Shown piece by piece: positions 1-44,781 of a stretch of DNA of 44,781 bases. The notes under the pieces were generated by a model. The model searched no databases. It was not told the DNA's origin and saw only the letters and a program-made list of their open reading frames with translations. Made by a program: the position numbers and the translations under genes. This DNA comes from a virus. Within the stretch, counting starts at the first letter, position 1, and the number at the start of each line of letters is the position of its first letter. The stretch lies in UHGV virus genome UHGV-0214457, one strand, 5' to 3'.

Positions 1-55
1 CATACAGTCTTGCTAATGTGTCGATTGCTTTTTCTTTTTCCAAATATTTTTTCAT
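1..55 (-). CDS. 5' part of a gene that runs off the window start (DUF551-like if the genome is circular)
   Basis: ATG (revcomp of 53-55) with GGAGG RBS 9 nt upstream; ATGA overlap with the stop of 52..252; the frame stays open across the window junction into 44483..44725. Confidence 0.35.
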   Translation of the reverse strand, partial: MKKYLEKEKAIDTLARLY

Positions 56-252
56 TCTCGTTCCTCCGCTAAATGTGTGTTTTGGTTACTTGGACGCCTA
101 GAAAAATCAGGACATATTTCAGTCCTATCATATGCCGGTCGGAGAAATGCTTTCGTCATAGGTAATGGATATTTCTCCATGTCCTTTATTGCTGCCATTC
201 TTTGGCGTTCTGAATTGTCACTATATTGATTTTTCATTTTGTTATCTGGCAA
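52..252 (-). CDS. hypothetical protein (66 aa)
   Basis: ORF contiguous with flanking minus-strand genes in the early operon. Confidence 0.4.
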   Translation of the reverse strand: MPDNKMKNQYSDNSERQRMAAIKDMEKYPLPMTKAFLRPAYDRTEICPDFSRRPSNQNTHLAEERE

Positions 253-253
253 T

Positions 254-505
254 TTAATTCCCCCTTGCCTGAATGTTATCCTTGGTATCGCATGTGTAAT
301 GCATTCCGGGTATTGTTATAGTTCTAGGGCATTCATCCACATAATCAATCAACCCTATCTCTTTCATATCCCGCAGATATCCCCAGATAGTAGAGCTTGA
401 CGTATATCCTACCCCGTCCCCTATTTCTCTGGTTGTGGGGGGATAATCATGCTCTAACATGTATTGCTTTACAAACACCAGGATTTTTTTATGTATTTCC
501 TTCAA
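254..505 (-). CDS. LexA N-terminal DNA-binding domain-only protein (83 aa, no S24 peptidase domain)
   Basis: YPPTTREIGDGVGYTSSSTIWGYLRDMKEIGLI closely matches the LexA winged-helix DBD (Bacillus LexA: [24 protein letters not shown]); no C-terminal Ser/Lys protease region. Confidence 0.7.
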   Translation of the reverse strand: MKEIHKKILVFVKQYMLEHDYPPTTREIGDGVGYTSSSTIWGYLRDMKEIGLIDYVDECPRTITIPGMHYTCDTKDNIQARGN

Positions 506-515
506 CTCTCCACTC

Positions 516-1361
516 CTATCCTCTCATTCCTTCTATAAGCGCTTTCCGGTTCTGCTCTGCTATCAGTTCCCTAACGGATTCTTCCGGGAATGGCAGCTGG
601 AATGTACGTTCCTTGATTCTATTGGTTATCCTGTCATCATATCGCAAGTCCTGCAGGCTTAAATTGCTGGTGTACATTGTTATCAGCTTGTCCTGGTACC
701 GGCCATTGATGATGCTGTAAAACCGTTCTCCAATCCAGTCCTTTGGAATCTCCGTTCCGAAATCATCTATCACCAAGACCTGTACAGTGGATAACGCTCT
801 TAACAGGTCGCTCTCGCTTCTGTCCTTATCATCCCATGTGGCCTTAATCTCGTTGATAATCTGCATAGAGCCGGCAAACTTAACCTGCATCCTGTATGTA
901 CTGACCATCTCGTTTGCTATGCTTGCGGCCATTCGTGTCTTGCCTGACCCCTTGGTCCCGGAATACAGGTACAGTCCCATTCCGTTGCCTTTCATTTCAT
1001 CCAGGTTATCCAGATAGTATTTAATGGCTGCCCCGGTATTCCTGATTACCTTCCGGCTCTCATCCTTCCGGTATACCCCCAGGTCGAAGGAACGGATATC
1101 AAGGTTTCTAAATGCCTCAGGTATATTGGCAAATTCCAATTTCCTGTTCGCAATCTGTCGTTCCACCAAACCACAGTCACATCTATATCCGCTTTCCCGG
1201 TCTTCGTCATCAAACCAGTATATCCATCCGGTGCCGTGGCATTTGGGGCAGACATCAGAAGCCATCAAACCCTTCCCCGGCTCCTTCGAGGTAGTCATCG
1301 TTGTATGTCTGCGTTCCTTCTGTATTCGGCTGAGCATTTCCTGCAATGGGTCCATCTCCAT
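516..1361 (-). CDS. DnaC/IstB-like AAA+ helicase loader with N-terminal zinc ribbon
   Basis: Walker A YSGTKGSGKTRMAASI, Walker B VLVIDDFGTE, CPKCHGTGW..CDCG zinc ribbon; the true start may be M33 (~1265), because the first 107 nt overlap the upstream gene. Confidence 0.8.
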   Translation of the reverse strand: MEMDPLQEMLSRIQKERRHTTMTTSKEPGKGLMASDVCPKCHGTGWIYWFDDEDRESGYRCDCGLVERQIANRKLEFANIPEAFRNLDIRSFDLGVYRKDESRKVIRNTGAAIKYYLDNLDEMKGNGMGLYLYSGTKGSGKTRMAASIANEMVSTYRMQVKFAGSMQIINEIKATWDDKDRSESDLLRALSTVQVLVIDDFGTEIPKDWIGERFYSIINGRYQDKLITMYTSNLSLQDLRYDDRITNRIKERTFQLPFPEESVRELIAEQNRKALIEGMRG

Positions 1362-1989
1362 CTCCTTTCAGGTAATCCGCAAACGGCGTATTTGGGCCAA
1401 AAAAGGTAGCCGCATGTTTGATATACCGTTCTTCCGTGTGCATACTTTTACAATCATCAGCGTATCTTTTAACTGCTGTTTCCAGCTCGTCCTCTGAAAA
1501 TCCATCAGATAAGCGCGCCTTATATGCCTTATAGGCCGCTGCTTTCTCTTTTTTTCTCGGGTACGCTTGCCACATCTGCTCAAAACGCACACAATAGTTT
1601 TTTTTATCTTTTACATTATCATTTACATTATCATTTACATTATCATTATCATTTACATTATCATGTTTTTTTGCTTCTGTTTGCTTTTCAAAAAAACCAT
1701 TTGCTTTTTTTGCTTCTTCCGGTTTATCAGAAGAAGCACTACCTTTTGGCCTTCCTCCAAGTTTCCCAGCTTCTCTTCTGGATTCTATCATCTTCTGGTA
1801 CTTCTGATTATCTCTATCAAGCTGAGCCTTAATAAAGCTAAAAGCCATTTGTGTCATTCCATCCATCTGAGGAAGTTCCTTGTCTGCTGCATATAACATG
1901 ATAGCAGTAAACAGATTTCCTCTCTGCTCCATATTTAGCAGTGATATTTGGTCTATATTCGCTGTATACATTACAAAACTGTCTCTCAT
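1255..1989 (-). CDS. phage replisome organizer / DnaD-like replication protein (DUF4373-like N-terminus, Phg_2220_C-like C-terminus)
   Basis: C-terminal FEQMWQAYPRKKEK...RYIKHAATFFGPNTPFADYL motif; internal DNVNDN repeat tract; sits immediately upstream of the DnaC-like loader. Confidence 0.7.
   Translation of the reverse strand: MRDSFVMYTANIDQISLLNMEQRGNLFTAIMLYAADKELPQMDGMTQMAFSFIKAQLDRDNQKYQKMIESRREAGKLGGRPKGSASSDKPEEAKKANGFFEKQTEAKKHDNVNDNDNVNDNVNDNVKDKKNYCVRFEQMWQAYPRKKEKAAAYKAYKARLSDGFSEDELETAVKRYADDCKSMHTEERYIKHAATFFGPNTPFADYLKGDGDGPIAGNAQPNTEGTQTYNDDYLEGAGEGFDGF
1609..1662. repeat. tandem 12-bp direct repeats (ATTTACATTATC, ~4.5 copies) inside the replisome-organizer gene; candidate iteron origin
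   Basis: read directly: ttttacattatc atttacattatc atttacattatc attatc atttacattatc, followed by an AT-rich tract. Confidence 0.6.
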
Positions 1990-2369
1990 AATCCTGCACC
2001 AAACATACTCAATTGCCCAGGAAATCCGGTATCTTTTCTTTTAGTGTTCTTATTTTTTTTTATAAAGAGCTGTGCGCCACGCTCTGCCGCCTTTATGCTC
2101 TCTATCCGGCTATTCTGGCTTTCAATCCATTTATAGGCTTCCTGCCGCCCTTGTGCATCATCAGGAGGTATATAGTAACCTTTCCCTTTCGACAATGTAA
2201 GAATCACCTTATCGTGTCTTAACATTTCAATCGCGGTTCGTATGTCTCTATCTTCTTCTCCTGTCTTAGATACCAGTTCATCTCGGTTCAATGCATTCTC
2301 TTTTCCTACAAGGAGCACATTATATACCCTTGCCTGAACTTCTTCGCTAACAGTTCGTTTATTCTTCAA
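1986..2369 (-). CDS. hypothetical protein, possible winged-helix (127 aa)
   Basis: TTG start with AGGAGGG RBS 7 nt upstream. Confidence 0.5.
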   Translation of the reverse strand: MKNKRTVSEEVQARVYNVLLVGKENALNRDELVSKTGEEDRDIRTAIEMLRHDKVILTLSKGKGYYIPPDDAQGRQEAYKWIESQNSRIESIKAAERGAQLFIKKNKNTKRKDTGFPGQLSMFGAGL

Positions 2370-2520
2370 ATAATCCCTCCTTTCGGGCCGGGTAAAGGAG
2401 GTTTGACAGGTCCCGGCCCAGGGTCAGAAAGTATATCGTGACATATCAGCATTCTGACCAGTACTCATTTCCGTTGTATGTATCATCCCGCAAGGGGAAT
2501 AGATACCAAAAATGTCAGTT

Positions 2521-2733
2521 TTATGGCTTAAACTTAAATGCATGACCTATTCCGATTCCATATCTTCCGAATACCAATGCTTTTCCATATTCTGCATTCC
2601 ATATTTCTATGTATTTCTTTGGATTTGTATGTTCGGCTTTGGTAATCCATATTAAAGCAAACTTCCAAACCCACAAAATATAAAAATCTCTCCATTTTAC
2701 TTTAAAAATAAAAGGATGTTTCCTATCAATCAT
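2521..2733 (-). CDS. hypothetical protein (70 aa)
   Basis: ORF only. Confidence 0.3.
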   Translation of the reverse strand: MIDRKHPFIFKVKWRDFYILWVWKFALIWITKAEHTNPKKYIEIWNAEYGKALVFGRYGIGIGHAFKFKP

Positions 2734-2760
2734 AACTTTCCTCCGGTTATCCCAGAAATT

Positions 2761-3438
2761 TTAATTATCAAACTTGATTCCGTACACCTTATATCTGTCC
2801 TCAAACGCTGTCATACCAATGCTATGCGCTTCTGTATGGTGCTGCCGGCATAAGCATATTTTCCGGTACTCCGAATCATCAACCTTCCTCCGGTCATTAC
2901 CCATGCCGATAGTATCTACATGATGTATCTCTCCATCTCGACCGCATATAGCACACTTACGAAGCTTTAAACACGCATACAGGTAATGTCCTATATCATC
3001 GGTACGGTTAAGGGCGAAATCCAACAACGGTATTCCCTGCTCCAGCGCATAATCCAACATAGTATTGATAAATTCCCTGGCAGTATCCATAGAGCAATCA
3101 GACAGTGAAAAATATCCGCATCCGGTCCGGTTGATATGTAAATACTTAAGCCATTCTTTCTCTACCTCAGGCACGTTCCCGGAATAGGCGGAGATGTCAT
3201 TAACTGTGGCATAAATCTTTTTGCGCTGGTCTGCACTTATATGTCTACCATCGTCAAGCCATACACTGCATCTATTCATGTGCTTATCAACGATTGGTTC
3301 CATAAGATTTTTTCCAGGAATAAATATCTTTAGATACGTTCCCTCTGGAACAAGCTTGTATGCTATTATGTCTGCTGCCTCATGCATATAATCACCTCTT
3401 TGGGTCATTCCATGGTAGTTCACTATCCTGCATATCAT
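2761..3438 (-). CDS. HNH-type nuclease domain protein (DUF968-like)
   Basis: C-terminal CAICGRDGEIHHVDTIGMGNDRR...CLCRQHHTEAH (Cys pair plus His-Me-like motif). Confidence 0.5.
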   Translation of the reverse strand: MICRIVNYHGMTQRGDYMHEAADIIAYKLVPEGTYLKIFIPGKNLMEPIVDKHMNRCSVWLDDGRHISADQRKKIYATVNDISAYSGNVPEVEKEWLKYLHINRTGCGYFSLSDCSMDTAREFINTMLDYALEQGIPLLDFALNRTDDIGHYLYACLKLRKCAICGRDGEIHHVDTIGMGNDRRKVDDSEYRKICLCRQHHTEAHSIGMTAFEDRYKVYGIKFDN

Positions 3439-4075
3439 TCGGTGGCTGCATTACTAACTCCTTATCTGGATGTTCTTTCAGCTTTTTAATTGTTTCATTT
3501 GCCTGGGAATTAGTCATATCATGAATATCAGTCAGTCCATACTTTGATAGCACATTCTTAATCCCTATTCCTGTCCGTTTCAGCTCCAGGAATATTTCAT
3601 TGATATCAGATTCAGTAATCAAATCTGGACTATTCTGCTTGTTATATTTAGTTCTATCTGAATCCCAATAAACATCAGCACCAATTCCAAGCTGCTTACA
3701 CGCTACCGATATAGCATCTGTGGTTGCCATTTTATAGCATTCGTCCGAAACATATATGCCGGATTTCTCTTTTGATGCAAACATGCTGCCGCCGTTTCCG
3801 GGAATTGGTTTAGACCATTCCCCGTCAACCTTTATGTATAATTCGATATCCACAAAAGCCGCTATCTCATTTCCTGATGTTTCTAACCACTTTCGTGTAG
3901 GTATGTAGTACCACCCTATCCCACATGGCCCGAACTGCTCAGTAAGGACTTTTATGCGCCACATAGGGTTAATATCGGTCATACCGCTGGTACGACCTCC
4001 CTTAATGGTTTTCTTAGCGCTATCTGGAACAGAACGGACCTTTTGGTATAAGTCAAGATTTTCCATACACAACAC
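3392..4075 (-). CDS. single-strand annealing protein (ERF/Rad52-like recombinase)
   Basis: motif TTDAISVACKQLGIGADVYW; sits directly before a Gp157-family gene, as in Sak/ERF modules. Confidence 0.6.
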   Translation of the reverse strand: MLCMENLDLYQKVRSVPDSAKKTIKGGRTSGMTDINPMWRIKVLTEQFGPCGIGWYYIPTRKWLETSGNEIAAFVDIELYIKVDGEWSKPIPGNGGSMFASKEKSGIYVSDECYKMATTDAISVACKQLGIGADVYWDSDRTKYNKQNSPDLITESDINEIFLELKRTGIGIKNVLSKYGLTDIHDMTNSQANETIKKLKEHPDKELVMQPPNDMQDSELPWNDPKR

Positions 4076-4537
4076 CTACTTAATCTGTATATTCTGTTTC
4101 TGTTCAATATGCGCCCCTGGAACTGTAAGACCTCCTTTTATGGCTTCTTTAATTTTGGTTTTGCTCGGTTCCGGCTCCTTGGCAACAAGGTATTCTGTAG
4201 GGATATTAGATGTATCCTCAATCACAACCGATTCTGATTTACGGTAAGATATTGAAATTCTCGCCGTTTTGAACTTCTCACCGTCAAGATATCCAGATAA
4301 GTATTCCTTAAGCCGTTCGGCCTGATTACCTGCGGCTACTTTTCTTGCATTAAGATTTTTAATTTCAGAATCAATGGCACCCTCCTCCGCTTTGAGATTT
4401 TTGTACCAGCAAGCTATATTCTCAATCTTCTTTTCCTTTTCCATCTGGAGTCGGTCCAGACGTCCATCGTCTATGATTTCCCCTGTTTCCATGTCAACGC
4501 AACCCAATATTTCTGTATCAATTTCATATAAGTTCAT
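4076..4537 (-). CDS. siphovirus Gp157-family protein
   Basis: N-terminal MNLYEI.., coiled-coil middle, typical partner of phage SSAPs. Confidence 0.65.
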   Translation of the reverse strand: MNLYEIDTEILGCVDMETGEIIDDGRLDRLQMEKEKKIENIACWYKNLKAEEGAIDSEIKNLNARKVAAGNQAERLKEYLSGYLDGEKFKTARISISYRKSESVVIEDTSNIPTEYLVAKEPEPSKTKIKEAIKGGLTVPGAHIEQKQNIQIK

Positions 4538-4748
4538 CTACTTGTCCTCCATCTGAATATAAAGTGTAATTCTGACCCTCTGATTTGATAGGCTCCTGCA
4601 TTCTTTCTACCTTTTTCACTCGCTTAAGTTCCCTCTGATGGCATTTATCACATTCTTTCCAATGTTTCGGGTCAAGAAAACATCCACAAGAATCACATTT
4701 AGAATTATTCATCATGTGTTTTATCCTTAGGAACTTTAACCGGTACAC
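4524..4748 (-). CDS. small Cys-rich (zinc-finger-like) hypothetical protein
   Basis: CDSCGC...CDKCH. Confidence 0.4.
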   Translation of the reverse strand: MYRLKFLRIKHMMNNSKCDSCGCFLDPKHWKECDKCHQRELKRVKKVERMQEPIKSEGQNYTLYSDGGQVDELI

Positions 4749-4902
4749 CTCTCAAAATACCGACCAGCACATTACGACTGGCATATTCATCGTTATCCAA
4801 AAAAATCAAAGCTGCATTTACCCGACCTTCAAGCTCAATAAGCTTTCTATATTCATTAGCAGAAATTTCAACCATTCTTTCTTCCATCTTGAAAACCTCC
4901 AT
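4705..4902 (-). CDS. hypothetical protein
   Basis: ORF in the operon. Confidence 0.35.
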   Translation of the reverse strand: MEVFKMEERMVEISANEYRKLIELEGRVNAALIFLDNDEYASRNVLVGILRGVPVKVPKDKTHDE

Positions 4903-5074
4903 AATCTCTGATATAATCAGACTGAGTTATTTTTTGTATCCGGTCGTTTAGCTCTGTCAAGCTGACGACCTTTTTTATTGGCTTACCATATCCGGTGTAC
5001 CGACTAGCATTTATCATTGCCCCGGCCCGGTTGGTTCCATTGCGGCGGCGGCTCATAATATCACCGCCATGCAT
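4868..5074 (-). CDS. hypothetical protein
   Basis: ORF in the operon. Confidence 0.35.
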   Translation of the reverse strand: MHGGDIMSRRRNGTNRAGAMINASRYTGYGKPIKKVVSLTELNDRIQKITQSDYIRDYGGFQDGRKNG

Positions 5075-5179
5075 ATCACCAGCAATCCGCTTAAGACCAT
5101 CACCGCAGCGGTTAAACCGCGAATAATCATCCGGTCTTTCTGCCGCGGGCTTAAGTGTGTTTTTCCGACAGGTATGTAT

Positions 5180-5407
5180 TTAAGCTGTTTCAACAAATTT
5201 CATCTCCTTCCCGGTCAATTGCAGAAGTATCTGCAATTTTTCTATTGTCAGTTTTTGAGGGTTGGCTTTACGCTCTCTAAACGAGCTTGTGCAAAACCCC
5301 AAATACAAGGCCAGCTCATTATCATCAAAGTTATTTCTTATTTTGGCTTCTTCTATCAGTAGCCGTATGCTGTCCTTTTGCCATTCTGACGGCTTCTTAG
5401 ATTTCAC
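5180..5407 (-). CDS. hypothetical protein, possible HTH
   Basis: ORF; LALYLGFCTSSFRERK helix-like segment. Confidence 0.4.
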   Translation of the reverse strand: MKSKKPSEWQKDSIRLLIEEAKIRNNFDDNELALYLGFCTSSFRERKANPQKLTIEKLQILLQLTGKEMKFVETA

Positions 5408-5427
5408 TCTTACTTCCTCCTTAATTG

Positions 5428-5616
5428 CTAATCTTGCATCTTAGCAAAACGCTCAATATCAGTTACGCGACATTTAAAAGCTAAAGTGCCGTCTCTATCA
5501 TATAATGTTAAAAAATTTGCCTCATCTTCGATATCAACGTTGGAAAAATAGAATTCATTGCAATCAATTCCCTTTGCAAAACATTCATGAGTCTTTACAT
5601 ATACGCTTTTATACAT
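5428..5616 (-). CDS. hypothetical protein
   Basis: ORF. Confidence 0.35.
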   Translation of the reverse strand: MYKSVYVKTHECFAKGIDCNEFYFSNVDIEDEANFLTLYDRDGTLAFKCRVTDIERFAKMQD

Positions 5617-5655
5617 AATTTTTGCAACCTCCTTTTAAAATCTTAATTTGAATAC

Positions 5656-6066
5656 TCAGCACTTCTTCCCCGGTTCTGGCCGGTATGGTTCCGGCAGTGG
5701 CATCCATGCAACAACACTTTTCATTTCTTCTCTCCATGCCTTATTTTCGCTATTATCACCGTCAGCAACTATGAACCATTTTTCGCATTCATAATAGCAG
5801 TATTCAATATCGTATCCTCCAAATTGTTTTGCAAATGTTACAAGGAAAAATTTTGGTTCATCCGGCAACTGTTCCGATACTGGAATCCATCTTCGACTCT
5901 TCTTTTCTTCCAAAACAGTTATTGCCTCTTCGATAGCATAGTCTTCGGGTTCTGGATATACATATCTATGCCCAGACGCAAAAGCCGGAGCACCAATCAT
6001 ATCTGCATAATCCTGTAATGGATTTTGCATACCTTTTAGTAATTCTATTGCTTCTTGCTCTTTCAT
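5656..6066 (-). CDS. DUF551-domain phage protein
   Basis: C-terminal ...AWMPLPEPYRPE; paralog of 44483..44725. Confidence 0.6.
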   Translation of the reverse strand: MKEQEAIELLKGMQNPLQDYADMIGAPAFASGHRYVYPEPEDYAIEEAITVLEEKKSRRWIPVSEQLPDEPKFFLVTFAKQFGGYDIEYCYYECEKWFIVADGDNSENKAWREEMKSVVAWMPLPEPYRPEPGKKC

Positions 6067-6100
6067 ATAGTTTCTCCTTTTCCATAGTTAAATGTTAAGT

Positions 6101-6190
6101 TGGCGGCGGCCGGAGTCGAACCGGCACCCTCTTACTTTCCACCATGGTTATGCCAGGAATCGAACCTGGACCTGTGTGCCACACACCGCC
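6101..6190 (-). tRNA. 90-nt tRNA-like RNA (class-II-like or atypical): 7-bp acceptor stem plus two consensus T-arm hairpins; anticodon unresolved
   Basis: minus-strand sequence GGCGGTG...CCAGGTTCGATTCCTGG...GCCGGTTCGACTCCGGC CGCCGCC A; acceptor 5'-GGCGGTG pairs with CGCCGCC-3' (6 G-C and 1 G-U), discriminator A, CCA not encoded. Confidence 0.5.
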
Positions 6191-6191
6191 A

Positions 6192-6290
6192 TTAACTCTT
6201 AAAATACTGGTAAAGCGCTATTGCTATAATTATTAGTATCTCTGCAAAAACAGTGCAAACAACTCCTGCTAAAAATGGATTGATGTACAT
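6192..6290 (-). CDS. 32-aa hydrophobic peptide MYINPFLAGVVCTVFAEILIIIAIALYQYFKS (membrane peptide; type I toxin-like or holin-like)
   Basis: AGGAGA RBS 7 nt upstream of the ATG; a single TM-like helix; absent from the ORF track because it is under 60 aa. Confidence 0.35.
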   Translation of the reverse strand: MYINPFLAGVVCTVFAEILIIIAIALYQYFKS

Positions 6291-6339
6291 CGTTTATCTC
6301 CTTCTCTTCCTCTTGATTCCCCGGCTCTTGCCGTTCTTT

Positions 6340-6606
6340 TTAATCCTGGCTCTCTGTCCCATTCTCTAAGTCTCCTTGTGTTCCTGTATTGATGTTGTTC
6401 AGTCCAGTGCCATCCTGGGAAACATAGTCATATGTACCCGCGGTATAAAGCCATGCAGCATTGGTGCCTATCAGCGCCGCCAGTGTTACCAGGAACACTA
6501 TAAACCAATGCTTTGCATTCCTCTTGCTCTGCTCGATTACCTCTACAGCAAAATACTGCTCCAGCCCTTCCCATGTTGGCTTGTCCTTCTGGTTTTCAAT
6601 GTTCAT
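6340..6606 (-). CDS. small membrane protein (88 aa, one TM)
   Basis: HWFIVFLVTLAALIGTNAAWLY hydrophobic segment. Confidence 0.45.
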   Translation of the reverse strand: MNIENQKDKPTWEGLEQYFAVEVIEQSKRNAKHWFIVFLVTLAALIGTNAAWLYTAGTYDYVSQDGTGLNNINTGTQGDLENGTESQD

Positions 6607-6660
6607 AAATATTTTCCTCCTGCGCTTGCGTAATACAGGAGAAAATGGTAAAATATTCCT

Positions 6661-6741
6661 GTATCCGCATTAGTTTGGGTAATGTGTGATACTGGGGTTA
6701 TCTGTGTTCGAGACAGGTAGCCCCACTTTTATTTTCTTTCC
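6661..6741 (+). ncRNA. candidate small RNA: sigma-A-like promoter (TTGCGT-17-TAAAAT at 6626-6654) followed by a rho-independent terminator (6694-6741)
   Basis: read directly; stem GGGGTTATCTGT/ACAGGTAGCCCC followed by ACTTTTATTTTCTTTCC; no plausible ORF between them; antisense to the 3' end of 6698..7030. Confidence 0.35.
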
Positions 6742-7030
6742 TTGCTTCTGCGACTTCCTTTATTAAGAAGTCCAGCCACGGATATTTCTCTGATTGCATA
6801 TGTACAAGTTCATCAAACGATTTATCACTAAGTGATATGCAATCATTATAAAATTGAGTTCCTAATAAAATAGTCTTTCCTCCTTTTTCGCATCTTCCTG
6901 CGAAAATCCAATGCTTGTCTTTTTTCTCCCCCTGTCCTATACTGTATTTATAGGCGTTGCCGCGCCAAGTACATAAGAAAGGAGATAATATGTCTGAAAA
7001 CGCACTGTTGCTTCTTCGTAAAATGGCCAA
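6698..7030 (-). CDS. hypothetical protein (doubtful start)
   Basis: ORF with a TTG start and no RBS; overlaps the plus-strand gene 6990..7196. Confidence 0.3.
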   Translation of the reverse strand: MAILRRSNSAFSDILSPFLCTWRGNAYKYSIGQGEKKDKHWIFAGRCEKGGKTILLGTQFYNDCISLSDKSFDELVHMQSEKYPWLDFLIKEVAEARKENKSGATCLEHR

Positions 7031-7196
7031 TGAATTTGATAAAACGAAGCGTCAATCTTTTGATTCTGATTTTTATATTGCTTTCTCTGATAGAATTATT
7101 AATGAATTAGAATCATATGGATATATCATTTGCCGAAATGATGTTATAGCTTCAATAGAATTAACGTCTGCCGGATACGAAAAGGCAACCAATTAA
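6990..7196 (+). CDS. hypothetical 68-aa protein with its own promoter (moron-like)
   Basis: AGGAGA RBS plus ATG at 6990; promoter TTGTCT-17-TATACT at 6915-6943. Confidence 0.45.
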   Translation: MSENALLLLRKMANEFDKTKRQSFDSDFYIAFSDRIINELESYGYIICRNDVIASIELTSAGYEKATN

Positions 7197-7438
7197 TTCC
7201 TAAGAGCCGTCTTGTCGGGCGGCTCTACTCCAATCAGAGTATTTGTTACCCTATCAACCTTACCATCTTCCAAAAATTCAAAATCATTCAAGTTAAAAGA
7301 CATGGCAATTTCTGGATTCCTACCTGCTTCATGAACATAAGAAACGGATGAAATACCTTTCCCTATAGATTTTCCACATAATTCAAAATAGGTATGTTTT
7401 CCATCGCTCACCAATCTAAACTTTGGTCCATTCATCAT
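7193..7438 (-). CDS. hypothetical protein (81 aa)
   Basis: ORF convergent with 6990..7196 with a 4-bp overlap. Confidence 0.45.
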   Translation of the reverse strand: MMNGPKFRLVSDGKHTYFELCGKSIGKGISSVSYVHEAGRNPEIAMSFNLNDFEFLEDGKVDRVTNTLIGVEPPDKTALRN

Positions 7439-7577
7439 CTTTCACCTCCTTTAAGAAATACGATTGTTAGAGCGCCTGGAATCATCAAGAAATTTAACAG
7501 CCTTTACAATCTGCGCTTTGTTGCATGTAATCGCAACCTTAAACAAGTTAAGAAGCCCAAGGTTATTTTGTAATACT

Positions 7578-8315
7578 TTACTGATTTCTTCCATTTTCCC
7601 TCCTTAAAAACTTGTTGATAAAATACTGCTGACCTTTTCCAGTAACTTTGGTGGTCTTGTTTATTCTTACGGAGCCATCAGGATTATTCACTGTACTTTC
7701 CTTCACCTCAAACAATCCTGCCTCCATACTGCGTTGTGTTGGCATATTCCATTCAGAACCATTCCGTTTAATCAGATAGCCATTATCTCTCAACCAAGAA
7801 AATAACCTTTTCTGTCCGATATCTACGCCGTTTTGTTTAATCAGCTTCGCCAAGTCACCAATAAGGATTGATGTATGACTAGTTGCCACAGCATCGGCAA
7901 ATATCTCTTTAGGCTTCATGCGTTGTACATCCTCTAAGAGTACAGTGTTTTGTGATTTTAGTTTGTCAATGGTCTTTCCAGCCATTTTCAAAGCCCTAGC
8001 CATGACCTGTTCCGGTGTATTCCATGCTTTCTCTAAGTCAAGGAAATACTGGCGGTACTGTCTGCCTTTTTCGGAACGTTGTATCATACAAATCTGTTTT
8101 GCCATGTCTACGGAAATCTCAAAATCTGTTGCCGGCCTACCTCCTGTACTTTCTTCCATTTTTGGAAAAAAGTCTTTTTCAGCTTCAAAACCATACTCAC
8201 ACATACGGTCAAACCATGTCGTGAAGTTGCTCTTAATTTCCAGTCCCTCATGCAACTCTCTTGCCGATACTGTCGGCTGTTCAGCATCGTAATTGATTTT
8301 TATAATTTCTTCCAT
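7578..8315 (-). CDS. phage antirepressor (AntA-like N-terminal domain, KilAC/ORF6C C-terminal domain)
   Basis: N-terminal ELHEGLEIKSNFTTWFDRMCEYGF, C-terminal AVATSHTSILIGDLAKLIKQNGVDIGQKRLFSWLRDNGYL. Confidence 0.7.
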   Translation of the reverse strand: MEEIIKINYDAEQPTVSARELHEGLEIKSNFTTWFDRMCEYGFEAEKDFFPKMEESTGGRPATDFEISVDMAKQICMIQRSEKGRQYRQYFLDLEKAWNTPEQVMARALKMAGKTIDKLKSQNTVLLEDVQRMKPKEIFADAVATSHTSILIGDLAKLIKQNGVDIGQKRLFSWLRDNGYLIKRNGSEWNMPTQRSMEAGLFEVKESTVNNPDGSVRINKTTKVTGKGQQYFINKFLRRENGRNQ

Positions 8316-8328
8316 TAAACCTCCTACG

Positions 8329-8511
8329 CTAAGAAATTAGCTTGTCAATTTTAACTTTTAAATAATCTGCAACTTTCTTTACCTTACTCACTCCCGGGTC
8401 CGTATCATTCCATTTGCAAATACTTCCTCTGGAAAAACCTAATTCACTTTCCATTCTAGTTATAGAAATCTTCCTTTTGTCGCATATTTCCTTGACGTTG
8501 TTATAAATCAA
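8329..8511 (-). CDS. Cro-like HTH (XRE family) regulator
   Basis: ISITRMESELGFSRGSICKW helix-turn-helix; divergent from the cI-like gene; TTG start. Confidence 0.6.
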   Translation of the reverse strand: MIYNNVKEICDKRKISITRMESELGFSRGSICKWNDTDPGVSKVKKVADYLKVKIDKLIS

Positions 8512-8555
8512 ATAAATCCATCCTCCTTTCTGCTGAAAATATTACGCATTATGTA

Positions 8556-8584
8556 TTGACATTAGGTTGAAAATATTCTATAAT
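8556..8584 (+). promoter_or_regulatory. consensus sigma-A promoter TTGACA-17-TATAAT facing the cI-like gene
   Basis: read directly. Confidence 0.45.
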
Positions 8585-8632
8585 TTGAATTACCACAAAC
8601 AAACTAAATACTATTTTCAACGGCATATTGTC

Positions 8633-8714
8633 TTTGCGTATTTTTTTCAACGTCATAATTATATTATACGTTATATTTTCAATATGTCAATAGTATTTGC
8701 GTATTTTTTTCAAC
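8633..8714. promoter_or_regulatory. two copies of the 19-bp TTTGCGTATTTTTTTCAAC plus related TATTTTCAA half-sites in the cro/cI intergenic region (candidate operators)
   Basis: read directly at 8633-8651 and 8696-8714. Confidence 0.45.
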
Positions 8715-8738
8715 TTTTATTAGAAAGGACGAATATAC

Positions 8739-9110
8739 GTGATTACTTATCAAGATATCAAAAGATTATGTAAGGAAAAGGGAGTAACTGTCACTGGAGC
8801 CGAAAAGGCTTTAGGGTTTGCTAAGGGGTCTTTATGCAAAATAGAAACAAGTAAACCCAGTATGGAAAGAGTCAAAAAGATATCAGATTACTTTAATATT
8901 CCAATAACTGATTTTTATGATAAGGAGGTAAAAGAACGAAATAAATATTACATCAATGAGGAAACTGCTGCTATTGCCCAGGATATTTTTGAAAATAAGG
9001 AGTTGAGATTATTATTTGATGCTGCTAAAGATGCAGAGCCGGAAGATTTAGAAACTGTTCATAGTATGCTTTTAGCTTTGAAAAGAAAGGAACGAGGCAA
9101 TGTCGATTGA
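8739..9110 (+). CDS. cI-like HTH (XRE family) repressor without an S24 peptidase domain
   Basis: GTG start with AAAGGA RBS; AEKALGFAKGSLCKIE helix-turn-helix. Confidence 0.65.
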   Translation: MITYQDIKRLCKEKGVTVTGAEKALGFAKGSLCKIETSKPSMERVKKISDYFNIPITDFYDKEVKERNKYYINEETAAIAQDIFENKELRLLFDAAKDAEPEDLETVHSMLLALKRKERGNVD

Positions 9111-9330
9111 CTACAACGTCCAATTGATTAGCTTTCCATCTGGAAAAGTACATGAAGCCGTAACGCCTAATGAGGATGGAACCGTTACTATATTTTTAGA
9201 TAAAAATGCAACCAGAGAATCTCAAAGACAGAGGTTCTGGCATGTTATGAGGCACTTAGAGGGAAATGATTTTGAAAAAGATGATGTACAAGATATTGAG
9301 TCTGATGCACATTACGGAGGATGTTCATGA
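9100..9330 (+). CDS. small protein with a degenerate ImmA/IrrE-like motif (RFWHVMRHL)
   Basis: position immediately after the repressor; HVMRH where ImmA/IrrE has HEXXH. Confidence 0.3.
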   Translation: MSIDYNVQLISFPSGKVHEAVTPNEDGTVTIFLDKNATRESQRQRFWHVMRHLEGNDFEKDDVQDIESDAHYGGCS

Positions 9331-10022
9331 GCATTAAGGGCGCTTCGCAAGAGTTATTTGTAGGAAAAAAGGATTCTAAAATTATAGACTTGTTTGGAAA
9401 TTCTACAAAAATTTCTTACTCAGATTTAAAAAAAATTGAGTATTGCTATTTTCAAATTGGCGTAGGTGGTGGATATCTGGATTTTGTTTATGATTCAAAT
9501 AATGTAAAACGTTTTGACTTTAATCATAAAGCAAATGATAAAATAAGAAGAACTATTGAACTAATACAAGAAAATAATCCAGAATTAGAAATTATTGAAC
9601 ATTCTACTGAAGATTATAAATTCTATCAAAAGGATTGGTTTTATCTTCTAATGCTTTTTATTTGTTGTATGCCTTTAGGTTTGTTTTTAATGTGGTATTA
9701 CAAAAAAGGCACAAAATCAATGCGAATTATACTTACGGTTTTATTTATAACTTTATGGGGCATTGGGATATTTTCATCATGGCCACGCACTTACAGTTAT
9801 CACATAACACTGAATGAATATAATCAATGTACTACTGGAATGACATACCAAGAATGTGTAAATATAATTGGTGGAGAAGGAGAACCTATGGCAGAAACTA
9901 ATATTTTAGACATTAATTCTACCGCATACATATGGTATGGAGATGATTCATCAGGAGCTAATGCAACGATGTATTTTACAAATGGAAAATTGACTTCAAA
10001 AGCCCAATTTGGTTTGAAATAA
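9321..10022 (+). CDS. membrane protein: N-terminal cytoplasmic bPH-like domain, 2 TM, C-terminal extracytoplasmic BLIP-like domain (lysogeny-module accessory)
   Basis: TM segments WFYLLMLFICCMPLGLFLMWYY and ILTVLFITLWGIGIFSSW; C-terminal GMTYQECVNIIGGEGEP...YIWYGD...MYFTNGKLTSKAQ. Confidence 0.5.
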   Translation: MFMSIKGASQELFVGKKDSKIIDLFGNSTKISYSDLKKIEYCYFQIGVGGGYLDFVYDSNNVKRFDFNHKANDKIRRTIELIQENNPELEIIEHSTEDYKFYQKDWFYLLMLFICCMPLGLFLMWYYKKGTKSMRIILTVLFITLWGIGIFSSWPRTYSYHITLNEYNQCTTGMTYQECVNIIGGEGEPMAETNILDINSTAYIWYGDDSSGANATMYFTNGKLTSKAQFGLK

Positions 10023-10170
10023 GTAAAAACCGGCCCCTGCGCCAACAGGAACCGGCCTACATACCCGAAGATATGCACTATAATTCGCACCTATATTGTA
10101 CCATCTTCGGGGCGGCTTTGCAAGATATTTGCGGAGCTGTATTTTTTATACCTATTTTTAGGAAAATCAA

Positions 10171-11259
10171 TTGAAGGAGGAAAGAGAAGTGACTACAAAA
10201 GCCCCGAAAAAGAAAAAAGGAGAACTACCATCCAAAAATATCCGCGTACAATTATACTTATATACGGATGAAAAAGGTAAACGACATTACAAAAGTTTTG
10301 TTGCCCCATCACGAAAAATCGCACAAGAAATGGCAGCTAGATGGAAATTAGATATGAAGGACAAGCCCATAGAACAATACAACGTACCGGAAGAGGACGA
10401 AGAAGATATTACAGTTAATGATGCTATTGAACGCTATTTAAGCGCCAAGAGCGGTGTTTTAAGCCCTTCTACGCTTAGAGGGTACACTGGTCTACAAAGA
10501 CAGTATTTCGGCGGCGCATTTGGCCAAAAAAAGCTTTCTGAACTGACAAGTCCAGCTGTACAAATATGGGTAAGTAATTTAGCTGCAAAAAAATTATCTC
10601 CAAAGACGGTGAGAAATGCCTATGGTCTGTTATCTCCAACGCTGGAAATGTTTGCACCCGAATTAACTTTAAACGTTAAACTGCCGCAGAAAAAACGTCC
10701 TAACTTATATTGCCCAAATGACAATGATATTAAAAAGTTGCTGGACGCTATTAAAGGCACTGATTTGGAGATAGCTGTATTACTGGCTGCGTTTGGTCCA
10801 CTTAGGAGAGGGGAGATAAGCGCTCTAACCGATAAGGACGTGGATGGAAAAATTATCCATGTAAGAGATAATATGGTCAAGGGGCCAGACAATCAATGGT
10901 ACATCAAACAGCCAAAGACGGATGATAGTACACGGGATGTAGAAATGCCAGCATTTGTAATTGACCGGATATCTGAAAAAAAAGGAAAGCTGGTTGATAT
11001 GAACCCGGATTACATCACACACCGATTCGGGCGAGTACTCAAAAAGATTGACATACCCCATTTCCGCTTTCACGACCTACGGCATTATGCCGCATCCATT
11101 ATGCACGCTATAGGGATACCGGACCAATATATTTTGCAGCGGGGAGGATGGGCCAGCGATAATATTATGAAAACCGTATACAGAAATGCAATTGACTCTG
11201 AAACCGTCCGGCAAAATAAAAAAATTAATAAGCACTTTGAAAAATTGAACAGTATGTAA
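10171..11259 (+). CDS. int: tyrosine integrase (phage integrase family); probable GTG start at 10189
   Basis: C-terminal catalytic motifs HDLRHYAAS...LQRGGWAS...VYRNA; N-terminal SAM/AP2-like domain; AGGAGG RBS before GTG at 10189. Confidence 0.85.
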   Translation: MKEEREVTTKAPKKKKGELPSKNIRVQLYLYTDEKGKRHYKSFVAPSRKIAQEMAARWKLDMKDKPIEQYNVPEEDEEDITVNDAIERYLSAKSGVLSPSTLRGYTGLQRQYFGGAFGQKKLSELTSPAVQIWVSNLAAKKLSPKTVRNAYGLLSPTLEMFAPELTLNVKLPQKKRPNLYCPNDNDIKKLLDAIKGTDLEIAVLLAAFGPLRRGEISALTDKDVDGKIIHVRDNMVKGPDNQWYIKQPKTDDSTRDVEMPAFVIDRISEKKGKLVDMNPDYITHRFGRVLKKIDIPHFRFHDLRHYAASIMHAIGIPDQYILQRGGWASDNIMKTVYRNAIDSETVRQNKKINKHFEKLNSM

Positions 11260-11276
11260 TAAAACGGCATATTTTT

Positions 11277-11496
11277 CGTGTTGCATCGTGTTGCATATAT
11301 CATAAAAATTATAGTATATTCCTCCGTGATAAGCAGAGGAAGTGATGTTTAAAAACATGAAAAAACCTTGTAAATACGTTGTTTTTCCCGTATCTACAAG
11401 GTTTTATGGAAAAGCTGCTGACGGGAATCGGACCCGTAAAATACAACGGTTTTATGCGGTTTCCAGGCTCCGTGTTGCATATCGTGTTGCATATTT
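11277..11496. repeat. attP-like region: two tandem pairs of CGTGTTGCAT(AT) direct repeats (11277-11300 and 11471-11494) flanking inverted repeats (AAACCTTGTA/TACAAGGTTT at 11363-11404) and a T-arm-like hairpin (11421-11437)
   Basis: read directly; located between the convergent int and endolysin genes. Confidence 0.45.
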
Positions 11497-11547
11497 CCGA
11501 AGATGGTATACTATTTATAGAAGCGTCAGTGTAAAAATCTGGCGCTT

Positions 11548-12333
11548 TTATATTGAATTAGAATCCTCTATGTACCAGATTTGCTGGGCGCCATTATCCT
11601 GGCTATGCCAGCAGGCTCCCTCCAGCAGTCCATTCGGTGTCGGGTCGAAATAGTACCAGTCTCCTGAGCCGTCCTCCGGGTCGCACACGGTGCCATTCCA
11701 GCGGTGCCAGCTGGTGCAGGCATAACCATCCTTATTAAATAAGTACCAATGGTGATTTATGACACACCACTTATTAGCCGGGTAAGTTCCATCTGGTCTG
11801 CGGTACCACCAACCATTATTATCCTTAATCCACCCAGTGCGCTCCTGCTCAGTCCAGGTTTTCATGAATTGTTCTGGATTTTGGTACAATTTCTTGATAC
11901 CACTGGTGGAGCTGCCCCAATCAGGAAGTTGAAAATGTGGCTTGTCCACAGGAGACTTCCAGTTTCCTCCCCATTCAAGACCGATAGATACGCCAATAGC
12001 ACCTACACGGTTAAAGAAGCCGCCTATTTCGTTATAGGCTCCAGCGCCATCATTGCGGAATATATCAAAAGCCGTTCCCCATTGATGATAGGAGCTGTAG
12101 CTGCTGCCAGGAGCATTAGTTACAATGTTACCCGGTTTAGTCCTACCCTGAGCGTATAAAGCATCCTGTTCTGCCACGGTCCGCAGTGTCTCACCTATTT
12201 TAATTTTTAATCCCTGTTTATTGCATTCGTCCACCAATTGACCTGCTAAAAGCTGTAAGCGTGGATGGCACAATGTGATATCTCTCATAATCATCCTCCA
12301 ATTATGCTGTTTTTCTGCTGCTCTGTAATCCAT
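11548..12333 (-). CDS. endolysin: peptidase M15 (VanY/L-Ala-D-Glu peptidase-like) plus C-terminal cell-wall-binding repeats
   Basis: HQWGTAFDI...PHF zinc-peptidase motifs; C-terminal Trp/Tyr-rich repeats GWIKDNNGWWYRRPDGTY...HHWYLFNKDGY. Confidence 0.75.
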   Translation of the reverse strand: MDYRAAEKQHNWRMIMRDITLCHPRLQLLAGQLVDECNKQGLKIKIGETLRTVAEQDALYAQGRTKPGNIVTNAPGSSYSSYHQWGTAFDIFRNDGAGAYNEIGGFFNRVGAIGVSIGLEWGGNWKSPVDKPHFQLPDWGSSTSGIKKLYQNPEQFMKTWTEQERTGWIKDNNGWWYRRPDGTYPANKWCVINHHWYLFNKDGYACTSWHRWNGTVCDPEDGSGDWYYFDPTPNGLLEGACWHSQDNGAQQIWYIEDSNSI

Positions 12334-12417
12334 CCAATTGACACAGCCCGGTTGAGTTCGGAAAGCGTTAATGGCCCTTTACCATTGTTATATAGCCTTT
12401 TTAATGTTGTATACATA

Positions 12418-12831
12418 TTACACCTCCAACTGACTTAAAATCATTGCATCCACTGTATCTTGCAAGGTCTGTACTGTATCCCGGATATCTGGCCTACGAA
12501 GTTTAACTACCATAACGGTATCCTTCACTTCCTTGGTTTCATAATTCGGCGCTTCTTCGGTTCCGGTATTTACTGTTTCATAGGATATGGCATAATCCAT
12601 TTTCTTTTGCATCTCCACCAACCGGGTAAATCCTGTTTTTACTTCCATCGGCTGACCATTCAAACCAAGTATGTAAATTTTTTCTGTGTTTGTCGCATTG
12701 AATTCTACTTCTACTGTTTCAAAACTGTCTAGGCCGGGAAGAAACGAAAGGGTTAGGTAATCTCCTGATTCTTCCACCCCGTTTGTTATTAAGTCGTATT
12801 TTGTGTTGTTTGATAGTTTTAATTGGTTCAT
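12418..12831 (-). CDS. hypothetical protein (137 aa, no TM)
   Basis: ORF between the endolysin and tail-fiber genes. Confidence 0.4.
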   Translation of the reverse strand: MNQLKLSNNTKYDLITNGVEESGDYLTLSFLPGLDSFETVEVEFNATNTEKIYILGLNGQPMEVKTGFTRLVEMQKKMDYAISYETVNTGTEEAPNYETKEVKDTVMVVKLRRPDIRDTVQTLQDTVDAMILSQLEV

Positions 12832-12871
12832 TTTACTCCTTTCATGGGTATGTTTTTATATTATAAAATAG

Positions 12872-13165
12872 CAATTTACCATACATAGACACCAGCAAAA
12901 AAATTAAAGATGGGTTTGCTAACGGTACAAGTTGGGCAGCTACAGAGGATTGTATAGTTTGTGGTTCCATTGGTTTTAACATCTCAGCTCAGGGTTGTAA
13001 TGTACTTATAAATGGGATAAATATTTTTTGGGTCAATAATGATGTCACAGTCAATTCGTCAATGCCTATATGGTTTTCTGTGCGTAAAGGTGATACCGTA
13101 CGATTTATTGGTTATAACAGTCAAGTTCCAAACCTTACGAACCTATATGCCTTCAGCACAAAATG
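12872..13165 (+). pseudogene. 97-codon plus-strand open frame with no start codon (...DGFANGTSWAATEDCIVCGSIGFNISAQGCNVLINGINIFWVNNDVTVNSSMPIWFSVRKGDTVRFIGYNSQVPNLTNLYAFSTK*)
   Basis: an ATG at 12909 lies in the +1 frame just after an A7 run; possible frameshifted moron gene. Confidence 0.3.
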
Positions 13166-13169
13166 ATTA

Positions 13170-13658
13170 TTATGATGGCTTATTAAATTTCCAAACCTGC
13201 TTCCAGTTTCGTCCGTCATAAAAATCATACCAGATACCGGTGTTGTTAAATGCGATTGACGCAATCTCACCGTTATCATAATATAGCTGGAATGCCCGGT
13301 CAGTTCGGTCAGAATACACGGCTGTAAAACCATTAATGTTCTTGACGCCGTTTAAAGTCACCTTTGCATTAGTTTTTGCTAAATTGCTATTTGCAGTAGC
13401 AATATCATCCGTATTTTTTGTGATTGCTTGCTGCATCGAATAGACCAGCGAAGATGACGGAACTGTGGTTTGTGAATTTGTTTGAACGGTTGAAATTAAT
13501 GCTTTTAGTGTATCAATTATTTCATTAGCTTTTTCAACAGTTTCTTCCAGTTTATTTTCTGTTTTATTAAGATGTTCAGCATCAATATCCGGTTCAGAAT
13601 TATTTACATAATTAGTTGGATTATAGTTGTCCATTTTTTCTAAATCATTTATTGCCAT
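13170..13658 (-). CDS. tail fiber / receptor-binding tip protein (coiled coil plus C-terminal beta domain)
   Basis: position and composition. Confidence 0.45.
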   Translation of the reverse strand: MAINDLEKMDNYNPTNYVNNSEPDIDAEHLNKTENKLEETVEKANEIIDTLKALISTVQTNSQTTVPSSSLVYSMQQAITKNTDDIATANSNLAKTNAKVTLNGVKNINGFTAVYSDRTDRAFQLYYDNGEIASIAFNNTGIWYDFYDGRNWKQVWKFNKPS

Positions 13659-13667
13659 GCTCTCCTC

Positions 13668-14603
13668 CTATATGCTGCATTTTAATTCCCTTAATGTCAT
13701 ATTGACAACTGATGTACTTGCTGTAGTGCGCATAAAAAGTGATATATATATAAATCGTGTTCCAGTAATATTGGATACATCAAAACTATTCGTTTTTAAA
13801 TTGCCTGATGTATTTGGTATTTCTCTCCTCCAATAATCTCCTAGTCCATCATTATAATCCTTTCCAGAGCCACTAGAATCTCTCATATATATATAATCAC
13901 TAACATATCCAGTAGCCAGCACCATTTCACAACCACCAGATGCATTGGCGAGGGAATATTTTAACGTTATTCGATTGATATTATCAAAATTGAGAGGAAC
14001 ATTAAATACAATTGCTGTTGTTACATAATCTGTGCTAAGAGGATTCTCAAGATGAATGTTATCCCGGCCAAATGTCACGTCCCCTTTGTAGTACGCTCCT
14101 CCTTTGCGCCCAAAGGAAGGAAACGAGCTTATTGATTGTCCTGGAGCAAACACACCATTGTAATATGGCGTATATGGGTCGTCATTTTCATATCCTTCGT
14201 AAGTTCCTACAATAGTTGTATCTCCTACCCTAATGACTACATTCTTTTTTATATTTGATGCAATAAGATTCGGTAGTCTTTCAACAAAAACATCGCCTGA
14301 CATATATTTACCAGCTGTATCTACTGTTTGCAAATCCGCGCTTGGAACAACGTACTGATTACCTAGTGTAGGTATATTTTGTGTTACTGTACTACCAGCT
14401 TCATAAAACCCTTCTCCTAAAGATAACGTCTGATTTAATTGTAGTTCATGCTTTTCAGGTTGTATAATCGGCATTGTTCCAATTTGTTCATCATCGCTTC
14501 CACGACCTAAAAATATTTTTCCTGCCTTTACGCTCGATTGAAGGGCAGTTAAATCACTTGTATCTGCATTAGCTCCATTCTTTTTAATTATGCAATCAGC
14601 CAT
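13668..14603 (-). CDS. tail fiber / receptor-binding protein
   Basis: N-terminus paralogous to 14606..15010 (MADCIIKKNG..IGTMP vs MAECILYNGG..EGTMP). Confidence 0.5.
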   Translation of the reverse strand: MADCIIKKNGANADTSDLTALQSSVKAGKIFLGRGSDDEQIGTMPIIQPEKHELQLNQTLSLGEGFYEAGSTVTQNIPTLGNQYVVPSADLQTVDTAGKYMSGDVFVERLPNLIASNIKKNVVIRVGDTTIVGTYEGYENDDPYTPYYNGVFAPGQSISSFPSFGRKGGAYYKGDVTFGRDNIHLENPLSTDYVTTAIVFNVPLNFDNINRITLKYSLANASGGCEMVLATGYVSDYIYMRDSSGSGKDYNDGLGDYWRREIPNTSGNLKTNSFDVSNITGTRFIYISLFMRTTASTSVVNMTLRELKCSI

Positions 14604-14605
14604 TT

Positions 14606-15010
14606 TTAATCAACCCATCCCTCAAATGTCCCAATATATGGACCTATTTTAACTCCCTTTTTTATCACAGCGCTTGAAATCCCCGATATCCCACCAATAA
14701 AAACATTGCCGGTCATATATGTTCCTTTAACTCCAGCCGTTGTTCCATTGATGGAAGGGTCAACGTATTGTGCTCCCAATGTTGGAATATCTTGTTTTAA
14801 TGTTATTGAAACAAAATACCCTTCTGGAATAGAAAACTTTCCGTTAATGGGAAAATCATGTTCCACATTGTAATAAGTAGGCATAGTTCCTTCTTGTGTA
14901 TTTTCTGTTCCTGCACCAATAAAAGTTTGTCCATATTTGACATCTTCTGGTTTTGCAGTGAGATAATCATTATTAAACATACCGCCGTTATATAGTATAC
15001 ATTCTGCCAT
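14606..15010 (-). CDS. tail fiber-associated protein (N-terminal domain paralog of 13668..14603)
   Basis: shared N-terminal ~55 aa. Confidence 0.45.
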   Translation of the reverse strand: MAECILYNGGMFNNDYLTAKPEDVKYGQTFIGAGTENTQEGTMPTYYNVEHDFPINGKFSIPEGYFVSITLKQDIPTLGAQYVDPSINGTTAGVKGTYMTGNVFIGGISGISSAVIKKGVKIGPYIGTFEGWVD

Positions 15011-15011
15011 A

Positions 15012-15488
15012 CTAGTTCCCCGCCCCTTTTACAAGAATTTGAAAATCAGTTGATGGCTTAGAGCCATAGCAATATAATGTGACAATTCCATTTCCGCTCT
15101 CAGCACTATCGACATATCCAAAAGCCTTTTTTCTCTCTCTGGCTACGCTTGCGCTTGGTTTATCCCCTAAATATGGACCACCAATAATAAGCCCAATGTC
15201 CTCTTTAGCTCCCGGGACACCAACTGTCTGTGAATAGGGGACAGATGTGCTCCAATTTGCCGAAGGAACCATAATTTTTTTTATACCTTTGATATCTTGG
15301 ATTTCTGAGTTGTTTTGTAATACAGCCTTATTGGTTTCGTTAATGTCATCAGCCGAAAAAATGTCTCCTATTTCCTGATACTCTGTTTTATCTTCAAGCG
15401 TTGTTAGGCCGGTTGACGTATCTGTGGTCATCTTATATTTTCGTAATCCAGAAAATTTGTCATTTTTAAAATTTGTTTTTAAATTCAT
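15012..15488 (-). CDS. tail/baseplate structural protein
   Basis: position. Confidence 0.4.
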   Translation of the reverse strand: MNLKTNFKNDKFSGLRKYKMTTDTSTGLTTLEDKTEYQEIGDIFSADDINETNKAVLQNNSEIQDIKGIKKIMVPSANWSTSVPYSQTVGVPGAKEDIGLIIGGPYLGDKPSASVARERKKAFGYVDSAESGNGIVTLYCYGSKPSTDFQILVKGAGN

Positions 15489-15925
15489 AGCTTAATACCT
15501 CTGTTTCCTAGAACTTTGGTTCCCAATTTAAACGACAAATGCTGAGGACCAGGATAGGACTTTTCAATCAAATTACCTAAATCATAAATGATTTTTTCTA
15601 TGGCATTGGCCTGATAAATTGATGTGTATGTTATCTTATCTGGGGTAAGGGGAGTGCTATCGCCTGTATAGTACGCGTTTCTTATTGCAACTATATTTTT
15701 TCTTAGACGTTCCATTTCTTTATCCGTCCTATGGTCCTCAGGTTTCCAATTCAGCTTGTTGTTTGTCGTATTTCTATATCCATACTGGTTGAGAACATAA
15801 GATACCCATTTAATCGCCTGTTCGATTCGGTTTAGGTCTTTATAATCAATGTAAGCTTTGTCAGTTAATTCTATTATGTCTGACTGCGTACGGTCAAAAA
15901 TAAGAGATTCTAAATACTTACTCAT
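15485..15925 (-). CDS. tail/baseplate structural protein
   Basis: position; translationally coupled. Confidence 0.4.
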   Translation of the reverse strand: MSKYLESLIFDRTQSDIIELTDKAYIDYKDLNRIEQAIKWVSYVLNQYGYRNTTNNKLNWKPEDHRTDKEMERLRKNIVAIRNAYYTGDSTPLTPDKITYTSIYQANAIEKIIYDLGNLIEKSYPGPQHLSFKLGTKVLGNRGIKL

Positions 15926-17780
15926 GTATTTTTACCTCTGCCTTAATTTCGTTGGGAGAAAAGCTGTAATTGTAGCTCTCAATAATACCGCTGCGGTATC
16001 CATCATAATCTGTATCAATCCTAACCTTCTGTCCTAGTTTTTTATTTCCTATAAGTACATCCCCCACCACATTTTCTGCGCGCTGGTAATATGCATATAC
16101 ACGTTCAAGCACTTGCTGAGCATTACCATTGTGCACCAACGTCGCATTTGTTACTTCGCGAATATTTTTGTTAAACACAATATCGGGATTCTCTTTAAGT
16201 ATTGATGTTGTAAGATGGTTGTATTTCTTTCCGGTTAGTATTACATTTCCACCGGTTCCGGTTATGTAAGCATAGTTATCACCAGACTGACCAATGGTGC
16301 CGCCAGTTATCTCCAGACCATGATAAGGCTCATTAAAAATAACCTCTGCTGTTCCATTCAAAGTATCATTATATAGTTCTTGCGCCTCATCCGATTTTTG
16401 ATATGTATGAACTGTTAACCGGATTCCGGTGACAATATCAGAATGCTCCAATGTAACACCAGAAAATACTTCATCATTCAAAAATTCACCACTCAAATCA
16501 TTTTCTTGCGGATAGATAACAATTCCATCGTAATTGCTTGTATCTGCAATAGCTCCAATAGCAAAGCATATGTATACTAATGCGTTTCTCTTTGTGGTAT
16601 ACGGTATGTATCCATAAAGCGGAATATCTGAAAATGATTCATCCAACAAATAATTAAAATCTTCATTCTCAAATATTTTCTCTAATACTTCAGAAACCGG
16701 CTGGCCTGTATATATTCCTCCAGCGAATTCATTGCCATCCAATACGCCCACTGCATCATGCGCGTCCATATGGTAATCCGTTTTGTTTTTCCTGGCACCG
16801 TTTTTAAGATAAAAATTTCCTATGAGCTCACCGTTGAAATATAAAGTAAGTTTCTGCTTTTTCTGTAAATCAAACGGTATATTGGATGTTGTCCTTACCG
16901 TGAAATTCAATGTGTTAATACTTATGCTTTCTGATATTGCATTGATTTCTTGCAAACAGTTTCTTTCCAATAATTCGTTGTCCAGAAAATCACGGTATAT
17001 TCCATAATCTATTCTGGTAACAAATACTGGCCTTATGGGGTTTGATGTCTGCAAAAACGTTATTTCCAGTTTGTTATATCCTCTCACATAATTATTACAA
17101 AAATATCTGACTGAATCCGGGGAAAACTCCATATCTGACAAGAGGTTATTATCCGAGTACCACTTTACTCTCATTCGTGTACAATAATCTCCAGACATCA
17201 TATTAAAAGTAAAGAGCAATCCTACACTGGTGAATTTTTGATTAAAGGTTACTGTAAGCATGGGGGATTCAATTATCTTTTCAGTTGTTGATTTAGGATA
17301 TAAAAACATTCCTGGATGCAAACCTATTTGGGGCTTAAGTCCTTTGCTTTGCTTAACATATCCGAACAATCCTTGTTCATTTGATACTTCTGGGCTTATA
17401 TATCCATACGGAAGCGGATTATCTGGAAAATTGATATACTTTCCATTCAGCAGAGAAAACCGTGGAAAGCATAGAGCATATCCAGGATAAGAAATATCAT
17501 CTCGCTTTAATTCTGGAAATTCCTGCTCTGTTATTGTCCCACGCGGATGTAAACCAGGGCCTGGACGAAGTCCTATTCTCGGTCTTAATCCAGGTCTTGT
17601 AATGGATGCTGTACTATTTTCTTTGGCATAAGGGGCCAAGTCATCATAAACAATCTTTAATCCCTCAGTATTCTGTTCTGCATCAGATAATATGGATTGC
17701 TTTAAAAACACATCACGGCCTCCTCTGCGGCTCCATAGCGGTAAAGGTAATGGATAACCCGGTCCAATGGTTACGCTCAC
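15918..17780 (-). CDS. tail-associated protein (Tal/endopeptidase-tail-like)
   Basis: 620 aa, downstream of the tape measure and distal tail genes. Confidence 0.5.
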   Translation of the reverse strand: MSVTIGPGYPLPLPLWSRRGGRDVFLKQSILSDAEQNTEGLKIVYDDLAPYAKENSTASITRPGLRPRIGLRPGPGLHPRGTITEQEFPELKRDDISYPGYALCFPRFSLLNGKYINFPDNPLPYGYISPEVSNEQGLFGYVKQSKGLKPQIGLHPGMFLYPKSTTEKIIESPMLTVTFNQKFTSVGLLFTFNMMSGDYCTRMRVKWYSDNNLLSDMEFSPDSVRYFCNNYVRGYNKLEITFLQTSNPIRPVFVTRIDYGIYRDFLDNELLERNCLQEINAISESISINTLNFTVRTTSNIPFDLQKKQKLTLYFNGELIGNFYLKNGARKNKTDYHMDAHDAVGVLDGNEFAGGIYTGQPVSEVLEKIFENEDFNYLLDESFSDIPLYGYIPYTTKRNALVYICFAIGAIADTSNYDGIVIYPQENDLSGEFLNDEVFSGVTLEHSDIVTGIRLTVHTYQKSDEAQELYNDTLNGTAEVIFNEPYHGLEITGGTIGQSGDNYAYITGTGGNVILTGKKYNHLTTSILKENPDIVFNKNIREVTNATLVHNGNAQQVLERVYAYYQRAENVVGDVLIGNKKLGQKVRIDTDYDGYRSGIIESYNYSFSPNEIKAEVKIHE

Positions 17781-18123
17781 CTTCTTTTCCGTTCTTGTTG
17801 ATTTTTAAATCATCATCCCCGCTCGTTATGTATGCTTCAAACTCTTTGGTTTCTTGGCCATATGGGAATACCATATTATGAGACTCAACCGGAGCGGAGA
17901 TAATTTCATAAAATGTATCATAGTCAGCTGGGTTACTTCTTTCTGCATCAATATCGAGGGTGTAATTATAAAATGTACCAATGATATCACGGTGCATCCG
18001 GTAAGATTGCAAACGTCCAGAATTTTCACTATCTGCGACCGAAAAATTTCGCTTTAAGGATTTTACCCATAGACGGAGATTAACTCCGTCTATGGTAAAT
18101 ACTCCGTTCCCATTCTGTGCCAT
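17713..18123 (-). CDS. distal tail protein-like small structural protein
   Basis: directly follows the tape measure gene. Confidence 0.4.
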   Translation of the reverse strand: MAQNGNGVFTIDGVNLRLWVKSLKRNFSVADSENSGRLQSYRMHRDIIGTFYNYTLDIDAERSNPADYDTFYEIISAPVESHNMVFPYGQETKEFEAYITSGDDDLKINKNGKEGERNHWTGLSITFTAMEPQRRP

Positions 18124-21100
18124 TATACGCTTCCTTCCGTTACCATTCTTACACCTACACGATTCTTTTCGTTGTTTCCGAATTTGACTACAAGCTGACC
18201 AAATCTTGTACCATCAAGTATTAGCTCTGCTTTAGCAATCTGGTTTCTGCTAGATATATTGCTCTCTGCCAAAGCTTCTTTGAGAGCTTGCTTCATAGTT
18301 GACAAAGGGGATACCACTTCTGTTTCACGGTTGTTATCTCCCAGAATAGCAGCAAACATTCCAGCCCGTGGTGGTACTACTGTTCCGGTTGCAAGCATCG
18401 GCATTTTATATGGAACCGCTGCATAAGCAGACATGGGATAGGCACCTCTTCCCCCATACCCACCAGAATATCCGGCAGATGCAGCACGCTTACCAGCATT
18501 AATTGCTATTGTAGCAGCAGCTATTCCAGCGGCTAATGAAGCAGCTACAACACCAGCGCCCACGCCACCAGCCAAAGCGCCCAAAGCAACCGCCAAGATT
18601 CCTACTGCCGAAGCCGCTGCCAGTATACTTGCTATGACTTTTTCTGTTGGGGACATGTTGCTCCAGTTTTTGGCCAACACAGCAATCAACGATATTATGC
18701 CTGATATAGCAAGGATAAGGGGATTTATATTTGATACAGTCCTTGCTAAAAGTGAAATAACACGTTCTCCAATTGCTAAAAATCCTCCAAGATTGCTTAT
18801 TAATTGTCCTATTCCCAATACAAATTCTGAAAACTTCCACGCTGCAAAAAATGCCAGCACTGCAAGTGTAATATTTTCTACCAATGTCTGATTTTGACTT
18901 ACCCAATCCGAAAATTTAGTCAACCATTCAACAACTTTTTCTAATGCAGCTATGATAACTGCTCCGGTCCACTCTCCTAATGGCTGTAAAAATTCTTCCC
19001 ATAACCATATTCCCAATGGCTTCAGTGCATCAATCACACTATGTATTGCTTTCAGGGCTGCTGCAATTAAATCAAATACAGTTGGCAACGCTTGCTCTAC
19101 TCCCCATTTTGAAATTGGAAGTAGTACATTGTTAAGAAACCACAATATCAAGTTTCCAACATCTGATACAATAGGTTTTACAGCAATCAAAATCCTGTCA
19201 AAGCTTTCCAGCAAAGGTGAAAAATCCAAATCCGCAGACCATTGTTTTAAACTTTCTGATGCTTGACGAAAAAATCCTGTTATTTCAAGAATAATATCCC
19301 CAAGGTGCCTTAAAATGTTTGTTCCAGTATCCCCGGATACCCATGCCTTATCAAAATTGGTGACTAAATTTCCGACCGTATCAACTAAATTTGCAAAAGT
19401 GATTAGTAAATCATCTGTGATTGCTTTCCCATATCCTTCTACATTCCATACCTGCATGAATGATGCACCTACATCACTTGCAAGTTGCCTGATGGCAGAA
19501 AATGTATTTTGCAGCGAACTCATTACCTGTGGGCCATTTTCAAGCCACGATTCCTTAAGCGGGTCGAACAGTTTTCCAAGCGTATTCTTTATAGCCTCTG
19601 CCTGTAGCTTAATATCATTGGATACTTCTTCCGTGGTAAACATATCCTCTGGTTTAAGCTCGTTCTTATCTTCGCTTTTTTTCTTTCCTGTTGTTATCTG
19701 TATCAGCTTATCAAATGGTGCTAATGCCTTTTCTGTTTCTTTGGCTGCATCCTTGGTTTCGTCTTTGGTCTTATCCAGACTATCCGCGTAATCCTGCTGG
19801 ACCTTAACCGCCTTGACAAATGTATCCTTACCAGTTAATGCCGCCAGCAGTTGCGCCGTCCAGGTGACGGCCTGGGATAGCAAATTGATAAACTGTGCCA
19901 GGGCCGGAGCTGCGTATTCCACCAACGGGGAAAAGGCTGTGCCAAAAGAGTTTTTAAGCTGGGTCATACTGGACATCAGCATGGATAACGCTTTATTGGT
20001 ATCATCTGAATACTGGGACAGATTATCCATACCTTCTTTAAGGCCGCCTGTTACTGCTGATATTGCACGGAATACGGTGCTAAACAGGATAGAGGTTGCA
20101 AGCATACGACCTATTCCCATCCTTGCGCCTCTGGATGATTTTTCGGTATTTTTCAATCCCGTATTTAACTTTTTAGTTTCTTTTCCTGCTTTTTTAGTTC
20201 CGGTTGTATATTTGGTCAATGCGGCATTTAGTTTTTTTATCGTTGCAGTAACAGTATCATACTCTTTATATCCTGGTCCAAGTCCAGCCTTTTCTAAATC
20301 CTTTTGGCGTAAGGTGAGCCTTTCGATTTCTTCCCTAAGTTTTACCACAAGCGGATTGGATATCTTTGCATTTTGTCCGATTTCTGCAAGCCTTGCAGAT
20401 TCCGCAGCCGCAGCCGCCTCTTTTTGTTTTGCTTCTTCAAGCTTCTGATTTAATTTTGCTTGCTGTTCGGCTTGTTTTCTGGCTGATTCTGCTTCCTTTT
20501 CTCGCTGCGCATCGGTTTTAAACAGTTCGTTTTTATAATCCACTAACGCCTGTTCAGCACGTTTTAACGCTAGGGCTGTCTGGTCATATTCTATATCACC
20601 AAATGTCCTGCCCTGTTTACTTAATGTATCAAGCTGAGCCTTTAAAGTATTAATCTGCCCTTGCATACTTTCGGCAGATATCTCCACAGGTATTTCAACC
20701 GGTTTAACAAGCTGGCTTTTATAAGCCTTTAATTCTTCGTTTGCTTTTTGAAACGCTTGATAAGTCGAATCAAATGTTGCATCCCCAAATGTCTTACCCT
20801 GTTTTCCAAGGTCATCCAACTGTGATTTTAATGCGTTGATTTTTCCCTGCATCGAATCAATGTCTACTGGGATTTGTACTGGTTTAACCAACTGGTTTTT
20901 GTAATCTTTTAATTCCTGGTTGGCTTTTTGAAATGCTTTATATGTAGAATCAAAAGTTTCATCTCCAAATGTTTTCCCGCGGTCTTTAAGCCGTTGCAAA
21001 TCAAGTGCCAGTTTATCAATCTGTCCTTCAAGGGTCGATATATCCAATGGGAGCGCATTGGGTGTAGGGCTTATTAATTCTTTTTTATAATCTTTAAGAG

Positions 21101-21416
21101 CTTGTTGTACTTTCTGCAACTTTAAATATGTATTGTCATATTCTTCATCGCCAAAGTATAGGCCCTTGCCTTCCAAATCTTTGAGATTTTTTTTTAAGGT
21201 TTCAATTTCTCTTCGGAATTCGTTGTTTGATTTAGTTGCTGCTTCCATGTTGGAAACATAATTATCAACATAATCCTGAACACTTTTATCATACGAACCA
21301 ATTGCATCCGCAGACTTTCTAAGAGTGTTTTCTATATCTTTGGCTCCAATTTCAACACCATCAGTATTGAATTTTGTATCAATAATCACGCTTCCGTCTG
21401 CTGCCAAAAACATCAC
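18123..21416 (-). CDS. tail tape measure protein
   Basis: 1097 aa; ~5 tandem ~45-aa coiled-coil repeats (GKTFGD.TFDSTY.AFQKAN.ELK.YK.QLVKPV..PV.I); C-terminal TM/Gly-rich segment. Confidence 0.85.
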   Translation of the reverse strand: MMFLAADGSVIIDTKFNTDGVEIGAKDIENTLRKSADAIGSYDKSVQDYVDNYVSNMEAATKSNNEFRREIETLKKNLKDLEGKGLYFGDEEYDNTYLKLQKVQQALKDYKKELISPTPNALPLDISTLEGQIDKLALDLQRLKDRGKTFGDETFDSTYKAFQKANQELKDYKNQLVKPVQIPVDIDSMQGKINALKSQLDDLGKQGKTFGDATFDSTYQAFQKANEELKAYKSQLVKPVEIPVEISAESMQGQINTLKAQLDTLSKQGRTFGDIEYDQTALALKRAEQALVDYKNELFKTDAQREKEAESARKQAEQQAKLNQKLEEAKQKEAAAAAESARLAEIGQNAKISNPLVVKLREEIERLTLRQKDLEKAGLGPGYKEYDTVTATIKKLNAALTKYTTGTKKAGKETKKLNTGLKNTEKSSRGARMGIGRMLATSILFSTVFRAISAVTGGLKEGMDNLSQYSDDTNKALSMLMSSMTQLKNSFGTAFSPLVEYAAPALAQFINLLSQAVTWTAQLLAALTGKDTFVKAVKVQQDYADSLDKTKDETKDAAKETEKALAPFDKLIQITTGKKKSEDKNELKPEDMFTTEEVSNDIKLQAEAIKNTLGKLFDPLKESWLENGPQVMSSLQNTFSAIRQLASDVGASFMQVWNVEGYGKAITDDLLITFANLVDTVGNLVTNFDKAWVSGDTGTNILRHLGDIILEITGFFRQASESLKQWSADLDFSPLLESFDRILIAVKPIVSDVGNLILWFLNNVLLPISKWGVEQALPTVFDLIAAALKAIHSVIDALKPLGIWLWEEFLQPLGEWTGAVIIAALEKVVEWLTKFSDWVSQNQTLVENITLAVLAFFAAWKFSEFVLGIGQLISNLGGFLAIGERVISLLARTVSNINPLILAISGIISLIAVLAKNWSNMSPTEKVIASILAAASAVGILAVALGALAGGVGAGVVAASLAAGIAAATIAINAGKRAASAGYSGGYGGRGAYPMSAYAAVPYKMPMLATGTVVPPRAGMFAAILGDNNRETEVVSPLSTMKQALKEALAESNISSRNQIAKAELILDGTRFGQLVVKFGNNEKNRVGVRMVTEGSV

Positions 21417-21417
21417 C

Positions 21418-21975
21418 TCACTTTAGCAACTCTGCAAAATAATCAAATTCTTCTTTAGATTTGTCAGTGGATTTTTCAAGTTCACATAGCTTTTTATTGT
21501 TCTGTAAAAACTCCTGCTCCCACTTTTCTAAGCGCTTCCCTTTTGACAGTTTCTGCCGGATAGAAAGGACCTGAGAAAACAATCCGTCCCCAATTTCCAT
21601 GAACCATCCGTAGAAAGTCCACCAATGGATTATCTGGCATCCGCGTGTTTCAAACCCTGCAATTCTGTTAATCGCCGGGAAAATAATTCCTGCGTCCTGT
21701 TCCCAGTCAATTACACGCGGTGATGGAGTATCTTCATGCACCACACCACAGTCGATAAACCATAATGCTTTTTCTGCCGCTTCTGTCAAATCCTGCGGAG
21801 GCGGGATAATGGGCCAGTAAAGAATTTCAAGCATTGCTTGTGTTTTCTCTGGGTCAGATAATTCTTCATCTGCAAAAGCTGATAAAATATCTAATATTGC
21901 CCGGAAGTCCTCACGAATTTCATAATTTACCCCATTAACAGAGAGAGAATATGGGAGGGTCCACGCCGCATTCAT
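21418..21975 (-). CDS. Gp15-like tail assembly chaperone
   Basis: N-terminal MNAAWTLPYSLSVNGVNYEIREDFRAILDI; position before the tape measure. Confidence 0.55.
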   Translation of the reverse strand: MNAAWTLPYSLSVNGVNYEIREDFRAILDILSAFADEELSDPEKTQAMLEILYWPIIPPPQDLTEAAEKALWFIDCGVVHEDTPSPRVIDWEQDAGIIFPAINRIAGFETRGCQIIHWWTFYGWFMEIGDGLFSQVLSIRQKLSKGKRLEKWEQEFLQNNKKLCELEKSTDKSKEEFDYFAELLK

Positions 21976-22457
21976 TTTACGGGAAATGGGTATTTTCCCG
22001 GACCGGCATTATACTCTTGTGTATATTTTCCGGCCTTACTTTCCATTTCCGTAAAATTCTTACCAGTTTCCTGCTCTATGATTTTTTTGACACTTTCAAG
22101 GATTACCAGCGCCCAAGGGTCGCCGTTTTCCATAGGAGTAAATGGACTGGCGATTTTGAAGAAGCCAGAAGTATCCGCATTAAACAGATAATCAAATTTA
22201 TCTTGCAAAGACTTTGCATATCTGTTGATTGTCTCTAATGAGAGTTCTTCTTTTTTCTTGCTATCGAGAGTTTCTTTTAATTCCCTCCACATATCCTCAA
22301 ATGCTTTATACACATTCTGCTGCCGTTCGAATATGTCAAGGTCTGACGGGACAAATTTCAGAGTTGCCAGTATATCTCCGTGCTGGTCTGTGAAATCATA
22401 ATATTTAACCGGACTTTCGATTTTTATTGGTATATTAGGCATTCTTGTTTCCTCCAT
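21972..22457 (-). CDS. tail assembly chaperone (gpG-like)
   Basis: position between the major tail and tape measure genes; 4-bp overlaps. Confidence 0.45.
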   Translation of the reverse strand: MEETRMPNIPIKIESPVKYYDFTDQHGDILATLKFVPSDLDIFERQQNVYKAFEDMWRELKETLDSKKKEELSLETINRYAKSLQDKFDYLFNADTSGFFKIASPFTPMENGDPWALVILESVKKIIEQETGKNFTEMESKAGKYTQEYNAGPGKYPFPVK

Positions 22458-22993
22458 TATTCTGATAATGATGCAGGTTCTGCGCTGTCTGCGGTAAATG
22501 TCATAGTTGACGGGTCCACTGCTCCAAGCGTCCTATCTCCTACGTAATGGACTGTATGGGTTGCCGAAACGCCTTTAAGTCCTCCGGCAAAATCTCCCAA
22601 CTCGACCACGCCATCCTGTACCCAGGCACGCATCTTTCCGGTACTGTCGGTTTTGTATCGTTTTACGCAAAGATACTTCAAACGCAAATCAGACAACGTT
22701 GCCCTCTCTTCCATTAAGGTATCAATCTTCTGAGAGTACTTATTTTCCCCTGATATGTTGGTTGGGTCTACCGTCATGCTCTCTGCGTATCCGGTAATAT
22801 CATAGTTATTGTTTCCAAGCACATCCTGACTTTCTTCTGTTTCTGGATTCATTGAAATAGGCATATCTTCTACACCTTTTCCGATAATCTCAATGGTGTC
22901 TTTTTTGATTGTTGATGCATTACCATCTGTTACCCAAAACACCATAAAATCTTTTCTTTTTGCCTCTCCTTCGGCGTATGTCCATGTCGCCAC
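22457..22993 (-). CDS. major tail protein (probable GTG start at 22993; the track ORF extends to 23029)
   Basis: AGGAGA RBS 7 nt before GTG (VATWTY..); the extended N-terminus is encoded by the terminator hairpin. Confidence 0.5.
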   Translation of the reverse strand: MATWTYAEGEAKRKDFMVFWVTDGNASTIKKDTIEIIGKGVEDMPISMNPETEESQDVLGNNNYDITGYAESMTVDPTNISGENKYSQKIDTLMEERATLSDLRLKYLCVKRYKTDSTGKMRAWVQDGVVELGDFAGGLKGVSATHTVHYVGDRTLGAVDPSTMTFTADSAEPASLSE

Positions 22994-23010
22994 TGATTTT
23001 CTCCTTTCAT

Positions 23011-23063
23011 GATAAAAAAATAGAGCCATAGCTTAAGGCTCTGCGTCTTAGCGTCTGGCTCTA
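23011..23063 (-). terminator. rho-independent terminator (AGAGCC-loop-GGCTCT plus T7) with a 5' AGAGCCAGACGCTAAGACGC flank; separates the head and tail modules
   Basis: read directly; near-duplicate of the element at 27309-27369. Confidence 0.5.
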
Positions 23064-23576
23064 CCATCTTTCAAAATCATATTTATATTCTATCGATACC
23101 GGAAGTATCCAATCCTGCACACCACTTTCCTGCGGTTCCAGGCCATAAGAGTTATCACGGGTAACTTTGGTTATCTTCCTTCCCTGGGATAATGTGGGAT
23201 AATTTGATAATCGTTGCTCACTCACATCAATCACAACCGGCTCCCGGCATAACCACTTTCCAAATGTATCAAGAAATTCCTGTATGCTCATTTTCTGGCG
23301 CTCTTTTGTGGATGATGTACGGTATATAATATAGAAAGGATACTGGCAGGTCTGGTGAACTCCTCCAATCACGTCCTCTGTTTCAGAAAAGATTAAAGCT
23401 CCGTTATCTGCCGAAAATGCAATTCCGTAATCTTTTTCTAGTTCTTCAAATTTAACAGCTTCATATTCATATAAACCTGGGAATTGATTAAGCAACGCCT
23501 TTACCGCGGTCGTTAATACATCATAACCGCTTGCATCTTTCCCGATTGGTTTTCGTTCATCACCCACGTTTTCCAC
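23061..23576 (-). CDS. head-tail joining / minor structural protein
   Basis: position. Confidence 0.4.
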   Translation of the reverse strand: MENVGDERKPIGKDASGYDVLTTAVKALLNQFPGLYEYEAVKFEELEKDYGIAFSADNGALIFSETEDVIGGVHQTCQYPFYIIYRTSSTKERQKMSIQEFLDTFGKWLCREPVVIDVSEQRLSNYPTLSQGRKITKVTRDNSYGLEPQESGVQDWILPVSIEYKYDFERW

Positions 23577-24072
23577 CTCCAGCCGTTTTCTTGGCTTGCT
23601 TTATCCATGATTTACCGTCTGCTTTTTTGGCTGCATCAAACCATTTAGCCTGCGCCTTAGGATGCGCTGTTTTTGTATACTGTAAATCCTCTTTTGCTTT
23701 GGTTTTTCCTCCATATTGGCTTACTAATACCTTTTTAGTACCCTTTGTAGCCCAGGTACTACCAGTAACAACGCTAACCATAGTTTTACCCTGATATAAA
23801 AAACGACCAGCAGGTCCATAGGCAGCATACACTTTTCCAATCCCTTGTATTGCAGCACTTGCGGACCTGGTAACATCCACAAAATCGCCTGTAATCATAG
23901 GCATAAAAGGAACCATACTATTCATTACATTTCCGTCAAGTTCATATTGAGCATGCTGAAATTGTTTATCAAACCGGGATAATTTGAGCGTAATCTTTAT
24001 CTCTCCATCAACAACGGAAAAGCCTTTAAAATGTGTTGTTTTGCTCGCCATATTATTTCCCCAATATCTCAA
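23560..24072 (-). CDS. minor capsid / head-tail protein (Lys-rich C-terminus)
   Basis: position. Confidence 0.4.
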   Translation of the reverse strand: MRYWGNNMASKTTHFKGFSVVDGEIKITLKLSRFDKQFQHAQYELDGNVMNSMVPFMPMITGDFVDVTRSASAAIQGIGKVYAAYGPAGRFLYQGKTMVSVVTGSTWATKGTKKVLVSQYGGKTKAKEDLQYTKTAHPKAQAKWFDAAKKADGKSWIKQAKKTAGGGKRG

Positions 24073-24520
24073 AGTGAGGAATCACAGAGTATGGACCTCC
24101 AACAGAGGATACCAAATATACGAAGTCATACCGATTATTCATATAAGCATAAAAACCTTCACGATAATCTTCATCGTTTACCGGGCCGTTATCCCATACC
24201 CCTTCCCAGAAAAAGCAATTATCCGATGCATCAAAGGTAATGGTATCGTCCAGCAAATCATTTACCTGTCTCATCCACTCCTTCGGAGGAAGCCACGGCA
24301 ATTCTTTACCGTCAGTATCACGGATTATTTGTTTACCATCCTGTAATTCATAAGCTATGTGTAATTCGGCATTATCCGTGCTGTCTGGCCCATACTTTTT
24401 TAGTATTGCGCCTTTGTCGGTATTAAGGTCAACGCCTGATAATACATGGGGATACCAAATACCAACGCCAGTTGTGGATGATTCGTAGTAATTAAAAACT
24501 GTCACCGTGGCATTGTACAT
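24053..24520 (-). CDS. hypothetical head-associated protein
   Basis: position. Confidence 0.4.
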   Translation of the reverse strand: MYNATVTVFNYYESSTTGVGIWYPHVLSGVDLNTDKGAILKKYGPDSTDNAELHIAYELQDGKQIIRDTDGKELPWLPPKEWMRQVNDLLDDTITFDASDNCFFWEGVWDNGPVNDEDYREGFYAYMNNRYDFVYLVSSVGGPYSVIPHFEILGK

Positions 24521-24535
24521 AAGGTATCCCCTCCG

Positions 24536-24799
24536 TTATTTATTCATCTGCTTATACATCTGGTTAACGCCTGTAGCTGCCAGACCAGACACAGCACCGA
24601 CCGCCACAGCCGTGATATAGTCCGATGCCGGGAAATCTGGTATAGTTCCCATACCAAGCGCTCCCAGAACGCCACCCACAACAGCCATAATGACCGGTAT
24701 CCATTCGTCCGGTATCTTCTTTGCCGCTTTGCATCCAAGACCAACCACATAGCTTAAAGCCACAATAGCCACACATGTTCCCAATGTCGTTATATCCAT
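24536..24799 (-). CDS. small multi-TM membrane protein (holin-like) inside the head module
   Basis: 87 aa with 2-3 hydrophobic helices and a charged C-terminus. Confidence 0.4.
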   Translation of the reverse strand: MDITTLGTCVAIVALSYVVGLGCKAAKKIPDEWIPVIMAVVGGVLGALGMGTIPDFPASDYITAVAVGAVSGLAATGVNQMYKQMNK

Positions 24800-24801
24800 A
24801 T

Positions 24802-25299
24802 CTACCCCATTCCGGCGTACAGCAATGGAACGCCATTATTATCTCTTACTCCCATCAGATACACCTTTGCAGTATCATACAGGGGATTATTTGTTTCCTG
24901 TTTATTCCCCGCCGCAGAATATATATCACTCCAGGCTTTAGCTCCGTTAGCTATTTCTGACGGGGATGCATAGCTGATTGATTCGGAACCGGATGACTTT
25001 GACGTGATAACGCCTGTGGTTGCGCCGCCGGTCCCGCTGGTTATACTTCCCGCGGCGGCAGATAGCGCCTGTTTTTCTGCCAGTTCCAAACCATACAGTT
25101 TATCAGCTAATGCACATACGGCTTTCTTGATTTTGGTTTGCACTCGTTCATTATCTGGGAGGCCGTCAACCAATCTGTCAAATGTTATTTTATCAAGGAA
25201 GTCGCTTGCCCGTTCTGCCTGCTTATCAAATGATTGGGAATCCGGTATGGAACTGCCGTAGTATTTTGTTGTGTAAAACTCATAGTCTGCATATGCCAT
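24802..25299 (-). CDS. gp6-like head-tail connector (adaptor) protein
   Basis: N-terminal MAYADYEFYTTKYYGSSIPD...; position after the capsid gene. Confidence 0.55.
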   Translation of the reverse strand: MAYADYEFYTTKYYGSSIPDSQSFDKQAERASDFLDKITFDRLVDGLPDNERVQTKIKKAVCALADKLYGLELAEKQALSAAAGSITSGTGGATTGVITSKSSGSESISYASPSEIANGAKAWSDIYSAAGNKQETNNPLYDTAKVYLMGVRDNNGVPLLYAGMG

Positions 25300-25316
25300 G
25301 CCGGATTCTCCTTTCT

Positions 25317-26489
25317 TTAAGAGTGAGACGTTACATCGTCATTTCCAGATTTCAACGCCTTATAGGTATTGTCACACTCAACTACTGTGATATGATTCCC
25401 GGTCGTTGCCTTGATATCAGATTTACCGTCCCATGCTGTCCACGTCTTTACATTCTGACCATATTTCACTTCTGGAGCGGAATCAGTTGCCACTTTGTAC
25501 TTGTACATGTGTCCTGTTTCGAGGGGAGGTTCAACGGTTAATTTTGTGTTTCCTGATGTGCTTCCGGCCGAAGAAGTTACCGTCAGTGTTCCAAGAACGG
25601 GATTATCAGTAATATCAACAACTGCGATTCCGTCAATATATTCTGCAAACAAGGTAAGTCCCATGATTGCAAATGCTTCGGAAACAGCGGTATTGTAATT
25701 TCCCTGCGTATGGAATCCGATAAGGTTTGTCTCCCCGGCTCCAGTGGTATATACAAGACCCGCCCGTGCAAAATCGCTCTCATTTGGGTCCACATAGTAC
25801 ATTACAATGTTTTCCACCGGTGTAGCTATTACCTTTCCTCTTGCAATCTCCGAATCGGACAGCAGGAAGATTGTGTTGAATCCCATGAAATCCTTAAGAT
25901 ACTGGAAACCAAACTGATTCTGCACGGTGATTTCAGCTGCGCCCAAGTACTGATAAACATCCAGAATATTTACAAATCCAACCACACCTGTAACATTCCG
26001 GTGCATCTGCTTGAATTTGTTTTCTACCATTCCTTTTGCCATAGCAAGGGCCATCTGGAATGTAGTTTCCGTTCCAGTAAGTGTACCAGTATTCAGATAT
26101 GTATAGAATCGTTCTGTTACATTCGACTGAAGCTGGAACAAAAATTCATCGTCTGTCATCTGAACGGCATTTTCATAGCCGTGGTCTTTAATTGCTTCAA
26201 TGGAAACGGCCTTTGCATACTTCTCTATGGTCATCTCCGCATATGTCTTTTCCTTTACCGTAAATTTGCTGTAAGGGATTTCCTCTCCTTCGCCTACAGC
26301 ACCGCTCTGTAAAGTTCCTTCTGCATATTTGCTTTTCAGCACCGCGCCCGGTGTTTTCTTGATAGGACGCATAATCCCCAGGATATCCCGGAGGTGCTGC
26401 CAGTTCCGTTCAAACCGGGTCACAAAATCAATTTCTCGCGCTGTTACCTGTATGTCCGCGCTTGTGATTATATTGGCTTTTGCTGCCAT
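25317..26489 (-). CDS. major capsid protein with a C-terminal Ig-like domain
   Basis: 390 aa immediately after the scaffold gene; C-terminal Big-like TVTSSAGSTSGNTKLTV... segment. Confidence 0.6.
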   Translation of the reverse strand: MAAKANIITSADIQVTAREIDFVTRFERNWQHLRDILGIMRPIKKTPGAVLKSKYAEGTLQSGAVGEGEEIPYSKFTVKEKTYAEMTIEKYAKAVSIEAIKDHGYENAVQMTDDEFLFQLQSNVTERFYTYLNTGTLTGTETTFQMALAMAKGMVENKFKQMHRNVTGVVGFVNILDVYQYLGAAEITVQNQFGFQYLKDFMGFNTIFLLSDSEIARGKVIATPVENIVMYYVDPNESDFARAGLVYTTGAGETNLIGFHTQGNYNTAVSEAFAIMGLTLFAEYIDGIAVVDITDNPVLGTLTVTSSAGSTSGNTKLTVEPPLETGHMYKYKVATDSAPEVKYGQNVKTWTAWDGKSDIKATTGNHITVVECDNTYKALKSGNDDVTSHS

Positions 26490-27112
26490 TACTGTTCTCC
26501 TTTACCGAATAAATGTAGGTTACTGGCGATTGCAGACTGGCGCTCAGACGGGTCTTTAATCGCTTCAATATCCTTTCGTGTCATAGTTCCTGGCGTATTC
26601 TGCTTACCTACTGGTGCGGTAAACCTCGCCATGTTCTGCTGTACCTGCTGCTGTGCATCATCAACAAAAGCCGAAGCATCTTTTTCTTTCATTTGAGACA
26701 AAAGGTCATTCAGCCCCAGAATTTTACCATCTTTCAGTTTTAAACCGGCCTCTTTTACTTCTGCCATAATTGCACGTTTAGCCGCTTCGCTGGAAAACTT
26801 AATACCCTCAAATTCCGTTTTCAGAGCGTCCGAAAAGTCACGCGCGTAAAGCTGCTCCTGGGCTTTTTTCTCGGCTTCCGTAGCTTTCTGTTTCCAGTCA
26901 GATATTTCCCTCTGCATCGTCTCCAGGTCAACCCCTTCAAAGCCTTTCAGCGTTGCTTCTGCTGCTTCTGCTTTTTCTTTCCAGGTATCCCGGTCCGCGC
27001 TCAGATTGTCGTTTTCTTTCTGCAACTTTTTGAGGTCTTTCCCATTTTCAGCCATGACAAAAGATATCTGTTCCTCTGTCAATCCCTGTGCTTTTAATTC
27101 TTCGGTTTTCAT
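26489..27112 (-). CDS. scaffolding protein
   Basis: coiled-coil, Lys/Glu-rich, directly upstream of the capsid gene. Confidence 0.6.
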   Translation of the reverse strand: MKTEELKAQGLTEEQISFVMAENGKDLKKLQKENDNLSADRDTWKEKAEAAEATLKGFEGVDLETMQREISDWKQKATEAEKKAQEQLYARDFSDALKTEFEGIKFSSEAAKRAIMAEVKEAGLKLKDGKILGLNDLLSQMKEKDASAFVDDAQQQVQQNMARFTAPVGKQNTPGTMTRKDIEAIKDPSERQSAIASNLHLFGKGEQ

Positions 27113-27308
27113 TGATGATTCTCCTTTTCCGTTATTAGGTTATTTGTAGGTGTGTAACCGTCCACCAACGGTTGCCATTTTGTAGGACTTGACTTGTCCA
27201 AAAACGCACATGCCGGAAATTGCATCCGCTTTTCAACCTCCAGGCTGTTCACGCTATGCGCTAGAACCTGTTTCTTTTAAGGACATGTGCTATAGGAGGG
27301 AGGTCAAT

Positions 27309-27369
27309 ATAAAGAAAGAGCCAAACAAACTCTTGCATCTGTTTGGCTCTGCGTCTGGCGTCTGGCTCT
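27309..27369 (-). terminator. rho-independent terminator (11-bp stem AGAGCCAAACA/TGTTTGGCTCT plus U-run) with a 5' AGAGCCAGACGCCAGACGC flank
   Basis: read directly; located between the accessory cassette and the scaffold gene. Confidence 0.5.
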
Positions 27370-27373
27370 AAAG

Positions 27374-27559
27374 TTATGTTGCAGGTGATAAACCACTTTT
27401 ATCTAAATCACTTGCTTTTCCTTTTGCAATATTCATTATGGATGTATTCTTGCATACAGGGCAAAATACGGGAAGGTTTTTCGCAACCGTATCTGGTCGT
27501 ATTTTAGTCCGAGTTTTATTGTTACATATAGGGCAGTACACCCAACTGTCTTTTACCAT
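27374..27559 (-). CDS. cysteine-rich KTR-motif zinc-ribbon protein
   Basis: CPICNNKTRTK...CPVCKN. Confidence 0.55.
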   Translation of the reverse strand: MVKDSWVYCPICNNKTRTKIRPDTVAKNLPVFCPVCKNTSIMNIAKGKASDLDKSGLSPAT

Positions 27560-27676
27560 GTTTTCACCCTTTTTTCACCCTTTCTGCTTATTCCTACTCC
27601 CATTTTACCGTATTCGCAAATAATAATCGTCCCCACATTTTTCAAAGGCGGCAGGATTTTTCCTACCGCCAATGTG

Positions 27677-28216
27677 TTACACCATATTGCGTAACTTCTC
27701 AATATATCTCTTCATGGTTTCTCTTTCTTCCCGGCAGTCAGCATCTTTCGACATTTCGCCTAACTCTTCTGTCAGTTCGTCCATATGCTCTTCCAAGGCT
27801 GCAAGCATACGGCGCTTGCAATCTTCATCTTTTCCACCACTTCTGTAGCTCTGCTTCTGATTCATGTAGTCATCATAGGCCGGACCGGTCGCACGGCTGT
27901 AGTGTCCTCTGACGTAATGTTTTCCGCGTGTGCCGCGATATGAGCTGTCATTATCATAGTCCTGTGACATTCCATCAGCACGGCTATAACGTCCCATGCT
28001 GTCGCGCTTGCGACGCGCTTCGCTGTATTCTCCGCCGTCCATTTCGTCCATTACCTGATTGTAGTACTCTTCTTTGCACTTCCAGTACTCCACATTCTCC
28101 ATGTCTTTCCACATGTCAATCAGTTTGTATGCGTTTTCAAGGTTGCTGGTGTTAAGGCCCTTCTCCGCAATATTGTCCAGCTCTTCGTGGATTTTTTGCA
28201 TTAATTTATAACTCAT
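27677..28216 (-). CDS. hypothetical charged Tyr/Asp/Arg-rich protein
   Basis: ORF; low-complexity middle region. Confidence 0.45.
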   Translation of the reverse strand: MSYKLMQKIHEELDNIAEKGLNTSNLENAYKLIDMWKDMENVEYWKCKEEYYNQVMDEMDGGEYSEARRKRDSMGRYSRADGMSQDYDNDSSYRGTRGKHYVRGHYSRATGPAYDDYMNQKQSYRSGGKDEDCKRRMLAALEEHMDELTEELGEMSKDADCREERETMKRYIEKLRNMV

Positions 28217-28228
28217 AGCCTTACCTCC

Positions 28229-28627
28229 TTAACCTATTCTGCTAACAACAAGGTTAGCGTCTGATACTGTCGCCGCTGCGGTTCCAACGTTTTTCACCGA
28301 CAGGGTAGCACAACATGGCTTGCACACTCGTACTTCTGCAGTTGCTGCTCCATTGATTGTTGCGCCGGCGGCAACTGTGTTCTGGATTCTTGCACCGGGG
28401 ATGCCTTCGCCGTCCTGCTGCACTTCAAAAATAACGTCACCTGCTGCGGCTGCGGAAAAGTTTCCGTTAAAGCCTACACGGTACAGGCCAGGAAGTAAAA
28501 CTACTCTCCCAGAAAGTGGCTCATGTCTTATGTTTGGACAATTGCAAGAATATATCCGGTTTGCTGCAAACAAAACACTTGCATTGACTTCAACGGTCTG
28601 TGTACCAGCAGTTACAAAATCTGCCAT
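28229..28627 (-). CDS. BclA C-terminal-domain-like (C1q/TNF-like) beta-rich protein
   Basis: Ala/Gly/Thr/Val-rich beta pattern ...ANLVVSRIG; weak resemblance only. Confidence 0.35.
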   Translation of the reverse strand: MADFVTAGTQTVEVNASVLFAANRIYSCNCPNIRHEPLSGRVVLLPGLYRVGFNGNFSAAAAGDVIFEVQQDGEGIPGARIQNTVAAGATINGAATAEVRVCKPCCATLSVKNVGTAAATVSDANLVVSRIG

Positions 28628-28692
28628 AATAATTCCTCCTTATATGCACAGAAGGGCAAGCCTGTGCCTACCCCTCCATGTGTGTAATACTA

Positions 28693-28929
28693 CTATTCAG
28701 TAGACATGTCCTTTTCGGACAAGATACGCAATATGCGGTTGTTCTGGTCGATAATCTTTTCCATGTATTCTTTATTTTGCTGTTGAAGCGCTTCCATAAT
28801 ATCATTATTGGAAGCTTCTCCTAAAAGCAAAAACACATCAATCATTTGTAATGCTGTTGCATATAGGGCAAGATTATCGTAAAACTGCTCGTTCCGATTT
28901 AGCATCCGCATCCATTGTTGCATCCACAA
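28693..28929 (-). CDS. hypothetical protein
   Basis: ORF. Confidence 0.35.
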   Translation of the reverse strand: MWMQQWMRMLNRNEQFYDNLALYATALQMIDVFLLLGEASNNDIMEALQQQNKEYMEKIIDQNNRILRILSEKDMSTE

Positions 28930-29606
28930 CCGCAGTTAGATGCGTATGGATATGGTGCAGGGACCGTGTAAGACGGTACAGGCTGCGGCTGACGAAGCTG
29001 TGCAACGATAGTGTTACCAACTGCATCAATAAAGCCGTTCTGGGCAGTCTGGCTTGCCTGGAACCTAAGAGTCTGATTTTCTGCCTGGAGGCTGGAAATC
29101 TTGTCCTGAGTCAAGAAGTCAAGGATGGCCCTGGTGTTGCTGTTGTTGTTATCCAGTAAATCCCTTGTTGCGTTCTGGATTGTATTTCTGGTATCACATG
29201 ACTGTGTAGCCAGATTGTAGTTTACTCCGTCAATTGCGCGCTGTGTCTGGCAGCAGCAATCCTGGAGCTGATAGCCCATCTGGCATAAGCTGCGGTCAAC
29301 ACCGTTGAATCCGCTGGTGATAGTGTTGTTCAGTGCGTATGTGCTGTCACAGATACCCTGCTGGATACCTCTAATTCCGTTTTCTATACCATTCAAAGCA
29401 AAGCCCTCATTGATATCTGCTCTGGTTGCAAGACCCTGGAGTCCCGCGCCATTTGCACCGTTGCCGCCGAAGCCATTGCCCCAGCCTCCCCCGGCAAAAA
29501 GGAAGAGAACGATAATCCAAATCCAGTCGCCCCACATACCGTCACCATTTCTGTTATTGTTTCCTGTAGCGGCTGCAATGTCCGCTAAAGAGTAACCACT
29601 TTCCAT
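28899..29606 (-). CDS. Gly-rich membrane protein with Cys clusters (CCCQTQ, C-terminal NCGCGCNNGCGC)
   Basis: TM segment WIWIIVLFLFAGGGW flanked by Gly/Asn runs; terminal Cys-Gly repeat. Confidence 0.5.
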   Translation of the reverse strand: MESGYSLADIAAATGNNNRNGDGMWGDWIWIIVLFLFAGGGWGNGFGGNGANGAGLQGLATRADINEGFALNGIENGIRGIQQGICDSTYALNNTITSGFNGVDRSLCQMGYQLQDCCCQTQRAIDGVNYNLATQSCDTRNTIQNATRDLLDNNNSNTRAILDFLTQDKISSLQAENQTLRFQASQTAQNGFIDAVGNTIVAQLRQPQPVPSYTVPAPYPYASNCGCGCNNGCGC

Positions 29607-29659
29607 AAATATTTACTCCTTTAAATTTATTTACAAAATCATGCGCATTGATTTATGTA

Positions 29660-29908
29660 CTATTTTTTCATGCCTCCAAGCATCTGCTGAAACTGCTGTG
29701 CCATCTGCTGGGCTTGGTCTAACTGCTGTTGAGTTATCTGCCCAGATTGTAGCATCTTCTGCACTTCTTCCTGGGGGTTCCCTTTGAAATTGTTCTTAAA
29801 TTCCATAAACTTTTGAATCATCTGCATTGGGTTGTTTCCCCCGCCCATTCCAGGCATCATGCCGCCCATTGGTGAGCCGCCGCCCAACATGCTAAATAAT
29901 GGATTCAT
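29660..29908 (-). CDS. Gly/Met/Gln-rich low-complexity small protein
   Basis: MLGGGSPMGGMMPGMGGGNNPMQ...QQQLDQAQQMAQQFQQ. Confidence 0.45.
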   Translation of the reverse strand: MNPLFSMLGGGSPMGGMMPGMGGGNNPMQMIQKFMEFKNNFKGNPQEEVQKMLQSGQITQQQLDQAQQMAQQFQQMLGGMKK

Positions 29909-29911
29909 ATA

Positions 29912-30370
29912 TTATTTCCCCTTTCCGCTTGGCGCTGTGCTGGATTCTAAAAGGCCATATAATTCATCATATTTTGCCTTTAAATCCTGATACTCGTTTC
30001 TGGTAACATACTTTTCGTCAAGATTTTCAGCCGGTGCAATTTCCTTCTTCTGACCATTTACAATCTCTTTATATTCAAAAGTGCGGAGTGTTGGCATCCC
30101 TGCCGCATCGGTTGTCTTAATATAAAAATACTCATTTTCGCTGTCCATCAGCAATATAGATGTGCTGGGCGCTACTAAATACGACTTTGCCCCGGCCTCA
30201 CCCTGCACCCATAATATTCCCTGGTTGGTCTGCGGGACCTGTGGAACCTGCGTCTGTTGCGGCATCTGGTATGGTGCCTGTAGCTGCTGCAATCGGTCCA
30301 TAGGTGGTTGATATGGGTATGCGTTTGGATATGTATTCAGATAGTTTGGATTGATAAATGGTTGCGGCAT
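29912..30370 (-). CDS. Pro/Gln/Tyr-rich N-terminus plus globular C-terminal domain protein
   Basis: ORF; PQ-rich N-terminal 60 aa. Confidence 0.45.
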   Translation of the reverse strand: MPQPFINPNYLNTYPNAYPYQPPMDRLQQLQAPYQMPQQTQVPQVPQTNQGILWVQGEAGAKSYLVAPSTSILLMDSENEYFYIKTTDAAGMPTLRTFEYKEIVNGQKKEIAPAENLDEKYVTRNEYQDLKAKYDELYGLLESSTAPSGKGK

Positions 30371-30477
30371 TATATCCCCTCCGTTCTTTTATATTTCAAT
30401 TATCCCATAAAAAATAAGCCCTTGACAGGTCGTCAAAGACTTATAAAAGTATCAAGAAAGTATTCTAATATCCAAAA

Positions 30478-30663
30478 TCATCCAAACAATTCGTTTAAGC
30501 ATTTTATACACATATCTTTTAATGCTTGCTGTGAAATAGCAACTTGGTCATTGTCTGATAATTTTATTTCAAATCCATTCCATTTTACAGACACCCAATT
30601 CCCCCGCGTGGGTGTTCTTCCACAATTTATAATTAACTCACTTTCATCTGCAAACTGTTTCAA
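30478..30663 (-). CDS. hypothetical protein
   Basis: ORF. Confidence 0.35.
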   Translation of the reverse strand: MKQFADESELIINCGRTPTRGNWVSVKWNGFEIKLSDNDQVAISQQALKDMCIKCLNELFG

Positions 30664-30679
30664 ATTGTTTTCTCCCTTA

Positions 30680-30880
30680 TTAACACACCCTTATGATTTT
30701 GTTGTTTACTTTTCTGCTTAATCTCTTGACTGTGGATACACTTACGTTCATTAGTTCAGCGCAATATTCCAAAGGATAATTTTTAGCCCGGTACTCAAAC
30801 AGTGCCCGTTCTTCATCCGTAAAGTTACAATATGTACGAAAATAGTTTAGTTCTGGCACTGTAAAGTCATATACCTTCAA
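30680..30880 (-). CDS. ArpU-like / sigma-70 region-4-like late transcriptional regulator
   Basis: FTDEERALFEYRAKNYPLEYCAELMNVSVSTVKRLSRKV. Confidence 0.5.
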   Translation of the reverse strand: MKVYDFTVPELNYFRTYCNFTDEERALFEYRAKNYPLEYCAELMNVSVSTVKRLSRKVNNKIIRVC

Positions 30881-30891
30881 CGCAACGCTCC

Positions 30892-31185
30892 TTAAATACC
30901 TTCTGACAAATGCTTTATCATAGCTTCTTTGGTTTTTTTTAAACCCTCTATGTTGTTACCGGTTATACGATTATCAATTAATGCTATCATTCCTTGGCAT
31001 AAAAGAGATTGCATATCTCTTATTTCTTTGATAGATTTATAATCATTTTCCACATTTATTTCTAATTTATCCACTCGGTTTTTTAGCTTAAATGCTGGAT
31101 GCAACAATTTGTATATTACGGCTCCTGCACCTCCAAGAGTAATAAGCCAACCGCATACAACCATAATAGAGTTTAATGTTTCCAT
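30892..31185 (-). CDS. N-terminally membrane-anchored coiled-coil protein
   Basis: IMVVCGWLITLGGAGAVIYKLL TM segment. Confidence 0.4.
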   Translation of the reverse strand: METLNSIMVVCGWLITLGGAGAVIYKLLHPAFKLKNRVDKLEINVENDYKSIKEIRDMQSLLCQGMIALIDNRITGNNIEGLKKTKEAMIKHLSEGI

Positions 31186-31188
31186 AAG

Positions 31189-31569
31189 TTATCGCCTTTC
31201 CCAGTAGTATATTGGTATCTCCTGCCCGCTGTCCCATGTATCCCAGTAATAACCATCCTGCACACACACCACATGCCCTGTAATTGCTAATACGTATGTT
31301 CCCATAGGATTATCCTGACAAAAGTTCTCGACCGTGTATACATCTTGTCCGTGGTCATCCACTATGTACCGCTTAAACCCATTTTGACGTAGGTATGCAC
31401 CCCACACATGATTGGCTGATGGCATATCAGATAGAGCACACGCACATACCGTCACTCCGGCAAATACCGTTTCCCAGTCGCTGTCAAGGGCTTTTGTTAT
31501 AGCCCGGATAGGGCAATCGCCCACACGCTGATTGCGTGGATTAGGATTGAATAGTTTCCATCTGCTCAT
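31189..31569 (-). CDS. hypothetical protein
   Basis: ORF. Confidence 0.4.
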   Translation of the reverse strand: MSRWKLFNPNPRNQRVGDCPIRAITKALDSDWETVFAGVTVCACALSDMPSANHVWGAYLRQNGFKRYIVDDHGQDVYTVENFCQDNPMGTYVLAITGHVVCVQDGYYWDTWDSGQEIPIYYWERR

Positions 31570-32009
31570 TCTTCTTTTCCTTTCGCATTCTGATACCTCC
31601 GCGCTGCTCCCCTAGCCTTTGCGGCCTGCTCCCGGTTCCATCTTGCAATCTGCAATCGTTCCTGCTGGGTGCGCAAGTCGTTCGTTTTACAAAATTCGTT
31701 GTATGCTTTATTCTGACGCTGTAACAAATATGATTTACGGTCAAGTTCAAGCTGCATTTCAAATTTAGCCGGTTCATCCTTGCATTTATCTACAGCTTCT
31801 TGCATTCCCATAACTTCTCGCTTAGTCTTTCTGATGCGCCGTTCAAGCATTCGCTGCCGCTTCTCCAACTGTTCAACCTTGTAATTGTCTGCGGTTTGGA
31901 TGTCCTTATAAGGGTTTCCCTTCCCCTCATAATATGGGCCGAAACTATGACGTTCGACAGTTTGCCCCGCAAATCCCGTCAACCTTTCCCCAACCACAGG
32001 TATCAACAA
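31566..32009 (-). CDS. hypothetical coiled-coil, Arg/Lys-rich protein
   Basis: ORF. Confidence 0.4.
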   Translation of the reverse strand: MLIPVVGERLTGFAGQTVERHSFGPYYEGKGNPYKDIQTADNYKVEQLEKRQRMLERRIRKTKREVMGMQEAVDKCKDEPAKFEMQLELDRKSYLLQRQNKAYNEFCKTNDLRTQQERLQIARWNREQAAKARGAARRYQNAKGKEE

Positions 32010-32031
32010 AATCTGGATACAAACTACTCAT

Positions 32032-32709
32032 TTAATCATCCCCCTTCTTTATCCAATATTTTTCTTCGGCTTTTTCTCTCGCCTCTATGGCTTCATCAAG
32101 ATTATAAAAATACCCTAGATGAATATTGTTTCCGTTTACCATAATGCACGACCTATACTTTATTTCCCCTGTTCTAGTGGTGACTTTTGTAACGCCAGAC
32201 TTTCCCGTTCTGCTGTCTTTTCTTGTTCCCCTATTCCAACAGTTTTCCTGATGTGTTATCCAACGACAATTATCTGGGGAATACCCCTTGTCATTATCTT
32301 TTCTGTCAAGCGTCAAATTATCTGCATACCCATTTTCCATAGACCATTTATAAAAATTGAGAAAACCATTCTCCCCTTGCCACTCATCACATACCTTAAT
32401 ACCTCGTCCTCCATAATTTTCATAGTGTGAGGCAGAAGGATTTTTGCACCGATGAAGTATCCCTCTCCATTCTTTGTGTATTCTGCTTTTGGATTTTCCG
32501 TGAACTAAAGAAGCTTTTGAAATACGTTCTTTTTTTAAACATCCGCATGATTGCGTATGTCCTGTAGTAAGTTTAGCCGTATCAACAAAAACTATATTCC
32601 CACATTCACACTTACACTTCCACTTGTGTATCCAGTTTTCGTGTGTACCATCACCAATCACTGTAAGTCTGCCAAATTTCTGACCTATAAGATTTCTTTT
32701 AGTTCCCAT
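32032..32709 (-). CDS. HNH homing endonuclease with AP2 domain (N-terminal zinc finger)
   Basis: YGGRGIKVCDEW...NGYADNLTLDRKDN..YSPDNCRWITHQEN plus AP2-like TGEIKYRS...YFYNLDEAIEAREKAEEKYW; paralog of 35553..36029. Confidence 0.7.
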   Translation of the reverse strand: MGTKRNLIGQKFGRLTVIGDGTHENWIHKWKCKCECGNIVFVDTAKLTTGHTQSCGCLKKERISKASLVHGKSKSRIHKEWRGILHRCKNPSASHYENYGGRGIKVCDEWQGENGFLNFYKWSMENGYADNLTLDRKDNDKGYSPDNCRWITHQENCWNRGTRKDSRTGKSGVTKVTTRTGEIKYRSCIMVNGNNIHLGYFYNLDEAIEAREKAEEKYWIKKGDD

Positions 32710-32812
32710 TCCGTTCTCCTTTATACGTATATACTCCTTTACGTATATTGTACCATATTTCCAACTTTACGTCCATACGTATTTATGGTATATTCATATT
32801 AGGAGGTGCGAT

Positions 32813-32956
32813 ATGAGCAAAGTCAAATTCACAACCACGATAGACGAAGGTCTTTTGGAACAAATCAAAATCTTGGCAGTCAAGGAAAAATGTTCTGTAT
32901 CTGCTATATTAGAACGGCTCATAAAGGAGCATTTGGGAAAGCCGGAGAGGGATTAA
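32813..32956 (+). CDS. ribbon-helix-helix (CopG/Arc-like) DNA-binding protein, 47 aa
   Basis: MSKVKFTTTIDEGLLEQIKILAVKEKCSVSAILERLIKEHL (beta strand plus two helices); AGGAGG RBS 7 nt before the ATG; not in the ORF track. Confidence 0.5.
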   Translation: MSKVKFTTTIDEGLLEQIKILAVKEKCSVSAILERLIKEHLGKPERD

Positions 32957-33759
32957 GCACCCTCTCTTTTCTTTGCCTTTTCAACCTTATCCCAATCCAC
33001 AGAATATATCCCTGCTTGCCAGTATAAGTGATTTGTATGGTCTGGCCCTCCTGACCCAGTACGCGCGCCTATATGAGCCGAGGTCAACACCAACGAACAA
33101 CCCATTTCTTTCATTCTTGCAAGCGTTATGTCCGCGCACGCCTGAGCCACCCCGGTGCGTACCGCGCGCGCTGTAGCAGTTTCTATAGTGTCTTTATGAC
33201 CTGAAGGGTAATGTATTACTACTCCGACCGATACCACATTATTAACTGCTTCTTTGACAGCCTGTGTGTACGATACAGCCCCAGAAGATACAAGGTGGTA
33301 TGCATTATCACATTCGTTTATAAAAAGCCTTTGTGCGGCTTCTGCTGTGGTCCTAGTATAGTTTTTCCACTCTCCCATTGTTGCATCCATGTTTCGTTCC
33401 ATCAATCGAATAAGCTGCGGTGATTGGGTAAGCGGTGTTGGAGACAAACCAGCAGCTTCATATATTTTATGGTCGTATTCCAGGGCCTTGACTCCAGCTT
33501 CTTCCATTGCGGACTTGATTTCTTTTTCCTGCCGCTTAGTGACTTTGGATAACTCTGCCGTTATGTCCTCCAGCAGATAACCTGCATCCTGCAATATCTG
33601 TATGCGCCATCGGTCAGAGGAGGTGAGCAGGTAATCATCGCCACGGCCTATGCGTATCATCATGCGGTCTATTATCTGACGGATAATGTATGTATGGAGT
33701 TGTGAGGCTATTTCTTCACTTCCTTCTGCGATTCTTGCAAGGTACTCAGGGCTTAACAT
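32953..33759 (-). CDS. head morphogenesis protein (SPP1 gp7-like minor head protein)
   Basis: position after the portal gene. Confidence 0.55.
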   Translation of the reverse strand: MLSPEYLARIAEGSEEIASQLHTYIIRQIIDRMMIRIGRGDDYLLTSSDRWRIQILQDAGYLLEDITAELSKVTKRQEKEIKSAMEEAGVKALEYDHKIYEAAGLSPTPLTQSPQLIRLMERNMDATMGEWKNYTRTTAEAAQRLFINECDNAYHLVSSGAVSYTQAVKEAVNNVVSVGVVIHYPSGHKDTIETATARAVRTGVAQACADITLARMKEMGCSLVLTSAHIGARTGSGGPDHTNHLYWQAGIYSVDWDKVEKAKKREGA

Positions 33760-33865
33760 TTACTCTTCCTTCTTTCCCTTATGTCTAATCGACCATTCAA
33801 ACACTTTCGGAGCAAATGGGCCAAGTGAGATATTGAATACTATCCAAATTAATAAGCTTCTCAAT

Positions 33866-35293
33866 TTATTCCTCCTCAAACATCCTTGTCCCATCCTTCG
33901 GCTGCGCTTCCTGTACCATAGCCTTTGCATCTTCTTCGGATAATCCTTCAAATTTCTGGAAATACATCCAGGACGGGACCTTCCCCTGCACAACATACTG
34001 CCACCATCTTGCTCTGTCCTCTTCACGGTTATATGTAATGTCTCCAAAATCATATGTTATTTCGTAGTTTCCGGCTGGTGCCAGTCCGTACAGGTCCGCA
34101 TATACATTAAGCGCATATATTGCCCCGTCAAGACAACTTTCCAGTTTGTCGCGCACATCCTTGATTAATTGGATAGTGCGGCGGTCATCAGCTTCTACCT
34201 GCGTTGCTGTGACCATACCTGTTTTTTCGTCAAGTACAAAGTACCCGTTGGAGTATCCGCACTTGAATCCAATAAATGAAAGAAGATTATTAATTCCAGT
34301 AAGTCTTATATCAGTATTTAACGATGGATTAATCTCATGGTAAAATTCTCCATTACTATTTCCAAATACATTTCTTACATAATGGGGTAATTTAACTTTA
34401 TTTACTCCTGGGCGTTTTAAATTTCTTCCATCACCAAGCATTAATTGGTCATCAATTAATATAATTTTCTCACTGTCAAATATTTCACCCACATTCCGAC
34501 TATATGCCACATCAAGGTCCTTTAATTCTTCTATGGCCTCGGCAAACATTGGCAATCCCAAAGGTGATGAGATATCCAAATTGTTAGCCTGTGGAGTGCG
34601 GAGTACACCAAACATGGGGCCGTCTATTTTATCATTGTTAGCCTTGAGTATAGGCGGTGTATCTGGAAGTAAGTCAGACCACTTAGTCCTGTTTAATGCT
34701 ATCGGGTCCCCCACACTTTTTGCAGACTGAGACACATAAGCTCTATTGGATATGTAATATGGGTAATAGGTGTTTTCCCCCTCCTTGACCTCGACAAACC
34801 GATGATACTCAAACCGGGTATAATACTTATCATTTTCGCTGTAGCTATCCTTGAATACAATCCCATAGATACCTTCATTGTCACAATCCGTAATAATAAA
34901 GTCCATCGGTGTGAATATGTCCAGTCCCTTTCCATTGGGCTTAAGGATGATTGTGCCGTAGGCCATACCATACTCTACCCAGTGGCGAATCTGGAAATAT
35001 ATCTTGTCAATCTGCTCCTGGAGCCACGCCGCCCGCGCACTCCCATCAATCTGTATTCCGATTGCCAGGGTAGCAAGTCGGGCCGTCTCTGAGCAGATGG
35101 CCTTTGCAAAATTGATTGTCTTAACGTTATCGTCAGCGTTCACCCAATAGGGCGTACCACGGTAGATATTGGCGCACTCTGCAATCTTGCTTTCCATCTC
35201 CGGGGATACTACTGACTCAACATTAAAATCTTCTTCTGCCTGTCGCTTGAATATCATTCCTATCACCTTTTTAGCCCATGTTATTAGTCCCAT
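33866..35293 (-). CDS. portal protein
   Basis: 475 aa directly downstream of the terminase genes. Confidence 0.75.
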   Translation of the reverse strand: MGLITWAKKVIGMIFKRQAEEDFNVESVVSPEMESKIAECANIYRGTPYWVNADDNVKTINFAKAICSETARLATLAIGIQIDGSARAAWLQEQIDKIYFQIRHWVEYGMAYGTIILKPNGKGLDIFTPMDFIITDCDNEGIYGIVFKDSYSENDKYYTRFEYHRFVEVKEGENTYYPYYISNRAYVSQSAKSVGDPIALNRTKWSDLLPDTPPILKANNDKIDGPMFGVLRTPQANNLDISSPLGLPMFAEAIEELKDLDVAYSRNVGEIFDSEKIILIDDQLMLGDGRNLKRPGVNKVKLPHYVRNVFGNSNGEFYHEINPSLNTDIRLTGINNLLSFIGFKCGYSNGYFVLDEKTGMVTATQVEADDRRTIQLIKDVRDKLESCLDGAIYALNVYADLYGLAPAGNYEITYDFGDITYNREEDRARWWQYVVQGKVPSWMYFQKFEGLSEEDAKAMVQEAQPKDGTRMFEEE

Positions 35294-35581
35294 TTAATCA
35301 ACCTTACCTTTGCGCCCCATCAACATATCCAGCCCATTTGCGATTTTACATATATCGTCCGCCATCTTCTTTCGGTTTTCTGGGCTGAATGTTTCTTCTA
35401 ACGCCTCTTTATAAGCCTGTTTCAAGTCTGGATTATCTGCAAAAATCTTCTTTAATTCTTTTTTTGCACAATCTCCACATTTATCCGCTTTATAGGTCAG
35501 TTCTTTTCCACATACAGAACATCTATACTTTATCATGCGCTGTTTCCCCTTCTCATTGATAATGGGCTTGTGGCATAGCAC
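35294..35581 (-). CDS. zinc-ribbon hypothetical protein
   Basis: CSVCGK...CGDC. Confidence 0.4.
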   Translation of the reverse strand: MLCHKPIINEKGKQRMIKYRCSVCGKELTYKADKCGDCAKKELKKIFADNPDLKQAYKEALEETFSPENRKKMADDICKIANGLDMLMGRKGKVD

Positions 35582-36029
35582 CCCAGTATTTCACTTCTCC
35601 CTTTCTTCGTGCCTTGGCAGCTTCTTCTGCTGTATCATATCTCCCCAAATCCATACGTCTGCTATTAACGTATATCAAAGCTCGATATTTTCCCCTATCT
35701 GCCTCATAATGTACGCCATTATACCCGGTTCTATTCGTCCTCTGTTTTCGCTTGTTTCTGGCCTGTTCTGTTTCCGTAGCCCAATGACAGTTTTCAGGGC
35801 AATAATCTCCGTTTGTATCTTTTCTGTCAATGCTCAAATTATCAGTATATCCATTTTGCAAGGCCCATTGAATAAATTCCATTGAGTTGTTATTCCATCC
35901 CTCACAGACCTTTATTCCTCTACCACCATAATTATCATAATCCTTGTCATTCGGGTTATTGCATCTCTGACGGATACCCTGCCATATTTTATATATCCTT
36001 GGATAATTTTTCTTTGCCCCACTACGCAC
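35553..36029 (-). CDS. HNH homing endonuclease with AP2 domain
   Basis: YGGRGIKVCEGW..NGYTDNLSIDRKDT..YCPENCHWATETEQ plus AP2-like GKYRALIYVNSRRMDLGRYDTAEEAAKAR. Confidence 0.7.
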   Translation of the reverse strand: MRSGAKKNYPRIYKIWQGIRQRCNNPNDKDYDNYGGRGIKVCEGWNNNSMEFIQWALQNGYTDNLSIDRKDTNGDYCPENCHWATETEQARNKRKQRTNRTGYNGVHYEADRGKYRALIYVNSRRMDLGRYDTAEEAAKARRKGEVKYWGAMPQAHYQ

Positions 36030-37299
36030 TGTGTCCCCTCCTCATAGCCATAGGAGAAATGCTATACCGTAAGGCATCTATCCAGTGGTCATTTCCGTCT
36101 GGATAATCTGCAATCACTTCTCCGTTGCTATCAATCTCATGCTCATACTCTATAATCTCTTTGTATGCCCTTGGCGTTCTGGCTGGGTCTATGACGATTG
36201 TACGACACTGTAGCCATTCATACGTATATTTCCTACTCCCAGGCGTTACAATAGCACTACGGGCTGGAATACCAGCGTCACGAAGGTCAACAATACTTTC
36301 CTTCTCGTCCACTCCACACATAAGAGTATAATCATCGTATCCTTTTTCCTGTATCATGCGAGCCATATCAGAGTTTCTAATCTTGCACCCGCCTAATTCA
36401 TCTAATAACACAATTTTTTCTTTATTTGCTACATAGGCTGCCCGAATAAATGCTTTAGGGTCAGGCCACCACCCAAAATCCTGACCTTGATATATAGATT
36501 GATAGCTCTGTATTTCTTCATCCGTGATTGTTCTAATCTCCAGCATATCAAATATATTTGTGCCAAGCCCAACCGGCAAACCTAAATACTCATGATTATA
36601 TGCCCGCTCATTGGTGGCTTTAAGATGTTCAGCACGCTCAACAAACATTTCTCCCAGCCATTCAATCGGCACAGAACGGTAATCGCTTTTATGCCTATAC
36701 GCGCTATCGTCTGGAGTATTCACATACTGATTCGCCCAGTTGCTTTGACTGATAGGCGGGTTGAAGGATTTAAATACAACAAACTTGCTGCCACCACGCA
36801 ATACTGACTGTTCAACAGTTCGTATTTCTTCCGGTCCTGCAAATTCGTCCAGTTCCTCGAACCATAGATATTTAAAGTATCCCTTACTGGCCTTTATAGA
36901 TTTTGTTTTCTTTGCTTTGTCAAGTCCACGGAATATTATCTTTTGCCCTGTCGGCTTATAAACAAATCGGTATGGGCTTGTACGGGATTCCCATAATTCC
37001 GTTACTCCCAGTGCATCTATGGCCCACTGTATCTGCTCAAATACTGATTCTCCAATGGTTACGGCATATTTACGGAATATAACAGCATTGGCCTCTGGGT
37101 CGTCCATCATACCTAGCACAATCTCCGCTGATATAAAAGAGGACTTTGCGGAACCTCGCCCGCCGTACAGGTCGTAATATGTATGATTACCGTCCAGAAT
37201 ATCCCAGTGAACGTCATAGAAGGATGGGGCGATTACGTCAGTCAGTTTAACAATTTCACCCATAATCTTTGTTCTACCTTTCTTCCTTTGGTATATCAT
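36022..37299 (-). CDS. terL: terminase large subunit (PBSX/Terminase_3-like)
   Basis: Walker A LYGGRGSAKSS; 425 aa. Confidence 0.85.
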   Translation of the reverse strand: MIYQRKKGRTKIMGEIVKLTDVIAPSFYDVHWDILDGNHTYYDLYGGRGSAKSSFISAEIVLGMMDDPEANAVIFRKYAVTIGESVFEQIQWAIDALGVTELWESRTSPYRFVYKPTGQKIIFRGLDKAKKTKSIKASKGYFKYLWFEELDEFAGPEEIRTVEQSVLRGGSKFVVFKSFNPPISQSNWANQYVNTPDDSAYRHKSDYRSVPIEWLGEMFVERAEHLKATNERAYNHEYLGLPVGLGTNIFDMLEIRTITDEEIQSYQSIYQGQDFGWWPDPKAFIRAAYVANKEKIVLLDELGGCKIRNSDMARMIQEKGYDDYTLMCGVDEKESIVDLRDAGIPARSAIVTPGSRKYTYEWLQCRTIVIDPARTPRAYKEIIEYEHEIDSNGEVIADYPDGNDHWIDALRYSISPMAMRRGHSA

Positions 37300-37684
37300 T
37301 CAAAATAGTAATACCTTCTGTGTTATCTCCCCTTTTAGTGTTATCCATAAACTTATCAACCACAATTCCCATAGCTGTTGCAATTTGTGAAATAGTAGCG
37401 TTTTCTAATTTCTTTGGGTCTGCTAACTTCTTTAAATATTCATCAATGATTCCCTGCGCCTGTTCTTTTCGGGAATCCATATAAGCTAACATGTCCGCTG
37501 TGTTCTGTTCCTTTTTTTGTTTGCATTTTTGTGCAATATCTGCATTTTGTGTGCATATTTTTTTGACTGTGTTCAGCGCCACTCCAAATCTCTTTGCTGT
37601 AGCATTGTAGCTTCCAGTCTCTACATAATCAGCAATAATATCTTTTTTCTGCTTATCCGTCAGTCTGGAAGCCACAATCACCAC
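37274..37684 (-). CDS. terS: terminase small subunit (HTH)
   Basis: position, size, N-terminal HTH TGSYNATAKRFGVALNTVKK. Confidence 0.5.
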   Translation of the reverse strand: MVIVASRLTDKQKKDIIADYVETGSYNATAKRFGVALNTVKKICTQNADIAQKCKQKKEQNTADMLAYMDSRKEQAQGIIDEYLKKLADPKKLENATISQIATAMGIVVDKFMDNTKRGDNTEGITILNDIPKEER

Positions 37685-37812
37685 CCCTTATTCTTTGTGC
37701 TTCACACGGTATAATAGTCCTATACTAATTTTACCATGTTCGCGTTGGTCAAACCGTCCCCACATTTAAGCGTATTCATTGTTTCTACTTAACTCCACCC
37801 TTTGCCTTATCG

Positions 37813-37995
37813 TTATTGTGAATACTTGACTGTACCAAATATCTGTGCTTTATGCGCTTCTGCCCTAAGACAACTTTTTGTTTCGTGACAGTACAGCCTG
37901 CATTCATCTTCATAACAATCAGCAAATGTATCAAAGGTTTTTTCTGTTTCAACCGTTTTGATTAAACTTGTTTCTTTACGATATGGGCATTTCAT
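37813..37995 (-). CDS. small Cys-rich hypothetical protein
   Basis: ORF. Confidence 0.3.
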   Translation of the reverse strand: MKCPYRKETSLIKTVETEKTFDTFADCYEDECRLYCHETKSCLRAEAHKAQIFGTVKYSQ

Positions 37996-38131
37996 TTTTT
38001 TATTTCCTCCATTTTCTCCGCAATGTTTTCAAGCATTACCATATCTTCATCGGTTAATTTCTTACTGGCTTCTATAGCCAATCGTAAGGCATATAAAAAC
38101 TCTGTTACTCGTATAGTGCTATTAGTATTAA

Positions 38132-38434
38132 TCATCCTTTCCACCTCCCAAACAATGTCATTAACCGCCTATATTCATCCAACGTTTTTCTTTGATACCC
38201 GTAAAAGTCATCCCGTTTAATTGGTATATTCTTTCGCTTGCTCATCTTGTCATATCCGATATTACTTACAAGGCTTTCGTATATCTCCACCTCCAGGCCA
38301 GGAGCGGAGGATATGGCGCACTGGAACAATGTTAGCTTATCTTCTACGCTGGCGGTCTGGCAGTATTCTTTTATGCGTCTGGCTTCATCATCCGTAATTC
38401 CATAATCGCTATAGTTCTTGTCCCTGGTCCTCAT
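38132..38434 (-). CDS. hypothetical protein
   Basis: ORF. Confidence 0.4.
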   Translation of the reverse strand: MRTRDKNYSDYGITDDEARRIKEYCQTASVEDKLTLFQCAISSAPGLEVEIYESLVSNIGYDKMSKRKNIPIKRDDFYGYQRKTLDEYRRLMTLFGRWKG

Positions 38435-38445
38435 AGCCCTCCTTC

Positions 38446-39492
38446 CTACACATTAACTCTTTCTCTTACTGAACGAAGAGTGCGCGGGTTAGACTGTGCA
38501 TAATAACGTGCCGTAACTCCTGGGTCTGCATGTCCCATAATTTCCTGTATGGTCCCAATATCAACTCCTCTATTTTTCAGATTCATTCCCAGCGTCTTGC
38601 GTGACTTATGCGGATATACCCGGCATGTTAGTTCAGCTCTCTTTCTTATGGTTTTCAATATCGCCCGAAATCCACAAGTAGTCATCTTTCCATACGGTTT
38701 TCTGGAGCGTGGGAACATATATAGACAATCATCTTTCCTGCTGTCCAAATACAGGCCATAATAATGCCGCGCATCATCATCCAGATAGATTGTGCGATAT
38801 TTTCCGCTTTTCTCTCCCTGTATACATATGTCGCCGGTTCTCATATCTACCTGGTCCAAGGCTATTTCCGCAATTTCTCCTATCCTGGCCCCAGTACTGC
38901 GCAGCACCTCCAACAATGCTCTCTCCCGGATATTTTTACATGCATCTCTTAATCTTGCTGATTCTTCCGGGTTGTAATAGTCTATAGGCTTAACTGGGAC
39001 TTTTTTAGCAGGTATAGACTCTACGGGATTATCTGTAATAAGCTTTTCAAGACGCATCCATGTAAAGAATGCCGACAGAAAACGGCGCTCGTTATTATAA
39101 GTACTGGGCTGGTTTTTCTTACCACCACTGGACACATTTCTAATTTCATACCGCGATAAATACCAATCAATATCCGTGGTATCCATCTGATCCAGTGATT
39201 TTGTGCTTATCTCTGTCAGCAATCTTCGTATGGCGTTAAGATAGTTTTCTTTGGTTCCTCTTGCTAAATCGCGTTTTTTGACCAGGAATAATTGTATTAT
39301 GTACTGATTCCTCTGGCTTATATCATCCTTTCTTTCTGCTGGAAGTGTAGTTATTTCCTCCATATTCACCCTTACTAATTCCTGCTGCATTACATTTTGA
39401 AGAATGGTAAGAGTCTGCTGCTCCATGATATATAAGGACATTGCTACCAGTACATTGTTGATTATTTCAGCTTTTATTGTCTGTGTACTCAT
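38446..39492 (-). CDS. second tyrosine recombinase (phage integrase/XerC-like); probable ATG at 39492, 349 aa
   Basis: RIGEIAEI...HKSRKT...MGHADPGVTARYY catalytic motifs; GAGGAGG RBS before the ATG; the track ORF extends to a GTG at 39594. Confidence 0.75.
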   Translation of the reverse strand: MSTQTIKAEIINNVLVAMSLYIMEQQTLTILQNVMQQELVRVNMEEITTLPAERKDDISQRNQYIIQLFLVKKRDLARGTKENYLNAIRRLLTEISTKSLDQMDTTDIDWYLSRYEIRNVSSGGKKNQPSTYNNERRFLSAFFTWMRLEKLITDNPVESIPAKKVPVKPIDYYNPEESARLRDACKNIRERALLEVLRSTGARIGEIAEIALDQVDMRTGDICIQGEKSGKYRTIYLDDDARHYYGLYLDSRKDDCLYMFPRSRKPYGKMTTCGFRAILKTIRKRAELTCRVYPHKSRKTLGMNLKNRGVDIGTIQEIMGHADPGVTARYYAQSNPRTLRSVRERVNV

Positions 39493-39523
39493 AATTATAT
39501 CCTCCTCATTCGTATTGATTTTC

Positions 39524-39555
39524 ACGTCTGAGTAAGGTATAATATACTCAGACGT
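39524..39555. promoter_or_regulatory. perfect 11-bp inverted repeat ACGTCTGAGTA-N10-TACTCAGACGT directly upstream of the second recombinase gene (recombination core site or operator)
   Basis: read directly; the spacer contains TATAAT. Confidence 0.5.
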
Positions 39556-39667
39556 ATTTACGGGAGCGGCGGAATCATCTTGGCGGGTGACCACCGCTCA
39601 GTTTTTATTCTGTGCATATAATTTTTTCCTCAATTTGTTTTTTCTTAGGTTATAAAATTTCAGTTTG

Positions 39668-39916
39668 TTACTTTCTTTTCCAATATTTACAAACTGATTT
39701 TCCAGTGATATTTTTTATTTGCTCTCTGAAATCTCCTCCAAAAGGCAAATCATAATCATCTTCTAAGTCCGAAGAGTGTTTACATACAGGATAAACATAT
39801 GATGGTAGTTCACATCTTCCATATTCACCATATTGTCCATTAAAACAATCCCATTCTTTAAACAATTTACATGATTCACAATTTTTATTGCATTTCTTTT
39901 TCTGTCTACTATTCAT
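39668..39916 (-). CDS. Cys-rich hypothetical protein
   Basis: ORF. Confidence 0.35.
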   Translation of the reverse strand: MNSRQKKKCNKNCESCKLFKEWDCFNGQYGEYGRCELPSYVYPVCKHSSDLEDDYDLPFGGDFREQIKNITGKSVCKYWKRK

Positions 39917-39935
39917 TCTCTATCTTCTCCAAATT

Positions 39936-40346
39936 TCAGTTTAGCAGATTAGGGCTATCATAAATATTCCCCATAATAACAAGTTCTTCACAACAAGACA
40001 AATAATCATAATTTGTTCCATATTGGTCTTTTCCATTTGTCCCCTTAAAATTCAGCTCTGAGTCATCCCAAATAATCTTTCTAACATTGACTTGTCCATC
40101 ATAGACACATTCGACAATGTCACCTTCCCATATCTTTAAACCGTTTTTATCAGTTAATCCGGTATACTGGCAGATGGTGGACGGTTCTATCTCAATCCAT
40201 TCGCCATATCTTTCATCATATCCATGATACAGAGCATCACTGTTAAATATCGGAAGGATATAATGACATTTACGACAGAGTACATAATACCCTTCCACCC
40301 ATTCGCCATTATCACGGCCCTTTGCTTTAAATAATATTTCTCTCAC
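39936..40346 (-). CDS. YopX-family phage protein
   Basis: N-terminal MREILFKAKGRDNGEWVEG.., C-terminal VIMGNIYDSPNLL. Confidence 0.6.
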   Translation of the reverse strand: MREILFKAKGRDNGEWVEGYYVLCRKCHYILPIFNSDALYHGYDERYGEWIEIEPSTICQYTGLTDKNGLKIWEGDIVECVYDGQVNVRKIIWDDSELNFKGTNGKDQYGTNYDYLSCCEELVIMGNIYDSPNLLN

Positions 40347-40378
40347 TTTATAGCTCCTTTCGTTTAATTGGTTAAATG

Positions 40379-40843
40379 CTAATTTTCCAACATCGGCAGC
40401 ATTGCTGGCATCTGCCCCGTCTGGTATGCCATCTCAATCTGCGGTGCAATCCATTCTCCAGCCGTCCGTCCATCTGGCAATACAATATCGTACAAAAACT
40501 CCCGCTCCACCGTGCTGATACCAGCCTCCACCGCCTCCAGCTTAGCCTTGACAATTAAATACAGTGCCCTCCAACGGCTTCGGCAGGCTTGCTCCCATGC
40601 AGTATGCGCCGCATCATCCGCCCGGCGTTGCCCTCGGCCCGGAGTATACCAAAATTCTTTCGCTGACTTGTCTGGGAGAGGAAGCAGAAATCGAATCTGC
40701 CGCCCGGACATTGTAAATCCGATAACCGCCATATTAGCTTTGTATCCGCTCACAAACTGTTCTGCTCCGTGTGTTTGAACAAGCTCTTCTATATTTGCCT
40801 TCGTCCGTGCCACGGATACCGTAGTTTTTTCAGCATATGCCAT
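40379..40843 (-). CDS. hypothetical protein on a GC-rich island
   Basis: ORF; local GC far above the window average. Confidence 0.4.
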   Translation of the reverse strand: MAYAEKTTVSVARTKANIEELVQTHGAEQFVSGYKANMAVIGFTMSGRQIRFLLPLPDKSAKEFWYTPGRGQRRADDAAHTAWEQACRSRWRALYLIVKAKLEAVEAGISTVEREFLYDIVLPDGRTAGEWIAPQIEMAYQTGQMPAMLPMLEN

Positions 40844-40877
40844 CTTGTACCTCCTTCTCTATCAAATGCTAATTTTG

Positions 40878-42254
40878 TTATGCAAACTTTAATTGTATTT
40901 CACTATCATCAATCCTCATATTTGGCATTCTCTCTCCAATTTTCAGATATGCACAATTGGCAGATACCAATGCCTGTGCCATAATTGGCACCACACTATT
41001 TCCAATTCTTGCCACCTGCTCACTAACAGGGTATGGCTTGCCCTCAATATCCCGGTTGAGTATATAATCCACTGGAAAACCCTGCATTTTTTTAAGTTCT
41101 TCCGGCATTAGCATTCGGAGAAAAATATCTTTCAAAATATATTGCTCCCCATCAATATCAGTGATTACATTAACAAGACCGAACCGATCCTTTGTTGTAA
41201 TAGTCCCCAATGGTCTTACTAACTCTTGTCCGCAACCAGTGCCGTAATACTTAATCAAAAATGCGGATATAAGCCCGAAATGCCCTGGTGATGTCGTGAT
41301 TGTGTGTAAAGGTTCATCGCATCCCTGCCCCGTCCCAGTTTTATAAAATTTTGTGACGAACGCCGTTACTAAACCATATCGGTTACTGGTATCAATTGTC
41401 TTTATCGGCTCCGTCAGAAGCTGCCCGCGTGAATCTCCTTCCCGCGTCTCACCATGGTACTGAATCATAAAAGCGACGGCATTCTGATTATGCACCGTAT
41501 AAGGTTTCGGATTATTCACCACGTACTTTATGTACCCGTTTGCAATCCGCTTCATGGTGGCGTCTGCAAGTGGTTTCTTCCGGTCGAATATGGAACGCCC
41601 CAAATCCGACCAATCAATATAATTTCCGCATTCCAGCCACTTCAACCGGCCATCGGATCCACTCTTATTGTGTGTCGGCTCCGGCCATATAATCGGATTC
41701 CCGTCTCTCCGGAAAATTGCATACCAGCGCCGTCGTGTTGTCGGCGCTCCGTAATCTGCTGCTACCAGTTCCCGGCTGTCGAAATCATATCCCAGCTTTT
41801 TCATGGCTGCTATAAATCGTTTATATTCCTCTCCAGCCCTTTCTTTTATTGGGTACCCTGCCTCGTCCAGAGGCCCCCACTGTTGTATTTCCTCGACGTT
41901 TTCCATCAGCACAACGGCAGGAAGTATTGCTTTAGCGTGCTTGTACACTGCCCACGGAAGGATTCTGAGTCCCTTGTTCCGCGGCTGTCCGCCTTTAGCC
42001 TTGCTATGGCTTGTGCAATCTGGGGATGCCCACATAAGCGCTACATGACGGCCCGCAACATACTTTTTAAGGTCAACCTTGAATATATCCTCTGTCAAAT
42101 GCAACGTATCCGGGTGATTAACTTTATGCATCCGAATCGCCTGCGGGTCATGGTTGATTGCAATATCAACCGGTCGCCCCAGTGCCATCTCTATTCCTAC
42201 GCTTGCCCCTCCGCCACCTGCGAAACAGTCAATAATCAAATCTCTCATTTTCAA
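40878..42254 (-). CDS. DNA (cytosine-5) methyltransferase with repeated target-recognition-like segments
   Basis: motif I DCFAGGGG, Cys motif SPDC, ENV, motif X GNSV; three tandem ~30-aa repeats (Y/FGL..AF..KYYGTG.GQ...PL.TITT). Confidence 0.8.
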   Translation of the reverse strand: MKMRDLIIDCFAGGGGASVGIEMALGRPVDIAINHDPQAIRMHKVNHPDTLHLTEDIFKVDLKKYVAGRHVALMWASPDCTSHSKAKGGQPRNKGLRILPWAVYKHAKAILPAVVLMENVEEIQQWGPLDEAGYPIKERAGEEYKRFIAAMKKLGYDFDSRELVAADYGAPTTRRRWYAIFRRDGNPIIWPEPTHNKSGSDGRLKWLECGNYIDWSDLGRSIFDRKKPLADATMKRIANGYIKYVVNNPKPYTVHNQNAVAFMIQYHGETREGDSRGQLLTEPIKTIDTSNRYGLVTAFVTKFYKTGTGQGCDEPLHTITTSPGHFGLISAFLIKYYGTGCGQELVRPLGTITTKDRFGLVNVITDIDGEQYILKDIFLRMLMPEELKKMQGFPVDYILNRDIEGKPYPVSEQVARIGNSVVPIMAQALVSANCAYLKIGERMPNMRIDDSEIQLKFA

Positions 42255-42326
42255 AAGGACCCGCTATAGCTTTTCTCCGGCCGGAGGTCGGCTCCTTTCT
42301 TAGTTTTCAAAATAACTCTTTATTGC

Positions 42327-42644
42327 TTATTCTATATTTGCAAATCCACCACGGATTTCCACAAACTTCACTTCATACTCATTAGCATAAAATTGTTCGC
42401 ACAATCTCTTCTTGAATTTGTTAACTAAGCAACCTCCCATACCGATAAGGTAACCTGGTTCGTTAGTGTAAATAGTTATTATGTGCTTTTCTAATTCGTT
42501 ATAGTATCCTACTGGTGAGGTAACACCAGCTTCTTTACACCATTCTTCAATCATATTGCAATTCTTATTGTGATTGTATTCTAAACACTCACCTCTAAAT
42601 CTTTCAAAAGAATCATCGTACATTCTAATTCTCCCTTCTCCCAA
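42327..42644 (-). CDS. hypothetical protein
   Basis: ORF. Confidence 0.4.
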   Translation of the reverse strand: MGEGRIRMYDDSFERFRGECLEYNHNKNCNMIEEWCKEAGVTSPVGYYNELEKHIITIYTNEPGYLIGMGGCLVNKFKKRLCEQFYANEYEVKFVEIRGGFANIE

Positions 42645-42651
42645 TGAAATG

Positions 42652-42936
42652 TTAATTTTTTAAATGTGTTTCTGCCTCTTCACGGGTTGCATATATACCA
42701 TCAAGCCCATGATAGGCAAGCATCTGTAAATTAAACCGTCTCGGCTCAACTTCCAATAAGGGATGATGCACTGTTTCCCTGCGAACAATCTCCCCTAAAT
42801 GGTCATACCCGTCATGTATGGTGTGCTCTGTATTGTAACCGTTATCAACCACTATATAAACAGTCTGCCCTAATTCAAATGGTATCCACATACTTCTCCT
42901 TTCACTAAACGTTAATTCACGAGCTTTTCCATCCAT
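42652..42936 (-). CDS. hypothetical protein
   Basis: ORF. Confidence 0.4.
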   Translation of the reverse strand: MDGKARELTFSERRSMWIPFELGQTVYIVVDNGYNTEHTIHDGYDHLGEIVRRETVHHPLLEVEPRRFNLQMLAYHGLDGIYATREEAETHLKN

Positions 42937-43232
42937 TCATCATCAAACATATACTGGTATTTTTCTGCAAGCTTTTTTATTAGTTTCATTTTAAGGTCAT
43001 ATAAACCATCACTCAAACTCTGACAACTATATGTTGTATGTCTTAAAAGGAAGCAGCTTTGCTTTAAAGCTAATATCTGTGTCACTAACTCGTCAATCTC
43101 TGGATTGGTATCTATAAAACCATCAACATCATCAATATTGTCATGTGACGCGAAATATTCGCATGATGTCAATACCGGATAGGGAATAGTTCTACCATCA
43201 ATTCTAATATCCAAATCTATATATTCGCGCAT
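42912..43232 (-). CDS. hypothetical protein
   Basis: ORF. Confidence 0.4.
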   Translation of the reverse strand: MREYIDLDIRIDGRTIPYPVLTSCEYFASHDNIDDVDGFIDTNPEIDELVTQILALKQSCFLLRHTTYSCQSLSDGLYDLKMKLIKKLAEKYQYMFDDEWMEKLVN

Positions 43233-43383
43233 TTGCTATCTCCTCTGAATCTTAATTTTTCAAACACTCCCATGTTCTCTGTTTCCAGTTGTATTTCCAG
43301 TTTATATCATCAAAACGATGATACTTTTTACATTTTACACACCATTGTACTTTCCTCATCTGGCACCTTCTTTTCTCAAATGT

Positions 43384-43542
43384 TTAATTTACTGGTTCCC
43401 AATACCAGTCAATCCGTTGCATGACAATTTCTTTAATATCCTCTTCTATTTCTTCGTCTGTCACCCCGTCCGGATATTCCAGCTCATCCTCTACATCAGT
43501 ACCAGCGTATCCATAATTAGCTTTATATTTTACTTTTCTCAT
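43384..43542 (-). CDS. small acidic 52-aa protein (MRKVKYKANYGYAGTDVEDELEYPDG...)
   Basis: GGAGA RBS; fills an otherwise empty 330-bp gap; not in the ORF track. Confidence 0.3.
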   Translation of the reverse strand: MRKVKYKANYGYAGTDVEDELEYPDGVTDEEIEEDIKEIVMQRIDWYWEPVN

Positions 43543-43562
43543 TTTTCATCTCCGTCAAAATC

Positions 43563-43793
43563 TTAATTGTCTGACTCACGACATTTTTTTATAATCTGTC
43601 TAAACTGCCGTACTGTCCATAAATCCCATCCGGCAATCCATTCCACCAGTCTGTTTTCCTCTTCCGTCAGCTCTATTCCTTCCAATGCCTTTTCTAATAT
43701 TTTTAAATCCTCTTCTAACATACCTTTCCTCCACAAAATAACGATATAGTGGATGTGCGCCAGACCGGAACCCCTGGCCGTATGGTCCTCCAT
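43563..43793 (-). CDS. hypothetical protein
   Basis: ORF. Confidence 0.4.
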   Translation of the reverse strand: MEDHTARGSGLAHIHYIVILWRKGMLEEDLKILEKALEGIELTEEENRLVEWIAGWDLWTVRQFRQIIKKCRESDN

Positions 43794-43920
43794 TATCTCT
43801 CCATAGGCACATCCGCTGCTGGTCTTACTGGTTGTGCATACACCAGAGCCACGCCAGCTATCTTTACGCAGTCTCGGTCCTGCGAATCAGGTACCGGTAT
43901 GCGCTGCTGTGTTATAAGCA

Positions 43921-44208
43921 TTACACGGGCATCTGGTATGGGCATAGGCTGCCAAGGTAACACCGGTCCACAAATTCCGCTGCCTCGCCGCTCTCCAGCG
44001 CTTTAATAGCCATCTCGTAAGCCTGTATCTGCCTCTCCGCCTCTGCTATAAAACCTATCTTGTCAGGTATCGTGTTTCCGACAATTCCAGTGCGTACCAT
44101 TTGCGCCCATCCCTTATCTGTAGTTTGGTAGCGGTATGTATTAATGTGCTCCTGTAATATCGCAATTGCTCCTTGTCTATCTATCATCCATCTACCTCCA
44201 TGCGCCAC
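43921..44208 (-). CDS. hypothetical protein
   Basis: ORF. Confidence 0.4.
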   Translation of the reverse strand: MAHGGRWMIDRQGAIAILQEHINTYRYQTTDKGWAQMVRTGIVGNTIPDKIGFIAEAERQIQAYEMAIKALESGEAAEFVDRCYLGSLCPYQMPV

Positions 44209-44486
44209 TCAACATCCCATTTGATTCTCTGCCCACAGTGTCCACAATATGGATAATTTGAATTGACCCCTTCACCACAAGATGGGCACAATCCGATATT
44301 CTCTTTGTCTTTAATAAAACACCTTTCATCCTCTGGTTTTTTTGCTATCTGTTTCTGTAGAGCTGATATGACAGCCTCAACATTTTTCAGTGGTATATTC
44401 TTAAATGACTTAACCTCTTGGCATCCCATCAATTTTGCATTTTCAACTACCATTGACAGGTCTTTCGCGATTCCTTCTTCAATCAT
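44184..44486 (-). CDS. zinc-ribbon hypothetical protein
   Basis: CPSCGEG...CGHCGQ. Confidence 0.4.
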   Translation of the reverse strand: MIEEGIAKDLSMVVENAKLMGCQEVKSFKNIPLKNVEAVISALQKQIAKKPEDERCFIKDKENIGLCPSCGEGVNSNYPYCGHCGQRIKWDVEWRMEVDG

Positions 44487-44725
44487 CCCTCTGCCTCCTT
44501 ATATGGCTCCGGTAATGGCATCCATGCCAGCACGTCCAGTTTATCCCACCCGTCAGTAAATGATGCTCCGTTCCAAAATGCCCTAATCACACAGTCTGTA
44601 GTTTTGACAGACACTAAATATATCTCCAATGGCTTGTTATCATATATTGGATTCTCTTCCGGTTTCTTTGGGAGCCGTTCCGAAGCGGGAATCCACGCAT
44701 CGCCCAGGGCCGCAATAGCTTCCAT
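44483..44725 (-). CDS. DUF551-domain phage protein (possibly continuing, by circular wrap, from the gene that starts at 55)
   Basis: C-terminal VLAWMPLPEPYKE; the frame is open upstream to the window end. Confidence 0.55.
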   Translation of the reverse strand: MEAIAALGDAWIPASERLPKKPEENPIYDNKPLEIYLVSVKTTDCVIRAFWNGASFTDGWDKLDVLAWMPLPEPYKEAEG

Positions 44726-44781
44726 TGCACGCCAAACTCCATTAGCCGCTTCCTGGTCATGTTCTTCTCTTTTTATGCGCT

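Follow-up and report, generated by a model that had tools for sequence, protein, structure and literature searches.

A candidate double-T-arm tRNA mimic encoded in the early operon of a temperate gut siphovirus

Positions 6101–6190 of the viral genome UHGV-0214457 specify, on the minus strand, 90 nt whose ends pair like those of a tRNA and which enclose two T-arm hairpins in place of the other arms of the cloverleaf. The question raised by this locus is what such a segment encodes, i.e., a decoding tRNA with an aberrant fold, the remnant of one, a signal acting in DNA or mRNA, or an RNA in its own right. The reading favoured here, to which a probability of roughly 0.6 is assigned, is that the locus encodes a small tRNA-like RNA without a decoding function, called here a "double-T-arm tRNA mimic," which would be processed in the manner of a tRNA. 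The window (the whole stretch of DNA analysed, 44,781 nt) represents a temperate siphovirus whose portal protein shares 58% identity with its counterpart in Blautia phage Montmirail and 63–69% with those of unannotated human-faecal phages, and which also encodes a terminase, two tyrosine recombinases, an endolysin-type peptidase and a C5 methylase.

All parts of the element lie on the minus strand, which reads GGCGGUG-UGUGGCACACAGGU-CCAGG/UUCGAUU/CCUGG-CAUAACCAUGGUGGAAAGUAAGAGGGU-GCCGG/UUCGACU/CCGGC-CGCCGCC-A. The 5′ strand of the acceptor stem, GGCGGUG (RNA positions 1–7; 6184–6190), pairs with the 3′ strand CGCCGCC (6102–6108) through six Watson-Crick pairs and one U6.G85 wobble, after which the discriminator A (6101), invariant in the family, is left unpaired. 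A 14-nt 5′ linker, UGUGGCACACAGGU (positions 8–21; 6170–6183), with invariant U8, G11, G12 and A14, leads to T-arm 1, CCAGG-UUCGAUU-CCUGG (positions 22–38; 6153–6169). Between the two hairpins are the junction CAUAA (positions 39–43; 6148–6152), which is the site of an inserted hairpin in some variants, the piece CC-AUGGU-GG (positions 44–52; 6139–6147), core of a widely shared AACCAUGGUGG motif, and a single-stranded segment, AAAGUAAGAGGGU (positions 53–65; 6126–6138), recognised by its conservation in the alignment. T-arm 2, GCCGG-UUCGACU-CCGGC (positions 66–82; 6109–6125), adjoins the 3′ strand of the acceptor stem with no spacer, as in tRNA. Both hairpins consist of a 5-bp stem, a G-C closing pair and a 7-nt loop of the form UUCRANY. 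The element is preceded by a 5′ leader, UUAAU (6191–6195; family consensus UUARU), that includes the stop codon of an upstream 32-aa open reading frame (ORF), and is followed by a 3′ trailer, ACUU (6097–6100), that is present in 100% of 41 copies and does not encode CCA. Neither a D arm nor an anticodon arm can be drawn between the acceptor stem and the T-arms on the minus strand of 6101–6190.

Single hairpins with T-like loops are common by chance, and the window contains four of them against 1.7 per shuffled window. The combination is rare, since two such hairpins within 60 nt and enclosed by a perfect 7-bp stem abutting the second were encountered in 1 of 300 dinucleotide-preserving shuffles (mean 0.0033 per window). 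The minimum free energy (MFE) is −34.6 kcal/mol for the minus strand and −29.9 kcal/mol for the plus strand, and relative to shuffles the folding energy is unremarkable (z = −0.77, single sequence); the significance of the element therefore rests on the combination of motifs, on conservation and on covariation.

Relatives sought by pattern scans of IMG/VR contigs amounted to 41 copies on 40 viral contigs, with 13 distinct sequences of 90–103 nt; on one contig (L122) two different copies lie 2.4 kb from each other. Among annotated phage genomes no relative was found, only generic T-arm matches, and species-representative genomes yielded no prophage copies, their 16 matches all being ordinary tRNAs with a chance motif downstream. 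When 18 loci were aligned with 200-nt flanks, identity reached 96–100% inside the element compared with about 80% in the upstream coding DNA and 13–55% downstream (0.13–0.6 beginning some 10 nt past the discriminator), conservation dropping from 0.81 to 0.13 within 10 nt past the ACUU trailer. The conserved block thus measures about 99 nt, comprising the UUARU leader, the 90-nt core and the ACUU trailer, with edges at −5 and +94; the leader positions −5 to −1 have frequencies of T 0.95, T 1.00, A 0.95, R and T 0.95 in the 41 copies, and divergence sets in further upstream. The element is, then, a discrete block under purifying selection stronger than that on its flanks. The genes next to the copies belong to many unrelated clusters with no fixed partner, and together with the sharp edges this argues for a portable, self-contained unit rather than the leader of one particular gene.

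These observations bear on the idea, raised in a preliminary description of the locus, that the segment is a fused or duplicated tRNA remnant. As a non-functional product of tRNA gene duplication or rearrangement it might account for the CAUAACC-A that follows T-arm 1 and resembles a degenerate acceptor 3′ strand, and for one locus (L142) in which a normal tRNA is followed by a similar extension. A decaying sequence would not be more conserved than the coding DNA beside it, have edges that coincide with the ends of its stem, accumulate compensatory substitutions and persist in many contexts and divergent lineages, and this explanation is considered extremely unlikely.

Divergence within the family is informative about the fold. 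In variant B (12 copies) T-arm 1 is CGGGG-UUCAACU-CCCCG in place of CCAGG-UUCGAUU-CCUGG, whereas the C variants (11 copies) have an extra hairpin of 5–6 bp directly past T-arm 1, at junction 39–43, the stem of which is CAGUC/GACUG, CGGUC/GACUG or CGGCC/GG(U)CCG depending on the sub-variant. More divergent lineages (L104/L137, scoring 74 bits under covariance model R1, and L004, 39.5 bits) differ in both acceptor and T-stems, and L104/L137 encode A-CCA at the 3′ end of the element. In an alignment of 14 sequences, 98.5% of the cells of the acceptor stem, T-arm 1, the inserted hairpin and T-arm 2 are paired and eight pairs have changed on both sides, a result matched by none of 500 shuffles, while slid registers are only 22–53% paired. 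The acceptor stem is paired in 98% of cells, with compensatory changes in four of its seven pairs and the U6.G wobble in 13 of the 14 sequences. T-arm 1 is 98.6% paired with two compensatory pairs out of five, its stem being CCAGG/CCUGG, CGGGG/CCCCG, GAGGG/CCCUG or CACGG/CCGUG in different lineages; T-arm 2 is 100% paired with one compensatory pair, and the inserted hairpin covaries as well (CAGUC/GACUG versus CGGCC/GG(U)CCG; 95.8% paired). A test on 12 sequences likewise showed compensatory changes in the acceptor stem and both T-arms. None of this pairing was imposed by the search, as T-arm 1 was left free in one of the scans and acceptor stems formed part of no pattern. With an effective sequence number of 1.14 the core family is close to clonal, and the covariation accordingly reflects about 4–5 independent lineages (variants B and C/C2, L104 and L004). 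The acceptor stem with its discriminator A and the two T-arm hairpins of the preliminary description are thereby borne out in every detail, both T-stems showing compensatory changes and both loops obeying the T-loop pattern. The minus strand specifies a conserved RNA fold in which an acceptor stem stacked on a T-arm, in the manner of a minihelix, encloses a second T-arm.

The strand on which pairing is maintained helps to weigh the possibility that the locus functions as DNA, for instance as a homing-endonuclease site or a hotspot of module exchange, in short as a recombination target or boundary. Such an element would be at home in the many gene contexts in which copies occur, two of them in L122, and at the sharp mosaic junction at +94; moreover, in T4 the DNA recognised by the endonuclease SegB codes for a conserved tRNA motif (PMC2330249). 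Mosaic junctions beside highly conserved segments are, however, expected from homologous recombination alone, and no endonuclease gene is consistently adjacent. Both loops follow T-loop rules rather than one fixed DNA sequence, and the compensatory changes preserve pairing that is specific to one strand, because the U6.G pair and the G.U pairs of the inserted hairpin are possible on the minus strand only and would be A.C on the other; the minus strand is also the one with the lower MFE. An RNA is accordingly favoured over a site in double-stranded DNA, and the latter is regarded as improbable. A phage attachment site was likewise considered and rejected: the integrase genes lie at 10171–11259 and 38446–39594, neither adjoining the element, and an attP core would hold the 3′ part of a tRNA only, whereas here the matching, covarying 5′ acceptor strand is present.

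The loops themselves decide between a T-arm and an anticodon arm. In the 41 copies the loop of T-arm 1 is UUCGAUU (22), UUCAACU (18) or UUCGACU (1) and that of T-arm 2 is UUCGACU (33), UUCAAGU (7) or UUCAACU (1); UUCGAUU also occurs among T-arm 2 loop variants. In both arms variation is confined to R57, N59 and Y60 and the G53-C61 closing pair is kept. It had been suggested that the first hairpin might instead be the anticodon arm of a class-II tRNA-Ser(CGA), and a decoding tRNA of aberrant fold could indeed draw on its 5-bp stem, its 7-nt loop and the U at position 33; ARAGORN, in addition, reads an unrelated double-T element (L038) in this way. This candidate was rejected, the hairpin varying as a T-loop does: with the loop UUCAACU the "anticodon" becomes CAA in 18 of 41 copies while all else is kept, so that CGA is not conserved, and position 37 is always a pyrimidine, U or C and never a purine. 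With the T-arm-specific G53-C61 retained, no D arm and no support from tRNA finders, a decoding tRNA is effectively refuted.

The tRNA finders and curated families were consulted at several levels. ARAGORN predicted no tRNA or tmRNA gene across the whole window and made no call in any family locus tested, in line with the lack of canonical D and anticodon arms noted from the start. The missing cloverleaf, which the preliminary description had listed among refuting outcomes, counts against a tRNA and leaves a functional tRNA-like RNA unaffected. With the Rfam tRNA model (RF00005) the element scored 26.1 bits against a gathering score of 29, the alignment covering the acceptor stem and T-arm 2 only and skipping the 51 nt between them; a canonical tRNA is again contradicted, and the tRNA-like half is nonetheless aligned. 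At the gathering score, only RAGATH-21 and GP20-b of Rfam 15 pass in the window, about 21 kb from the element, and no family claims the relatives L104, L004, L118, L192 or L197 at the element positions. A permissive scan gave weak matches due to T-arm similarity only (mascRNA, 22.1 versus 42.5; Deinococcus_Y_RNA, 15.2 versus 80; tmRNA_permuted, 9.5–9.9 bits). The reading as a tRNA-like RNA in which a single acceptor stem is combined with two genuine T-arms is supported, and a canonical tRNA is excluded.

Outside the stems, near-invariance extends beyond the four bases of the 5′ linker to AACC-AUGGU-GG past T-arm 1 and AGUAAGA before T-arm 2, the latter being retained even in the distant relative L104. 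The 5′ linker is proposed to be a stem-poor analogue of the D-loop that would cap T-loop 2. A mini hairpin, GUGU-GGC-ACAC, can be drawn in it and L004 carries CUCU-GGC-AGAG at the same place, whereas the variants G9A and U10C break the pairing. Tentatively, CC[AUGGU]GG (loop in brackets) is viewed as a D-arm-like mini hairpin, without double compensatory change, whose GG may cap T-loop 1; equivalents are CCC[UUUGGU]GGG in L104, CCC[UUGGAC]GGG in L004 and CU[GUGG]GG in L181, and L191/L196/L199 carry, a short distance beyond a T-arm, GACAACC[AUGGU]GGUUGUC, a 7-bp hairpin with AUGGU as its loop. The two GG-containing pieces might then serve as D-loop analogues, one for each T-loop, and give rise to two tRNA "elbows," a suggestion that is equally tentative. 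A competing pairing, GGU(19–21):ACC(43–45), is predicted in relatives as a rival to CC[AUGGU]GG. It is the inner part of a long helix of the MFE structure (H2, 13–21 with 43–51) which was itself discarded, as it lacks compensatory support, is 89.6% paired and is without its outer part in the L180-type variant; the inner GGU:ACC part is possible.

Several other roles for these segments were examined and rejected. A T-box-like pairing of UGGU with an ACCA end, either that of the RNA itself or that of another tRNA, is contradicted by L180/L181, which have GUGGGG with an unchanged discriminator, and by L192, which keeps UGGUGG despite a discriminator U. Dimerisation via the ACCAUGGU palindrome would depend on a sequence that is not conserved among variants, and a mini-tmRNA with a short tag ending at the UAA of AGUAAGA on a frame that is not conserved. 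An antisense regulator of phage genes, comparable to P1 C4 that controls ant, was dropped as the window holds no complementary site; none was found in particular for the segment 53–65.

The element is not isolated among viral RNAs. The combination of a T-arm with UUAACCAUGGUGG recurs in RNAs of about 130–150 nt on other viral contigs (L118/L193/L198, L192/L194/L195 and L197), where one acceptor stem surrounds three T-arms and an extra hairpin; in these RNAs 11 of 28 predicted pairs show compensatory changes, and the AACCAUGGUGG motif, which they have in common with the element of the window, is likewise placed after a T-arm. More generally, 29 of 123 viral occurrences of two T-loops 25–45 nt apart are enclosed by a perfect 7-bp stem, compared with a rough chance expectation of about 6, calculated as (6/16)^7 per offset over 45 offsets. 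Ten of the enclosed cases have a short 5′ linker like that of the window; ARAGORN calls one of them, and half of them are less than 1 kb from tRNA genes. Relatives in other phages are located in tRNA gene clusters, one phage holds both a three-T-arm relative and a tmRNA-like RNA reduced to the tRNA domain, and Rfam recognises none of the multi-T-arm relatives examined. Phages thus seem to possess a heterogeneous, uncurated assortment of tRNA-like RNAs with several T-arms, of which the element of the window looks like the compact representative.

In the window the element belongs to the early operon on the minus strand, in the order Ant (7578–8315), small ORFs, the element, a 136-aa protein, Gam, exonuclease, DnaD-like and DnaC-like proteins. 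A perfect divergent promoter pair at 8556–8584 (+) and 8690–8663 (−) probably marks the genetic switch, and a scan for promoters and terminators found neither flanking the element. In every copy the element begins 1–13 nt past a stop codon on the same strand and ends about 9–39 nt ahead of the next start codon.

This arrangement is what would be expected of a signal acting only in cis, in which the tRNA-like fold recruits RNase P and RNase Z to cut the early mRNA between the Ant-side and the recombination/replication cistrons ("tRNA punctuation") and the excised RNA has no function. In agreement with it, the element lacks a promoter and a terminator of its own, every copy is tightly set between ORFs of the same strand, U(−1) and the trailer are conserved, and tRNA-like elements are known to serve the end maturation of other RNAs (PMC4810234). 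Punctuation, however, needs the acceptor/T-arm minihelix and an elbow only, which leaves the second T-arm and the near-invariance of AACCAUGGUGG and AGUAAGA across distant lineages unexplained, and the three-T-arm relatives sit in tRNA arrays where no mRNA needs separating. As the sole role of the element, it is judged unlikely.

The double-T-arm tRNA mimic would be produced by a related route. The element would be transcribed together with the early genes, starting at the promoter near 8663–8690, and the unit of acceptor stem and T-arm 2, capped by the linker with G11G12, would be taken for a pre-tRNA. Cleavage by RNase P would take place before G1 and cleavage by RNase Z after A90, CCA not being encoded, and a CCA-adding enzyme would complete a stable RNA of about 93 nt; excision would also split the early mRNA at the element. 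T-arm 1 and the AUGGU mini hairpin would form a second knob resembling the tRNA elbow. The geometry is compatible with a coaxial minihelix of 12 bp (7 + 5 bp without spacer), with U at −1 in 95% of the copies and no encoded CCA. RNase P usually prefers a U immediately ahead of its cleavage site. Recognition of the elbow and acceptor arm, with measurement of the distance between them, is common to RNase P, RNase Z (acting on CCA-less precursors) and CCA-adding enzymes (PMC4810234). A precedent is a bacterial Y RNA of tRNA-like fold and with an acceptor-like stem of 7 bp, which RNase P cleaves and to which CCA is added (PMC4201824). By analogy, U(−1), the CCA-less ACUU trailer, the A-CCA encoded in L104/L137 and the relatives located in tRNA clusters are all consistent with processing of the tRNA type.

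Once matured, an RNA of this kind could also be imagined as an aminoacylatable acceptor, similar to a tmRNA domain or a minihelix, which a synthetase reading the acceptor stem and discriminator would charge for a non-decoding use, e.g., as substrate or sink for aminoacyl-tRNA-dependent enzymes or EF-Tu. A full 7-bp stem on a canonical T-arm, A73 and a U6.G67 wobble would suit such a role, as would the resemblance of the stem-less, GG-containing 5′ linker to the D-loop analogue of tmRNA and the tmRNA-like, tRNA-domain-only RNA of the phage mentioned above. Against charging are the C3-G70 pair, which stands where G3.U70 would be required for alanine identity, tmRNA models that match the T-arms only (9.9 bits), a segment length that differs between variants, the lack of a conserved tag frame and the fact that no identity set can be assigned; this use is considered very improbable.

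For the double-T-arm mimic, the second T-arm and the single-stranded motifs vary so little that a specific partner in addition to the processing enzymes is implied. Since an anticodon arm is absent, this partner should read the tRNA body or 3′ end, and the element is unlikely to be a decoy against anticodon nucleases, a narrowing of the earlier suggestion of a decoy for tRNA-targeting host nucleases. More speculatively, the mature RNA may be a trans-acting mimic or decoy directed at a host factor with specificity for the acceptor end, the T-arm or the elbow rather than the anticodon, with processing or modification enzymes and toxins that target the tRNA 3′ end as candidate partners. Such a decoy is possible, and a decoy or sponge would plausibly fit the early accessory-gene region in which the element is found. 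A broader proposal, for which the odds are judged to be well below even, would place the element in an undescribed class of "multi-elbow" mimics having two or three modules of T-arm plus GG-loop per acceptor stem, matured like tRNAs and acting in trans on a host factor that reads the tRNA body, for instance in early counter-defence against toxins whose modification or cleavage of tRNAs occurs outside the anticodon.

Mimicry of tRNA by viral and related RNAs is well known, examples being the 3′ ends of RNA viruses, tmRNA and Y RNAs. What is new here is that the D and anticodon arms have been dropped and the T-arm duplicated or triplicated, which renders these RNAs invisible to tRNA finders and Rfam; neither the literature searched nor the curated families yielded a tRNA-like RNA whose single acceptor stem holds two or three T-arms. 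Should the RNA prove to be processed and stable, temperate gut phages with Lachnospiraceae-type hosts would present the non-decoding face of tRNA twice over, early in the lytic cycle, which would indicate a host target that reads the tRNA elbow or acceptor arm and offer a concrete means of identifying that target. The element would, moreover, be a natural case of tRNA-type punctuation within the mRNA of a bacterial virus. Current phage annotation misses such elements, a gap that a covariance model would fill.

Among known systems, the tRNA-like domain of tmRNA shares with the element a 7-bp acceptor stem on a canonical T-arm, a stem-less 5′ linker with GG in place of the D arm and an interior foreign to tRNA. 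It is processed like a tRNA, as the element is predicted to be. Unlike tmRNA, the element has no G3.U70 alanine identity pair, pseudoknots, tag frame or SmpB context, and its interior is a second T-arm.

The bacterial Y RNA YrlA is, like the element, non-decoding and provided with a canonical T-arm, and it has a D-like hairpin to which the tentative one of the element may be compared. YrlA also occurs in phages, and the M. smegmatis RNA, whose acceptor-like stem measures 7 bp, is an RNase P substrate to which CCA is added (PMC4201824). Among the C variants, the order of T-arm 1, covarying hairpin and tentative CC[AUGGU]GG mirrors the T, AS, D order of YrlA, the copy of the window being without the middle hairpin. 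YrlA differs in having a single T-arm, an open Ro60-binding stem with GNCGAA and an adjacent Ro60 (TROVE) gene; the element lacks a terminal stem bearing GNCGAA, and ten large ORFs of the window, including every ORF of 380–620 aa, gave no match to the TROVE domain.

RNA species I and II of phage T4 have tRNA-like ends. They resemble the element in being small stable phage RNAs beside tRNA genes that are matured by the tRNA machinery, a maturation that is putative for the element, and differ in that two T-arms are not reported for them and that they belong to a virulent coliphage rather than to a temperate gut phage of the Firmicute type. Both exist as stable species in the tRNA gene region of T4 (PMC2330249).

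The eukaryotic mascRNA and menRNA, derived from MALAT1 and MEN-beta, respectively, are non-decoding tRNA-like folds that are excised from a longer transcript by RNase P and RNase Z and receive CCA, which is the course envisaged here for the phage RNA. They differ from it in their single T-arm, their D arm and their shortened anticodon arm, and the mascRNA model scores 22.1 against 42.5 and matches the 5′ half of the element only.

The closest candidate among catalogued phage RNAs comes from a set of 10,006 candidate structured RNAs published in 2023 (PMC10690425). One of them, csRNA DNAVirus_6258, measures 86 nt, occurs in Lachnospiraceae phages of the human gut and is highly expressed in small-RNA-seq, no architecture or function having been assigned to it (PMC10690425); judged by habitat, host group and size class only, it is possible that this RNA is the element described here.

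The architecture of the window element, a 90-nt tRNA-like RNA in which one acceptor stem encloses two T-arms, is extended in a set of longer RNAs of about 130–150 nt, each with a single acceptor stem around three T-arm hairpins plus one additional hairpin (L118, ~3445–3575; L192, ~8010–8140; L197; also L193, L194, L195, and L198, all handles for other contigs or loci). These three-T-arm RNAs have in common with the window element the combination of a T-arm and UUAACCAUGGUGG, and 11 of their 28 predicted pairs are compensatory. They were not recognized by an Rfam scan.

Double-T-arm elements also occur as paralogues on one viral contig, L122, where two copies (7052–7141 and 9522–9612) lie 2.4 kb apart, one of variant A and the other of variant B, the difference residing in T-arm 1; the first copy is flanked on both sides by methyltransferase-like genes. 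In some other phages, the acceptor stem AGUCAGG/CCUGACU is common to several different tRNA or tRNA-like genes (L066, 12357–12442 and 13264–13356; also L092, L017, L020, L012, and L074), including a double-T-arm element and a gene identified by ARAGORN as tRNA-Ile.

In a Saccharibacteria MAG (L142, 4399–4530) a normal tRNA-Met(CAT) runs straight into UGGUGGG-UAAGUAAGACU, after which come an imperfect T-arm and then CACCUGCA. This added stretch closely resembles the 3' half of L104, a divergent relative of the window element, and the arrangement may hint at the origin of the architecture. A separate group of viral contigs (L191, L196, and L199; ~1790–1840 in L191) carries a T-arm and, 10 nt further on, a 7-bp hairpin, GACAACC[AUGGU]GGUUGUC, the ATG in the loop of which could alternatively be a start codon.

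Within the window, two perfect sigma-70 consensus promoters are arranged back to back at 8556–8690 (TTGACA-17-TATAAT on the plus strand and TTGACA-16-TATAAT on the minus strand), and this pair is probably the switch between lysis and lysogeny, from which the early operon bearing the element is driven. A sequence scan also detected a terminator-like hairpin of 13 bp followed by a T-run (6693–6725, plus strand) where every gene is on the minus strand; it is located between the ORFs 6340–6606 and 6698–7030, slightly overlapping the start of the latter, and may serve as a stop for antisense or convergent transcription. This single 44.8-kb phage window holds two separate genes for tyrosine recombinases (Phage_integrase; 10171–11259, plus strand, and 38446–39594, minus strand).

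Among curated RNA families, two neighboring phage motifs scored above the Rfam gathering score on the minus strand at 27136–27291, namely RAGATH-21 (27205–27291; 83.5 bits) and GP20-b (27136–27199; 40.9 bits), and the pair is located just upstream of the structural genes. The contig L118, besides its three-T-arm RNA, carries an 81-nt RNA (7989–8069) exceeding the Rfam gathering score for tmRNA (60.1 and 51.6 bits vs. 47), in which nothing is present beyond the tRNA-like domain, with a G3.U70 pair, and a short helix 2, the tag region being absent.

What the first reader, a model, noticed from the sequence alone, without database searches (positions are those of the whole stretch)
27374..30880. 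Late-operon accessory cassette of Gly/Cys-rich, low-complexity proteins, wedged between head morphogenesis and scaffold genes and headed by an ArpU-like regulator
In comparable siphoviruses the portal, minor-head, scaffold and capsid genes are contiguous. Here about 6 kb sits between the gp7-like gene and the scaffold gene. Its distal 3-3.5 kb (the ~3 kb encoding the seven unusual proteins, or ~3.5 kb including the ArpU/sigma-like regulator at 30680..30880 and the small ORF 30478..30663) holds the cassette, which ends at a strong terminator at 27309-27369. The seven proteins have no obvious virion role. They are a PQY-rich protein, a Gly/Met/Gln-rich 82-aa protein, a 235-aa membrane protein (Gly-rich segment, TM, CCC cluster, terminal CGCGCNNGCGC), a BclA-CTD/C1q-like beta protein, a charged DY-rich protein and a KTR zinc-ribbon protein. 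The composition resembles spore-surface or exosporium proteins, or secreted/modified peptide precursors, more than phage structural proteins. This could be a coherent, co-regulated late-expressed system, for example host-surface or spore remodelling, a toxin or bacteriocin, or capsid decoration, that has not been described.
Basis: partly seen in the sequence, partly recalled or inferred. Interest (0 to 1): 0.7.

Follow-up and report, generated by a model that had tools for sequence, protein, structure and literature searches.

The report
Widespread uncharacterised accessory operon of gut phages
The odd Gly/Cys-rich genes are the core of a conserved, separately regulated accessory operon (a membrane-anchored stalk protein, a BclA/C1q-like protein, three low-complexity partners, a small protease and a small regulator) that thousands of gut phages carry, that some can lose, and that nobody has described.

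Summary
The ORFs and their features are real, but the unit is drawn wrongly. Across 89 loci from genomes and phage records, the conserved collinear block is S (sigma region-4-like HTH, 30680-30880), P (31189-31569, outside the finding), then A-B-C-(D)-E-F (30370-27677).

- **Excluded genes:** the KTR gene and ORF 30478-30663 are not part of the block. KTR stays with the scaffold gene even where the block is absent.
- **C** (more than 1,700 clusters at 50% identity) has a short hydrophobic anchor, Gly-rich linkers, a roughly 130-residue helix with an invariant CCC, and a CGC tail.
- **E**'s family hits Pfam BclA_C (best E 5e-7).
- **Usual position:** after the lysis genes and before the integrase. 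The head-module position is specific to this lineage.
- **Virulent phages** also carry it (Butyrivibrio virus Ceridwen, C. perfringens phages). A reduced version sits among TAG-recoded late genes of a crAss-like phage.
- **Dispensable:** phiCP39-O-type phages and one close relative of the window lack it.
- **Regulation:** a hairpin plus T-run plus -10 box follows S in most loci.

Function is unknown. My best guess (0.35) is a late, membrane-anchored, peptidase-matured, Cys-rich assembly that acts at lysis or release. I found no description of it in the literature.

The parts
31189..31569 (-). P: 126-aa papain-fold (C39-like) cysteine peptidase.
30892..31185 (-). g97: small protein with an N-terminal hydrophobic segment. 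Lineage-specific companion, not core.
   Evidence: Max hydropathy 2.0 at residues 8-24. Found in 8 of 89 loci, but in many relatives of this scaffold lineage. No Pfam or PHROG hit.
30680..30880 (-). S: 66-aa sigma-70 region-4-like HTH, the presumed regulator of the module.
   Evidence: Sigma70_r4_2 E 9.6e-4, below the gathering cut-off. phrog_1190 E 2.8e-6. TIGR02937 E 0.006 and no ArpU model hit. Present in 51 of 89 loci, always upstream of (P)A.
30478..30663 (-). ORF of 61 aa: lineage-specific filler, not part of the module.
   Evidence: Homologues in only 4 of 89 loci. No family hits.
30446..30464 (-). Two direct repeats, AATACTTT and GATACTTT, 11 nt apart. Candidate binding sites for S.
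   Evidence: Read from the sequence. Direct repeats spaced 9-11 nt (11 nt in 10 of 12) precede the hairpin in 12 of 41 S loci, against 15 of 492 control windows.
30399..30444 (-). Regulatory junction: 13-bp hairpin (30444-30414), T-run, then a -10-like GATAAT (30404-30399), 28 nt before the A start codon.
   Evidence: Hairpin -15.5 kcal/mol, z -4.5. Terminator-like and promoter-like calls. A hairpin plus T-run follows S in 37 of 41 loci (control 130 of 492). A -10-like box follows directly in 24 of 41 (control 28 of 492).
29912..30370 (-). A: 152 aa, with a PQY-rich disordered N-terminus, a conserved middle segment and a C-terminal stretch that scores only against coiled-coil chains.
   Evidence: phrog_21718 E 7e-48, unknown function. 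Family in 80 of 89 loci. No Pfam, NCBIfam or PDB match, even with a profile.
29660..29908 (-). B: 82 aa, Gly/Met-rich N-terminus and Gln-rich C-terminal half.
   Evidence: phrog_22984 E 3e-22. The B slot is filled in 80 of 89 loci, by B or by the positional analogue B'. Composition.
28899..29606 (-). C: 235-aa signature protein. Acidic N-tail, about 13 hydrophobic residues flanked by W and Gly-rich segments, a long helix with an invariant CCC, and a Pro-rich tail ending in CGC.
   Evidence: phrog_16490 E 6e-62. More than 7,988 clusters at 90% identity. 1,778 clusters at 50% identity, with no longer fused forms among the 150 listed. CCC in 81 of 81 homologues; N-tail D+E 3.7 against K+R 1.2. 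AF2 was poor (pLDDT 52) but gave helices 28-38, 73-99 and 105-204.
28693..28929 (-). D: 78-aa protein, optional slot between C and E.
   Evidence: Found in 11 of 89 loci, including C. perfringens phage XP41-N3. Weak PF22556 match, E 8e-6, below the cut-off.
28229..28627 (-). E: 132-aa, 5-Cys protein whose family matches the BclA C-terminal domain (C1q/TNF-like).
   Evidence: phrog_20016 E 3e-13. 9 of 42 family members hit PF18573 BclA_C, best E 5e-7. None of the alternative E' family does. The window protein itself has no hit at E <= 1. The E slot is filled in 86 of 89 loci.
27677..28216 (-). F: 179 aa, conserved ends around a D/Y/R/G-rich low-complexity middle.
   Evidence: phrog_28802 E 2e-70. 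The F slot is filled in 82 of 89 loci, by F or by F' (a DUF7841 domain plus an R/D/Y-rich region).
27647..27670 (-). Hairpin directly after the F stop codon. It closes the A-F unit.
   Evidence: -19.6 kcal/mol, z -4.0. The U-run after it is weak: UUUG.
27374..27559 (-). KTR zinc-ribbon gene: not part of the module. It travels with the scaffold gene.
   Evidence: PF14205 E 4e-19. Lies directly before the scaffold gene in 66 of 68 lineage relatives, including L127, which has no module. Absent from the module in other backbones.
27317..27350 (-).
   Evidence: 14-bp stem, -21.2 kcal/mol, z -5.6, followed by UUUCUUUAUAUU.
27136..27291 (-). Context: two Rfam RNA motifs, RAGATH-21 (27205-27291) and GP20-b (27136-27199), in the leader of the scaffold gene.
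   Evidence: 83.5 bits (gathering 70.3) and 40.9 bits (gathering 36.2).

Best explanation
**What it is.** The finding is the core of a self-contained phage accessory operon. In the window it reads P (C39-like cysteine peptidase), a small membrane protein, and S (sigma region-4-like HTH). A hairpin/T-run/-10 junction follows, then A-B-C-D-E-F, closed by a hairpin.

**Proposed working.**
1. Late in the lytic cycle, S acts at the junction. It either activates the promoter through the direct repeats or allows read-through of the hairpin.
2. C inserts into the cytoplasmic membrane through its short, W-flanked hydrophobic segment.
3. C's long helical stalk, with the invariant CCC and the C-terminal CGC tail, projects from the membrane.
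4. E (BclA-C/C1q-like) and the low-complexity proteins A, B and F assemble on this stalk.
5. A dedicated peptidase trims one or more of the components. Here that is P. Other versions carry an HExxH metallopeptidase-like protein in the same slot.

The product would be a membrane-anchored, Cys-rich, potentially cross-linkable protein layer made at the end of infection. It is dispensable for making virions. It most likely acts at the lysis or release stage, on the timing or completeness of envelope breakdown or on the fate of progeny and cell remnants.

**Shown:** gene content, collinearity, spread, the fold and catalytic residues of P, the BclA_C relation of E, the hairpin/-10 junction, and dispensability.

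**Inferred:** the protein-protein contacts, the topology of C, the substrate of P, the timing in this phage, and the biological role.
For: **Conserved module**
- Slot census over 89 loci: C 89, E slot 86, F slot 82, A 80, B slot 80, peptidase 67, S 51, in one order.
- The B/B', E/E' and F/F' variants combine freely.
- Peptidase slot in 59 complete modules: P adjacent in 37, an HExxH protein (DUF6782/SprT-like) in 9, never both.

**Component properties**
- P fold and invariant Cys/His/Asp.
- C anchor, Gly-rich linkers, 100-residue helix and CCC in 81 of 81 homologues.
- E family matches BclA_C.

**Own regulation**
- After S: hairpin plus T-run in 37 of 41 loci, a -10 box in 24 of 41, both well above controls.
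- The window's hairpins fold better than all 200 shuffles.

**Late/lytic context**
- Lysis enzymes are the commonest upstream neighbours and integrase the commonest downstream one.
- The full module follows the endolysin in Ceridwen, which was observed only to grow lytically.
- The crAss-like cr109_1 homologue of C carries two in-frame TAG codons, one at the Q of the conserved CCCxTQR motif. It sits beside holin and LysB-like genes. Recoding marks late structural and lysis genes (bioRxiv 10.1101/2021.08.26.457843).

**Dispensable**
- L127 has only 496 nt between the minor-capsid and scaffold genes.
- phiCP39-O, 26F and 13O match 17DYC at 97% identity in the flanks but lack A to D and keep only a remnant of G.
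Against: - There is no expression or localisation data for this phage or any other carrier.
- The AF2 model of C is low-confidence (pLDDT 52).
- C's hydrophobic core is only about 13 residues, and the flanking charges do not settle its topology.
- No double-glycine leader or other candidate cleavage site for P was found by inspection.
- Adjacency to lysis genes may only reflect a general cargo hot spot at the end of the late operon.
- The window phage already has a Hol44 holin and an M15 endolysin, and a Gram-positive host needs no spanin.
- In the window the module is in the head operon. In C. perfringens phages it lies about 3.6 kb past the holin gene, after the antirepressor.
- P homologues also occur alone in Bacillus, Geobacillus and Lak phages, so P may have an independent role.
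Confidence: 0.35

Rival explanations
1. Virion-borne accessory proteins. Either C is a coiled-coil fibre capped by E trimers on the head or neck, or C is a pilot/ejection protein that inserts into the host membrane at infection. A, B and F would be packaged partners, and P their maturation protease.
For: - In this lineage the block sits between the minor head protein and the scaffold gene in 64 of 68 relatives.
- By my own recollection, BclA_C/C1q-like domains are typical fibre tips; here only the Pfam match of E's family was tested.
- crAss-like homologues were annotated 'outer capsid protein/viral fiber' by their depositors and lie among recoded late genes.
- From my own knowledge, a hydrophobic Gly-rich N-terminus plus a long N/Q-rich helix recalls the phiX174 H pilot protein.
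- Cys-rich proteins made without signal peptides fit assembly in the cytoplasm.
Against: - The usual position is outside the structural module, after the lysis genes.
- No homology to any PHROG with a structural annotation.
- A dedicated HTH regulator and a hairpin junction are unusual for virion genes.
- Viable phages lack it, so it cannot be an essential ejection device.
- The only PDB hit to phiX174 H came from F', not C, at E 0.13.
- No proteomic data exist.
Confidence: 0.2
2. A self-assembling, exosporium- or coat-like protective or adhesive protein matrix. C and E would form a nap-like layer and A, B and F a low-complexity matrix. The conserved Cys motifs would cross-link on exposure to oxygen. 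The matrix would coat spores, lysed-cell remnants or groups of progeny particles.
For: - E's family matches BclA_C.
- Conserved CC, CCC and CGC motifs in C, E and E'.
- The PQY-, G/M/Q- and D/Y/R-rich compositions resemble spore-coat and other cross-linked structural proteins. That comparison rests on my own knowledge.
- No component has a signal peptide, as with coat proteins assembled in the mother cell.
- Many hosts are Clostridia.
Against: - No collagen-like repeats.
- No Pfam hit to CotZ/ExsY, DUF3992, GerQ or Coat_F in any slot.
- The module occurs in phages of hosts not known to sporulate and in virulent phages.
- No sporulation-type promoter is evident.
Confidence: 0.12
3. A superinfection-exclusion or anti-phage defence moron. 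C would block DNA entry or trigger membrane damage, and the peptidase would act as the activating switch.
For: - Typical moron position between lysis genes and integrase, with its own promoter-like and terminator-like signals.
- Membrane protein plus protease.
- Presence/absence polymorphism between near-identical phages.
- The neighbouring spot holds other cargo in relatives.
Against: - No PADLOC hit for any of ten proteins.
- Low-complexity structural-type proteins are unlike known defence effectors.
- Phages that behave as lytic carry it, and the crAss-like version lies in recoded late genes.
- Five or more conserved partners is a lot for an exclusion function.
Confidence: 0.1
4. A bacteriocin-like or toxin precursor system. 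The C39-like peptidase would mature a Gly-rich hydrophobic product (from C or B), and phage lysis would release it.
For: - The best structural matches of P are double-glycine bacteriocin-processing domains.
- Gly-rich hydrophobic segments in C and GG motifs in B.
- Position next to the lysis genes.
Against: - No ABC transporter or immunity gene.
- No recognisable double-glycine leader. The window's C has MWG|DW, not GG.
- C is far larger than class II bacteriocins.
- P is replaced by a metallopeptidase-like protein in 9 modules.
- Pfam Peptidase_C39 does not match P.
Confidence: 0.04

Closest known systems
BclA C-terminal domain and the exosporium nap of Bacillus and Clostridioides (Pfam PF18573)
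   Same: E's family gives significant BclA_C matches (9 of 42 members, best E 5e-7). Cys-rich and low-complexity partner proteins are made without signal peptides.
   Different: There is no collagen-like stalk. E is a free-standing 130-150-aa protein. The window's E does not itself reach the Pfam threshold. The stalk-like partner C is helical and carries a membrane anchor. The module is phage-borne and also occurs with hosts not known to sporulate.
Peptidase C39 double-glycine processing domains (PCAT1, LahT, ComA)
   Different: P is a stand-alone 126-aa protein with no ABC transporter. It has no Pfam C39 match. No GG-leader substrate was identified. Staphopain and Josephin DUBs score almost as well. 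An HExxH protein takes the same slot in other versions.
Spanins and other lysis-cassette membrane proteins (Rz-type i-spanin)
   Same: N-terminal membrane anchor, long helical domain, conserved Cys, Pro-rich C-terminus. Frequently adjacent to holin and endolysin genes.
   Different: Most hosts are Gram-positive. There is no lipoprotein partner. C has many more Cys and an acidic N-tail. Four or five extra conserved partners come with a protease and a regulator. The module is dispensable.
Phage morons and cargo cassettes at the lysis-integrase junction
   Same: Autonomous unit bounded by terminator-like hairpins with its own -10 box. Present or absent between close relatives.
   Different: It is far larger and more conserved than typical morons. 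Virulent phages also carry it, and the crAss-like version lies in recoded late genes. Expression in lysogens has not been shown.
Small late regulators of Firmicutes phages (ArpU/RinA family) and sigma-70 region 4
   Same: S is a sigma region-4-type HTH encoded directly upstream of the genes it presumably controls.
   Different: S has only 66 aa and no region 2. It does not match ArpU (no NCBIfam hit). It sits before an accessory operon, not before the terminase genes.

Membership tests
BclA_C (PF18573) - for E | Significant match to the Pfam model | tested here: inconclusive
   Window E132 has no hit at E <= 1. 9 of 42 family members hit, best E 5e-7. A profile of the family finds no PDB chain at all (no hit at E <= 10).
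BclA_C (PF18573) - for E | Trimeric TNF/C1q-like jelly-roll fold | not testable with these tools
BclA-type exosporium glycoprotein | Collagen-like GXX repeats preceding the C-terminal domain | tested here: not met
   E is 132 aa with no repeat region. The Gly-rich parts of C are GWG/GFGG-type, not GXX triplets.
Peptidase C39 (double-glycine peptidase) - for P | Papain-like fold closest to C39 domains | tested here: met
Peptidase C39 (double-glycine peptidase) - for P | Conserved catalytic Cys and His (plus Asp) | tested here: met
   C19, H99 and D110 are invariant in 38 and in 52 homologues. Their spatial proximity in the model was not inspected.
Peptidase C39 (double-glycine peptidase) - for P | Match to the Pfam/NCBIfam family model | tested here: not met
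   No Pfam hit beyond a chance-level SH3_5 match (E 0.2) and no NCBIfam hit at E <= 0.1.
Peptidase C39 (double-glycine peptidase) - for P | Partner ABC transporter and a substrate with a GG leader | tested here: not met
   No transporter in the window or in 89 loci. No conserved GG-leader pattern in A, B, C, E or F.
ArpU/RinA late regulators, or a sigma factor - for S | Match to the family model, and region 2 for a sigma factor | tested here: not met
   Only region-4-type matches, all below the curated cut-offs. 66 aa leaves no room for region 2. No ArpU model hit.
Spanin (i-spanin) - for C | N-terminal TM plus a periplasmic coiled coil, paired with an outer-membrane lipoprotein, in phages of Gram-negative hosts | tested here: not met
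   The anchor and long helix are present. No lipoprotein partner is present among the module's slots. The window's host is a Lachnospiraceae bacterium.
   All the PHROG families hit are 'unknown function'. No PDB or Pfam structural hits. The usual site is outside the capsid module. Virion proteomics could not be tested.
Known anti-phage defence systems (PADLOC-DB) | Match to any model | tested here: not met
   0 hits for 10 proteins at E <= 0.1.
Cys_rich_KTR (PF14205) - for ORF 27374-27559 | Match above the gathering score | tested here: met
   68.5 bits against a cut-off of 25.5. However, the gene is not part of the module.

The most novel reading that the evidence does not exclude
Gut phages may carry a portable kit for building a coat- or exosporium-like, cysteine-cross-linkable protein material. 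It would be anchored on the host membrane by C, capped by the BclA/C1q-like protein E, filled by the prion-like or low-complexity proteins A, B and F, and matured by a protease. The material would stay reduced in the anaerobic cell and harden by disulfide formation on exposure to air. It would protect or bundle progeny, or the remains of the lysed cell, during passage between hosts. That would make it a bacterial-virus counterpart of an occlusion body.
Probability: 0.1. Interest if true: 0.9.

Novelty: categorically new. Interest (0 to 1): 0.7.

Why it matters
The C family alone spans at least 1,778 clusters at 50% identity and more than 7,900 at 90%. That places this module among the commoner unexplained gene sets of phages of gut Clostridia. 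Versions of it also occur in crAss-like phages and in contigs binned to Bacteroidota. Working out its role would add a late-infection function that current phage biology does not list.

It is directly testable:
- A cultured lytic carrier exists: Butyrivibrio virus Ceridwen on B. fibrisolvens DSM 3071.
- Natural plus/minus pairs exist among C. perfringens phages: 17DYC, XP41-N3 and CPD1 carry it, while phiCP39-O, 26F and 13O lack it, with 97% identity in the flanks.

It also offers three separate handles: a compact regulator/hairpin/promoter switch, a minimal 126-aa C39-like peptidase, and an invariant CCC motif in a long helix.

Tried and rejected
- **Family searches.** Pfam, NCBIfam, PHROGs and PADLOC on all ORFs gave only 'unknown function' PHROGs, KTR, and weak sigma region-4 matches.
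- **PDB sequence and profile searches** for A, C, E, E', F' and P found nothing significant. The F' hit to phiX174 H (E 0.13) was set aside as low-complexity noise.
- **AF2 of C** gave pLDDT 52, so I ran no fold search on it.
- **hhalign** of E against E', B against B' and F against F' gave probabilities of 1-20%. I treat these as positional analogues, not proven homologues.
- **Census of weak Pfam hits** over 112 A, F and G members showed no recurrent family.
- **A double-glycine leader** was looked for in the N-termini of module proteins. None was found.
- **The RAYACTTTT motif** is not enriched across the window (4 found, 2.7 expected). The repeats are local to the junction.
- **The spore hypothesis** was weighed and marked down on host range.
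- **Lysogenic conversion** was marked down because lytic phages carry the module.
- **A group I intron** in the split minor capsid gene was not found by Rfam.
- **Literature searches** for PHROG ids, DUF7841, prophage/BclA, crAss lysis genes, phage C39 peptidases and the carrier phages' names found no description of the module.

Full report
**1. What is in the window**

The window is a temperate siphovirus of Lachnospiraceae. Identical or 95-98% identical copies of protein C lie in contigs of Dorea sp. and Enterocloster hominis, and the index lists the identical protein in 396 blocks of the assembly collection.

All late genes are on the minus strand. In order they are:
- portal, 33866-35293
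- Phage_min_cap2 N-part, 32953-33759
- an HNH endonuclease gene, 32032-32709
- Phage_min_cap2 C-part, 31566-32009
- P, 31189-31569
- a 97-aa protein with a hydrophobic N-terminus, 30892-31185
- S, 30680-30880
- a 61-aa ORF, 30478-30663
- A, 29912-30370
- B, 29660-29908
- C, 28899-29606
- D, 28693-28929
- E, 28229-28627
- F, 27677-28216
- KTR, 27374-27559
- scaffold, 26489-27112
- major capsid protein, 25317-26489

**2. What the unit really is**

I took 80 genome loci that encode relatives of C and added loci from phage records and assemblies. I then built iterated profiles for every window ORF. A collinear block recurs.

| Slot | Loci (of 89) |
|---|---|
| C | 89 |
| E slot | 86 |
| F slot | 82 |
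| A | 80 |
| B slot | 80 |
| a peptidase | 67 |
| S | 51 |
| G (small protein, absent from the window) | 17 |

- The commonest orders are S-P-A-B-C-E-F and P-S-A-B-C-E-F. Some variants carry the peptidase after F.
- Each of the B, E and F slots is filled by one of two families with no demonstrable homology. These families combine freely: BEF 28, BeF 12, beF 10, bef 10, bEF 7.
- KTR (13 loci), the 97-aa protein (8) and the 61-aa ORF (4) are confined to the window's lineage.
- Among 68 IMG/VR relatives that hold both the minor-capsid and scaffold genes, 64 have A, B, C, E and F between them. KTR sits directly before the scaffold gene in 66. That includes L127, which has no module and only 496 nt between the two head genes. 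Three others carry partial deletions.

KTR therefore belongs with the scaffold gene.

**3. The parts**

*The peptidase slot.* Of 59 complete modules, 37 have P next to them. Nine instead have a roughly 110-aa HExxH protein (weak DUF6782/SprT-like hits), usually overlapping or abutting the end of F. None has both. Two unrelated peptidase types in one slot argue that proteolysis is part of how the module works.

*C.* The family always has:
- an acidic N-tail of about 31 residues;
- a hydrophobic core of only about 13 residues, flanked by Trp and Gly-rich stretches;
- CCC in 81 of 81 homologues;
- 7-16 Cys;
- usually a C-terminal CGC.

AF2 was not confident (pLDDT 52). It consistently drew helices at 28-38, 73-99 and 105-204, with disordered linkers.

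*E.* The family matches Pfam BclA_C in 9 of 42 members (best E 5e-7). The alternative family E' never does.

*F and F'.* F' combines an R/D/Y-rich region with DUF7841.

*A, B, F and G.* They have no recognisable relatives.

None of A, B, E or F has a signal-peptide-like N-terminus.

**4. Regulation**

Directly after the stop codon of S, 37 of 41 loci have a strong hairpin followed by a T-run, against 26% of control windows. In 24 of 41 a -10-like box follows within 32 nt, against 6% of controls. In 12 of 41 two short direct repeats spaced about 11 nt precede the hairpin, against 3% of controls. The stems differ in sequence between loci while the arrangement is kept.

In the window the elements are:
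- repeats at 30464-30446
- hairpin at 30444-30414 (-15.5 kcal/mol)
- GATAAT at 30404-30399
- A start codon at 30370

A second hairpin follows F at 27670-27647, and a third follows KTR at 27350-27317. A-F is therefore an insulated transcription unit placed behind a small HTH protein. Whether S activates a promoter or lets transcription pass the hairpin cannot be decided from sequence.

**5. Where the module sits, and who carries it**

In a Pfam census of the two nearest large ORFs on each side in about 79 diverse loci:
- *Upstream:* the commonest neighbours are cell-wall hydrolases (Amidase_2, CHAP, GH25, M23 and others). Phage_min_cap2 appears in 8 ORFs.
- *Downstream:* Phage_integrase in 13 ORFs and Phage_scaffold in 6.

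In Anaerotruncus colihominis DSM 17241 the order runs holin, GH25 lysin, HExxH protein, S, A, C, E', F'. ORFs that look like host ruvC and ruvA by inspection follow. The head-operon position in the window is thus a lineage-specific placement of a mobile unit.

Carriers include:
- Butyrivibrio virus Ceridwen. It has the full S, P, A, B, C, E, F, G set right after the endolysin. It was seen only to grow lytically.
- C. perfringens phages XP41-N3, CPD1, 17DYC, HMD-PC1, PMQ04 and CPQ4.
- Contigs binned to Bacteroidaceae, Paludibacteraceae and Collinsella.
- crAss-like phages, in a reduced and reordered form. In cr109_1, F' and C lie next to holin and LysB-like genes. C carries two in-frame TAG codons, one exactly at the Q of the conserved CCCxTQR motif. 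TAG recoding marks late structural and lysis genes in such phages.

**6. Dispensability**

- L127 lacks the module entirely.
- phiCP39-O, 26F, 13O, 34O and 9O match 17DYC at about 97% identity on both sides. They lack A to D and keep only the C-terminal half of G.

These are isolated, plaque-forming phages. The module is therefore an accessory, not a requirement for assembly, DNA delivery or lysis in the laboratory.

**7. Interpretation**

The following rest on computed results: a conserved multi-gene unit, a real peptidase fold, a BclA_C-related protein, an anchor-plus-stalk signature protein with invariant Cys motifs, an insulated regulatory junction, late/lytic context, and dispensability.

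From these I infer that a membrane-anchored, peptidase-matured, Cys-rich assembly is made at the end of infection. I place its payoff at the lysis or release stage (confidence 0.35).

The rivals are virion-borne fibre or pilot proteins (0.2), a coat-like protective matrix (0.12), exclusion or defence (0.1), and a bacteriocin-like product (0.04). The remaining probability is unassigned. A spore-specific role and classical lysogenic conversion are disfavoured by host range and by lytic carriers.

**8. Novelty**

Every protein family involved is annotated 'unknown function' or not annotated at all. Nine literature searches found no description of the module. Individual parts resemble known folds, but no known system has this composition. 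I therefore rate it categorically new, with the function still open.

Noticed in passing
window 27136-27291 (-): Two Rfam motifs above their gathering scores fill the spacer between the KTR terminator and the scaffold start codon: RAGATH-21 (27205-27291, 83.5 bits) and GP20-b (27136-27199, 40.9 bits). They suggest RNA-level control or processing of the scaffold/capsid message just downstream of the module.
   Followed up: partly
window 31566-33759 (-): An HNH homing-endonuclease gene (32032-32709, phrog_374 E 3e-79) splits the Phage_min_cap2 minor capsid gene into 268-aa and 147-aa ORFs. Relatives have one intact gene of 405-408 aa. Rfam finds no group I intron, so how the two halves function is unexplained.
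   Followed up: partly
window 35553-36029 (-) and 32813-32956 (+): A second HNH endonuclease gene sits between the terminase and portal genes. A 47-aa plus-strand ORF lies antisense in the spacer beside the first HNH gene; it looks ribbon-helix-helix-like by eye. Gene callers also call this ORF in identical metagenome copies.
   Followed up: no
window 24536-24799 (-) and 11548-12333 (-): A Hol44-family holin gene (PF16079, E 3e-22) sits among the head-tail connector genes. It is about 12 kb from the M15_4/choline-binding endolysin gene. Relatives and Dulem virus 35 keep the same placement.
   Followed up: no
L006, L007, L009 (about 11,860-13,370 in each locus): Between F and KTR, close relatives carry a reverse-strand insert of three or four genes: 160 aa, an HTH_3 protein of 92 aa, 41 aa and 109 aa. 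This junction is a cargo hot spot.
   Followed up: no
L092 (Bacillus phage Tsamsa gp15), L091 (Geobacillus GBK2 gp35), Lak megaphages: Homologues of the peptidase P (31-42% identity) occur on their own, with no other module gene detected nearby in the two loci inspected (Tsamsa, GBK2). The enzyme may therefore also have a module-independent target.
   Followed up: partly
Six loci among L012-L089 (upstream flanks): AgrB-like ORFs (PF04647, best E 2e-7) lie just upstream of the module in six loci. They could be unrelated quorum-sensing cargo or another processing enzyme. The member loci were not identified individually.
   Followed up: no
L003 7128-7694 (crAss-like cr109_1 gp62): Two genes downstream of the C homologue, a 188-aa gene carries nine in-frame TAG codons, far more than its neighbours. 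It has a coiled-coil, Q-rich C-terminus and may be the A-like partner.
   Followed up: partly
L174 3068-3824 (phiCP39-O gp44-gp45) and L002 8634-9161: In the C. perfringens phages a 175-aa protein follows the module and stays when the module is deleted. Its depositors noted a ferritin domain. gp44 of phiCP39-O is the C-terminal remnant of G, which marks the deletion scar.
   Followed up: partly

Follow-up and report, generated by a model that had tools for sequence, protein, structure and literature searches.

Why should a temperate phage that already has an integrase carry a second tyrosine recombinase just before its terminase genes, and what does the perfect inverted repeat in front of that gene do? 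The locus that raises this question lies in UHGV virus genome UHGV-0214457, a 44,781-nt stretch of DNA that we call the window. A preliminary description had suggested that it may be a separately acquired mobile module or a Cre/loxP-like system, with the repeat as recombination site or operator. On our best reading the phage, a temperate one of Enterocloster (Lachnospiraceae), has at its early/late junction a 3.8-kb mosaic of independent pieces: a GC-rich moron that holds orf154 and the gene of an orphan C5 methyltransferase, several small genes that vary, and a conserved cassette of 1.5 kb in which a structured leader precedes int2 and orf100. The inverted repeat most probably forms a regulatory hairpin in the RNA of the int2 leader and is not the DNA target of Int2.

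Integration can be assigned to Int1. This separate tyrosine integrase (int1, 10189..11259, plus strand) adjoins host genes in five ENA contigs, and its attP core (11412..11448) equals the 3' part of the host tRNA-Thr(GGT). The window and the prophage junction cease to match at about 11448, and the junction contains tRNA-Thr. Thus, Int1, which sits at the prophage-host junction and rebuilds tRNA-Thr, is the true integrase, in agreement with the earlier placement of an integrase at the attP. Int2 was interior to the prophage in every contig examined and was rejected as the phage integrase. Its Pfam domains, its position and the separateness of Int1 all support its initial description as a second Cre/Xer-like tyrosine recombinase located just upstream of the terminase genes.

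The int2 gene (38446..39492, minus strand) encodes a 348-aa Xer-like tyrosine recombinase with a Pfam Phage_integrase domain (E=1e-28), an N-terminal SAM-like domain (SAM_4) and a complete catalytic set. All seven catalytic positions (R203, E206, K228, H295, R298, H321 and Y331) are invariant among 30 homologues, as expected of the tyrosine recombinase superfamily, and R203, E206, H295 and R298 remain so down to 29% identity. The Y330/Y331 pair is invariant among the 30 as well, and Y331 is taken as the nucleophile because the clade at 40% identity shows F-Y where others have Y-Y. The closest solved relatives are XerA, XerC-like proteins and XerD. An AF2 model (pLDDT 78.8) has the two-domain fold, core-binding plus catalytic, with XerA, Brujita Int and Tn1549 Int as its best folds, and its Foldseek matches also include lambda Int, IntI, XerH and Cre (E=1e-12 to 1e-6). 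Against the NCBIfam cut-offs, Int2 was rejected as an equivalog of XerA (139.7 vs 220 bits), XerD (97.4 vs 329.6), XerC (93.6 vs 335) and XerS (45.5 vs 267). The nearest NCBIfam model is that of the XerA/integron-integrase family, and an integron integrase proper was discarded on a partial match to TIGR02249 (60.9 bits, cut-off 265). A repressor of the MrpR/YopR type was likewise discarded, since all seven catalytic residues are retained and the protein is not degenerate. By its sequence, then, Int2 is a catalytically intact and apparently active Xer-like recombinase. The family is found widely among prophages of human-gut Lachnospiraceae, with 563 homologues at E<1e-20, and 242 index blocks of the contig collection contain the identical protein.

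The orientation of int2 is shared with the late-regulator and packaging genes directly downstream, which include terS (37274-37684), some 760 nt away, and terL (36022-37299), both on the minus strand, and Int2 is presumably expressed together with the late genes. In the close group it is accompanied, by synteny, by orf100 (38132..38434, minus strand), the product of which belongs to a small unnamed family and has a confident helical model (pLDDT 92.7) for which a structure search found no fold match. Across 27 diverse loci, the region up to 4 kb downstream of int2 holds portal genes as well as terS/terL from three or more unrelated families, and in five lineages a sigma-region-4-like regulator (phrog_36) comes directly after int2.

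The cassette emerges as a homology block (39666-38132; leader, int2 and orf100) shared by dozens of phages whose upstream genes are unrelated. Outside it lie the variable early genes orf82 and a YopX-family gene (39668..40346, minus strand; Pfam YopX), the presence of which differs between relatives. The end of orf82 carries a 9-bp inverted repeat (39660..39697, minus strand), followed on the minus strand by AATTTTAT, which is a possible weak terminator. This repeat coincides with the upstream edge of the cassette, 39666 by the homology breakpoints. Next come orf154 (40379..40843, minus strand; phrog_17260; 52% GC), present among the relatives compared only in near-identical phages and two others, and the orphan C5 cytosine DNA methyltransferase (40878..42248, minus strand; Pfam, NCBIfam dcm; 46% GC). 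The first ATG of the latter is at 42248, position 42254 of the preliminary description being the upstream TTG of the ORF. Its identity holds: PF00145 DNA_methylase matches at E=4e-24 and the N-terminus reads DCFAGGGGAS, with the FxGxG motif, while TIGR00675 gives 77.5, under its superfamily cut-off of 100.65.

The region 40379-42254 had been called visibly GC-rich, and it is indeed the most GC-rich stretch of the genome, at 47.6% against a mean of 40.9%. For windows of this length the standard deviation is 2.9 points and only 0.25% reach 47.6%; the tetranucleotide divergence is unremarkable (top 7.6%). Most Int2-bearing relatives have neither the methylase nor orf154, both of which accompany the cassette only in near-identical genomes, and synteny of the methyltransferase with int2 is confined to these. 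Moreover, phages with TerS 60-70% identical have no Int2. The idea of a separately acquired module survives in part: the region is a mosaic in composition and evolution, but 38446-42254 is not one block, as the methylase island, judged from the relatives, is not linked to int2 and assorts independently of its cassette.

What, then, is the repeat? The 11-N10-11 element, here called H2 (39524..39555, minus strand), lies 32-63 nt upstream of the int2 ATG (39492), just as reported, with its arms ACGTCTGAGTA at 39524-39534 and, after N10, TACTCAGACGT at 39545-39555. Three loci in the window carry a perfect inverted repeat whose arms reach 11 nt or more and lie 3-20 nt apart, against 0.24 per genome in first-order Markov simulations. 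The repeat alone is therefore only mildly unlikely, and it is conservation in relatives that argues for its reality. Among 48 distinct int2 leaders from Lachnospiraceae prophages the arms covary, giving 24 distinct stems with 96% of cells paired and compensatory pairs at 7/9 (0/500 shuffles equal). The loop measures 10, 13, 14, 16, 17, 19 or 21 nt in homologous loci and varies among recombinases 50-97% identical. Pairs outside Watson-Crick rules are G-U on the int2-sense strand in eight cases and on the antisense strand in one, and lineages with a long loop have additional, bulged pairs on its inner side, as in an RNA helix. Four lineages with recombinases 53-62% identical have no hairpins; the leader is therefore not obligatory. 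Rfam returned nothing relevant for the leader at E <= 10 in 39350-39800, nor any match where the motif lies in seven further loci.

Within the H2 loop lies the -10 of a putative sigma-70-type promoter, P_as (TTGATT-17-TATAAT; 39515..39543, plus strand), that points away from int2. The pattern TTGnnn-17/18-TAnnnT abuts the H2 5' arm in all 48 unique leaders, with 17 nt between the two elements in 47 of them, a TGn extension in 21, and TATAAT (32), TATACT (15) or TATGAT (1) as the -10. On the sense strand, a promoter scan found no convincing sigma-70 promoter for int2. Beyond P_as lies a second hairpin, the 9-bp H1 (39564..39599, plus strand; arms at 39564-39572 and 39591-39599), followed by T5 at 39602-39606. 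Its stem takes 30 distinct forms with compensatory pairs at 8/9 (0/500 shuffles equal), and its loop is conserved, with a near-invariant UUGGnCGG. Wobble pairs suit the antisense strand in 10 cases and the sense strand in 5; the H1 of the window itself has one sense-compatible G-U pair. All 48 leaders have at least five A within the 9 nt 5' of H1 on the sense strand, and therefore a U-tract behind the antisense hairpin, and a terminator scan matched 39582-39599, within H1. We read H1 as the terminator of a countertranscript. P_as and this covarying T-tract hairpin thus predict an RNA of about 60 nt (39550..39608, plus strand), ending in the T-tract, whose start we place about 7 nt past the -10 and whose fold reaches -20.3 kcal/mol (z = -2.6). 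Since the leader combines an opposite-strand promoter with an intrinsic terminator that would end a short transcript, as expected of a cis-antisense RNA, we infer that this small RNA exists.

How could such an RNA act on int2? The ribosome-binding site, GAGGAGGA (39500..39507, minus strand), was read from the sequence and keeps its position in all leaders. Without the H2 5' arm, this Shine-Dalgarno (SD) sequence is paired in 23/23 representatives, and its pairing to the H2 3' arm lies above arm-shuffled controls in 22/23 (0.62 vs 0.42), the anti-SD effect being modest over composition-matched controls. We infer that the control of int2 is translational. In the folded H2, the purine-rich 5' arm would hold the pyrimidine-rich, anti-SD-like 3' arm and leave the ribosome-binding site free. 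The countertranscript, whose complement comprises H1, the linker and the outer portion of the H2 5' arm, would open H2 by pairing, and the freed anti-SD arm would then mask the ribosome-binding site. Int2 would in this way be made only under strong sense transcription, such as that of lytic growth. The 141-nt leader of the window folds with z = -4.9. Since its minimum-energy fold already masks the SD and its H1 has the sense-compatible G-U pair, the ON/OFF assignment could be reversed. We give a probability of roughly 55% to this reading as a whole, namely a cis-antisense translational control cassette that gates a catalytically intact recombinase before the packaging genes. It is tempting, if speculative, to go further and propose an undescribed class of phage riboregulator, in which a hairpin loop of the sense RNA carries the -10 of a convergent promoter and the countertranscript of about 60 nt from this promoter ends in the hairpin with the UUGGnCGG loop, a suggestion that we regard as tentative and on balance doubtful. 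This early-to-late threshold switch would gate the recombinase together with, in lineages that have one, the late sigma-like activator that follows it. The recombinase itself would then remodel the replicated DNA of the phage for packaging, for instance by interconverting monomers and multimers.

The alternatives differ in what they make of the repeat. As a crossover site of Int2, with one monomer per arm, it would form a single-recombinase module of the Cre/loxP or XerS/difSL kind that resolves or makes multimers, or cyclises the genome. The 21-bp centre-to-centre distance of an 11-N10-11 repeat is that of loxP, and Cre of phage P1 is, like Int2, an additional tyrosine recombinase that a phage encodes and that does not serve as integrase. 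The two share a fold; in contrast to P1, however, this phage integrates via Int1 into tRNA-Thr and has no plasmid life, and no lox-like site of conserved geometry was found here. XerS/difSL and XerH/difH resemble the locus in that an inverted repeat lies directly upstream of the gene for a Xer-like recombinase some 350 aa long (PMC5357621). The repeat adjoins its gene as difSL adjoins xerS, and the central region of difSL is unusually long, at 11 bp (PMC5357621); Int2 also has the full catalytic residues, and the arm sequences differ between Int2 lineages. Int2 differs in scoring 45.5 bits against the XerS model, whose cut-off is 267, and its element is in a prophage and not at a chromosome terminus. 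A fixed cleavage geometry is at odds with a spacer of 10-21 nt among close homologues, the invariant bases sit in the spacer and spell a promoter, arm substitutions obey strand-specific G-U rules, and the bulged inner pairs of long-loop lineages look like an RNA helix. A search of the whole window for a second copy of the repeat arm, suggested in the preliminary description, found none even with one mismatch allowed. On these grounds the repeat does not behave as a lox/dif-type site, a reading that seems to us quite improbable; Int2 may resolve dimers or cyclise DNA at a site other than the repeat. We give very little credence to a related idea, that H2 and H1 are folded single-stranded DNA substrates, attC-like, which Int2 recognises through structure and not sequence. 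Covarying stems, variable loop length and strand-specific G-T tolerance would suit it, and the XerA/integron-integrase model is the nearest in NCBIfam, but the integron-integrase model itself is far under its cut-off (60.9 vs 265 bits), tailed dsDNA phages are not known to pass through a single-stranded stage, and promoter and terminator signals already explain the conserved bases.

The repeat could instead be a double-stranded operator at which a dimeric protein, Int2 or another phage regulator, shuts the outward promoter that it brackets. Its arms flank the -10 and start site of P_as, and their sequences (CTGAG, TTAAG, CTAAG) are related to one another and change in step with the Int2 lineage. 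[quoted passage not shown] However, MrpR has three of the seven catalytic residues left and does not recombine (PMC10516654), whereas Int2 retains seven of seven. Moreover, arm spacing is variable and the arms shift against the -35 between lineages, which does not fit one dimer geometry, and the wobble bias of 8 to 1 also speaks against an operator. We consider it unlikely, and keep from the autoregulatory operator proposed earlier that the repeat is functional, regulatory and tied to int2, while reading it as an RNA hairpin. Hardly probable at all is that the leader and int2 (with or without orf100), or the whole of 38446-42254, is a mobile hitchhiker that inserts into phages via Int2. The cassette is patchily distributed over phages with different terminases and missing from phages with related TerS, and one lineage has a gene for a rolling-circle Rep behind int2. 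Yet a search for flanking direct or inverted repeats found none, the upstream homology breakpoints differ by locus (39598, 39642-39648, 39666 and 39933), orientation and position before the packaging genes are always the same, and the methylase island assorts independently.

Cis-antisense countertranscript control of recombinase or replication genes is established for IS10 RNA-OUT/RNA-IN and for the copy-control RNAs of the plasmids R1, pT181 and pIP501. With these the int2 leader shares a short, terminator-ended RNA, predicted here, from a strong outward promoter within the 5' leader, a hairpin whose loop is of the YUNR type (UUGG on the antisense side), and a target leader with alternative folds that involve the ribosome-binding site. 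It differs from them in that the promoter -10 lies in the loop of a target-strand hairpin, the antisense RNA, here a prediction from a leader that matches no Rfam family, would not overlap the SD or AUG, and the regulated gene is a phage Xer-like recombinase.

[quoted passage not shown] Like the gp50 group, Int2 is a Xer-like recombinase among lytic-cycle genes, contrary to a role in lysogeny (PMC9703825). In contrast, it belongs to another family and lies upstream of terS, whereas the Tyrovirus gene lies between neck and tape-measure genes (PMC9703825). For the Tyrovirus-type recombinase, described as of unknown function, a conserved 11-6-11 inverted repeat nearby was proposed as the site (PMC9703825); the repeat here behaves as an RNA hairpin. 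As a caution for annotation, an inverted repeat that adjoins a recombinase gene needs comparative data before it is named the site of the enzyme. What these enzymes do among the lytic genes of Firmicutes phages is a recognised loose end (PMC9703825), and in the Int2 family the predicted control element is unusually clear. Should the countertranscript exist, it would be a new antisense RNA motif that is easy to test, and would provide a means of turning Int2 on and off so as to learn what the enzyme does.

The inverted repeat of the preliminary description is real: ACGTCTGAGTA-N10-TACTCAGACGT occupies 39524-39555, 32-63 nt upstream of an ATG at 39492 that is preceded by the ribosome-binding site GAGGAGGA. 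The gene behind it, int2 (38446-39492, minus strand), does encode a second tyrosine recombinase, Int2, of 348 aa with Phage_integrase and SAM-like domains. A second copy of the repeat arm is absent from the window, one mismatch being allowed, and nothing convincing was found there in the way of long-range inverted or direct repeats bounding an invertible or excisable segment. The window contains three loci with perfect inverted repeats of such size, where 0.24 would be expected by chance.

Comparison with relatives places the repeat in a leader that we consider a candidate antisense RNA cassette, and this is new content of our analysis. We parsed 48 distinct leaders, belonging to recombinases 49-100% identical to Int2, and all have one architecture in common: an A-tract, a hairpin termed H1 (39564-39599 in the window), a short linker, the reported repeat (H2) and a ribosome-binding site. 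H1 joins a variable stem to the conserved loop CCGnCCAArG, which has no second copy within the window; its 30 different stems show compensatory changes at 8 of 9 pairs. H2 has 24 different stems; when 17 sequences with long loops were aligned, 96% of the cells were paired, with compensatory changes at 7 of 9 pairs, a value that none of 500 shuffles and no slid control came near. The leader is covered by no Rfam family. A mini-ORF (MIPPLP) within H1 was ruled out, as the ATG is missing from lineages whose loop is CCAAAGTT.

These comparisons also bear on the readings of the repeat as a site in DNA. The preliminary description had proposed a lox-like site, and a core site of this kind would recall XerS/difSL, where the site likewise lies beside the gene and has a long central region (PMC5357621). 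However, such sites are defined by a central region of fixed length, whereas the H2 arms of homologous leaders are separated by 10, 13, 14, 16, 17, 19 or 21 nt. Moreover, the long loops add bulged inner pairs, as RNA helices do, and the non-Watson-Crick pairs are biased in strand: eight are G-U when read on the int2-sense strand, and one when read on the opposite strand. A lox- or dif-like core site is thus not supported, and the same observations argue against an operator for a dimeric protein, the autoregulatory role also suggested for the repeat. No recombination site for Int2 was found. The H2 loop resembles TAGTATTAC, but we rejected it as a rolling-circle nick site, since a Rep gene occurs in one lineage only and the TTG 17 bp off is already explained by a putative promoter.

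This promoter, P_as, is of the sigma-70 type and faces away from int2. On the strand opposite int2, all 48 leaders carry TTGnnn, then a spacer of 17 nt (one leader has 18 nt) and a -10 element, which is TATAAT in 32, TATACT in 15 and TATGAT in 1, with a TGn extension in 21. In the window it reads TTGATT-17-TATAAT (39515-39543). In 44 leaders a gap of 0-3 nt separates the -10 element from the H2 arm; in the remaining four the two overlap by 2 nt. Downstream on the same strand, H1 and then a T-tract follow in 48 of 48 leaders, and the wobble pairs of H1 favour this strand by 10:5; we therefore predict a countertranscript of ~60 nt (~39550-39608). Its predicted fold has an energy of -20.3 kcal/mol (z = -2.6) and its loop contains UUGG, a YUNR-type motif of the sort that antisense RNAs typically carry. 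A scan of the int2 leader for a sense-strand sigma-70 promoter found none. The nearest functional analogy for the leader is offered by countertranscript control, for instance by IS10 RNA-OUT or by plasmid copy-control RNAs.

How such an RNA might act on int2 is suggested by the H2 arms. The 5' arms are purine-rich (purine fraction 0.59) and resemble Shine-Dalgarno (SD) sequences (AAGGA, GGGAG, UGAG); the complementary 3' arms are rich in pyrimidines (purine fraction 0.41). With the 5' arm withheld from folding, the true SD was paired in 23 of 23 representative leaders, and its pairing to 3'-arm bases exceeded that of arm-shuffled controls in 22 of them, although the effect is modest (0.62 versus 0.42). 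When the full leader was folded, the SD was free in 14 of the 23. The sequence complementary to the predicted countertranscript comprises H1, the linker and the outer portion of the H2 5' arm, so that binding of this RNA would release the anti-SD 3' arm. Whether this would switch int2 on or off is uncertain, because the window's own 141-nt leader already masks the SD in its minimum-energy fold.

A further element of some leaders is a palindrome resembling the LexA (Cheo) box, GAACATATGTRCG, which stands 2-21 nt ahead of H1 in 17 of the 50 unique leaders (L064, L065, L067, L068-L075, L085, L090, L092, L007, L034; also L087 and L095) and degenerate in the window. Members of the phage family moreover have a gene for an 83-aa protein that comprises a LexA DNA-binding domain and nothing else (~254-505 in the window, minus strand). 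Box and protein may point to SOS-type control of int2 or of the late genes.

We also searched viral contigs for the exact 14-nt H1 loop, and most matches away from Int2 are consistent with chance. The loop CACCCGCCAAGATG occurs with unrelated stems in L142/L145/L180, L129, L183, L158/L222/L237 and L178, where the genes downstream encode another tyrosine integrase, two S24 repressors (CI/LexA-type) and unknown products; two near-consensus promoters flank the loop convergently in L158 and L222. Cases with stems of at least 8 bp number ~3 independent ones, versus ~0.9 estimated by chance, and a wider distribution of the loop beyond int2 is suggestive only.

The recombinase itself is likely to be enzymatically active rather than a domesticated repressor, since all seven catalytic positions (R203, E206, K228, H295, R298, H321 and Y331) are invariant among 30 homologues, unlike in the catalytically degenerate repressors MrpR/YopR and SroF, which are lower-ranked matches of the Int2 AF2 model (pLDDT 78.8). 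R203, E206, H295 and R298 are unchanged down to 29% identity. The closest structures are XerA, Brujita Int, Tn1549 Int, lambda Int, IntI, XerH and Cre, and Int2 scores below every NCBIfam Xer equivalog cut-off. The exact protein is annotated in Enterocloster bolteae; its plasmid homologues, all at most 31% identical and generically named 'xerA', are uninformative.

Int2 keeps its position from phage to phage. In 27 diverse loci, the 4 kb downstream of int2 contain terS and terL of at least three unrelated families as well as portal genes, and a relative with 41% identity likewise precedes a TerL of 74% identity. Directly after int2 the gene varies: five lineages have a sigma-region-4-like regulator (phrog_36), one has a rolling-circle Rep, and the window has orf100. 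This placement before the packaging genes suggests that int2 is expressed at the early-to-late transition. For orf100, searches against Pfam, PHROG and NCBIfam gave no match, similarity to the sigma-like gene that replaces it in relatives was not detectable, and its AF2 model, though confident, has no PDB fold match with E<1.

The proposal that 38446-42254 forms a single island did not hold. Across 47 IMG/VR loci and 46 genome loci that carry an Int2 relative, the conserved block comprises only 39666-38132, that is, the leader, int2 and orf100; upstream of ~39666 relatives carry unrelated DNA, with breakpoints at 39598, 39642-39648, 39666 and 39933. The neighbouring 40379-42254 is GC-rich as described (47.6% versus 40.9%, the highest for its length; only 0.25% of windows reach or exceed it). 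Only near-identical genomes combine Int2 with its C5 methyltransferase and orf154, of which orf154 is found in L009 and L010 as well, and a functional link between this orphan methylase and Int2 is not evident; the stretch looks like an ordinary moron. A 13-nt overlap at the L008-L010 junction was rejected as a recombination site, being merely similar ORF ends. Int2 is absent from phages with 60-70% identical TerS, and in L213 (IMGVR_UViG) the H1 and H2 leader is joined directly to the int2 3' end (…VYPHKMRKTLGMNLKNRKVDIG) through an internal deletion in the recombinase gene, a sign that loss of Int2 is possible.

Integration is the task of another enzyme. The window is a complete, circularly permuted temperate-phage genome, whose join from 44781 to 1 is crossed without a break in relatives. 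In five assembled contigs, host genes (lactate dehydrogenase, a type II secretion-like operon, cysS) follow within ~480 nt of Int1 (10189-11259), a tyrosine integrase unrelated to Int2; identity with the window ends at ~11448, and the 3' part of the host tRNA-Thr(GGT) is provided from the phage side. The integration system is therefore Int1 with an attP core at ~11412-11448, equal to that 3' part. Repeated CGTGTTGCAT motifs lie on both sides of the core (~11277-11297 and 11471-11495), the attP region (11260-11540) contains a 17-N10-17 palindrome (11362-11405), and an 18-nt inverted repeat flanks int1 (10093-10110 and 11497-11514). Int2 lies inside the prophage, never at its edge, in every contig that carries it. 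On the ENA scaffold ERZ28604266 scaffold_11 (L058, L059) int1 is present twice, at a distance of 44.5 kb: host DNA follows one copy, and phage lysis genes follow the other, which is the attP form. This points to a double lysogen in tandem or, alternatively, to circular and integrated forms having been merged in assembly.

Other features of these genomes deserve mention. Two Rfam matches above the gathering score lie at 27136-27291 (minus strand), RAGATH-21 (27205-27291, 83.5 bits) and GP20-b (27136-27199, 40.9 bits), adjoined by a perfect 11-nt inverted repeat (27317-27350). Four tandem copies of the 21-nt unit CATTATCATTTACATTATCAT, spaced 12-18 nt apart in the replication-gene region (1602-1664), may be iterons. 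In some relatives that are otherwise identical (L052, L054 and L056), an ORF with NUMOD4 and HNH_3 domains interrupts terL, which looks like a homing-endonuclease insertion; the terL of the window is intact and followed by an HNH/AP2-type endonuclease gene (35553-36029).

The nearest analogy for Int2 is with the extra recombinases in lytic modules of Firmicutes phages, which are themselves unexplained (PMC9703825). Another extra recombinase in a late module is the 29%-identical Xer-like protein of Terrisporobacter phage TPELB_ph1 (L002, PP197244; 4989-5984); its gene is flanked by one of the tail-fibre region and by the holin gene, and the phage encodes a serine integrase in addition. In the literature we found nothing specific on a recombinase upstream of terminase or on an antisense-controlled phage recombinase. 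A well-delimited orphan recombinase family is likewise new content of our analysis. Lambda Int is able to make packageable dimers, and we could speculate that Int2, by analogy, would interconvert monomer circles and multimers.
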